From assembly GCF_001481685.1 (NCBI RefSeq), contig NZ_CP006867.1:990001-1022000 (forward strand): a stretch of DNA of 32,000 nucleotides. Direction: 5' to 3'. The notes beneath the pieces were generated by a model. It had not been told where the DNA came from. It ran no database searches and saw only the letters and a list, made by a program, of their open reading frames with translations. The position numbers and the translations under genes are program-made. This stretch comes from Ignicoccus islandicus DSM 13165 (GTDB taxonomy: Archaea > Thermoproteota > Thermoprotei_A > Sulfolobales > Ignicoccaceae). Shown in pieces: positions 1-32,000 of this stretch (positions are counted from its first letter, which is position 1; every line of letters starts with the position of its first letter).

Positions 1-375
1 TCCTTCGGGACCCATATATGGTATGGAAGCTTCGACGTCTATTGGAATTCCAACGTTCACTTGTATAGTTGAGAGGGGGGCTAAGGTTACGTTACGCGAG
101 AATTTCAAGTACAAGTAGAAAGCGAGCTCTCCCCCGTGCAGTATCGGCCTAAGGTATACTTCGGAATAAGGGCTCAATACCATCTCAAGAGACTCAGTAT
201 CGTATGTTCTCCTATATATACATAGTGAGGGATTGCACTTGAGCGATACCGTCCACTTGCCTTCCTTTACCTCGTCCTTGTCCCTTATCTTACCGAAGTA
301 CCTCAAAGAACCCTCACCTCTAAGTCGTCGGTAACTTCCAGCTCTCCACTTGGCCTCTCTCCGTGTATTTCCCAT
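1..375 (-). CDS. Partial ORF running off the left edge (N-terminal part in window), unknown function
   Basis: The minus-strand frame is open from a stop at 381-379 down to position 1. ATG at 375-373 and TTG at 306-304 are possible starts. It is missing from the supplied track because it has no in-window stop. The translation (...RYFGKIRDKDEVKEGKWTVSLKCNPSLCIYRRTYDTESLEMVLSPYSEVYLRPILHGGELAFYLYLKF...) matches no family I recognise. Confidence 0.3.
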   Translation of the reverse strand, partial: MGNTRREAKWRAGSYRRLRGEGSLRYFGKIRDKDEVKEGKWTVSLKCNPSLCIYRRTYDTESLEMVLSPYSEVYLRPILHGGELAFYLYLKFSRNVTLAPLSTIQVNVGIPIDVEASIPYMGPEG

Positions 376-1472
376 CCGCTACTCATTAATTTCAATACAG
401 TTTCCAGGTCGTCCACTGGCTTAGGTAGGAGCTTGTAATACTTGAACACCTCCTTGAGCCTCCAAGGACCGACCGGGCTATCGCTTCCATGGTAAACTTT
501 AACGCCCAATTCAATCATGTCCCTAACCCTCATGAATCGCTTCCAATTAGGGCCTAAGATTGACTTGAACTCTTCCACCCCCACGCTCTCCATTATCCCC
601 GGCTGGACGCTCACCTCTATGCCCTCAGAAGCCAAGTACTCGAGTTGGTCATCCCTAGTTATTGCCGCGTGTTCTATCCTCAGGACCCTCTTCGGCTTAC
701 CAGCCATTTCGTAGGCCCTTATGACTAAGTCTATTGCTTCATCGCCCATTGCGTGCACTGCTACTCTGAAGCCCTCCTCCTTGCCTCTAATTAGCCATTG
801 ACTTAGCTCCCTTTCATCTATTAACTTCCTCCCCTTTCCGTTCATCAATGCCGTCCCGTAGATTAGGACCCCGTCCGCGAACAACTTGATGCCAGGAGAA
901 CCCTTGACGAACGCCTCTTTTCTCATATATGGTATTACGTGAACTTTATGGTTCAAGCTCTTCACTAGCTCCCATTCTAGCCATCTAGAGGTCATGGCGT
1001 GAATTTGGAGGAAGCCGTTGGAATAGAGGTCGTCTAAAACGGCCTTATACGCACCAACCAATTTGCCGATGGGCGGATCCGGCATTTTCCTCCGAACTAA
1101 GAGCATTGCGTCCTCGTACAGCCTTCCCGTGGGAACGCCTTCGACGCACTCTACCCCGCTATAGGAGCAGTCCACTCCAGATATTTCTATTGCCTTACTG
1201 TTAACTACTGCCATGTGTCCGTCCCTGGTCGCAATTGAAACTGGCTTATCGCTTACCTCGTCCAGTAGCTCCTTCGTTATTGCCTTCGCTAACTTGTAGT
1301 GGAGTAAGCTCCCTATCACCCATCCGCCGTACGTTCCGCCCCTTTCGCTCTCCTCGCGAACCTTACTCAGAACGCATTCTACCGTTGAACACTCCTTCAA
1401 ATTGAGCTCTAAGAGGGACCTAGCAGTCCAAGAAAGGTGGAAGTGAGTGTCAACGAAGGGTCGAACCCTCAA
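303..1472 (-). CDS. Metal-dependent amidohydrolase family protein (TIM-barrel hydrolase)
   Basis: 389 aa. The N-terminal HxH motif (FVDTHFHL), internal VAVHAMGDEAID, and C-terminal HGSDSPVGP are typical of the amidohydrolase superfamily. Its TTG start overlaps the upstream stop (TTGA). Confidence 0.8.
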   Translation of the reverse strand: MRVRPFVDTHFHLSWTARSLLELNLKECSTVECVLSKVREESERGGTYGGWVIGSLLHYKLAKAITKELLDEVSDKPVSIATRDGHMAVVNSKAIEISGVDCSYSGVECVEGVPTGRLYEDAMLLVRRKMPDPPIGKLVGAYKAVLDDLYSNGFLQIHAMTSRWLEWELVKSLNHKVHVIPYMRKEAFVKGSPGIKLFADGVLIYGTALMNGKGRKLIDERELSQWLIRGKEEGFRVAVHAMGDEAIDLVIRAYEMAGKPKRVLRIEHAAITRDDQLEYLASEGIEVSVQPGIMESVGVEEFKSILGPNWKRFMRVRDMIELGVKVYHGSDSPVGPWRLKEVFKYYKLLPKPVDDLETVLKLMSSGWEIHGERPSGELEVTDDLEVRVL

Positions 1473-2332
1473 TAGGTCAATCCTCCTGGTACGTCTATTA
1501 CTGATCGCGAGAACGGGGAGTTAAGCGCTTCGCTTAGGTCCCTTTCCTTCGAAACTAGCGAAGCGAAGACGTTTTGAGGTAAGGAGTTGATGGCCTCTAG
1601 ACCCTCGCTTAAGCTATCCCTCCCAGCGACTTCTATTTTAACGTGCTTACCCCTGAAGACGTTCTTAGAATAGGCTACTAATGGATGGAGAATTATGGTT
1701 CCGCCCTCCTTTATGCACATAGTGGCCGTATCAATGGCCATTTCCTCCAGTACCGAAACTACCACGGCTTCCCATTCTTGGGTACATGCCGACGCCTTCG
1801 TGGGGAAGTAATAGGCCGGTACGTTCGGTTCTTGACTCCATGCAAGTATTGGGACTTCCCATCCGCTTAGGTAAGAAACCAGAACGTTGGTTAAGCCGGA
1901 GCCTATTAGTAATGCCTTCTTTCCTTCTATTCTCTTTTTGATCCATGAGGCTATTGCGCCCGTTCCAGCTAAGGCTAACTTTAGAGGGTTCCCCGGAGGT
2001 AGTACCTCGACGTCTTTTTCCGGAACCACGAAGTATTCGCTCAAGGTCCCATCTAAGTGAACGCCAATTATCGATCCTTCGGAAGTGATTACGGGAGATG
2101 AAACTATCGAACCTCGTTCCACGTTCGCGTTTATTCCGGGCTCTTCAACTATACCGTAGCCTTCCATTCCGACGATCCTTCCGGGCTCTACCCATATGAG
2201 GCCCCTTACGAGACCTCTCTCCAAGGGACCTACTACGGCTTTCTCTATCTTTACCAATAAGTGACCTTCTGGTATCGGTGGAATGGGTTTCTCCTCAATT
2301 TGTAAGTCTCCTTTAAAAACTAGGCTTTTCAT
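1469..2332 (-). CDS. Medium-chain dehydrogenase/reductase (alcohol dehydrogenase)-like protein, apparently lacking the Zn ligands
   Basis: 287 aa. It has a GroES-like N-terminus ([35 protein letters not shown]) followed by a Rossmann-like stretch (ALLIGSGLTNV). The usual catalytic Cys and GHE motif read VGPLE and GMEGYG instead. An ATGA overlap links it to the upstream leuD-like gene. Confidence 0.6.
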   Translation of the reverse strand: MKSLVFKGDLQIEEKPIPPIPEGHLLVKIEKAVVGPLERGLVRGLIWVEPGRIVGMEGYGIVEEPGINANVERGSIVSSPVITSEGSIIGVHLDGTLSEYFVVPEKDVEVLPPGNPLKLALAGTGAIASWIKKRIEGKKALLIGSGLTNVLVSYLSGWEVPILAWSQEPNVPAYYFPTKASACTQEWEAVVVSVLEEMAIDTATMCIKEGGTIILHPLVAYSKNVFRGKHVKIEVAGRDSLSEGLEAINSLPQNVFASLVSKERDLSEALNSPFSRSVIDVPGGLTY

Positions 2333-2862
2333 TGGGTCTGCACCATTTTCCTCTTCAAATACGGTACGAGACCACCGCTTTCCAATATCTCTAATAGGGA
2401 GGGTGGGAGCTTGGGTACCTTGAACTCTTTCTTTAAGTTACCTTGGGGATCGTAAACCCTCACTACGCCGTTCTCTAGATCTACCTCCACTTCGTCTCCT
2501 TCTTCCACCGCTTCGCTAATTCCAGGAACTCTAACTGCCGGAAGGCCTTGATTTATGCAGTTCCGATAGAATATTCTAGCGAAGCTCTCAGCTACTACCG
2601 CCTTCACGCCGGCTCCCTTTAGCGCAACTACTGCTTGCTCCCTGGAGCTACCCATACCGAAGTTCCTGCCGGCTACGACTATTACGCCCCCTAGCTCCTT
2701 ACTCTTCTTATAGAAATCTGGCATTATGGGTTCGAAGCAATACTTTCCTAAAGTCTCCGGATCAGTGTATATTAGGTACCTACCGGGTATGATGACGTCA
2801 GTGTCTATGTTGTCGCCTACCTTTACAGCTTTAGCTCTAACTACCTTTTCCACTACGAGCAC
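2329..2862 (-). CDS. leuD: Aconitase-family small subunit (3-isopropylmalate / homoaconitate dehydratase small subunit, LeuD/HacB type)
   Basis: 177 aa. The motifs [16 protein letters not shown] and [18 protein letters not shown] are classic for the LeuD swivel domain. No large-subunit gene is present in the window. Confidence 0.8.
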
Positions 2863-2904
2863 CCCAGAGGTCCACGCGTTGACCTCTAAAAGCGTGTACT
2901 GCCT

Positions 2905-3207
2905 TCACGGTTTCCCTAATTTAGGGAAAACGATGACTATTATCGGTCCTTCGACTCTGTGGACCCTCACCTCGTATTCCTCTTCGGCGTCCTCCGGTAT
3001 CCTTAGTATCTTGACGTACTCCCTCACCTCGCCTTCTTCCAGCTTTATTGTTTCTCTAAGCTTCACTCGCACTTTTACTACTCGCTTATGAACGCCGACG
3101 GTCAGCGTCCTCTCGTCAGCTAACGGTACGTCTATCAATACTTCGTACCTATCGGGGTACTCTACCACGTAGTGTAGGGGCTCGGTCTTACCGTTAGGCG
3201 AGATCAC
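2905..3207 (-). CDS. Small Hsp20/alpha-crystallin-domain-like protein
   Basis: 100 aa. The pattern YEVLIDVPLADERTLTVGVHKRVVKVRVKL ... YVKILRIPEDAEEE ... IIVIVFPKL follows the ACD consensus (adlPGv...i.v.v / LP..v / L.i.lPK). The GTG start is preceded by a strong GAGGTGA Shine-Dalgarno-like sequence. Confidence 0.5.
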   Translation of the reverse strand: MISPNGKTEPLHYVVEYPDRYEVLIDVPLADERTLTVGVHKRVVKVRVKLRETIKLEEGEVREYVKILRIPEDAEEEYEVRVHRVEGPIIVIVFPKLGKP

Positions 3208-3218
3208 GTTCCTTCACC

Positions 3219-3935
3219 TCAAGCGTAAGTGAGGGGCTGAGCTTCCTTCATTACGGTCATCGCTCTCTTGACATTCTCTTGCAATCGGGCCTTTATCTTC
3301 TCCGCGTCTTCCAATAGCTTTTCAACGTTGACCTTTATCCCGTACACTTTCTCCAAGCCTTGTAAGACTACGGCGGCCGCTCCCGGATCTGGGAATTCGG
3401 GGAAAGCGTCAGCTAGGAGGGCGACCGTTGGAGGGTTTCTAACCATAGAAGACTTAAGTAAGGCGGCAGTGGGTCCATATAGTATGCCGTCCTTGAGGGG
3501 TCTACCCCATTCCCTTAGTTTATCCATTTCCTCAATGTCGGTTTGGGAAACTATCCAACCGGGTCTGGGTTTAACGTTGAGCCTATTCGGGTTCGCAAGT
3601 CCGGTTAAGGAAATTATTCGTTCGCACCTTATTCTCGCAGCGTAATCCATTATGGCTTGGGAAAGCGGGAAGACAGATGGCGGTGGTAATGGAATTTCAG
3701 GGAATATTAGAGCTACCTCTCCTCCATGGTAAATTCCTATAGGGTAATTGGAAACGCCCTCCTTAACTGTGGTCACTAGCATTTCATCGGGAATGTCTAT
3801 TCCACCTATTTGTTCGAGACCTAATTCCTCGATTAGGTGCCTGGTAGAAATTATGCCCACGAGGCCGACGTCGTGGAAGCCAACTATTAGGTACTTGGCC
3901 TTTACCCTCTTATTTTCATGTACTTCAATTATCAC
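3219..3935 (-). CDS. PAC2-family proteasome assembly chaperone (PbaB-like)
   Basis: 238 aa. The N-terminal YLIVGFHDVGLVGIISTRHLIEELGL is typical of the PAC2 family (COG1938). The C-terminus ends ...PLTYA, with a penultimate Tyr as in HbYX-type proteasome-docking tails. Confidence 0.75.
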   Translation of the reverse strand: MIIEVHENKRVKAKYLIVGFHDVGLVGIISTRHLIEELGLEQIGGIDIPDEMLVTTVKEGVSNYPIGIYHGGEVALIFPEIPLPPPSVFPLSQAIMDYAARIRCERIISLTGLANPNRLNVKPRPGWIVSQTDIEEMDKLREWGRPLKDGILYGPTAALLKSSMVRNPPTVALLADAFPEFPDPGAAAVVLQGLEKVYGIKVNVEKLLEDAEKIKARLQENVKRAMTVMKEAQPLTYA

Positions 3936-4007
3936 AGTATTTCCCCTCGGGTACGTGGAATCCTCATCACGAATCAGGGGGATCGAGGTACCTCATCAGA
4001 AAAAAGC

Positions 4008-4382
4008 TTACATTTCTTCAACAGTGTAGGAGTAGGCTCCTGGCTTAACTAACTTGTCGAACGATTCTGCTGGAACGTAAACCTGGACTCTCCTGTTCTT
4101 AGAATATAACTTTACAACGCCCTTAGTCTCTAAGTCCCTAAGTATTCTCTTGGCTAATCCAATTCCTACTTCCATCTTGTTAGCTAAGACGTATGGAGTT
4201 ACGTATTGCATCTTCCTAACTATGGCCTCGGCCTTCCTGAGTACGTCCCCCTCAGCGACCACTCTCTGGGTCACGCCTCTAGTGCTCTTCTTCTCTTCTA
4301 TCATTCTCTTTCTTATATCCTCTAAGAGTTGCTTCATTTGCCTTTTCTCAGCTGCTGAAAGGGGTTTGTTTACCCTACCCAT
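4008..4382 (-). CDS. rps25e: 30S ribosomal protein S25e
   Basis: 124 aa. It has a basic N-terminus and a winged-helix core (VTPYVLANKMEVGIGLAKRILRDLETKGVVKLYSKNRRVQVY) characteristic of S25e. Confidence 0.85.
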   Translation of the reverse strand: MGRVNKPLSAAEKRQMKQLLEDIRKRMIEEKKSTRGVTQRVVAEGDVLRKAEAIVRKMQYVTPYVLANKMEVGIGLAKRILRDLETKGVVKLYSKNRRVQVYVPAESFDKLVKPGAYSYTVEEM

Positions 4383-4478
4383 TTCCTTCTAACCCCAGTG
4401 AGTTTGATGGGATAGGGGAAAATAAAGACAGTCCGAGAACCTAAAACCCTTGGAAGGACCCTAACGCTAGGGAAGGAA

Positions 4479-4742
4479 ATGGACCTAGGAGTGCCTTTGA
4501 TAATCTTAGGAATTACCTTGATTGTAATAGGAATAATCGTAAGCGTCTTATCGAAAGCTCAAAACGTCGAGTGGGGAGGCGGAGCCGTCATCTTCATTGG
4601 ACCCGTTCCAATAGTGATAGGCGGCGGGAAATTGGGATGGCTCGCAATTCTAATAGCCGTCTTACTAGCGTTTGCAATGATTCTAATGACGTTTGTTTAC
4701 CTTCGCTCAATGCCCCTTGAGCCCCCTCGCCAAACTCCCTAG
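4479..4742 (+). CDS. Small integral membrane protein (DUF131/TIGR00304-like)
   Basis: 87 aa with two or three hydrophobic helices and a Gly-rich loop (GGGAVIFIGPVPIVIGGGK) recalled from the archaeal DUF131 family. The 3' end overlaps the convergent aminotransferase gene by 36 nt. Confidence 0.55.
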   Translation: MDLGVPLIILGITLIVIGIIVSVLSKAQNVEWGGGAVIFIGPVPIVIGGGKLGWLAILIAVLLAFAMILMTFVYLRSMPLEPPRQTP

Positions 4743-5810
4743 TACTTCTAAGCCGTACTTAAGCTCAGCCGGTGGCGCAGAGAAGCTTATCCTCAGCGAC
4801 GTCTTACCGTATTTCTCTGAAAACACCTTACCTGGGATAGAAATTACCCCCTCCTTAGCTGCTTGCAAAGCTAGTTCTTCCGAGTCTACGCCGAAGTCCG
4901 GGAACGCGTAGAAAGATCCATCTCCAACTCCTGGAAAGTCCGAAATTCTCTTTAATACACTAATTACTTCCTCCCTCCTCTTTGCGTATTCGCTGACCAT
5001 GTCGTTTACGTGTCTCTCTATTACGTCGGGCTGCTCTAAGATCCTCTCGAGGGCTATTTGTTCCCATTTGCAAGGGCAGCCGTAGACGTTCGAGGCAACC
5101 GAAATGAGCTTCTTTATTACGTCCTCCTTCGCGACTATTGCGCCTAGCCTCCAACCGGGAATGCATAGTATCTTGCTGAAGCTATAGACAAAGGCCCCCG
5201 TTTCCCTCCACTTGGGCGTTGATAAGAAGCTCACGTGTTTACCATTGTACACGAACACGTCGTACGGCTCGTCGCTTACTACGTAGCTTTTCCTTTCCCA
5301 AGCCCTTTCAACCAAATCGAACATTCCGTCGCCTAGTACCGAACCGGTGGGATTGGAAGGCGAGTTAACGACCGTCAAGCCCTTGCTAGGTACTAAGGCG
5401 CTTAAGTCTTCGGGGAAGGAGTAACCGACCCCGCTCCTTACTAATGGAACTTTCCTTACAGGCCTACCTAAGGACTCGACCACTGGTTCGTAGCTGTAAT
5501 ACGTCGGATCAGTTAAAACGACCTCGCCTTTTGAGAAATAGAGCAAGGAGAGGTAAAGGGCGGCTTTACCGGAAGGGGTAACCATTACTTCCCTTTCAGA
5601 TATTTCAGTGTTATATCTTTCGGAGAACCACTCAGCTAATTTCCTTCTCAGAGAAGGAATGCCTCCGCTAGGGGTATACGTTGGCTTAATTTCGGTTGCT
5701 CTAATTAGTTCCTCGACCAATTCCCGGGGAGGGTTCTTATCGGGTTCGCCTAAACCCAAGTTAGCGCGAATTTCGCGAGCCAAGGACTTGGCCTTACTAA
5801 CGAAGGACAA
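4707..5810 (-). CDS. Class I/II pyridoxal-phosphate aminotransferase (aspartate aminotransferase-like)
   Basis: 367 aa. It carries NSPSNPTG and the PLP-lysine motif YSFSKILCIPGWRLG. Confidence 0.85.
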   Translation of the reverse strand: MSFVSKAKSLAREIRANLGLGEPDKNPPRELVEELIRATEIKPTYTPSGGIPSLRRKLAEWFSERYNTEISEREVMVTPSGKAALYLSLLYFSKGEVVLTDPTYYSYEPVVESLGRPVRKVPLVRSGVGYSFPEDLSALVPSKGLTVVNSPSNPTGSVLGDGMFDLVERAWERKSYVVSDEPYDVFVYNGKHVSFLSTPKWRETGAFVYSFSKILCIPGWRLGAIVAKEDVIKKLISVASNVYGCPCKWEQIALERILEQPDVIERHVNDMVSEYAKRREEVISVLKRISDFPGVGDGSFYAFPDFGVDSEELALQAAKEGVISIPGKVFSEKYGKTSLRISFSAPPAELKYGLEVLGSLARGLKGH

Positions 5811-6014
5811 GGTTGAATCTGCGGAGAGCTCCTCTATCAGAATTTATCCCCTATGAACCTCACCCCCAATCGACTATAATTACGTTTGAGTTTCTCGCTT
5901 GCTTGTATACTATCGCTAACTACACATATGGGAATAAACTAGAGTTAATAATATTGGTAATATTAACTTATTACCGATATATGGGTCAATATAGATTGTG
6001 TAAGGGGAGTCCCG

Positions 6015-6443
6015 TTGGGATATAATATCGAGGAATTCATACCAGTGCTCCCTTCTAGGGAGCTGATTTCGGAGTTTATTGAAGAGCTTTATAAGGAGAG
6101 CCGTGGAGACTGCGTAACGATACTGGATACTATTTCAAAGTTACTCGAAGGAGAACTCGAAGACTCATTACGCAATTTAAATAAGTATTTCGGAGACGGC
6201 GAAATTCACCCCGAAGCTGCTCTTAACATACTGATATTAAAGAGCTTCAAGGACTTCCTACGATTGTACAGCGATCTCATAAGAAGCGCTAAAGACGGTA
6301 ACCTAGATCCGGAAACCAAATCTGAGGTCGTCAACGTTCTAGAGCCCCTAATCGCGGTGATAAGGCTAGCTGGTAGCTGGAACGCCATTGCTTCCAGAGA
6401 GGTTCGAGGAAATCTTCAACGGGAAATTAAAGAACCTTCCTAG
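6015..6443 (+). CDS. Hypothetical, predicted all-helical acidic protein
   Basis: 142-aa ORF with a TTG start and coding-like composition. I recognise no family motif. Confidence 0.45.
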   Translation: MGYNIEEFIPVLPSRELISEFIEELYKESRGDCVTILDTISKLLEGELEDSLRNLNKYFGDGEIHPEAALNILILKSFKDFLRLYSDLIRSAKDGNLDPETKSEVVNVLEPLIAVIRLAGSWNAIASREVRGNLQREIKEPS

Positions 6444-6467
6444 AATTGGCGAATGAGAACTATCCTC

Positions 6468-6479
6468 AAAATATATAAA
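6468..6479 (+). promoter_or_regulatory. TATA-box-like element upstream of tRNA-Gln
   Basis: aaaatatataaa is centred about 30 nt upstream of the tRNA 5' end at 6504, the expected archaeal promoter spacing. Confidence 0.5.
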
Positions 6480-6503
6480 CTGTTTTTTCCCGACACCCTT
6501 CGG

Positions 6504-6579
6504 AGCCGGGTCGTCTAGCGGCCAAGGATGCGGGGCTTTGGCCCCCGTGACCGGGGTTCGAATCCCCGCCCGGCTACCA
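6504..6579 (+). tRNA. tRNA-Gln (anticodon UUG), CCA encoded
   Basis: Hand-folded cloverleaf. The acceptor stem AGCCGGG/CCCGGCU has an A1-U72 pair. The anticodon stem CGGGG/CCCCG carries loop CUUUGGC. The T arm is CGGGG-UUCGAAU-CCCCG. The discriminator is A, and CCA lies at 6577-6579. Confidence 0.95.
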
Positions 6580-6866
6580 TCCTATCTCCCTCAATTACGT
6601 TTCTATACTCAACCATCACACCGTGTAAGTCAACCCTAAGGTATTCGCAAACCTTGAACGCATTGAACATTATCTCAAAAGAACTCCATTTCTAACTAGT
6701 AAGTTCTCTATATGGATTAGGTTTTCGGACTGAAGGGTTAATTCAATTAACATATTTTTCAAGCGATTTCAATTATCGATATTCAACTTTTAAGGCGAAA
6801 AAATTGGCAGTGGCAAAAACCTTTTCAACAATACTACATTCTGTGAATTGAATCTACCAAGGAATT

Positions 6867-6874
6867 CTTTTAAA
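6867..6874 (+). promoter_or_regulatory. TATA-box-like element upstream of the cytochrome c gene
   Basis: cttttaaa lies about 40 nt upstream of the ATG at 6912, and a GAGGAGUGGUGA Shine-Dalgarno-like sequence follows at 6898-6909. Confidence 0.4.
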
Positions 6875-6911
6875 CGTTGAATAAGCTGGTGTTAAATGAG
6901 GAGTGGTGACG

Positions 6912-8567
6912 ATGAGATCGGCCTTAATGGCCCTGTTCTTCGCGGCCGCCTTACTGGCTATGCCAATGATGGGTCCAATGCATGGCGGAATGAACGAAAA
7001 CGCTAACACCATTGACCTCATGGCCGCCATAAACAACCTACCTAACGTTAGCCAACAGACCAAGGCTTGTCTCGCTTGCCACGTGCAATACACTCCCGGT
7101 ATAGTCGCTGACTGGCTCAAGAGCAAAATGGCTCACGTTACCCCAGCTGAAGCTTGGAAGAAGCCAGCCATCAAGAGAGAAGTGAGCACTCCGCTCGATG
7201 AGATACCGCCGCAATACAGGAACGTAGTGGTTGGATGTTACGAGTGTCACACAATGAACGCTGACAAGCACCCCGACACCGTTGACCACTTCGGCTTCAA
7301 GATACACCCAATAGTAACCCCTAACGACTGTAAGACCTGCCACAAGGTAGAGGTTGAACAGTACAGCCAAAGCAGCAAAGCATGGGCCTACAAGAACTTA
7401 ATGAAGAATCCGGTCTACAAGGGCCTAGTAGATGCTTCTACTACCTTCATGTGCATGGGTAAGAAGATAGGCGGTGAACAAACCAGCCAAGCTGCTAGCT
7501 GTCTGGAGTGCCACGGTACTGTAGTTAAAGTAAAGGGCTTCAAGCAAATAACTTACAAGGGCCTAGTTGTAACCGTACCGGACTACGAGGGTTGGCCTAA
7601 CCACGGAGTCGGTAGGGTCAACCCGGATGGGAGCAGGGGAGCTTGTACTGCTTGCCACCCCAGGCACAGCTTCGACATAGCTGTAGCTAGGAGCCCCTAC
7701 ACTTGCGGTCAATGCCACCTAGACCCGGACGTACCTGCCTTCAACGTATGGAAGGAGAGCAAGCACGGCAACCTATGGATGGTGCATCACAAGCGCTACA
7801 ACATGAAGGCTCCCGATTGGAAGCCTGGAGCTGACTTCCAAGCGCCCACGTGTGCAACTTGTCACATGAGCCAGTTAGTAGACCCGATAACTAAGCAAGT
7901 GATAGTACCTAGGACTCACAACGTTGACACTAGGCTATGGGTAAGGCTCTTCGGTCTAATTTACGCTCACCCAATGCCCAAGGTTGGAGACCACACCTTA
8001 CTGAGCGTTGAGGCCGTCCCAGCTAGCACTGCCGAGGCTCTAGCCAAGCAAGGACTAACCATAGCGAAGGCGTTAGTTGGAGTAAAGCTACCAATGCCGA
8101 TAAGCCTAGCGCCCGATGTAAAGACCGGCAAGTTCGTATACGCAAAGCTACCTAACGGCGAACCCGGCCTAATAAGCCCAGAGGAGCAAGCTAAGAGGAA
8201 GGAAACCATGAAGCTAATATGTACTCAATGCCACTCCAAGGATTACGTTGAGAACAAGTTCAAGCTACTAGACGAACAGATCAAGGAGAGCAACTTAGCG
8301 ACCCTAAAGGCAACCGTGCTACTACTGAAGGCGTGGCAGAGCGGCCTAGCTCACGTGGACCTAAAGGACCCGAAGACCCTCTTCGACGAGTACATTGAGA
8401 GGCTGTGGATAGAGAGCTGGCTGTTCTACGGCAACAGCATTAGGTACGGTACTGCGATGAACGGCCAAGACTGGACCACCTTCAAGAGAGGCTGGTACCA
8501 GTTAACTAAGGACCTAGAGCAAATGCAAATGTTACTCGAGCTATACAATAAGGCGGCCGCTAAGTAA
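6912..8567 (+). CDS. Octaheme c-type cytochrome, hydroxylamine oxidoreductase (HAO)-like family, secreted or membrane-associated
   Basis: There are eight CXXCH motifs (CLACH, CYECH, CKTCH, CLECH, CTACH, CGQCH, CATCH, CTQCH). The HAO-like block reads CTACHPRHSFDIAVARSPYTCGQCHLDPDVPAFNVWKESKHG. The N-terminal signal-like segment is MRSALMALFFAAALLAMPMMG. The track begins the ORF at GTG 6903, but I prefer ATG 6912 because of the SD-like sequence. Confidence 0.9.
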   Translation: MRSALMALFFAAALLAMPMMGPMHGGMNENANTIDLMAAINNLPNVSQQTKACLACHVQYTPGIVADWLKSKMAHVTPAEAWKKPAIKREVSTPLDEIPPQYRNVVVGCYECHTMNADKHPDTVDHFGFKIHPIVTPNDCKTCHKVEVEQYSQSSKAWAYKNLMKNPVYKGLVDASTTFMCMGKKIGGEQTSQAASCLECHGTVVKVKGFKQITYKGLVVTVPDYEGWPNHGVGRVNPDGSRGACTACHPRHSFDIAVARSPYTCGQCHLDPDVPAFNVWKESKHGNLWMVHHKRYNMKAPDWKPGADFQAPTCATCHMSQLVDPITKQVIVPRTHNVDTRLWVRLFGLIYAHPMPKVGDHTLLSVEAVPASTAEALAKQGLTIAKALVGVKLPMPISLAPDVKTGKFVYAKLPNGEPGLISPEEQAKRKETMKLICTQCHSKDYVENKFKLLDEQIKESNLATLKATVLLLKAWQSGLAHVDLKDPKTLFDEYIERLWIESWLFYGNSIRYGTAMNGQDWTTFKRGWYQLTKDLEQMQMLLELYNKAAAK

Positions 8568-8572
8568 AAAGA

Positions 8573-8579
8573 TTTTTTT
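8573..8579 (+). terminator. Oligo-T tract (archaeal intrinsic terminator-like) after the cytochrome gene
   Basis: A T7 run starts 6 nt after the stop codon (taaaaagattttttta). Confidence 0.4.
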
Positions 8580-8640
8580 AAGACACTTGCTCATACGCTC
8601 ATATATCCCGTTACTTCTCCCCTACTTTCGGGAGGCCGGA

Positions 8641-9063
8641 ATGAAACACCTCTTCTATAACACCGTAATTTTCGCGATGATCGTCCTAGGTTCGACGATC
8701 CTCTGCAGAGCTTTCGGCCTTCTCGGCTTCCTATGGACGTTCTTCGTAGCTTACAGCCTATACTTCCAACTTAGGAAGGACCTTTGCACCAATTGTCCCT
8801 TTTACGGCAAGCCTTGTTTCTCCGGCTGGGGCCTCCTAGCTAGCAAGTTGTTCGAAAGGAATTCCGGTAATTTCGAGAGGGGTAGGAAGCTAGCTGCCAT
8901 CACTTGGGGTTCCTTCTTACTGCTCCCACCGACGATTTTAATATTGGTAGGGGATTTGTTCACCTTAATTCTATGGCTCCTCGCTAGCTTTTACGTATTT
9001 AGCGAATTTTACAACTTCCACAAGACGTGTCCGCTAAGGAGCAAGTGCGAAGGAAAGGGGTAA
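8641..9063 (+). CDS. Cys-rich polytopic membrane protein, unknown function
   Basis: There are about four hydrophobic helices, plus the motifs CTNCPFYGKPC and CPLRSKC. I prefer ATG 8641 (preceded by GGGAGG) over the track's TTG at 8587. Confidence 0.55.
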   Translation: MKHLFYNTVIFAMIVLGSTILCRAFGLLGFLWTFFVAYSLYFQLRKDLCTNCPFYGKPCFSGWGLLASKLFERNSGNFERGRKLAAITWGSFLLLPPTILILVGDLFTLILWLLASFYVFSEFYNFHKTCPLRSKCEGKG

Positions 9064-9128
9064 GCGTTAGTGAGTGTCCGTAATAGCTTATTAGAAGCGT
9101 ACGTAGGTGAACCTAAAGGGGAGGTCGA

Positions 9129-9428
9129 TTGTTCTGGGTAAAGCTTCACGAAATGGGAGTCTACAAAATGCTGACAGTGGTGGACGAAGAGTTAATGGGC
9201 GTTGAAGTGAGGGAGGGTGAGGCAGTTTTAAAAGTAGAGGAGAGCTTCTTCAAAGGCCACTTAACTGACGAGGAAGGCGTAGAGGGTCTCTTATGGAGGG
9301 CTTCAATCGTTTACTTCATTGGCGAAAGGGCAGTTGAGCTAGGCCTCAAGAACGGGTTAGTTCACCCTGAAGCGATAAAGAGAATAGGCTCCATACCTCA
9401 CGCCCAATCGTTCTCGTTAGAAATATGA
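9129..9428 (+). CDS. DUF424-family protein
   Basis: 99 aa. The N-terminus FWVKLHEMGVYKMLTVVDEELMG matches my recollection of the archaeal DUF424/COG2412 pattern (vKvh...g....avcDeELlG). Confidence 0.6.
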   Translation: MFWVKLHEMGVYKMLTVVDEELMGVEVREGEAVLKVEESFFKGHLTDEEGVEGLLWRASIVYFIGERAVELGLKNGLVHPEAIKRIGSIPHAQSFSLEI

Positions 9429-9430
9429 GG

Positions 9431-9753
9431 TGCCGAAGGCCGCTATAGCCCACCTTCTGTACTTCGGCGGCATTTGGCTAAGCGGTCCCCGGGTCCCCCT
9501 TCCGCGGCGAGGCATCGGGGGACCCCCTTGCTCCCCGGAGGACGGCCGTTTCAGCCCCGCTAGGCCTTCATGGATCCGGATATCCTTCCCGTCGCCGGGA
9601 AGGAGTTCTCCATCCTCTCTCTGGCCCGGGGGTCTCGTTTCTGTGCCGGAGCCCGGGCTCTCAACCCGGTCCCTCGCGGGACTCCGGTGCCGCGGGGAGG
9701 GTGGAGCTTCCTCAGGGCCTTCGCGGCCCCGTGGCCGCCAGCGGCCTTCGGCC
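9431..9753 (-). ncRNA. rnpB: RNase P RNA (archaeal type A-like)
   Basis: Reading the minus strand, the 13-bp P1 is GCCGAAGGCCGCU (9752-9740) paired with AGCGGCCUUCGGC (9444-9432). P2 is GGCGGC (9739-9734) paired with GCCGCC (9471-9466). P3 is a hairpin GGGGCC-GCGAA-GGCCCU. The CR-I-like string GAGGAAGCUCCACC lies at 9713-9700. The CR-V-like string ACAGAAGGUGGGCUAU lies at 9460-9445. P4 forms as AGC[U]CCACC / GGUGGGCU with the universal bulged U. GGAGCAAGG and CUGAAAC strings and two GCGA tetraloop hairpins are also present. The segment is visibly far more G+C-rich than its flanks. Confidence 0.85.
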
Positions 9754-9811
9754 AGTAAACTTTAGGAACGTGAGGGAAATTAATTTGGAGGCTCGCTCAC
9801 GTTAGCACAAG

Positions 9812-10153
9812 TCATCCCTCTCGCGAGGTCTCTGACACACCGCCCCGCTCATTGCGCCTCTTCCATTCCTCTATCATCTCCTTCACTTCCTTTAAGGCGT
9901 CTTCGTATTCTAACTGAAACTCTTCCGCAGGCTTAGGGAGCTTGGCAGTAAGGGCTACGAATCCCAGAGCTAAACCAAAAGCTATCCAAGGCAACGATAT
10001 TAGCGTTACCAAAACCTTCAAGCCCGTTCCGAATAGTAAGTAAGATACTAACGAGCCTATGGCTAGCATTGAATACAATAAAGAGATTAGCCCTATTGCA
10101 ATTAACTTAGCCGATCTCCTGTAGGGCCTCTCTATCAAGTCTAGCTCCATCAA
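9812..10153 (-). CDS. Small membrane protein, unknown function
   Basis: 113 aa with two or three hydrophobic helices and a charged C-terminal tail. I recognise no family motif. Confidence 0.45.
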   Translation of the reverse strand: MMELDLIERPYRRSAKLIAIGLISLLYSMLAIGSLVSYLLFGTGLKVLVTLISLPWIAFGLALGFVALTAKLPKPAEEFQLEYEDALKEVKEMIEEWKRRNERGGVSETSREG

Positions 10154-10209
10154 TACAACGGGCCCAACTTAATATTACCTTTAAGTCTACGAAGGCAGGC
10201 GAACGGATC

Positions 10210-10776
10210 TTGATGACCGTTGACGGGTACGTGAAGCTGAGGACTAACTCGAAGTTCAGGTTTAAGTGTACTAGGAAGGCGAACTGCTGTAGAGGCGGAC
10301 CCAACGTATCGCTAACGGTTTTCGACGTAATAAGGATAGCCAAGTACTTAGGCAAGCACTGGAGCGAAATAATACCGACATACGTGAAGGTGATAATAGC
10401 CGACGTCGTTCCCTTCTTAGCCTTAAGGGGAATAAGGAACGAGTGCGTATTCCTAAGGAAGGGGGAGAACGGTTACGAATGCGAAATATATCCCGTTAGA
10501 CCCATGAGGTGCAGGCTATACCCATTGATTCCCTCTGCCCCAGGTTCCGATGTGGTCTACTTAGATCCCAAGTGTCCGGGAGTGGGCAGCGGCCCGGAGA
10601 GGGAGGTCCCTAAGGAGACCTTAGAAAAGTACTACGAGGAGGTGAGGATACATTATAAACTAATAATGGAAAAAATCTTGGAGAAAGGGTTGGAACCAAG
10701 GGAGGCGTTAGAAGAGGTATTGGACGAGCTCTGGGAAGAAGTGAAGGTAGAAGCTCCAGAGGGATTGCCTCCCTAG
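10210..10776 (+). CDS. YkgJ/UPF0153-family putative Zn/Fe-chelating (CxxCxxCC-type) protein
   Basis: 188 aa. The segments FKCTRKANCCRGGPNVSLTVFDVIRIAKYLG and ECVFLRKGENGYECEIYPVRPMRCRLYP follow the COG0727 family pattern. Confidence 0.7.
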   Translation: MMTVDGYVKLRTNSKFRFKCTRKANCCRGGPNVSLTVFDVIRIAKYLGKHWSEIIPTYVKVIIADVVPFLALRGIRNECVFLRKGENGYECEIYPVRPMRCRLYPLIPSAPGSDVVYLDPKCPGVGSGPEREVPKETLEKYYEEVRIHYKLIMEKILEKGLEPREALEEVLDELWEEVKVEAPEGLPP

Positions 10777-11351
10777 ATCCCTAAAGCGTTCTTAAAGATA
10801 ATTCTAAGCTTCTCCCCATCTATTATTGCGTACCAGCCTTCCTCTAGGCTACCCGAATTAATTACGATCGTTCTCCCCAATTTGTCCCATCCCCTAGCTT
10901 CGTGTACGTGACCGCAGTGAACGACCAGAGGTTCCTTCTCCTCTACGAGTTTCCTAACGCTATTTGACCCGATGTGGTTACCGGTCCAAGCCAGATCTAC
11001 TACGCCCTTGGGCGGGTAATGCGTTAGGAGCACATCGAACTCCTCTCCAATTAGCTTCTTCAGTGAAGTTCTAGGGTCTTGACCTGAGACGCCAGCGAAC
11101 TTAAGTCCTCTGAACGTTACTACCTTGTTCTCAACGCTCATGCCAGTGTCTTCCAAGTAATCAGCTATCTGGGGATCGTCCGAGTTGCCGGTTACTGCCA
11201 ATACCTTAGCCTTAGCCTTGCTCAATTTCTCAGCTGTACTTAAGCATTCGAAGTCTCCGGTTGCTACTACTAAATCGTACTCTTCATCCTCCAGTACTTT
11301 CTCTAAGAGTTCATCGTAACAGTGCACGTCGCTTACGTGTAATACCTTCAA
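10773..11351 (-). CDS. Calcineurin-like metallophosphoesterase (MJ0936/YfcE-like)
   Basis: 192 aa. The motifs occur in canonical order: HVSDVHC (DxH), TGDF (GD), TGNSDD (GNxD), and HCGHVHEARG (GHxH). Confidence 0.85.
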   Translation of the reverse strand: MKVLHVSDVHCYDELLEKVLEDEEYDLVVATGDFECLSTAEKLSKAKAKVLAVTGNSDDPQIADYLEDTGMSVENKVVTFRGLKFAGVSGQDPRTSLKKLIGEEFDVLLTHYPPKGVVDLAWTGNHIGSNSVRKLVEEKEPLVVHCGHVHEARGWDKLGRTIVINSGSLEEGWYAIIDGEKLRIIFKNALGI

Positions 11352-11400
11352 GAGTCACCTCCCATGTTGCCCTGCTATCGAAGTAAAAGTTTCTTAGGTA

Positions 11401-12621
11401 ATGCGTGACGGTTCTCTAAGGTGCTGTACCTTAAGAGGCGGTTGGGACTTCAATCAAAAGCCCCTCCTAGTTTTCTGGGAGACAACTAAGGCTTGCAAGC
11501 TAGTTTGCAAGCACTGTAGGGCTGAGGCAATAGAGAAACCTTTGCCGGACGAGCTAACCACCGAGGAAGGCAAGAGGTTCATAGATCAAATAACTGAGTT
11601 CGGTAGCCCATACCCGCACTTGATAATGACTGGCGGAGACGTCCTCATGAGGAAGGATTTCTGGGAGCTAGCTCAATACAGTATATCCAAGGGAATTAGA
11701 ACTCTAGTTGCGCCTAGCGTAACGCCGTTATTGACAGAAGAGAAAATCAAGAGGATGAAGGAAATTGGAATAATTGGTATGAGTTTGAGCTTGGATGGAG
11801 CTAGACCGGAAGTTCACGACGAAATTAGGGGAATACCGGGAATATTCAATAGAACCGTTGAGGTAATGAAGTTCGTTAAGAGTATTGGTATGTTCTTGCA
11901 AATAAATACTGTTGTTATGAAGCCTACCATCAACGACTTGCCCGACGTTTTCAAGCTAATATACGACGTCGGAGTGGACGCTTGGGAAGTGTTCTTCCTA
12001 ATACCGACCGGAAGGGCCGGAGAGGAATTAGATTTAACGCCGGAAGAGTATTGGGACGTAGTTAACTTCCTTTACGACGCATCAAAGTACGGAAAGGTAA
12101 CTATAAGGACGACTGAAGCGCCGTTCTACAGAGTGGTCTACCGTCTCAGGGTGGTAATGGACGAAATGGGGAAAGACGTGAGCGAAATCGGGGTTGGCGA
12201 GTTGTACTATAAATTGAGAAGCAGGTTAGAAGAGGTCATGGGTCCGATCCCCAAGGAGCCTCCTAAGCAAAAGAGGGCGCCTTCCGCATACACTAGGGAC
12301 GGCTACGGAATAATTTTCGTTGCTTACAACGGCGACGTCTATCCTTCCGGGTTCCTACCCTACAAGGTGGGCAACGTTAGGGAAAGGAGCTTGAAAGACA
12401 TATACCTCAATAGTGACGCACTGAAGAGAATAAGGGATTGGAGGAACTTCAAGTCTCCTTGCGGAACTTGCGAGTTCGGTTTCATGTGCGGTGGAAGTAG
12501 GGCTAGAGCCTACGCGTACCAGAAGGATCCATTCGGTAGCGATCCGGCGTGTCTATACCCGAAAATAAGGGAGAAGTTGAACTCAATCATAGAAACGGCG
12601 TTGCAATTCAGCTCCAAATGA
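11401..12621 (+). CDS. Radical SAM enzyme with a C-terminal SPASM/twitch-like Cys cluster (NirJ/AhbC/AhbD-like)
   Basis: 406 aa. The N-terminal region reads FNQKPLLVFWETTKACKLVCKHCRAEA and contains the CX3CX2C motif. The C-terminal cluster is CGTCEFGFMCGGSRARAYAYQKDPFGSDPACLYP. Confidence 0.85.
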   Translation: MRDGSLRCCTLRGGWDFNQKPLLVFWETTKACKLVCKHCRAEAIEKPLPDELTTEEGKRFIDQITEFGSPYPHLIMTGGDVLMRKDFWELAQYSISKGIRTLVAPSVTPLLTEEKIKRMKEIGIIGMSLSLDGARPEVHDEIRGIPGIFNRTVEVMKFVKSIGMFLQINTVVMKPTINDLPDVFKLIYDVGVDAWEVFFLIPTGRAGEELDLTPEEYWDVVNFLYDASKYGKVTIRTTEAPFYRVVYRLRVVMDEMGKDVSEIGVGELYYKLRSRLEEVMGPIPKEPPKQKRAPSAYTRDGYGIIFVAYNGDVYPSGFLPYKVGNVRERSLKDIYLNSDALKRIRDWRNFKSPCGTCEFGFMCGGSRARAYAYQKDPFGSDPACLYPKIREKLNSIIETALQFSSK

Positions 12622-13879
12622 GATAGTAAATTAAGACCGCTGGCCCGAGGGCGAAGATCGTATAGAACAAGCCTAACTTCACGAACCTTCTAAATGGAAC
12701 TCTGTACCCAGCTTCCGCCAGTAATTGAACTGCCGCTACGTTAGTAGACGTGCCAAAGTAGGTCACGTTTCCTCCAAGGGTCGCTCCTAAGAGGAGCGCA
12801 AGTAATAGCTTGAACCAGTATATGTGACAGTGATCGCTCAAGCTCTCGATTACCGGGAACATTGCTAATAGGTAAGGAACGTTATCCATCACGCTCGAAA
12901 TTATTACCGATACGATTATTATGGATGAGGTTATAACGAAGTAATCGCAACCCAAGCACTCCTTAAGGACGTTTGCGACTACCTTCATCACTCCGCTGTC
13001 TTCGAGCGCGCCCACTAGAACGAACAGGCCAGCTAAGAACAAGAGGAGCTTCCACTCAACGCTTTGCAACGAGAACTTGAGATCCTCTAGGCTCCTCCTA
13101 TAAAGCAGTATTATCGCTACCGCTACCAGAGCCGCTGGCGCTAGTCCTATCCCCAACACTTTCCTTATTGATAGCAAGAATATTTTCACGCCTAGCGCTG
13201 TGAGGGATACCTTCGCCAAATCGCTATCCGTTACACCCTTGAGCTTCCTTAACGCGCTTTCGAAGTCCACCGTATCTTTCAAGAAGGCGTAAGAGAACGA
13301 TAACGTCGAGACAATTAGGCCTACTAAAACCATCCAGAATATAGAAGGCTTCCCGTCCTTTACTATGAAGTCTATGAAGTCTAAATTGAAGTAGCTCGCA
13401 GCTAGAGCGCTTTGGGGATCCCCTACTAGCAAAGCAGCACCGCCCAAGTTGGAAGCGAAGGCCACTACTAGCAGTAGAGGAACGGCGTCTATTTCGGAAT
13501 ACCTGGCGATCGAGAAGACTACTGGAGCCAACATTATGAGGGTGGTAACGTTTTCTATAAAAAGCGATATCACTCCAGAGGTTAGGCCTAAGAGGGCGCC
13601 CAGCTTCCTTAAATCGCCCTTACTAACCTCTAGGGCTCTCTTGGCAACCTCTTCAGTAATTCCGGACTTACTTAAGTAAGCCGAAACTACGCACGCTCCC
13701 CCAATGAGTCCCAGTACGTCCAGATTGAGGTAGTCGATGACGCTGTTCAAGTTAACTAAGCCTAACGCTATTGCAATGGCGGCTGATGCCAGGGAAACCA
13801 AGTACCTCTTCTCTTCTCTCGTAAGAACGAGTATTGCTATTGTAGTTACGAACAAGGCCGAGGCGATTACTTCCCTCAA
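12608..13879 (-). CDS. ArsB/NhaD-superfamily (CitMHS-like) ion/anion permease
   Basis: 423 aa, with more than 10 predicted helices. The composition and length are typical of arsenite/anion permease-like transporters. The substrate cannot be inferred. Confidence 0.7.
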   Translation of the reverse strand: MREVIASALFVTTIAILVLTREEKRYLVSLASAAIAIALGLVNLNSVIDYLNLDVLGLIGGACVVSAYLSKSGITEEVAKRALEVSKGDLRKLGALLGLTSGVISLFIENVTTLIMLAPVVFSIARYSEIDAVPLLLVVAFASNLGGAALLVGDPQSALAASYFNLDFIDFIVKDGKPSIFWMVLVGLIVSTLSFSYAFLKDTVDFESALRKLKGVTDSDLAKVSLTALGVKIFLLSIRKVLGIGLAPAALVAVAIILLYRRSLEDLKFSLQSVEWKLLLFLAGLFVLVGALEDSGVMKVVANVLKECLGCDYFVITSSIIIVSVIISSVMDNVPYLLAMFPVIESLSDHCHIYWFKLLLALLLGATLGGNVTYFGTSTNVAAVQLLAEAGYRVPFRRFVKLGLFYTIFALGPAVLIYYLIWS

Positions 13880-14033
13880 TACAACCTTCCCGTCCTCTCT
13901 CGCTGAAAGGACTTAATCAGTGAAGTTTCGTCGCGTTTGCACTTCTAATTAACTTAATGCATTGGACTCGCGTTCTCCATTTATTACCTATTTTTAAGTA
14001 AGTTTTAATCTACGTATCAACGGAAGATGAAGT

Positions 14034-14339
14034 ATGGGGAAATGCCCTTATGCGAAGCCTTCGTTCTTGGGCGTTAGGTGCGAAGTGATAAGCAATGTGG
14101 TGAACCCAGCGAAACATAACTGCCTAAACGATAAGTACGTTGAGTGCGAGATATTCAAGAAAAGGGACGAGTTCTTGGGGGAGCGACAAGGAAAGGGGAC
14201 TCGAGGAGGCAAGCCGGATTGCAGGAGATGCTTGTTCTATTCCGAGCTCACTGGTAGGTGCGTGAAGTTGGGCGTGAAGGTTGAGGACCCAACCAAACCA
14301 CCTTGTAAGGGGAAGGAGTTCAAGGAAGCGACTCAATGA
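14034..14339 (+). CDS. Small Cys-rich protein, unknown function
   Basis: 101 aa with 9 Cys in two modules (CPYAKPSFLGVRCEV...HNCLNDKYVECEIF and CRRCLFYSELTGRCVKLG...PPCKG). A TATA-like ctatttttaag lies about 35 nt upstream. The 3' end overlaps aroC by 20 nt. Confidence 0.45.
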   Translation: MGKCPYAKPSFLGVRCEVISNVVNPAKHNCLNDKYVECEIFKKRDEFLGERQGKGTRGGKPDCRRCLFYSELTGRCVKLGVKVEDPTKPPCKGKEFKEATQ

Positions 14340-15495
14340 ATTCCTTCGCGTCTCTAGGTAAGTAGTCTGAGTATAGCTCCCAAGTCCTCTGGCAGTTGTA
14401 GTTCCATTCTATTCTATTGGGATGTATGTACCCGGCCCTTATTGCGTGATCAACCAAAGTTACAGCGACCATCGCCTCTGTGACGGCAACTGCCCTTAGC
14501 ACTATAGCTGGGTCGTGTCTTCCGGGAACCTTCAGTTCCTCTTCCTCCAACGTATTTACGTTAACAGTCTTTACGGGAATCATTATAGACGAGGTGGGCT
14601 TGAAGGCAACTTTAACCCTAACGTCTCCACCGACGCTTATTCCGCCTAACACCCCACCGGACCTTTGGCCTTCAGTAACTATATCGCCTTCAGAGGTAAC
14701 GAACGGGTCCCTTGCCTCGCTTCCCCTCAGCTTCGCTAACTGAAAACCTTCGCCTAGTTCGAATCCTACTGCGGCCGGTATGGAAAGCAAAGCCTTAGCT
14801 AGATCCGCCTTCAGCTTATCGAACACGGGTTCGCCCAAGCCCGGAGGTACCCTCCAAGCGACTACCTCGACCACTCCTCCAACGGAGTCCCTTTCCTCCA
14901 ATGCCTTCCTAATTACTTCTTCGGCCTTATCGTCGCCTTCAATTACCCTAAACGGGGATAACCTGGCTCTAAGCCCCTCTTCTACGTCCCTAGCCCTCGG
15001 GAATTCCCTTCCACCTAGCTCTATCACGTTCCCCGTAACGACTACCCCCAAGCAAGAGAGGAGTTTCTTCGCTATTGCTCCGCCTATCACTCTACCAAGG
15101 GTTTCCCTTCCGGAGGCCCTTCCCCCTCCTCTGTAATCCCAGTTCTCGTAACCGTATTTCTTGATGTAGGTTAAATCGGCGTGCCCAGGCCTAGGGGTTT
15201 CCTTAATGGTCTCGTAGTAGTCAGATACGACGTCCTTGTTGAAAACTACGACTGAAATAGGGGTACCGGTGGTCCTTCCATTGAAGACCCCGCTCAAGAT
15301 CTGGGGGAGGTCCGGTTCCCTTCTAGGCGTAGTATACTTCCTTCCGGGTCTCCTTAGAACCATTTCTACTAATAGATCCTTCTCATTAAGGGGTAGGCCA
15401 GCTGGGCACCCATCTATAACGGCGCCTAGCGCTTTCCCGTGGCTCTCTCCCCACGTGGTTAAAACGAATGCCTTACCGAACGAATTACCGGCCAC
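14320..15495 (-). CDS. aroC: Chorismate synthase
   Basis: 391 aa. The N-terminus NSFGKAFVLTTWGESHGKALGAVIDGCPAGL, together with RPGHADLTY and GRHDPAIVLRAV, are hallmark AroC motifs. Confidence 0.95.
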   Translation of the reverse strand: MAGNSFGKAFVLTTWGESHGKALGAVIDGCPAGLPLNEKDLLVEMVLRRPGRKYTTPRREPDLPQILSGVFNGRTTGTPISVVVFNKDVVSDYYETIKETPRPGHADLTYIKKYGYENWDYRGGGRASGRETLGRVIGGAIAKKLLSCLGVVVTGNVIELGGREFPRARDVEEGLRARLSPFRVIEGDDKAEEVIRKALEERDSVGGVVEVVAWRVPPGLGEPVFDKLKADLAKALLSIPAAVGFELGEGFQLAKLRGSEARDPFVTSEGDIVTEGQRSGGVLGGISVGGDVRVKVAFKPTSSIMIPVKTVNVNTLEEEELKVPGRHDPAIVLRAVAVTEAMVAVTLVDHAIRAGYIHPNRIEWNYNCQRTWELYSDYLPRDAKEFIESLP

Positions 15496-15783
15496 TTCGC
15501 TTGTCCTTAACTCCGTTATCGAAAATGGATTAAAAATTACCTTCCACTGAGTATGGCCTCAGTTAAGTAGAAGTCCATTTCCTCCATCTCGTTTTCCTTA
15601 AGGAACTCCTCATACTTCTGTACAGATACAGCTATCACTTCTTACACCCAATATAATTAGGGCCTAGGGGTTAAAGGGTGTGTGTCTGAAACACCTTTGT
15701 ACTATAGTCGAAATGTATCATTCGAGAATCCGCTCTTCCACTAAATTACCCTTTATCTGTCCGAAATCTTAGAGTGAAGTGAA

Positions 15784-17124
15784 ATGTTGGGAAGCCTTCC
15801 GGCCCTAGAGGCCTCTAGAAGCAAGGAGTTCATTAGCCAATGGATTCTCCTAAACCAAGTTCCAATAAGAAACATACCCCTAATAGTCCACTCTAGGCCA
15901 GGGTTCTCAATGAACAAGTTAATAGAATGGGCTTTCCACGAGACCATTGAAGGAGTTAAGAAGTGGTACGAAGCCGGAGGAGGCATTGCCACTTCCTACG
16001 ACAAGTTGCTGAATCACTTGGAAACAGTCGAAGGTCGGAGCTTACATAAATTGGTGAAATACGATAAGGTCACCAAGCTTACTAACGAACTACGTCGGGT
16101 TGACGAGCCCTTATTACTAACCGTAACTCCCAGTTTCCTAGCTAAGGAGGACCTCTGGAAAATAGTAGAAACAATGGAGGAATCCGTCTTCCCATTGCTA
16201 CACGTATACAACTTCCTAGACCTCAGCGATCCGAGGCTGATCGAACTCTATGAGTTAATATTGCAAGGAGACGTTAGCGTCAACGTACCAGTAATTTTCT
16301 CGCAGCAACTGGTCCCCGGCATAAGTAAGAGGTTCATGACCTTAGGGATGATTGGAGGAGCCGTAATCCAGTCCTTGTTACCTAAAGTGAACGAGTGGGA
16401 AGAATACTTGAAATTCAAGTATGAAGGAAAGTACGACAAGTCTACCGTAGAGTTCTTGAAGCTGTTCTCGCCAAGCTACAACATTGGTGAACCTTTCAAA
16501 TACGTACTTGTCAACTTAAACAAAGAGAACTTCGGTATAGAGGACCCGTTCATTGCAGAGGAGCTTCAAGTTCACGAAAGAGAGGGTAAGTTAATAGAAG
16601 CGGCGCCTTCCCTAGGTTTCGGTAACGAAGTAATTCCCCTACCGGACGTTTGGGAGAGGGTCGTAACGCTACCTTGGCAGTTGAGCGGTTTAGCGGAAGA
16701 GGTGGCCCTACATCTGCTAGGCTCCTATCCGCTAGTTAGAACGCTTGCTAGAACCAGGAAGAGGGCTGCCTATATATCTTCGATACTCAAGGGCTTATAC
16801 GAGAGGAGCTTCAACGCTCAACTCCAAACTATAAGGGGCATGATATCATTTATAAAAAGAGATTTGCTCAATGCCATTGAAGATACGGTAATAGCCTCAG
16901 CCCTCATAATAAGGGCTATGGACGTACTCTACGACTACGCTGAGAAATATGAGGGCATAGAGAATTGCGGTGAGCCTTGCGAAGCTATAAAGGCGTATTG
17001 CGAGTTGTACGAACAGTTCAGAGACGCGGAAGGGTTAGAGCCCGTAATAGAAGAGCTTGAAGAGGTGATAGTGGAGCTTACCGGAATGGGAGTAGAGAAG
17101 GCATGCGAAAGGAAAGCTTTATGA
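15784..17124 (+). CDS. Hypothetical protein (446 aa), first gene of an uncharacterised two-gene cassette
   Basis: This is a long ORF with coding-like composition. The start is uncertain (ATG 15784 or ATG 15910, MNKLIEWAF...). I recognise no motif. The stop TGA at 17122-17124 overlaps the ATG of the next gene. Confidence 0.6.
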   Translation: MLGSLPALEASRSKEFISQWILLNQVPIRNIPLIVHSRPGFSMNKLIEWAFHETIEGVKKWYEAGGGIATSYDKLLNHLETVEGRSLHKLVKYDKVTKLTNELRRVDEPLLLTVTPSFLAKEDLWKIVETMEESVFPLLHVYNFLDLSDPRLIELYELILQGDVSVNVPVIFSQQLVPGISKRFMTLGMIGGAVIQSLLPKVNEWEEYLKFKYEGKYDKSTVEFLKLFSPSYNIGEPFKYVLVNLNKENFGIEDPFIAEELQVHEREGKLIEAAPSLGFGNEVIPLPDVWERVVTLPWQLSGLAEEVALHLLGSYPLVRTLARTRKRAAYISSILKGLYERSFNAQLQTIRGMISFIKRDLLNAIEDTVIASALIIRAMDVLYDYAEKYEGIENCGEPCEAIKAYCELYEQFRDAEGLEPVIEELEEVIVELTGMGVEKACERKAL

Positions 17125-17711
17125 AAAGGAAACGTGCCCAGAGCTTAATGCAATTAATGGACATTGGTCTGAATACACCAATTTTCGTTGTTGTTACTCA
17201 GTCGAACTTAAGGGGACTGGAGCACTTCAAGAAGCAATGCGCAATACGGTTCGACGAACTAGCTTGCGAGCTACCCGAAGTAGACGCTTTAGTGGTACCG
17301 GGACCGCCCCCGCTCATAGCTCACTCTTCGCCATGCATTGCCAAGGAACTTCTCAGAGAGTTGGCTGAAAGGGGTTGCCCCTTCGAGGCCCAAGTTACGG
17401 ACGTCACGATAAAGGATAGCGTTGGAGCGGGCGCTTCCATAAAGTTCGACGGAAAGGTAATGGCTGAAGTAGCTATTGGCGGGAGCGTTAGGGACGTAAC
17501 TAGGAGGGGCAAGATAGACGCGAGGGCCTACTTAGAAGGTAATGCCATGAAGGTAATTGGCTCCTTGGGAGGCTTACTCGCCTATTGCACGTTCGAGAGC
17601 TTACTCGCACTAAGGAGAATGCCGGATGGAGTGCTGGAATGGAGCTGCCACGAAGGTAAATACGGCGTGAGGGGCGATCACGTGATCTTCTGGGAGTACC
17701 ATCCCTTGTGA
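17121..17711 (+). CDS. Small protein resembling a reduced PEP synthase/PPDK_N-type ATP-grasp domain
   Basis: About 196 aa from ATG 17121 (the track uses the in-frame ATG 17103). Three segments align by eye with E. coli PpsA N-domain blocks. LMDIGLNTPIFVVVTQSNLRGLEHF matches G..VP.GF..T..AF..F. GASIKFDGKVMAEVAIGGSVRDVTRRGKIDARAYL matches GVMFS.D...V.I.SAWGLGE.VV.G.V.PD.F.V. VLEWSCHEGKYGVRGDHVIFWEYHP matches DIEWAKDG..GKLFIVQARP. Confidence 0.5.
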   Translation: MKRKRAQSLMQLMDIGLNTPIFVVVTQSNLRGLEHFKKQCAIRFDELACELPEVDALVVPGPPPLIAHSSPCIAKELLRELAERGCPFEAQVTDVTIKDSVGAGASIKFDGKVMAEVAIGGSVRDVTRRGKIDARAYLEGNAMKVIGSLGGLLAYCTFESLLALRRMPDGVLEWSCHEGKYGVRGDHVIFWEYHPL

Positions 17712-17767
17712 GCCCTCGGCCTGGCCGATACGATCCTCATTGAGCGCCTCAGCCCCCGAGGTCGTCT

Positions 17768-18826
17768 TCACCGGGCCCTCTTGGGTAACACGTAAATTAC
17801 TCCCTTGTAGTTTATCACGTAAACCTCGTCGCCCACGGTCAAACCTATCGGACCTTCAGCTATTAAGTCTCTATCGTGTAACTTTATCGTCAAGGGATCT
17901 AGTCCAGTTACTTTAGCGGTCTCCAAGTTCTTCTCGTGAGGGTATACTATTCTCCCATTCTTTCTCATGGCCCACCAATGATCCACGTCTATAGATATTT
18001 CCTTGTTTTGATGAAGTAGGTGAACTCTGAATTTACCCTTTCCGATCGAAGTCAGAATGGCCGGTTCCTTATCCACTAAGAGACCATCGCCCGGTTCGAT
18101 TGCAGGTAACCTAACGCTTAACGTGAGCCTCTTCCTAACCCTCCCATCTCTCTTCATGCCTACTACGCTGTAGCTTTCAATTACCTTAGCGCCCAAGTTG
18201 AACCTCATCAACCTGGCAGTTTTCCTAGCCACCTCTTTACTAGCTAAGAGTACGTCCAGACCCTCCTTCTTGTCCACTAAGTCTACTACGTCTTCACCGT
18301 TATTAACCTTTGAGAAGAACTCTCCCGCGGTCCTCAACTCGTCATTGGTTACGTAGCCCCTCTCGGACCTTATTTGCAACGTAGCTTCGTAGTCGCCTCC
18401 GCTCTTCATTAGGCACTTTGGACAAACCCTCTTCTCTACGTTAAGGGGGACGGTGACGGTTTGCCTTACCTTCTTCCCGACTACATCAAGTTCGACTGTT
18501 ACGTCCGCTACGTACTTACCTCCTCGCGCTTTTCTAACGCTTAGGTCCACAACCTCGACTTCGCGTGCCGGTTCAACTGGCGCTATCGATTGCTCAATCA
18601 CCCTCTCAGCTAACCACCTTATGGTTTCATCGGGATCGTCGCTTCCTGGGTACCACGAGGACCCAATGAGGTAAGAACCGCATACCGGACATACTATTAT
18701 CTTCTGGTTAGCCTTTACCGAAACGAGCGTTTTCTCTTTAAGTAGACAATTCAAGCACAGCCCGTTTATTATCGGATTGTCCTCGCTCTCAATCGCCCCG
18801 CATCTATAGCAAAACCTCTTTAACAA
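17768..18826 (-). CDS. NMD3-family protein (archaeal homologue of the 60S export/biogenesis factor)
   Basis: 352 aa. The N-terminal Cys clusters are CYRCG...CLNCL...CPVCGSY and later CPKCL. The domain length is typical of archaeal NMD3. The start is TTG, with a TTTTAT TATA-like element about 35 nt upstream. Confidence 0.85.
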   Translation of the reverse strand: MLKRFCYRCGAIESEDNPIINGLCLNCLLKEKTLVSVKANQKIIVCPVCGSYLIGSSWYPGSDDPDETIRWLAERVIEQSIAPVEPAREVEVVDLSVRKARGGKYVADVTVELDVVGKKVRQTVTVPLNVEKRVCPKCLMKSGGDYEATLQIRSERGYVTNDELRTAGEFFSKVNNGEDVVDLVDKKEGLDVLLASKEVARKTARLMRFNLGAKVIESYSVVGMKRDGRVRKRLTLSVRLPAIEPGDGLLVDKEPAILTSIGKGKFRVHLLHQNKEISIDVDHWWAMRKNGRIVYPHEKNLETAKVTGLDPLTIKLHDRDLIAEGPIGLTVGDEVYVINYKGVIYVLPKRAR

Positions 18827-18867
18827 TTCATTACCCTTATTAAGGAGGCGTGCCTAAGGGATAAAAG

Positions 18868-19737
18868 TTAAGTAATTAGTTTGCATCTCTTTAAATACTC
18901 TTCAAGAGACTCGCAAGGCATTAGGTAGGTTCTACCTAGGATACAATTTTCTATTTCGTTAACGAAGACTTCGTATAGTTCGCCGAGCGCTCTTTGGTAA
19001 TAGCTCTTGTAAGGCTCTTTGGAAAGCCTTTCCTTGAAGTTAACGCTACTAACTACTAAGTTCAATAAAGGCAAGAGCACTACGTCCTTCAATCCCTCGT
19101 GAACGTAGTATATGCTTTCAATGTTAGATAGAGCCATTAATATAGCTGTAGTGTAAGCGACCTCGGGCTTGAAGCCTCCAGTTAAGTTGGCCAAAACCCT
19201 CCATCCCCTTTCACATAACCTCAAGGCGCAACAAACTAGATTGAGCAAGCCTACGTAGAAGCTAGCGGGAGAGAAGCTCGAGCCGAGGTTTCCTAACGCT
19301 TTAACAACGTAGGTGCTTACCTTTGGCTTCAAGTAGTACCCATCTACGTCTATCCCCCTCTCCAAGACCTCTCTCAGTACGTAACACGAAGCCGCTCCCG
19401 TAGGGGTTTCAGAGCAAATTAGCGATACCTCGTCTAAGACGGGTTCCTTGCCGTTATTGATGTAAATCGACCTCATGAACTTTATTAAGGAGTTCAGTTC
19501 AGCGGACATAATTTCTGGATGTTCCCTAACTACTTCAACTAAGTCGTCTAGCTTAGCGTTAACCTTTTCACCGCACTTAACCTTGTTTGAGGCCAGCCTC
19601 TCCAGGTCCTCGTTCACGATCTCTTTCAACCGATCCTGAAGCTGGGCAGCGATGCCCCTACCTATGCTTCCCATAACCGAGTTAGTCAAAACGCTACTTC
19701 CTACCGTTATTATGTGACGAACGGGCTTCTCACTCAT
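18868..19737 (-). CDS. CARF-domain-like protein (Cas_APE2256-like), no recognisable effector domain
   Basis: 289 aa. The motif order is HIITVGSSVLTN (res 8-19), SAELNSL (78-84), LICSETPTG (106-114) and NLTGGFKPE (184-192). This matches my recollection of the APE2256/Csm6-Csx1-type CARF fold signatures (tvGTS..., ...TGG(T/F/Y)K). No RX4-6H HEPN motif is seen. Confidence 0.55.
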   Translation of the reverse strand: MSEKPVRHIITVGSSVLTNSVMGSIGRGIAAQLQDRLKEIVNEDLERLASNKVKCGEKVNAKLDDLVEVVREHPEIMSAELNSLIKFMRSIYINNGKEPVLDEVSLICSETPTGAASCYVLREVLERGIDVDGYYLKPKVSTYVVKALGNLGSSFSPASFYVGLLNLVCCALRLCERGWRVLANLTGGFKPEVAYTTAILMALSNIESIYYVHEGLKDVVLLPLLNLVVSSVNFKERLSKEPYKSYYQRALGELYEVFVNEIENCILGRTYLMPCESLEEYLKRCKLIT

Positions 19738-19771
19738 ATTGCATCGAAAATTTCATTGGGAAACGTAGTAA

Positions 19772-21124
19772 TTACTTTTTTGATAGAACGTTCTTATATT
19801 CATTAAATAACTCGTTAACGCGCTTCCTCCATTCGTCGAATTCGCTCGGGTTCTTGGGATAGTTCAAATACAGTTCCTTAACCTCCTTCATGTAGTCGGC
19901 CACCGTCTTCAGTTTCGATAGTAACGAGGGCTTCCCTAGGGCCTTGATTACCCTCATTAATTTATCAGTACTGCTTATCTTCAGATCGCCTTCTAATGAC
20001 GCTTTCAATAAGTCCTCTTCCTTTATTATTTTGTTCCTCATTCCGTAATTTATCTCCTCATCGCTTAAGGACTGTAAGAATATTCTGAAGACGTCCAGCG
20101 CCGCTTGCTTAGCGCCGTATGCTTCCATGAAGTCAACGTTGTATTGCCACAAGTTCTCTATGGTGGGCTCTTCCTCTAAGGCCTTCACAGCGTTCTTAGC
20201 TAGCAGGTAGGCGCCGAGCATTCCGGAACCTATGCCCCCGCCGTGTATAGGGTTAACTTGGTACGCTGCGTCGCCCGCAGCGGCGAATCCGTCTGCAACC
20301 ATTGTATCTAGGGGCCTCCTGGTTGGTACTACGCCCCCACCGGCGTGTAGGACCTCGCCCCCAATTCTATTAGCTAAGTACTTGTTAAAGTACCACATAG
20401 GATCCTTGTGTCCCACTCCGCCTTGAACTCCCAGACCCACGTTAACCTTCATTTTACCGGGATAGGGGAAGAGCCACCAGTATCCTCCCGGGGCTTTCTC
20501 TTGTGAAACGTAAATTCTAATGTACTCCTCGTCTTCTATTGCGTAGTTGATCTTCCTTATTTCCCTATAAGCTATAGCAGTGTCCTTGAAGTCGAGCTCT
20601 TCAGCTACGGGCCACGATTTCGGCAAGGCCCTTCTAATTATTGAAACTACGCCTGAAGCGTCTACAACCAATCTACTCTCTATAGATTCTACCTTATCGC
20701 CCCTCCTAACCGTTATTCCTTTAACCTTCCCGTCCTTCACGATAGGACCTAAGGCCCTAGTTGAGAAAGAGAACTCCGCCCCCGCCTCTCTAGCTAAAGA
20801 GTAAAGCCACTTGCCGAATCCCCTCCTGTTTAACATGAACCCTTCTCCGGGCACGGTCCAAACAGTTTTTTCGTCAGGAGAATATATTTTGGCTCCAACT
20901 ATCCTACCCTCAATGGCGTACTCAGGAGGTTCGCTTAAGGGTATTTTGCCTCCGAAATATTCTTTACTAATAGCATCTCCACAGACTTTGTTACCTATAT
21001 CGTCCTCGGACCTTAGGTCTACTACCAATACCTTGTAACCTTTCTCTGCAATAAATTTAGCGGCAGTTAGGCCGGTCGTACCGGCTCCAACTATAACTAC
21101 ATCGTACACTGTCGCCTTACCCAT
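19772..21124 (-). CDS. Geranylgeranyl reductase family flavoprotein (digeranylgeranylglycerophospholipid reductase-like)
   Basis: 450 aa. It has the FAD dinucleotide fold YDVVIVGAGTTGLTAAKFIAEKGYKVLVVD, an internal GDAA motif (AAAGDAAYQVNPIHGGGI), and a size similar to crenarchaeal GGR. Confidence 0.85.
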   Translation of the reverse strand: MGKATVYDVVIVGAGTTGLTAAKFIAEKGYKVLVVDLRSEDDIGNKVCGDAISKEYFGGKIPLSEPPEYAIEGRIVGAKIYSPDEKTVWTVPGEGFMLNRRGFGKWLYSLAREAGAEFSFSTRALGPIVKDGKVKGITVRRGDKVESIESRLVVDASGVVSIIRRALPKSWPVAEELDFKDTAIAYREIRKINYAIEDEEYIRIYVSQEKAPGGYWWLFPYPGKMKVNVGLGVQGGVGHKDPMWYFNKYLANRIGGEVLHAGGGVVPTRRPLDTMVADGFAAAGDAAYQVNPIHGGGIGSGMLGAYLLAKNAVKALEEEPTIENLWQYNVDFMEAYGAKQAALDVFRIFLQSLSDEEINYGMRNKIIKEEDLLKASLEGDLKISSTDKLMRVIKALGKPSLLSKLKTVADYMKEVKELYLNYPKNPSEFDEWRKRVNELFNEYKNVLSKK

Positions 21125-21199
21125 AGCTAGTTCTCAATAGGCCGATATTTAACGAAGTGGTAATCCATTGAGAACTTAAGAGAGGAGGCGAAGGTACCC

Positions 21200-21412
21200 T
21201 CATTTCAATTTCGAACAATTAAGCGAAAGGTTCCCATATATCTCTAGAACTTCGTTTAAGAGACTCTGAAAGCCTTTCCCGAATTTCCCGGGAAGCTTAC
21301 CTTCTTTCAACTCCCTCTTGTATTTATGTAATTCGCCTTCGCTTATTTTATAGACCTTCGTAATAGCCTTCTCTATTTCATCATATAAGATCAATAGTTG
21401 ATTTTCGTTCAA
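21200..21412 (-). CDS. Small hypothetical helical protein
   Basis: 70-aa ORF with no overlap with other genes and no recognisable motif. Support comes only from ORF length and composition. Confidence 0.3.
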   Translation of the reverse strand: MNENQLLILYDEIEKAITKVYKISEGELHKYKRELKEGKLPGKFGKGFQSLLNEVLEIYGNLSLNCSKLK

Positions 21413-21440
21413 TTAACAAGTTCTTATGCGACTATTCAGT

Positions 21441-21452
21441 TAAATTTATAAT
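21441..21452 (+). promoter_or_regulatory. TATA-box-like element upstream of tRNA-Asp
   Basis: taaatttataat is centred about 34 nt upstream of the tRNA 5' end. Confidence 0.45.
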
Positions 21453-21480
21453 CACTATCCCGAAGAGTGGCGTGGAAGGA

Positions 21481-21558
21481 GCCGCGGTAGTATAGCCAGG
21501 CCTAGTATGCGGGCCTGTCGAGCCCGTGACCCGGGTTCAAATCCCGGCCGCGGCGCCA
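21481..21558 (+). tRNA. tRNA-Asp (anticodon GUC), CCA encoded
   Basis: Hand-folded cloverleaf. The acceptor stem is GCCGCGG/CCGCGGC. The anticodon stem CGGGC/GCCCG carries loop CUGUCGA. The T arm is CCGGG-UUCAAAU-CCCGG. The discriminator is G, and CCA lies at 21556-21558. Confidence 0.95.
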
Positions 21559-21661
21559 CTTCTCCCTCATAATATTTCTCACCTCTTCCCAAGTACTCAA
21601 TTAACTCAATTCCACGAGAAAACTTTATCTCCTATCTTGCAATAGAGCTGCATGTAAGAGA

Positions 21662-22225
21662 ATGCGTTTAAGAGAGGCGTTATTGCTGATTATGCTCCTC
21701 CAAAGTCCCTTCGCACTGAAATTTACCGTTACAATTGAGAATAACGGTCTATTGTGGAACGAAGAGTGGGGCTACGAAATATACCTTACAATTGATGGGA
21801 AATCGGTTTTCTCCACTTCCTACTCCGTAAATTGCGGATGGGGTTCTAATTGCTTCGTAACTCACACGTTCCCGGACGCTTCTTGCGGCATCTCCGGTCA
21901 ACTAGTCGTAACGGAGACTAACTACTTCTATGGAACTATTGTTGGAGACGTGTTGAACTTTGAGTACTCAGTTACTACCCTAGGAGTGAATCGATACCAG
22001 TACATGGGTGAATCGCTTGTACTCGGTCGAATAGGTTTCGTCATAGAAAATTATGCCTCTGAACCTTGCGTAAAGACGAGTCCAATAACAACGCCGCTAG
22101 GCGAAGGAGCTATTAGAAACGTTCCCGTGAACATCTTACTAGGCCTAGGCGTAATACCAATTCTCACTAAGTTAAAGGAAGTAAAGAGGAAACGAGGCCT
22201 GCCAAACACAAAAGCCGTTAAGTAG
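21662..22225 (+). CDS. Secreted/cell-surface protein with N-terminal signal peptide and C-terminal hydrophobic anchor
   Basis: 187 aa. The signal peptide is MRLREALLLIMLLQSPFA. A Cys-containing beta-rich middle follows. The C-terminus reads VPVNILLGLGVIPILTKL and is followed by the basic KEVKRKRG. Confidence 0.5.
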   Translation: MRLREALLLIMLLQSPFALKFTVTIENNGLLWNEEWGYEIYLTIDGKSVFSTSYSVNCGWGSNCFVTHTFPDASCGISGQLVVTETNYFYGTIVGDVLNFEYSVTTLGVNRYQYMGESLVLGRIGFVIENYASEPCVKTSPITTPLGEGAIRNVPVNILLGLGVIPILTKLKEVKRKRGLPNTKAVK

Positions 22226-22248
22226 TCTTCCCTTAAGGGAATTTCACA

Positions 22249-22899
22249 ATGGATTTAAGGGAGCACTTGCTTTCCGGTAAACCAATCATGATATACGACT
22301 CGGAGAGTAGGGAGAACGAGGTAGACTTAGTCTTCTATTCGGGAGCGGTGAGTAGGAGTAGCATATACGCTCTCAGGTCTTTAGCTGGCGGCCTCATATG
22401 CTTCTCAATGCCCTTGGAAATAGGTTCCCAATTAGGTTTAGACTACATGCATAATTACTTGAAGGAACTCGGTTTCGCGAGCCTCGTGAGGCCTCAATCG
22501 TACGGGGACTACCCCGCCTTTTCGATTTCTGTAAACCATCAAAGCGTTGGAACGGGAATAAGCGATGAAGACAGAGCCAAGACCGTTAGGGAATTGTTCG
22601 AAGTAGTGAAACTCGCTCTCGAAGACCCCTCTGAGGCTAGAAAGAAGTTTCTAAACGAATTCCAAGCGCCCGGTCACGTGCCCATACTCCTTGCCAGGAA
22701 CTTAGACGAGAGGCAAGGTCATACGGAGTTGAGCACGAGGTTGTTCCAGAGCTTGGGCTTAGTACCTTCGGCAGTGTTCGCTGAAGTCCTAGACTACGGC
22801 CACTCGATGAGATTGGACAAGGCGAGGGAAATATCTAAGACGTTGGGCATACCCTTACTCTCTTCTAATGAAATAATCGAGATGGTAAGGGGTAGATGA
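22249..22899 (+). CDS. ribB: 3,4-dihydroxy-2-butanone 4-phosphate synthase
   Basis: 216 aa. The segments IMIYDSESRENEVDLVF and PGHVPILLARN...RQGHTELS match the archaeal DHBP synthase pattern. Confidence 0.85.
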   Translation: MDLREHLLSGKPIMIYDSESRENEVDLVFYSGAVSRSSIYALRSLAGGLICFSMPLEIGSQLGLDYMHNYLKELGFASLVRPQSYGDYPAFSISVNHQSVGTGISDEDRAKTVRELFEVVKLALEDPSEARKKFLNEFQAPGHVPILLARNLDERQGHTELSTRLFQSLGLVPSAVFAEVLDYGHSMRLDKAREISKTLGIPLLSSNEIIEMVRGR

Positions 22900-22950
22900 A
22901 ATATTATTTAGATACTCGTGAATAGGTAATATTCGAGGTGTGAGAATACG

Positions 22951-23463
22951 ATGAACTCAAGGAAAGGTTTCGTGGACCTAACGTTGGTCGGTATAGCGCT
23001 CGCCGCACTGCTATTGCTAGTAGGCGTCTACTACTTCTTCATTGCTCCTAAGGCCCCCACTTCCGTGGAGGCGAAGGCTAAGGCGTATAAGGCCATCGAA
23101 GTACAGCTCAGGCCTATTAAAACAGTTATATGTGTAGATAAGAAGGAAGAGGCAATTTTCGAACTAAGTCTAGTCAATCCAATTACTAATCCAAAAGCCT
23201 ACGTTCAGTTGGTCATTAGCGCACCACCGGGCGTAACGGTTTACGCCGGTCAAGGAGTTAAGGGAGGCTCCGGACTGGTAACGACCAATACCGTGTTGGA
23301 ACCGGGCGACGCAGCAACTATGAGAATAAGGGTAATAGGAGTTGAGCAAGGTAAGAAGATACTTAGCGGTACCGTATACTATTGGTTCGAAGGCGAAGAT
23401 AAGAAGGACGCTAAGAGAATAGACCTTGACTTCCCAGTAGACTTCGTGATCTGTGGTAAGTAG
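22951..23463 (+). CDS. N-terminally anchored extracellular protein, possible class III (type IV pilin-like) signal peptide
   Basis: 170 aa. The N-terminus MNSRKGFVDLTLVGIALAALLLLVGVYYFF has a K-G-F followed by a long hydrophobic helix, as in archaeal prepilin signals. The remainder is beta-rich. Confidence 0.5.
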   Translation: MNSRKGFVDLTLVGIALAALLLLVGVYYFFIAPKAPTSVEAKAKAYKAIEVQLRPIKTVICVDKKEEAIFELSLVNPITNPKAYVQLVISAPPGVTVYAGQGVKGGSGLVTTNTVLEPGDAATMRIRVIGVEQGKKILSGTVYYWFEGEDKKDAKRIDLDFPVDFVICGK

Positions 23464-23468
23464 TTTCA

Positions 23469-23475
23469 TTTTTTT
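23469..23475 (+). terminator. Oligo-T tract after the 22951-23463 gene
   Basis: A T7 run begins 6 nt after the stop. A second T-rich/TATA-like stretch (ttttttattttaa, 23490-23502) precedes the next gene. Confidence 0.35.
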
Positions 23476-23530
23476 GCTCAATAACAACGTTTTTTATTTT
23501 AATGCGACGTAGTACATTACTTTCTTAAAA

Positions 23531-23974
23531 ATGATCCCACGTGAACCCCACGGGGGTTTAGTTTTGAGGATAATCGAGATCCTTAAGGTCGATGGGAAAG
23601 GTAGGGTCACCATTCCGAGGACCGTTAGGGACGCGTTAAATATAATAGAAGGCGGTTACGTGATAATGATAGCCGACTTGAACAAGAACGAGATCCTTCT
23701 AACCCCAACTAGCGGGAGCGGGGGAAAGTTGCTGGAAATTAGAATACTGTTTAACGACGAGAGAGGTAAGTTAGCGGAAATATCTGAGGCGTTGGCCGAA
23801 ATGAACGTCGACCAAATTACTACCAATTGCAGGACAATGAGGAAGGGCGAAGTGGCGGAATGTACGATAGTTGTAGAGGCGTCAAATGAAATGGATGAGA
23901 GCGAAATAGAGAGGAAGATATCCGGAATAAAGGGAGTTAAGGAAGTATTAGTTGTTCCCATTCAAGGGCACTAG
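23531..23974 (+). CDS. SpoVT/AbrB-type DNA-binding domain fused to an ACT-like ligand-binding domain (putative regulator)
   Basis: 147 aa. LKVDGKGRVTIPRTVRDALNI is the AbrB swapped-hairpin signature. The C-terminal LEIRILFNDERGKLAEISEALAEMNVDQITTNC...IVVEAS resembles an ACT fold. Confidence 0.7.
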   Translation: MIPREPHGGLVLRIIEILKVDGKGRVTIPRTVRDALNIIEGGYVIMIADLNKNEILLTPTSGSGGKLLEIRILFNDERGKLAEISEALAEMNVDQITTNCRTMRKGEVAECTIVVEASNEMDESEIERKISGIKGVKEVLVVPIQGH

Positions 23975-23986
23975 CGGTAAAGGGAT

Positions 23987-24670
23987 TTGAGCTGCGAAAG
24001 AGCGAGAAAGTACCTAGAGGGACTACGCGGAGCCCTGAAGAGCTTGAATTTTTCCGATGACGTGGAAAAAGTAGTTGATCTAGCTAGGAGATACGTGGAC
24101 GATACCGAGTACTACGTAAACAAAGGCGACTGCGAAACGGCCTTGGTAACCGCTTCCTACGCCGAAGGCTTGCTCGATGCCTTGAGGCTAATAGGAAAGG
24201 CGAATTTCCAATGGAAGAGAGAGGAAAGACCCAAGGTACTGGTTGGAGGTACCTTCGACCTACTCCATCCAGGACACGTGGAGCTCTTAAAGGAAGCTTC
24301 CAAGTACGGAGACGTAATTGCCGTGGTTGCAAGGGACGAGAACGTTAGAAAGATAAGGGGAAGGGATCCAGTTCTACCCCAAGAGCAAAGGGCGTACATG
24401 CTTTCATCCATAAAGTACGTCAAAGAAGCAATGGTAGGTGAGGAAGATCCCCTCGAGAGCATATTGAAGGTTAAACCCGATATAGTGTTCTTGGGTCCAG
24501 ATCAATTCTGGAAAGAGGAAGAGTTGAAGAGAAGACTGAGGGAAAGGGGCTTAGAGGTTGAGGTAATTAGAATGAAGGAGAAGAAGTGCATACCGAGAGG
24601 CATTTGCTCGTCGAGGAAAATAGTGGAAAGGGTATTGGAATTGTTCTGTGGGAAGAAGAGCCGGGAGTGA
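23987..24670 (+). CDS. ribL: Cytidylyltransferase-family FAD synthetase (RibL-like) with an N-terminal helical (DUF357-like) extension
   Basis: 227 aa. GGTFDLLHPGHVELLKEA carries the (H/T)xGH nucleotidyltransferase motif. The roughly 85-aa N-terminal segment (...YVNKGDCETALVTASYAEGLLDAL) resembles the archaeal DUF357 pattern as I recall it. The start is TTG. Confidence 0.7.
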   Translation: MSCERARKYLEGLRGALKSLNFSDDVEKVVDLARRYVDDTEYYVNKGDCETALVTASYAEGLLDALRLIGKANFQWKREERPKVLVGGTFDLLHPGHVELLKEASKYGDVIAVVARDENVRKIRGRDPVLPQEQRAYMLSSIKYVKEAMVGEEDPLESILKVKPDIVFLGPDQFWKEEELKRRLRERGLEVEVIRMKEKKCIPRGICSSRKIVERVLELFCGKKSRE

Positions 24671-24738
24671 CCCGCCCCGCGCCCATCGGTCCCCGAGACG
24701 GCGGGGCTTCTATGCGCGGGACCGGGGTTCGCGGTTCC
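24671..24738. other. Unassigned G+C-rich structured island between convergent genes (candidate small RNA or structured 3' element)
   Basis: The sequence cccgccccgcgcccatcggtccccgagacggcggggcttctatgcgcgggaccggggttcgcggttcc allows two helices. One is GCCCCGC (24674-80) / GCGGGGC (24701-07). The other is GGGACC (24718-23) / GGUUCC (24733-38). No tRNA, C/D or H/ACA signature was found by eye. Confidence 0.25.
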
Positions 24739-24765
24739 TTCTTCGCTAAAGGATTATAAAAACTT

Positions 24766-25248
24766 TTACCATCCGAGCACTCCGCCTATGTCAGCGCTCT
24801 CCTCAGCTTGGGAGGAACATTGAACGGCCAGCGCTCCTATTTTGTCGGCCAACCAAGACCTAACGTTATCCAACTTACCTTCTTCAACGACGTACATGTC
24901 CGAAAGCTGCGCGTCCTTGCACTTCCCGAAGAACCTGGCTTCTATCATGTTACCCCTCTTTCCGAAGGTGACCTCGGCTTCTATCTCGTAAGTTCCCGGA
25001 ACTACCTTCCTGACCTCGCCTCCGGACCTTATCTCACCTTCTTCAACAGAGAACTTGGCCGAAATGGTAAGGGAGCCCTCGCCTTCTTGGACTTTAACGT
25101 CTACTTCCTTTAGAGCCCCTCCTAGGTAGTTTTCCAAGCCCTTCTTCACTTGCTTCTCCGCTGATCTCGCGCTTATCAAAGCCCTTTCCCAGTTCTGAGA
25201 TCGCTCGGAGGGGTTATAACGTGGAGTTCTCGAAGGGTGAGCTGCCAC
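24766..25248 (-). CDS. Hypothetical protein
   Basis: 160-aa ORF divergent from the MMPL transporter gene. It has coding-like composition and no recognisable motif. Confidence 0.45.
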   Translation of the reverse strand: MAAHPSRTPRYNPSERSQNWERALISARSAEKQVKKGLENYLGGALKEVDVKVQEGEGSLTISAKFSVEEGEIRSGGEVRKVVPGTYEIEAEVTFGKRGNMIEARFFGKCKDAQLSDMYVVEEGKLDNVRSWLADKIGALAVQCSSQAEESADIGGVLGW

Positions 25249-25299
25249 TCCCTTACTTACTTAAAAAGATAACGTTACATTGCCACACCCGGTGGAACG

Positions 25300-27924
25300 G
25301 TGAAGAAAGTACTCGCTTGGGTAGCGATAGCGATAATTGCCGCGCTCTTCGCAGCCAAGCTCGATAGCGTTCTAGTCTATTCGGAGACAGCGATGCTGCC
25401 TCCGCAAGCCGAATCCTATAAGGTAAAGGAGGCCGTGAACCGTTACTTCCCGGACTTAAGTAATAGAACGATACTAATGGTTTCGTTAAAGTACAACGTA
25501 ACGGATCAAAGAGTTGCGGATTGGTACCACCAATGGAAGAACGAAACGGGTCTGGACGCTAGCAGTTACATAGATCTAGTAGAGAAGTTTCGCGACGCCC
25601 TAAAGGGGGTGTACAACGGCCTTGGGAAGATGGTAAAGGGCGTTTCGAAGGGCTTCGCGGGTTACTGGATGGTAACCGATTTGGTTCACTTCACAATGGT
25701 AATGAATGGCCTCTACGACCTAAGCGAAGAAGAAGCTATAGAGATGTATAAGCAAGTGACCCTCGGAACGCCTTTAGAGAAGTATTCCGATATTGCTAAG
25801 ACGCTATATGAAACCGTGAAATCGAAGAAACTGGACCCCAACAGCTTGGACGAGTCGCAATTAGCCCTAATAGCTAAACACAAGTTACTGGAAGGGTTAA
25901 GCAACGACTATGCTAGGAGCTACACGCTCTGCTTAGGATGTAAGGTCATTCAAAAGGTCAAGGGACTCCAGCTCTGGCTCAACTACGGATTCGATCCCGA
26001 TTCTCTAAAGAATGAAATAGACAAGTATGTAAACGAAACGGTACCTGAAGCAGTTAAATGCTTCGCTTCTCAAAAGCTCAAGGACTTACCTCAAGACGTA
26101 GCGGTGGAACTGCTACTAGCTGCATGGGAAGGTAGAAGCGTTAATTTGGACCAGATGGTTAACAGGGCAATTGAAGAGAAGTTCGGTGACATGATACATT
26201 ACTTAATGGTTTCAAAGGATTGGAAAACGATGCTAATTACCATAAAGAACGCCAGCTACGAGCAAGCCATCGAAGCCAAGAGGAAGGCCTTGAAGAGCGA
26301 AGTCGTTACCGAGGCCTACTTGATGGGAGGGGAAGTACTGAATAGGGAAATGAAGGAAGCCAACTTAGAGGACGCCGAGAGGGTTCAGGAGCTAAGCCAC
26401 GTTGCGGTCTTGTTAGTGCTCTTCGCTATAACTAGGTCCGTAGTAGCTTCCGTAATACCGTTCATTGTAGTAGGAATAGGTATAGTAACTGGAATGGCGT
26501 TAGCCTACTTCCTCGGACAATTGTTCCCCATCTACCAAATGGCGAAGACGCTGATGATAACTACGGGACTCGGTCTGGGTATGGACTATAGCATATTCAT
26601 CCTCTCTAGGTTCAAGGAAGAATTGAGGCAAGGCGTGGAGGTTCACGAAGCCGCTAAGATCGCTGCCAAGAGGGCTGGTCACGCTGTAGGCATCTCAGCC
26701 CTAGCAGCTTCCATGGGGTTCGCGTCCCTCGCCTTGTCCGGAACCTTGATGTTAAACAGCATGGGTCTAACTATACCATTGGTAGTCATAGCTACTGCGA
26801 TTGCTTCAATGACCATGCTACCGGAGCTCTTAGCTCTATTAGGTAAGAAGACTTGGTTCTGGTGGCCTATAGGGCTCAAGGAAGAAAAGAGGAAGGTAGG
26901 CGAAACCCCAGTTGTACCTAGGAAGGGAATAGTATTTATTGCGTTCGTAGTAGTATTAGTGATAACGATCTTCAGCTTATACTTCTACGTGAACTACAAA
27001 GGCAGTAGCGACAGCAGGCTATTCATACCCAGCGGAACCGAGGCTTACGAGGCCCTCCAAAAGTTCTCCGAGAAGTTCCCCGGAGGGGCTTGGGGTCCGA
27101 TCCAGATATACGTGGAAAGATATAACGGATTCGCGTGGAAGCTCGTTAAAGAGCAATTGTTGAAGATGAACGGCGTAGTAGCCGTAATGGATCCCAACGA
27201 GAACTTCGGTACCTTAAAGGATGGCAAGGGAGTTGGACTCGTAATACTCAAATACGAGCCCTTCTCAGAGGAAGCTTTAGACATGGTGCCGAAAATAAGG
27301 AACTTAGTTCACTCGAAGCTCAATGGAATGGTTGGGGGAATGCCCGCTGAGCTATACGATACGAAAACCTTAGTGACCGCGAGCTTCTGGCAAAGGGTAA
27401 CGCCCTTCGCCATCATCGCTACGATGGCTGTTCTCGCGCTTGCCGTCAGGAAGGTAGATCCAGTAATTTCCGCTGGCTTCGGGTTAATTGCAGCCATCTC
27501 TTGGGCAGTCACGCTATCTCACTACCTCTCGGTGGCCCTTTGGGGCTATCCCTTATACTGGATTACCCCAATGGTCGCCTTGATAGCGACGCTAGGAATT
27601 GGTACCGATTACAACGTGTTCTTCATAACAAGGATAATAGAGGAAATAGAGAAGAAGAGGGACTACCTAGGAGGCGTATGGAGGCCCCTGAAACTAGTGG
27701 GTCCCATAATATTCGGATTAGCGTCTATAATGGCGTCAGCGTACTTCGGAATGTTAGTGGCTAGGTCCATAGGATTGAAGCAAATGGGTCTGGCACTAGG
27801 CTTCTCGGCCCTGTTCGCCGCACTGAACGCCATACTACTGAACCCGATAGTCCTAACGGTCATATCAAGTTTCAAGGGATCGTTAAAGAGGGCCGGGAAG
27901 GAGTCGGAAGAGGTAATAGAATGA
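25300..27924 (+). CDS. MMPL/RND-superfamily membrane transporter (two MMPL repeats, COG1033/COG2409-like)
   Basis: 874 aa. It has two hydrophobic blocks, each preceded by a large soluble loop. Signature-like segments are TGLGLGMDYSIFILSRFKEEL and, in repeat 2, TLGIGTDYNVFFITRIIEEI. The start is GTG, with TTAAAAAGATA about 35 nt upstream. Confidence 0.85.
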   Translation: MKKVLAWVAIAIIAALFAAKLDSVLVYSETAMLPPQAESYKVKEAVNRYFPDLSNRTILMVSLKYNVTDQRVADWYHQWKNETGLDASSYIDLVEKFRDALKGVYNGLGKMVKGVSKGFAGYWMVTDLVHFTMVMNGLYDLSEEEAIEMYKQVTLGTPLEKYSDIAKTLYETVKSKKLDPNSLDESQLALIAKHKLLEGLSNDYARSYTLCLGCKVIQKVKGLQLWLNYGFDPDSLKNEIDKYVNETVPEAVKCFASQKLKDLPQDVAVELLLAAWEGRSVNLDQMVNRAIEEKFGDMIHYLMVSKDWKTMLITIKNASYEQAIEAKRKALKSEVVTEAYLMGGEVLNREMKEANLEDAERVQELSHVAVLLVLFAITRSVVASVIPFIVVGIGIVTGMALAYFLGQLFPIYQMAKTLMITTGLGLGMDYSIFILSRFKEELRQGVEVHEAAKIAAKRAGHAVGISALAASMGFASLALSGTLMLNSMGLTIPLVVIATAIASMTMLPELLALLGKKTWFWWPIGLKEEKRKVGETPVVPRKGIVFIAFVVVLVITIFSLYFYVNYKGSSDSRLFIPSGTEAYEALQKFSEKFPGGAWGPIQIYVERYNGFAWKLVKEQLLKMNGVVAVMDPNENFGTLKDGKGVGLVILKYEPFSEEALDMVPKIRNLVHSKLNGMVGGMPAELYDTKTLVTASFWQRVTPFAIIATMAVLALAVRKVDPVISAGFGLIAAISWAVTLSHYLSVALWGYPLYWITPMVALIATLGIGTDYNVFFITRIIEEIEKKRDYLGGVWRPLKLVGPIIFGLASIMASAYFGMLVARSIGLKQMGLALGFSALFAALNAILLNPIVLTVISSFKGSLKRAGKESEEVIE

Positions 27925-28928
27925 TTGCGATGGCTACCACCAATCCAGGCTTAGAGGACGTAGCTGAATGGGAAGTTGCTTCTTGGGGAGCTAAACCCAT
28001 CTCCCGAGAGGAAGGGAGGACGTTTTTCGAGTGGGATGGTTCTCTCGATGAATTAGTTTGGAAAATCGAGAGAAGCAATACCCTCCACAAAGTGGTCGTA
28101 ATTTTCTATAGGGGATCTCTCGAAGGAATCGATCTCAGTTGGGTTCCGAAGTACGTGAGCCCTGGAGTGAAGTTCGCGGTCAGGGCTCAGAGGATAGGCG
28201 AAGGCATCCACTCAATGGAACTAGCTAAATTGGTTGGCGAGAAGGTTATTGAAGAAGTAGAGAAATTTTATGGAGAGAAACCGGAGGTCGACTTGGACTA
28301 CCCCTCAGTAGTTGTTTACGCTGAGAGTAGGTTCGGTGAAATAATAATAGGGCTTCAAGTTAGCGGCGAGGAATCGCTTCACAGAAGATACTATAGGATA
28401 TATGAACACATGGCGTCCTTAAAACCTACCATAGCTTATTCAATGCTAAAGTTGGCGGGAGCCGAAGAGGCTGAAGTACTAGTAGATCCAATGTGCGGAT
28501 CCGGCACTATAGCTATAGAAGCAACGAAGTTCCTAATACCTAAGATATATTGTTTCGATATTAAGAAGAAGTACGTAGAGATAGCTAAAGCTAACGCGAA
28601 AGCGGCAATGGTTGAGGATTTGATAGAATTCGATGCATGGGACGCCACCAAGCTCCACGAAAGAGTTACAGACGTGGACTTGATAGCCGTTAATCCGCCT
28701 TACGGCATAAGAATGGGGAGCCCTAGGAAAGTATTGAAGTTATATGAGGATTTCTCCCGTTCCTCCTATCAGGCCTTGGGACGAAACGGGAAGTTAGTTA
28801 TGATAACTCCCTTAAAGGAGGCGAAGGAAATATTCATCAGGAACGGATTCGAACTAATGAGTAAAAGAAGCGTGTACCACGGTGACTTATGGACTGAGCT
28901 GATGCTATTTAGGAAGAGGACTTCTTAG
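27921..28928 (+). CDS. THUMP-domain SAM-dependent RNA (guanine-N2) methyltransferase (Trm14/COG0116-like)
   Basis: 335 aa. The N-terminal ferredoxin-like/THUMP region (ATTNPGLEDVAEWEV...) is followed by SAM motif I (VLVDPMCGSGTIAIEA) and the catalytic NPPYG motif (AVNPPYGIRMG). Its ATG overlaps the MMPL stop (ATGA). Confidence 0.8.
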   Translation: MIAMATTNPGLEDVAEWEVASWGAKPISREEGRTFFEWDGSLDELVWKIERSNTLHKVVVIFYRGSLEGIDLSWVPKYVSPGVKFAVRAQRIGEGIHSMELAKLVGEKVIEEVEKFYGEKPEVDLDYPSVVVYAESRFGEIIIGLQVSGEESLHRRYYRIYEHMASLKPTIAYSMLKLAGAEEAEVLVDPMCGSGTIAIEATKFLIPKIYCFDIKKKYVEIAKANAKAAMVEDLIEFDAWDATKLHERVTDVDLIAVNPPYGIRMGSPRKVLKLYEDFSRSSYQALGRNGKLVMITPLKEAKEIFIRNGFELMSKRSVYHGDLWTELMLFRKRTS

Positions 28929-29649
28929 CCTCGCTTATTAGTTCGGCTATTTCGTCTTTGGTTAACTTCCTCATGACCTTCTCGTCCGTCCTTATTATTC
29001 CGATCTCGTATATCTCTGGCTTGGGTATTTCCTCGCTGACCTCCATTAGGGCCTTCAACGCAAGTATAATGGCTTCCCTTAGACTCATGTCGTACTTATA
29101 CCTCCCTTCTATGTAGTCTTGTATCGAAGCGTACTCTTGGCCTATAGCTACTGCGTAATAGCTCATGTACTGACCGCTTGGCTCCGTCATAATTACTTGA
29201 GGTCCGAACTCATCTATACCAGCGAGTATTAAGGCAACACCGAAAGGCCTCACTCCCGCGTGTTGCGTATAAGCTTGCTTCACGTCGCTGATGGCTTTAG
29301 CTACTACCTCCACCGTGGGAGGTTCGTCGTAGAGGAACCTGTGCCTGAGGGCGACCTCCTTGGCTAGGTCTATTAACAGCCTACCGTCAGCGGCCAATCC
29401 GGCGAAGCTCGCCATTATATGTTCGTCTATCTTGAATATCTTCTCGACCCTATCGTACTCAACTAGTGCCCTCACCTTCTTCTTTTCAACAGCTATTAGA
29501 ACGCCCTCCTTACATTTCATTCCTATTGTGCTCCAACCCCTCTTTACGGACTCGAAGGCGTACTCCACTTGGTATAGCTTACCGTCCGGCGAGAAGACGG
29601 TAATAGCTCTATCGTAGCCCATTTGCTGGGGGCCTAGTCCGAAGACCAC
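28909..29649 (-). CDS. psmA: Proteasome subunit alpha
   Basis: 246 aa. GYDRAITVFSPDGKLYQVEYAFESVKRG is the canonical alpha-subunit N-terminal signature. Confidence 0.95.
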   Translation of the reverse strand: MVFGLGPQQMGYDRAITVFSPDGKLYQVEYAFESVKRGWSTIGMKCKEGVLIAVEKKKVRALVEYDRVEKIFKIDEHIMASFAGLAADGRLLIDLAKEVALRHRFLYDEPPTVEVVAKAISDVKQAYTQHAGVRPFGVALILAGIDEFGPQVIMTEPSGQYMSYYAVAIGQEYASIQDYIEGRYKYDMSLREAIILALKALMEVSEEIPKPEIYEIGIIRTDEKVMRKLTKDEIAELISEAKKSSS

Positions 29650-29723
29650 TTTTCAAGCACCGGAAACCTTACGTTGAAGGGCAATTTAGAGTTTCCCCCT
29701 TAACGCTTCGAGGGACGAGGAGG

Positions 29724-30263
29724 TTGTTGAACTGGAAATTGGCATTGGCTATTGCATTGATATTCGCTCTGGCTCCGTTTAGCTCTTCCATCCCATGTTT
29801 CGATGTTGGAGCCAAGGGGTTAGCTAAGCTGATTTCTATTACGCAAAGCCTGCCTTTCTTCGTCGTGTGGACTGCCCTCATAGCTTACAAGAGGAAGTCC
29901 GAATGGAAGGAGGTGGTCCTAGAGGCGATCGCACTTAATTTGGCTGTGTTCGCCTTGAAGGAGTGCTTAATGAGGCCGAGGCCTCCGGGAAGCACTTCGT
30001 TCAGCTACGGCTACCCTTCCGGGCACTCAGCTAGGGCAATGTGGGTAGCGCTCCACCTATCGGAGCTGTACCCCTCGCTCAGGCCAGCGCTTTTCGCTTA
30101 CGCAATTGCCGTAGGGTGGTCGAGAGTAGAGCTTTGCGAGCACTTCCCCTTAGACGTCCTCGGGGGCTACTTAGTAGCATATTCGATAAGGAAAGCATTC
30201 CCACTATTAAGGTCGAGGCTCGTTGTAAACGGGGTAAGGAATGAAAATAATACGAATAGGTAA
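29724..30263 (+). CDS. PAP2-family (type 2 phosphatidic acid / undecaprenyl-PP-like) membrane phosphatase
   Basis: 179 aa. The three PAP2 motifs occur in order: KECLMRPRP, YPSGHSARA and SRVELCEHFPLDV. The TTG start is preceded by GAGGAGG. Confidence 0.8.
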   Translation: MLNWKLALAIALIFALAPFSSSIPCFDVGAKGLAKLISITQSLPFFVVWTALIAYKRKSEWKEVVLEAIALNLAVFALKECLMRPRPPGSTSFSYGYPSGHSARAMWVALHLSELYPSLRPALFAYAIAVGWSRVELCEHFPLDVLGGYLVAYSIRKAFPLLRSRLVVNGVRNENNTNR

Positions 30264-30858
30264 CTTCTCCATAGATGAGGCATTGAAGGAGGCTAAGAGA
30301 GTTTTGGAAAAGGGAGGCTTAGTGATAGTCCCTACCGAAACCGTCTATGGAATAGCCTCTAAATTAGAGCACGCTCGAAGAATATACAAGGCGAAGAAGA
30401 GGCCTAGGGACAAGCCCTTGCCGGTCCAAACGACCCTCTGTGACATTGAGAAGGTCGCTCAAATGAACGAGAAAGCCAGGCTTCTAGCTAAGAAGTTCTG
30501 GCCCGGACCACTAACTATCGTTATGAAGGCCAAGCCCACCGTCCCAGAGGTAGTGACCGCCGGGACCGGTAAGGTCGGAGTTAGGGTACCGGCACACCCC
30601 TTTACGCTGAGGTTACTTGAAATGGTAGGCCCGTTAGCGGTAACTTCGGCCAACTTGAGTGGAATGAAGAGCCCTAAGAGCCTAGAGGAGGTTACAGTTG
30701 AAGCTGACTTAGCAATAGACGCTGGTCCCGTTAGTGGAACGCCTAGCACCGTAGTTGACGTTACGGGGCCCCAGTTGAAGATACTCAGAGAAGGGCCTAT
30801 AAAGAGAAAAGACATAGAGAGAGTGATATATGGTGAGAACAAGGACTTCCTCTTCTGA
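30241..30858 (+). CDS. tsaC: L-threonylcarbamoyladenylate synthase (YrdC/Sua5 family, YrdC domain only)
   Basis: 205 aa. GGLVIVPTETVYGIA, KKRPRDKPLPV and SANLSG are the family motifs. Confidence 0.85.
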   Translation: MKIIRIGNFSIDEALKEAKRVLEKGGLVIVPTETVYGIASKLEHARRIYKAKKRPRDKPLPVQTTLCDIEKVAQMNEKARLLAKKFWPGPLTIVMKAKPTVPEVVTAGTGKVGVRVPAHPFTLRLLEMVGPLAVTSANLSGMKSPKSLEEVTVEADLAIDAGPVSGTPSTVVDVTGPQLKILREGPIKRKDIERVIYGENKDFLF

Positions 30859-30907
30859 AACAAAGTTAATTCCTCTTCGCTCCCATTAGGCTAAATGGGT
30901 AAAGGTA

Positions 30908-31870
30908 GTGAGGATCCTCGTCACGGGCGGAGCCGGCTTCATGGGATCAACGTTAGTGAGACACCTCCTCGAAAAGGGCTTCGAAGTGCACGTTCTAGAC
31001 GCTCTAACTTACGCCGGTAGAATAGAGAATTTAATAGAAGTAATGAACGAGATTCAGTTCCACTTAGTGGACTTGAGGGACTTCGAAGCCCTCTACGATA
31101 CTCTGAAGAGCATCGAACCGGATCTAATTTTCCACTTAGCTGCCGAGACCCACGTGGACAGAGGAATAAGGAATCCCTATCCGTTCTTGGAAAGCAACGT
31201 CAGAGGTACTCTCCACCTATTGGAGGTAATAAGGAGGCTCGACCTAAAGGCTACCCTAACTAGTACGGACGAGGTCTACGGAGACTTGTGGGGCAAGCCT
31301 CCTTGCAACGAAGAGTGTCCCCTAAGACCGTCTAACCCCTACTCGGCTTCCAAGGCCGCTGCAGACATGTTCGCCCTTTCATACATAAGGACGTATGGAG
31401 TGGAAGTGAACATAGTTAGGCCAGCCAACAACTACGGCCCTAGGCAGTACCCAGAGAAACTTATACCTAGAACCATCCTAAGGATAATGAGCGGCAAGAG
31501 GCCGCTAATACACGGAACGGGAAAGCAAATTAGGTCTTGGCTATACGTAGAGGACTTCGCCGAAGGTATAACTACAGTTGGCTTGAAGGGAAAGAAAGGA
31601 GAAATATATAACTTACCGGGCGAAAGGGAACTAAGCGTTATAGAGGTAGTTAAGACCATATTGAGGATAATGGGGAAGGACGAGGACTGGATAGAGTTCA
31701 CTGAAGACAGGCCCGGCCAAGACATGAGGTACGCCATGGTTGGGGAAAAGGTCAAGGCACTCGGCTGGGAGCCGAAGGTTACGTTTGAAGAAGGGATAAA
31801 GAGGACGGTAGATTGGTACTTGAACAACAAGTGGTGGTGGGAACCGCTTTTAAGCATTGAGAAAATTTGA
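30908..31870 (+). CDS. rfbB: dTDP-glucose 4,6-dehydratase (extended SDR)
   Basis: 320 aa. It carries ILVTGGAGFMGS, STDEVYGD and YSASKAAAD (YxxxK). Confidence 0.8.
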   Translation: MRILVTGGAGFMGSTLVRHLLEKGFEVHVLDALTYAGRIENLIEVMNEIQFHLVDLRDFEALYDTLKSIEPDLIFHLAAETHVDRGIRNPYPFLESNVRGTLHLLEVIRRLDLKATLTSTDEVYGDLWGKPPCNEECPLRPSNPYSASKAAADMFALSYIRTYGVEVNIVRPANNYGPRQYPEKLIPRTILRIMSGKRPLIHGTGKQIRSWLYVEDFAEGITTVGLKGKKGEIYNLPGERELSVIEVVKTILRIMGKDEDWIEFTEDRPGQDMRYAMVGEKVKALGWEPKVTFEEGIKRTVDWYLNNKWWWEPLLSIEKI

Positions 31871-32000
31871 GATCACTTCGAACAGCTCGCCGCACTCAAC
31901 GGGCAAGTGACCCTTAACTCCGACCTCCTCATCGCTCCCTACTGCTTTAACAATGGCTTTCGCCATTTCAATTGCGTTGTTCAAAACTTCCACTGCATTA
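31850..32000 (-). CDS. Partial ORF (C-terminal 49 aa) entering from the right edge, unknown function
   Basis: The minus-strand frame is open from position 31999 to a TAA at 31852-31850 (...NAVEVLNNAIEMAKAIVKAVGSDEEVGVKGHLPVECGELFEVISNFLNA*). It overlaps the rfbB 3' end by about 20 nt and is too short to classify. Confidence 0.3.
   Translation of the reverse strand, partial: NAVEVLNNAIEMAKAIVKAVGSDEEVGVKGHLPVECGELFEVISNFLNA

Follow-up and report, generated by a model that had tools for sequence, protein, structure and literature searches.

What is an octaheme cytochrome c doing in an archaeon, at a locus with no recognizable electron-transfer or heme-maturation partner nearby? This question is raised by a gene in a 32,000-nucleotide stretch of DNA (hereafter, the window), for which the original prediction had proposed a cytochrome resembling hydroxylamine oxidoreductase (HAO), a downstream membrane protein as its possible unconventional partner, and a relative of Ignicoccus hospitalis as the source. 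The source is indeed such a relative, I. islandicus DSM 13165: the cytochrome sequence is identical to ALU11878.1/WP_075050051.1 of this strain (GenBank product name "hydroxylamine oxidase"), the neighboring gene product matches EYM_05720 with 100% identity, and a Logan assembly (L011) agrees with the window at 99.97% over 11.4 kb. The features on which the following analysis draws are:

6867..6874, + strand: TATA-like box CTTTTAAA, a putative promoter element roughly 40 nt before the cytochrome start codon
6912..8567, + strand: octaheme cytochrome c gene, orthologue of IhOCC/Igni_0955 (= ALU11878.1 / WP_075050051.1)
6912..7001, + strand: predicted signal peptide region, residues 1-30, with a helix at residues 2-15 in the model and a putative cleavage site
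7644..7658, + strand: heme-4 motif C245-T-A-C248-H249, aligned by hhalign with CDNCH, the motif of the catalytic (P460) heme in HAO
7728..7733, + strand: D273-V274, aligned opposite the distal pair Asp267-His268 of HAO, with His replaced by Val
8481..8483, + strand: F524, aligned opposite the cross-linking Tyr467 of Nitrosomonas europaea HAO (alternative register T523)
8573..8579, + strand: T7 oligo-T tract, 6 nt past the stop codon, which probably stops archaeal transcription
8600-8606: TATA-like box CATATAT of EYM_05720, between the cytochrome gene and EYM_05720
8641..9063, + strand: EYM_05720, 4-TM Cys-rich protein of 140 aa from an uncharacterized family, with its own TATA-like box

The sequence features on which the prediction had been built can all be read in the 551-aa reading frame at 6912-8567(+), which ends with a stop codon at 8565-8567. 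It contains eight CXXCH motifs (first residues 53, 109, 140, 197, 245, 265, 314 and 437), a single extra Cys (C181) among 17 in total, and a signal-peptide-like N-terminus (MRSALMALFFAAALLAM...), the chain of PDB 4QO5 beginning at the equivalent of A31. The HAO-family block CTACHPRHSF...CGQCH...SKHG is present as claimed and spans residues 245-286; the heme-4 motif is invariant in 24 of 24 family members. No CXXCK motif, as in the Lys-ligated catalytic heme of the ONR/NrfA type, was found in this reading frame. Among all ORFs of at least 60 aa in any frame of the window, it is the only one carrying CXXCH.

Database comparison shows that the cytochrome is the I. islandicus orthologue of a structurally solved protein, is already present in public databases and, hence, is not new. 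A phmmer search matched residues 31-549 without gaps to residues 1-519 of the chain of PDB 4QO5 (E = 2.7e-290), which excludes chance similarity, and 4QO5 was also the best Foldseek match of the cytochrome model (TM-scores 0.79 and 0.83). This entry is the crystal structure of IhOCC/Igni_0955, the membrane-associated octaheme cytochrome of I. hospitalis (Parey et al. 2016). The two proteins are about 75-77% identical (75% in the alignment, about 77% by tblastn) and share the length of 551 aa, all 16 heme Cys, all eight proximal His, the extra Cys181, every other His of the mature protein, an SKMAH motif and clade-specific insertions within residues 365-412. Thus, the match is full-length, of high identity, and retains every heme ligand. 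Both genes stand alone, but they belong to different species, the genomic G+C content is lower in I. islandicus and both flanking regions differ. Further, the measured properties discussed below come from the I. hospitalis protein, whereas the I. islandicus protein is known from its sequence.

The claimed HAO-like character was borne out by four approaches. Pfam PF13447 matched the cytochrome with 58.6 bits (cut-off 21.9; E = 7.7e-16), a profile search of the PDB returned HAO, hydrazine dehydrogenase (HDH) and HAO-like chains only, and hhalign against an HAO alignment gave a probability of 99.9% (E = 4e-36, 408 columns, 26% identity). Foldseek ranks 2-10, following 4QO5, were likewise all HAO, HDH or HAO-like (E = 2e-8 to 2e-5), with TM-scores of only 0.40-0.52 because the cytochrome was modeled poorly without hemes; the AF2 model has a mean pLDDT of 70, falling below 50 at residues 245-312, i.e., the heme core, and was used for fold ranking only. 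The original prediction had suggested HAO, ONR and OTR as families to be compared. ONR and NrfA appeared in the Foldseek search with E of at least 0.07 and OTR was absent, and the PDB search produced no sequence match to ONR, NrfA, OTR or MccA, which are also multiheme c-type enzymes of a wider grafted-module superfamily (PMC9250108). With eight CXXCH motifs in HAO order, profile similarity and an HAO-like fold, the cytochrome is a member of the HAO superfamily (clade 1 in PMC9250108), but on the IhOCC branch.

GenBank names the protein a hydroxylamine oxidase, and its HAO fold and heme motifs would suit a genuine oxidoreductase of hydroxylamine (or hydrazine) that runs oxidatively. The cytochrome shares with the oxidative enzymes (N. 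europaea HAO, 1FGJ/4FAS; Kuenenia HAO, 4N4J; HDH, 6HIF) eight hemes, the order and spacing of the heme motifs and homologous C-terminal helices (Foldseek E = 1e-5 to 1e-7). However, its C-terminus is shorter, and a strand-rich segment at about residues 204-240 is missing from HAO. The active site differs as well. The HMMER alignments to 1FGJ and 4N4J end before the cross-linking Tyr, and hhalign was used for this position, Tyr467 being located via an N. europaea HAO gene 98% identical on a metagenome contig (locus L013). The check for a P460 cross-linking Tyr, which had been suggested along with the prediction, gave F524, invariant in 24 family members, or T523 if the register shifts by one, with no Tyr in either case. 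In the distal pair, Asp is kept (D273) but V274, invariant in 24 family members, takes the place of His268. Neither hallmark of the oxidative P460 HAO/HDH enzymes, i.e., the cross-linking Tyr and the distal Asp-His pair, was found. An oxidative function is further at odds with the host, a strictly anaerobic H2/S0 chemolithoautotroph.

Published work on related proteins points the same way. IhOCC has been classed with the octaheme nitrite reductases and lacks P460 (PMC9250108), and the I. hospitalis protein has a five-coordinate heme 4 lacking P460, is membrane-associated and shows reductase activity in vitro (PMC9250108, PMC4429474). HAO homologues without the cross-link are reductases, which reduce nitrite, NO and hydroxylamine and do not oxidize hydroxylamine (PMC8042395). 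The second-best PDB match to the cytochrome by both sequence and fold is such a case, Kuenenia HAOr Kustc0458 (PDB 6H5L). Like the epsilon-proteobacterial Hao, it has no Tyr cross-link and is expected to work reductively. Unlike the cytochrome, it retains a D-H pair (..CHMGPDHPD..) and is complexed with the diheme cytochrome Kustc0457 (PMC8042395), and no such partner gene lies in the window. With neither the cross-linking Tyr nor the distal His in place, the sequence points to a reductase or an electron carrier rather than a hydroxylamine oxidase, and the GenBank name is probably wrong in direction for the same reasons. Catalysis in the oxidative direction is extremely unlikely and already largely refuted. 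Substrate and direction had both been called unknown in the prediction; of the two, the direction is partly readable after all, from the two missing residues and the literature on octaheme nitrite reductase. A further deviation is confined to the Ignicoccus clade, where Met (SKMAH) replaces an otherwise invariant His (S-x-H-A), and the ligation of one heme may, therefore, differ from that in HAO.

Next to the gene, a partner is indeed missing. Pfam scans of all larger ORFs of the 32-kb window detected no ccm, NapC/NrfH or c554 genes. A radical SAM/SPASM gene at 11401-12621 was considered for a link to heme maturation and rejected, as it belongs to TIGR04053 and scores below the cut-off of the AhbD model. 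Synteny was then rebuilt from contigs encoding cytochrome homologues: beside the orthologues in I. hospitalis, three MAG/metagenome contigs, Pyrolobus, Ferroglobus and Jettenia, neither a further cytochrome nor ccm, NapC/NrfH or c554 genes occur. Since orthologue loci in other lineages also lack such a neighbor, its absence, which the prediction had recognized correctly, is not the anomaly it had been taken for but the rule in the IhOCC-type family. For I. hospitalis, no quinones were found, CcmB/C/E/F are encoded in the genome, and Igni_0955 could be purified both from the soluble and from the membrane fractions, was immunolabeled at both membranes, and was reduced by native hydrogenase (PMC4429474). 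By analogy, localization, hydrogenase coupling, lack of quinones and presence of ccm genes may be carried over to I. islandicus.

The oligo-T tract and, following it, a four-helix membrane protein with the motifs CTNCPFYGKPC and CPLRSKC were located as predicted. Could this protein anchor or feed the cytochrome in a two-gene redox module, replacing NapC/NrfH? The genes share a strand, with 73 nt between them, and adjacency is retained in two related lineages (L006, L012). Five Cys of EYM_05720 are invariant in close homologues and six Cys/His positions are conserved in the wider family (patterns C-x2-C-x6-C and H/C-x2-C-x5-C), which suggests a metal site. However, adjacency is restricted to the I. 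islandicus subclade (window, L011, L006, L012). It is absent in I. hospitalis and on contigs L005 and L007/L008, where an HTH protein, a rubrerythrin-like protein or a GlmS-like amidotransferase/SIS-domain gene is found downstream. Conversely, homologues of EYM_05720 in I. pacificus and on MAG contig L010 have no cytochrome gene in the 3-8 kb of flanking sequence retrieved. In L012, the whole downstream block is kept as well (DUF424, CxxCxxCC, metallophosphatase, radical SAM, ArsB), indicating plain local synteny of close relatives. The spacer contains both T7 and a TATA-like box and is conserved neither in sequence nor in length. K/R-rich loops would place the Cys cluster in the cytoplasm, opposite an exported cytochrome, and no conserved transmembrane His pair for heme b is present. 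Finally, the wider family comprises 121 representative clusters, one of which is from a Diapherotrites MAG. Thus, the synteny expected of a partner holds within the subclade and fails at the other orthologue loci, and the proposed partnership is not upheld: a two-gene module is very unlikely, and EYM_05720 is most likely an independent neighbor outside the cytochrome system.

The protein itself matched no Pfam or NCBIfam model. UniRef labels it DUF4395, but Pfam DUF4395 was not matched by the protein and four close homologues at E ≤ 10, nor by 30 members of the wider family at E ≤ 0.01. The predicted model consists of four long helices, and its best Foldseek match had E = 1.9.

The surroundings of the cytochrome gene suggest that it is transcribed on its own. 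Bacterial-type promoter and terminator scans are no guide for an archaeon, and signals were compared between orthologues. Besides the TATA-like box, a Shine-Dalgarno-like element (GGTGA) lies at -9 to -5 of the start; this layout is kept in L006, and L003, L005 and L007 have comparable A/T boxes at a distance of 40-46 nt upstream. In every orthologue, the stop codon is followed by an oligo-T run no more than about 45 nt away, whichever gene lies downstream. The cytochrome gene is, thus, probably monocistronic. A preference for C/G-ending two-fold codons had also been claimed, and counting confirmed it: 94% of the Lys, Tyr, Asn, Phe and His codons end in C or G, compared to 77 ± 6.6% in the window's 34 other genes, which puts the cytochrome gene first among 35. 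This codon bias is consistent with high expression.

Based on these results, we regard the gene with high confidence as a stand-alone, highly expressed IhOCC orthologue with a non-oxidative HAO scaffold and an unrelated 4-TM neighbor. The protein would be exported by a Sec-type signal peptide, its eight hemes would be joined to the CXXCH motifs by an archaeal variant of Ccm system I encoded elsewhere in the genome, and its place of action would be the intermembrane compartment of Ignicoccus, beyond the cytoplasmic membrane. It would be a member of the superfamily that works reductively or transfers electrons, with heme 4 as the candidate site of open coordination on the HAO heme scaffold. Our best guess is an abundant electron relay fed by an H2-oxidizing hydrogenase and requiring no quinol dehydrogenase, in which case reduction of nitrite or hydroxylamine might be a side or detoxifying activity.

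A protein of the same identity could instead be a dedicated reductase of nitrite, hydroxylamine or NO, serving detoxification or ammonification. The published classification of IhOCC and the reactions of cross-link-free HAOs, both given above, would fit such an enzyme, as would a hybrid-cluster protein (Hcp) gene 3 kb upstream of Igni_0955 in I. hospitalis. However, Pfam scans of the larger ORFs show this Hcp linkage to be absent from the 32-kb window, the distal His of HAO-type active sites is missing, and N-oxide respiration is not known from Ignicoccus. Moreover, the strong codon bias and the high abundance of the protein (PMC4429474) are more in keeping with a core component of bioenergetics than with an enzyme of detoxification. 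A dedicated reductase is, therefore, possible but rather doubtful, and we prefer the electron relay.

As a discovery, the cytochrome is of small value, since the protein is in GenBank/RefSeq, and both a crystal structure and a literature exist for a close orthologue. It is highly improbable that the I. islandicus subclade recruited the 4-TM protein to serve the cytochrome as a membrane receptor or redox partner specific to this lineage; if true, this would represent a new link between the cytoplasm and an extracytoplasmic multiheme cytochrome in an organism without quinones. The small Cys-rich membrane protein family is undescribed and could merit study in its own right. For the IhOCC-type family, the stand-alone arrangement is normal throughout, and the missing partner at this locus is no sign of an anomaly.

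The cytochrome encoded at 6912-8567 is an already known protein. Its sequence is that of ALU11878.1/WP_075050051.1 from I. islandicus, annotated in GenBank/RefSeq as "hydroxylamine oxidase" or "multiheme c-type cytochrome". Residues 31-549 align without gaps to residues 1-519 of the chain in PDB 4QO5 (E = 2.7e-290), which is IhOCC (Igni_0955), a membrane-associated octaheme cytochrome from Ignicoccus hospitalis (PMC9250108, Table 1; PMC4429474; Parey et al., 2016, as referenced in PMC8840924). The two proteins are orthologs with 75% identity, and every Cys and every mature-protein His has the identical residue in I. hospitalis. A lineage related to I. hospitalis had been guessed correctly: the protein encoded next downstream matches EYM_05720 from Ignicoccus islandicus DSM 13165 at 100% identity, and L011, a Logan assembly of the same organism, has 11.4 kb in common with the window at 99.97%. 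The features of the region are as follows.

Features of the window
6504-6579 (+): tRNA-Gln(TTG), just upstream of the cytochrome gene
6912-8567 (+): octaheme cytochrome ORF, 551 aa, stop codon at 8565-8567
8641-9063 (+): EYM_05720, 140 aa, motifs CTNCPFYGKPC and CPLRSKC, four long helices in the AlphaFold model
9434-9750 (-): archaeal RNase P RNA (RF00373, 152.7 bits)
15784-17711 (+): two successive ORFs (446 and 202 aa) without a match in Pfam or NCBIfam
18868-19737 (-): CRISPR-associated protein, Cas_APE2256 family
21481-21558 (+): tRNA-Asp(GTC)

The G+C-rich ORFs at 9430-9765 are spurious and due to the RNase P RNA. An 81-nt stretch over tRNA-Gln is 100% identical in L006, a locus of the I. 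islandicus subclade.

Everything in the description given by the original prediction is present in the sequence, since the ORF, its motifs, the oligo-T tract, the downstream ORF and the codon bias were all found. The product has exactly eight CXXCH motifs (beginning at residues 53, 109, 140, 197, 245, 265, 314 and 437), a single Cys outside them (C181), no CXXCK in its 551 aa and a typical signal sequence at the N-terminus. It is the sole CXXCH carrier among ORFs of at least 60 aa in all frames of the 32-kb window. A T7 run at 8573-8579 follows the stop codon and precedes the four-helix membrane protein. Lys, Tyr, Asn, Phe and His codons end in C or G in 94% of cases, compared with 77 ± 6.6% in the 34 other window genes, ranking the gene first of 35.

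Profile and structure searches agreed with the proposed HAO-family assignment. The Pfam match is PF13447, the HAO-type multiheme family, and a profile of 24 homologs retrieved only HAO, HDH and HAO-like chains from PDB. Foldseek with the AF2 model returned 4QO5 first (TM-scores 0.79 and 0.83) and HAO-family structures at ranks 2-10; ONR and NrfA reached only E ≥ 0.07, and OTR was absent from the matches. For the cross-linking Tyr of heme P460, the family alignment was compared by hhalign with full-length HAO genes of the N. europaea type taken from metagenome contigs (99.9% probability, E = 4e-36, 408 aligned columns); HAO numbering was checked on 1FGJ fragments (Tyr467 within NPGGWTY467TEGW, Asp267-His268 within CATCHSGVDHNNW). 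Tyr467 corresponds to F524, or to T523 under another placement of a one-residue gap, so that no Tyr is found there, and Asp267/His268 correspond to D273/V274; F524, D273 and V274 are invariant in 24/24 family members. Thus, judging from the alignment, the cytochrome has the HAO scaffold in common with oxidative HAO/HDH but lacks both defining features of the P460 enzymes, the cross-linking Tyr and the distal His. This agrees with the reported absence of P460 in IhOCC (PMC9250108) and with HAO homologs without cross-link being reductases (PMC8042395). All heme-binding Cys and proximal His are invariant, and six further invariant or near-invariant His (H120, H126, H252, H285, H336, H353) are candidate distal ligands.

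Some features are specific to the Ignicoccus clade. At 7119-7136 (residues 70-75), 7/7 clade proteins read SKMAH, while the other 17 homologs and HAO have S-x-H-A; the clade thus has Met at the place of an otherwise invariant His, with another His two residues further on, and an axial heme ligand may have changed. Two insertions at 8004-8147 (residues 365-412; together about 35 residues, pLDDT 81-92 in the model) are missing from Pyrolobus, Ferroglobus and bacterial homologs. Like C181, which is also clade-specific, they may be connected with membrane association.

The claimed lack of partner and maturation genes holds for the window, where no ccm, NapC/NrfH or c554-like gene was detected among the larger ORFs using Pfam and NCBIfam. 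However, this is not unusual. None of these genes lies near the orthologs in I. hospitalis, three MAG or metagenome contigs (L005, L007, L008; 76-77% identity), Pyrolobus fumarii, Ferroglobus placidus or Jettenia, and a stand-alone gene is the norm at the ortholog loci examined; in P. fumarii, a second PF13447 protein is encoded about 5 kb upstream. Solvent extraction of I. hospitalis revealed no quinones, Igni_0955 is reduced by native hydrogenase, occurs in soluble and membrane fractions and is immunolabeled at both membranes, and CcmB, CcmC, CcmE and CcmF are encoded in the genome (PMC4429474). Because of the undetected quinones and the reduction by hydrogenase, a quinol dehydrogenase partner would not be expected in the sister species I. 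islandicus either. In I. hospitalis, a gene for a hybrid-cluster protein (Prismane/Hcp) is found some 3 kb upstream of Igni_0955 (5392-6750 of that locus); the window has none. Upstream of the cytochrome gene and divergent from it, both the window (4707-5810, -) and F. placidus (4733-5866, - of its locus) have a gene for a class I/II aminotransferase, probably by coincidence.

EYM_05720 had been suggested as an unconventional membrane partner. The two genes are indeed adjacent in the window and L011, in L006 (cytochrome about 88% identical, following ORF beginning MKGYLLYNIVIMAMVIGG) and in L012, a second locus of the subclade, where the ORF upstream of the membrane-protein gene is truncated at the contig end and shares 88% identity with the cytochrome. 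However, L012 also keeps the whole downstream block (DUF424, CxxCxxCC, metallophosphatase, radical SAM/SPASM, ArsB), so the adjacency is ordinary conservation of gene order between close relatives. Beyond them, a different gene follows the cytochrome in each of I. hospitalis, L005 and L007/L008, and no cytochrome is encoded in the fetched flanks of the membrane-protein homologs from I. pacificus and a MAG (L010). Furthermore, K/R-rich loops predict a cytoplasmic position for its Cys cluster, across the membrane from the exported cytochrome. A partnership is therefore highly improbable, and EYM_05720 is most likely an unrelated neighbor. Separate transcription is likelier, given that each lineage has an oligo-T run 3′ of the cytochrome stop codon, that the spacer ranges in length from 73 nt to about 135 nt and is unconserved in sequence, and that the second gene has a TATA-like box in front of it (CATATAT, 8600-8606).

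The wider family of small 4-TM proteins that includes EYM_05720 is undescribed and has no Pfam or NCBIfam model. A profile search with a threshold of E ≤ 1e-3 collected 121 representative clusters, and one member is from a Diapherotrites MAG; the UniRef label "DUF4395" was not reproduced by Pfam search. Together, the conserved loop LRKxLCTNCxYYGKxCxxGWGKL and the motif C/H-x2-C-x5-C at the C-terminus probably make up a metal site that faces the cytoplasm. Farther downstream, 2.8 kb beyond the cytochrome gene, a radical SAM/SPASM protein is encoded (11401-12621, +; TIGR04053, 487 bits, cut-off 395), with synteny kept in L012. It is akin to heme b synthase AhbD, scoring 289 bits against that model (cut-off 500), and may be linked to heme synthesis.

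We propose that the cytochrome gene would be monocistronic and strongly expressed, and that its product would be exported by Sec, processed near residue 30 and supplied with heme by a Ccm system encoded elsewhere. In the intermembrane compartment, it would act reductively or in electron transfer, receiving electrons from hydrogenase rather than from a quinol dehydrogenase. We favor an electron relay with incidental N-oxide reductase activity; a dedicated N-oxide reductase appears rather unlikely. The observation behind the original prediction is thus confirmed and its interpretation supported in part, while both supposedly unusual aspects vanish on comparison: the cytochrome stands alone as is normal for its family, and the membrane protein is most likely just its neighbor.

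Follow-up and report, generated by a model that had tools for sequence, protein, structure and literature searches.

The gene under study lies in a 32,000-nt stretch of the Ignicoccus islandicus DSM 13165 chromosome (hereafter the window; positions 990,001-1,022,000 of a single 1,394,664-bp contig with 44.9% G+C). It encodes a stand-alone CARF7 protein and is flanked by a geranylgeranyl reductase (GGR) gene upstream and the NMD3 gene downstream (Table 1). The gaps are short: 34 nt separate it from GGR (stop at 19772) and 41 nt from NMD3 (TTG start at 18826). A first-pass annotation, made from the sequence alone, had described the gene as an orphan CARF-like protein of the Cas_APE2256 type, and its open reading frame (ORF) and both gap lengths are right. 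The four motifs it quoted are all present in the translation, in the order given: HIITVGSSVLTN (residues 8-19), SAELNSL (78-84), LICSETPTG (106-114) and NLTGGFKPE (184-192). So are the three cysteines it had picked out towards the C-terminus, which belong to a total of nine (residues 55, 108, 118, 169, 170, 175, 265, 275 and 285).

Table 1. Coordinates of the CARF7 locus, its domains and motifs, and related genes elsewhere on the chromosome, with the residues aligned to Sis0811. Positions are those of the window unless marked as genome or chromosome positions; fractions are counts among the 61 family sequences.
Feature	Position	Strand	Basis or remark
CARF7 gene (Cas_APE2256, Crn1-like long stand-alone type)	18868..19737	-	complete ORF, 289 aa, ATG start
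Geranylgeranyl reductase gene (GGR), upstream	19772-21124		GGR_cat 1.8e-18 and FAD_binding_3 (Pfam)
NMD3 gene, downstream	17768-18826		NMD3 1.6e-44 (Pfam)
CARF (Rossmann-like) domain with helical insertion, residues 1-229	19051..19737	-	strand/helix order of the model
Reduced C-terminal domain, residues 230-289, and stop codon	18868..19050	-	model and structural alignment
Motif I, G13-S14-S15	19693..19701	-	phmmer alignment to 7PQ2; S15 = S12 of Sis0811 / S11 of Sso1393
Motif II, G188-F189-K190-P191-E192	19162..19176	-	alignment; K190 = K169 of Sis0811
S15 (Sis0811 S12)			S in 57/61
K190 (Sis0811 K169)			61/61
N19 (Sis0811 N16)			58/61
Y211 (Sis0811 Y189)			61/61
T111 (Sis0811 T100)			56/61
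S109 (Sis0811 T98)			conservative; T or S in all 61
N82 (Sis0811 D75)			N in 58/61
H213 (Sis0811 Y191)			H in 57/61
cas10, sole copy on the chromosome	296.5-299.6 kb (chromosome)		FSGGDD and N-terminal HD dyad kept
CARF_m3-PIN gene, 450 aa	genome 348,953-350,305 (L026:3954-5306)	-	PADLOC 4.8e-39
csx1-like CARF region, pseudogene	genome 703,668-704,283	+	TGA, TAG and TAA in-frame stops

The immediate surroundings also agree with that first description, which had reported neither a HEPN motif nor any cas gene or CRISPR array. A motif check found R-X4-6-H absent from the 289-residue protein. None of the 33 other substantial ORFs in the window matched a Cas model (PADLOC, E<=1e-5); their PADLOC matches were to generic radical-SAM and methyltransferase models only. 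A genome-wide repeat scan placed no CRISPR array within the window, the nearest lying about 52 and 69 kb away.

The protein in the public database is shorter. It has 273 residues, equivalent to residues 17-289 of the 289-residue ORF, and its start cuts off strand β1 and motif I. Because the N-terminus read from the ATG at 19737 (window 19690-19737, minus strand) aligns with the family, the true start seems to lie 16 codons upstream of the deposited one. A promoter and terminator scan around the gene, using models of bacterial sigma-70 signals, gave nothing useful, and inspection by eye showed no clear archaeal TATA box for the CARF7 gene in either gap (34 and 41 nt).

Elsewhere in the window, two overlapping ORFs of 446 and 202 aa (15784-17711, plus strand) run convergently with NMD3; neither has a Pfam match at E<=1. 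A tRNA-Asp(GTC) gene (21481-21558, plus strand) sits just upstream of the string formed by a small ORF, GGR, the CARF7 gene and NMD3, and a tRNA-Gln(TTG) gene (6504-6579, plus strand) lies farther away from that string. Nothing here points to an integrated element. We also considered, and rejected, that the CARF7 gene came from a virus or mobile element or encodes an anti-CRISPR: it has no PHROG match, shows no break in composition and is flanked by housekeeping genes.

The CARF7 protein is a member of the Cas_APE2256 family. The first-pass annotation had made this assignment from the motifs and had suggested profile searches and structure comparison as checks; the call holds in both. PF09651 (Cas_APE2256) matches at 1.4e-23 (83.7 bits, against a Pfam cut-off of 24.8) and TIGR02619 at 1.8e-18 (66.8 bits, against 37.45). 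The top PADLOC match is the stand-alone CARF7 profile (CARF7--CARF, 1.7e-35, residues 7-249), and by sequence (phmmer) the nearest proteins of solved structure are Sis0811 (7PQ2) and Sso1393 (3QYF), both Crn1 ring nucleases. When 1.84 billion representatives were searched exhaustively with HMMER, 158 relatives came up, of which only three reached E<=1e-30, one of them being the gene's own entry; the protein is therefore a divergent member of a broad family. A word-seeded homologue search returned one relative only, and the only close relative assigned to a named organism is one from Ignicoccus pacificus. We aligned the query with 60 relatives (61 sequences in all) and built a profile and a structure model on this alignment. 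The profile matches Sis0811 from end to end (9.5e-65) and also matches Cami1 (4e-21). The NCBIfam equivalog NF040951, named 'CRISPR system ring nuclease', scores 31.5 bits, far below its cut-off of 600; because that cut-off probably restricts the model to close relatives of its seed, the low score bars the equivalog name and not family kinship. To a specialist none of this holds a surprise, and the protein is an ordinary member of the known Crn1/CARF7 family, whose members degrade cyclic tetra-adenylate (cA4), the alarm molecule of type III CRISPR; its naming is routine annotation.

One possibility that we rejected is that the protein is an effector with a hidden nuclease domain. It lacks the HEPN motif and has no RelE or PIN match in Pfam or PADLOC. 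Its PADLOC 'Csm6' matches are to short CARF-only profiles, and the CARF_RelE profile is matched over positions 4-178 of 294 only.

The predicted fold agrees with the family assignment. The AlphaFold2 model has a mean pLDDT of 87 and a pTM of 0.87, and its top Foldseek matches are Sso1393 and Sis0811 (E 6e-11 to 1e-9). VIA-align gives Z scores of 20.6 and 20.3 to 7PQ3 and 3QYF, with 230-238 residues aligned across model residues 4-270. Next best is Cami1 (Z 17.5), then, at Z 10-13, the CARF domains of other proteins, the short Crn1 enzymes among them; the CARF cores of Sis0455, Sso2081, Can2, Card1 and Cad1 align at Z 11-13 over model residues ~5-225.

The structural alignment also redraws the C-terminal part of the protein. 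The first-pass annotation had set residues 210-289 aside as an unassigned extension. There is indeed an additional C-terminal domain, but the CARF core reaches as far as residue ~229, and residues 230-270 align with the C-terminal domain of the long-type Crn1 proteins. In the model this region consists of two helices (231-238 and 243-266), a strand (275-277) and a final helix (278-287). Because the model matches Sis0811 and Sso1393 over residues 4-270, we read the C-terminus as a shrunken counterpart of the winged helix-turn-helix (wHTH) domain of these long Crn1 enzymes. Most family members have a C-terminal region with a wHTH-like signature as in Sis0811. In the Ignicoccus clade, which comprises the CARF7 protein, the relatives P0002, P0003 and P0005 and the homologue in sister genome G009, the region is shorter, is without the 'GL(I/V)...W' signature and carries a 'KEPYK..Y' stretch together with a conserved cysteine (C265 in the CARF7 protein).

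The residues that matter for catalysis in Crn1 can be located by alignment. [quoted passage not shown] By this comparison the catalytic pair and most of the cA4 contacts of Sis0811 are kept in the CARF7 protein (Table 1). Conservation across the family is strong in both motifs: G13 is found in 60 and S15 in 57 of the 61 sequences, and K190, G188 and Y211 are invariant (61/61), as is E80. Two contacts differ, with asparagine at residue 82 and histidine at 213; both changes are family-wide and so are not lesions of this gene. The corresponding residues of Cami1 are H and F. TsCard1 retains the Ser/Lys pair and leaves cA4 uncut (PMC9638899), so that conservation of the pair makes catalysis likely and does not prove it. 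Crn1 and Cami1, the two characterized branches of CARF7, both degrade cA4 (PMC12830947).

The description of the gene as an orphan is true of the window and not of the genome, which has one complete type III-B cmr locus about 700 kb away. The first-pass annotation had raised the possibility of a distant type III system, and a genome survey for cas10 bore this out: a Cas10 with an intact GGDD and a Csx1 are encoded on the same chromosome. The locus encodes, in order, Csx1, Cmr1, two small ORFs, Cmr4, Cmr5, Cmr6, Cas10 and Cmr3. The Csx1, encoded at 289.4-291.0 kb, is a CARF9-HEPN protein of 529 aa that keeps its RNFIAH motif. Between the CARF7 gene and cas10 lie 709 kb; on a circular replicon the opposite route would measure 681 kb. 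The repeat scan detected at least 12 CRISPR arrays, which have related repeats and are spread over the chromosome, most of them far from the cas genes examined. We found nothing in the literature specific to type III CRISPR in Ignicoccus.

A second gene outside any cas locus, about 50 kb from the cmr locus, encodes a CARF_m3-PIN protein, a likely second cOA-responsive effector. A profile search of the genome with PF09651 gave a single match, the CARF7 gene, and a search for Crn2 (DUF1874) gave none. The cmr locus itself has some irregularities. The longest reading of its csx1 ORF begins at a TTG (L005:9411-9413; genome 289,411). Between cmr1 and cmr4 (L005:12698-14000; genome 292.7-294.0 kb) lie a P-loop/AAA-like ORF of 209 aa and an ORF of 152 aa, the latter matching just a 65-residue piece of adenosine deaminase.

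CARF7 and Cas10 tend to occur in the same genomes. Among 101 genomes of the same order, PF09651 detected CARF7 in 36 and the PADLOC model PDLC01444 detected Cas10 in 50; 28 genomes had both, 8 had only CARF7, 22 had only Cas10 and 43 had neither. Cas10 thus accompanies CARF7 in 28 of 36 CARF7-positive genomes (78%), compared with 22 of 65 CARF7-negative genomes (34%), figures that we give as description and without a statistical test because the sampled genomes are related. Some of the eight CARF7-only genomes are incomplete assemblies or may have Cas10 variants that the model misses.

Linkage is another matter. There are 15 cases in which CARF7 and Cas10 share a contig. In eight or nine the two genes lie within ~15 kb of one another (for example in G007, G008, G011, G049, G087 and G100), and in six they are far apart, including all three complete Ignicoccus genomes. 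All five genomes of the genus have one CARF7 gene and a Cas10. An unlinked Crn1-type gene is therefore common in the order and the rule in the genus.

The neighbours of the CARF7 gene do not travel with it. NMD3 is never adjacent to it in the sister genomes. GGR stands beside it only in the nearest of them, G020, where a kinase-like ORF intervenes and NMD3 is missing from the neighbourhood. In G009 the three genes are dispersed (GGR at 988 kb, NMD3 at 367 kb, CARF7 at 597 kb), and the CARF7 homologue is flanked by an M20 peptidase gene and a DUF3800 gene. We therefore rejected a functional link with GGR or NMD3, and the suggestion in the first-pass annotation that a CARF fold had been recruited to a non-defence role loses its footing where these neighbours are concerned. 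Metagenomic relatives have other surroundings again: P0005 is beside an M20 peptidase gene, and P0006 is beside a faint Cmr3 match and HEPN/NTase pairs. The closest metagenomic homologue, P0003 (43% identity, from a hydrothermal vent; L021:393-3207), is directly upstream of genes for S19e, a dsDNA-binding protein, L39e, L31e and eIF-6. That two CARF7 genes, this one and the one next to NMD3, should have ribosome-biogenesis neighbours is probably chance.

The CARF7 protein is also evolving quickly. Identity within the genus is 30-46% (BLAST/HMMER), as against 55-64% for NMD3 and 75-79% for GGR; such fast divergence is expected of a defence-linked gene. The syntenic orthologue of G020, downstream of GGR (L019:9561-10330, minus strand), is frameshifted: HLVTVGTSILRN does not share the reading frame of the remaining sequence, and stops come after HLVTVGTSILRN. 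Either the gene is a pseudogene or the assembly is wrong here; given the frameshift, CARF7 function may be dispensable.

We propose that the CARF7 protein is a Crn1-type ring nuclease, homodimeric and metal-independent, that degrades cA4 in trans for the distant Cmr system. We give this reading a probability of about 0.68. The first-pass annotation had named three candidate roles (a Crn1-like ring nuclease in trans, a cOA-responsive regulator and a CARF fold in a non-defence role), of which the first is the best supported, given the Cmr locus and the retained Ser/Lys pair. The gene, which we infer to be expressed, would yield a homodimer with a cA4 pocket formed across its two CARF domains. 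[quoted passage not shown] Cutting would need no metal; if specificity and catalysis are those of Crn1, it would first open cA4 into linear A4>P, from which two A2>P would then form. The cA4 itself would come from the only Cas10 of the chromosome, the GGDD-bearing subunit of the type III-B Cmr complex encoded ~700 kb away. Its removal should switch off the HEPN RNase activity of the Cmr-linked Csx1, and probably the CARF-PIN nuclease too, either after an infection has been cleared or under background noise.

A number of findings count against a ring nuclease: the replacement of D75 by N82 and of Y191 by H213, the reduced C-terminal domain, the ~700 kb to cas10, the NF040951 score (31.5 against 600 bits), the precedent of TsCard1, the frameshifted G020 orthologue and the eight CARF7-only genomes. 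The protein could instead be a sponge or buffer, a dimer that sequesters cA4 and raises the threshold for Csx1 and CARF-PIN without meaningful cleavage. We regard this as unlikely. The cA4-binding residues are largely conserved, TsCard1 binds without cleaving despite having the same Ser/Lys pair (PMC9638899) and the adenine contacts have changed at N82 and H213, all of which a sponge would accommodate; yet Sso1393, Sis0811 and Cami1, which is to say every characterized CARF7 protein, cleave cA4, and the conservation of K190 (invariant) and S15 (nearly so) points to selection on catalysis. We think it quite improbable that the gene is what remains, decaying or without function, of a formerly cas-linked accessory gene, or that its CARF domain now serves a signal outside CRISPR. 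Its ORF is intact and retains every invariant or near-invariant residue of the family, the model is confident, the cOA pathway of the same genome looks intact and one CARF7 gene has been kept in five of five genomes of the genus. Against these stand the lack of linkage to cas genes, the fast evolution within the genus (with neighbours at far higher identity), the frameshift in G020, the broken csx1 and the broken genes within the cmr operon of this genome, and the 8 of 36 CARF7-positive genomes without a detected Cas10.

Regulation is a further possibility, and in our judgement a very doubtful one. Binding of cA4 would move the C-terminal domain, and the consequent binding of DNA or a partner would alter expression of defence genes or of a neighbour such as NMD3. 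The long Crn1 enzymes do carry a MarR-like wHTH, and those who described it speculate on a part in regulation (PMC8643638); the CARF-wHTH protein Csa3 is among the structural matches. That match is much poorer than the one to Crn1 (Z 9 versus 20), however, and the C-terminal domain of the Ignicoccus clade is shortened and without a recognition-helix and wing signature. The position of P0003 upstream of ribosomal-protein and eIF-6 genes, and of the CARF7 gene upstream of NMD3, might speak for regulation of a neighbour, but sister genomes do not conserve this arrangement with NMD3 and GGR. The same two gene orders, CARF7 directly upstream of NMD3 and P0003 directly upstream of S19e/L39e/L31e/eIF-6, are the hint for a more adventurous idea to which we attach hardly any weight: that the CARF7 gene of Ignicoccus moved away from the cas loci, lost its wHTH and was re-wired as a cA4 sensor whose cysteine-bearing C-terminus couples the alarm to housekeeping, for example to ribosome biogenesis.

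On the ring-nuclease reading, the cOA pathway of this small hyperthermophile genome would be a simple one: a single Cmr system signals, Csx1 and CARF-PIN receive, and a dispersed CARF7 gene is the sole recognizable off-switch among the families searched (PF09651 and Crn2). A survey of ring nucleases has been limited to 6 kb around type III loci (PMC12409355). Surveys confined to a few kilobases of such loci would miss unlinked ring nucleases of this kind, and about 6 of the 15 same-contig cases are far from cas10.

How does the CARF7 protein compare with characterized cOA-binding proteins? It differs from the CARF-HEPN effectors Csm6 and Csx1 in being without the HEPN R-X4-6-H motif. With the transcription factor Csa3, which binds cA4, it shares an architecture in which a small C-terminal domain comes after the CARF domain; Csa3 belongs to another CARF clade, aligns at only Z 9 and has a wHTH whose signature is not recognizable in the CARF7 protein. 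The sensor domain of Cami1 (CARF7-RelE; 8PHB/8PHJ) is also a CARF7 domain, is much closer (Z 16.5-17.5) and has the GGFK motif in common with the CARF7 protein, and Cami1 has intrinsic ring-nuclease activity (PMC12830947). The difference lies in the RelE toxin domain, which is absent from the CARF7 protein; the alignment stops at residue 259 of the 384 of Cami1.

Among dedicated ring nucleases, the short Crn1 enzymes (Sso2081/Sis0455, CARF_m13) share the CARF fold (Z 12-13), a G-T/S-S motif I and the motif II lysine, and they use the same reaction chemistry as the long type (PMC10018336). They have a C-terminal helical lid and an arginine in motif II (G-R-K), whereas motif II of the CARF7 protein reads G-F-K, and the protein lacks the lid and carries an additional C-terminal domain. 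The long Crn1 enzymes (Sis0811, 7PQ2/7PQ3; Sso1393, 3QYF) are encoded in or near a type III locus, unlike the CARF7 gene at ~700 kb from cas10. Identity to them is ~20-23%; N82 and H213 take the places of D75 and Y191, and the C-terminal domain is reduced and without the wHTH sequence signature. Nevertheless, these are the proteins that the CARF7 protein most resembles: they belong to the same Pfam family, have the same two-domain layout and a similar size (275 aa, compared with 289), align at Z ~20, and have counterparts in the CARF7 protein for the catalytic Ser/Lys pair and for N16, Y189 and T100.
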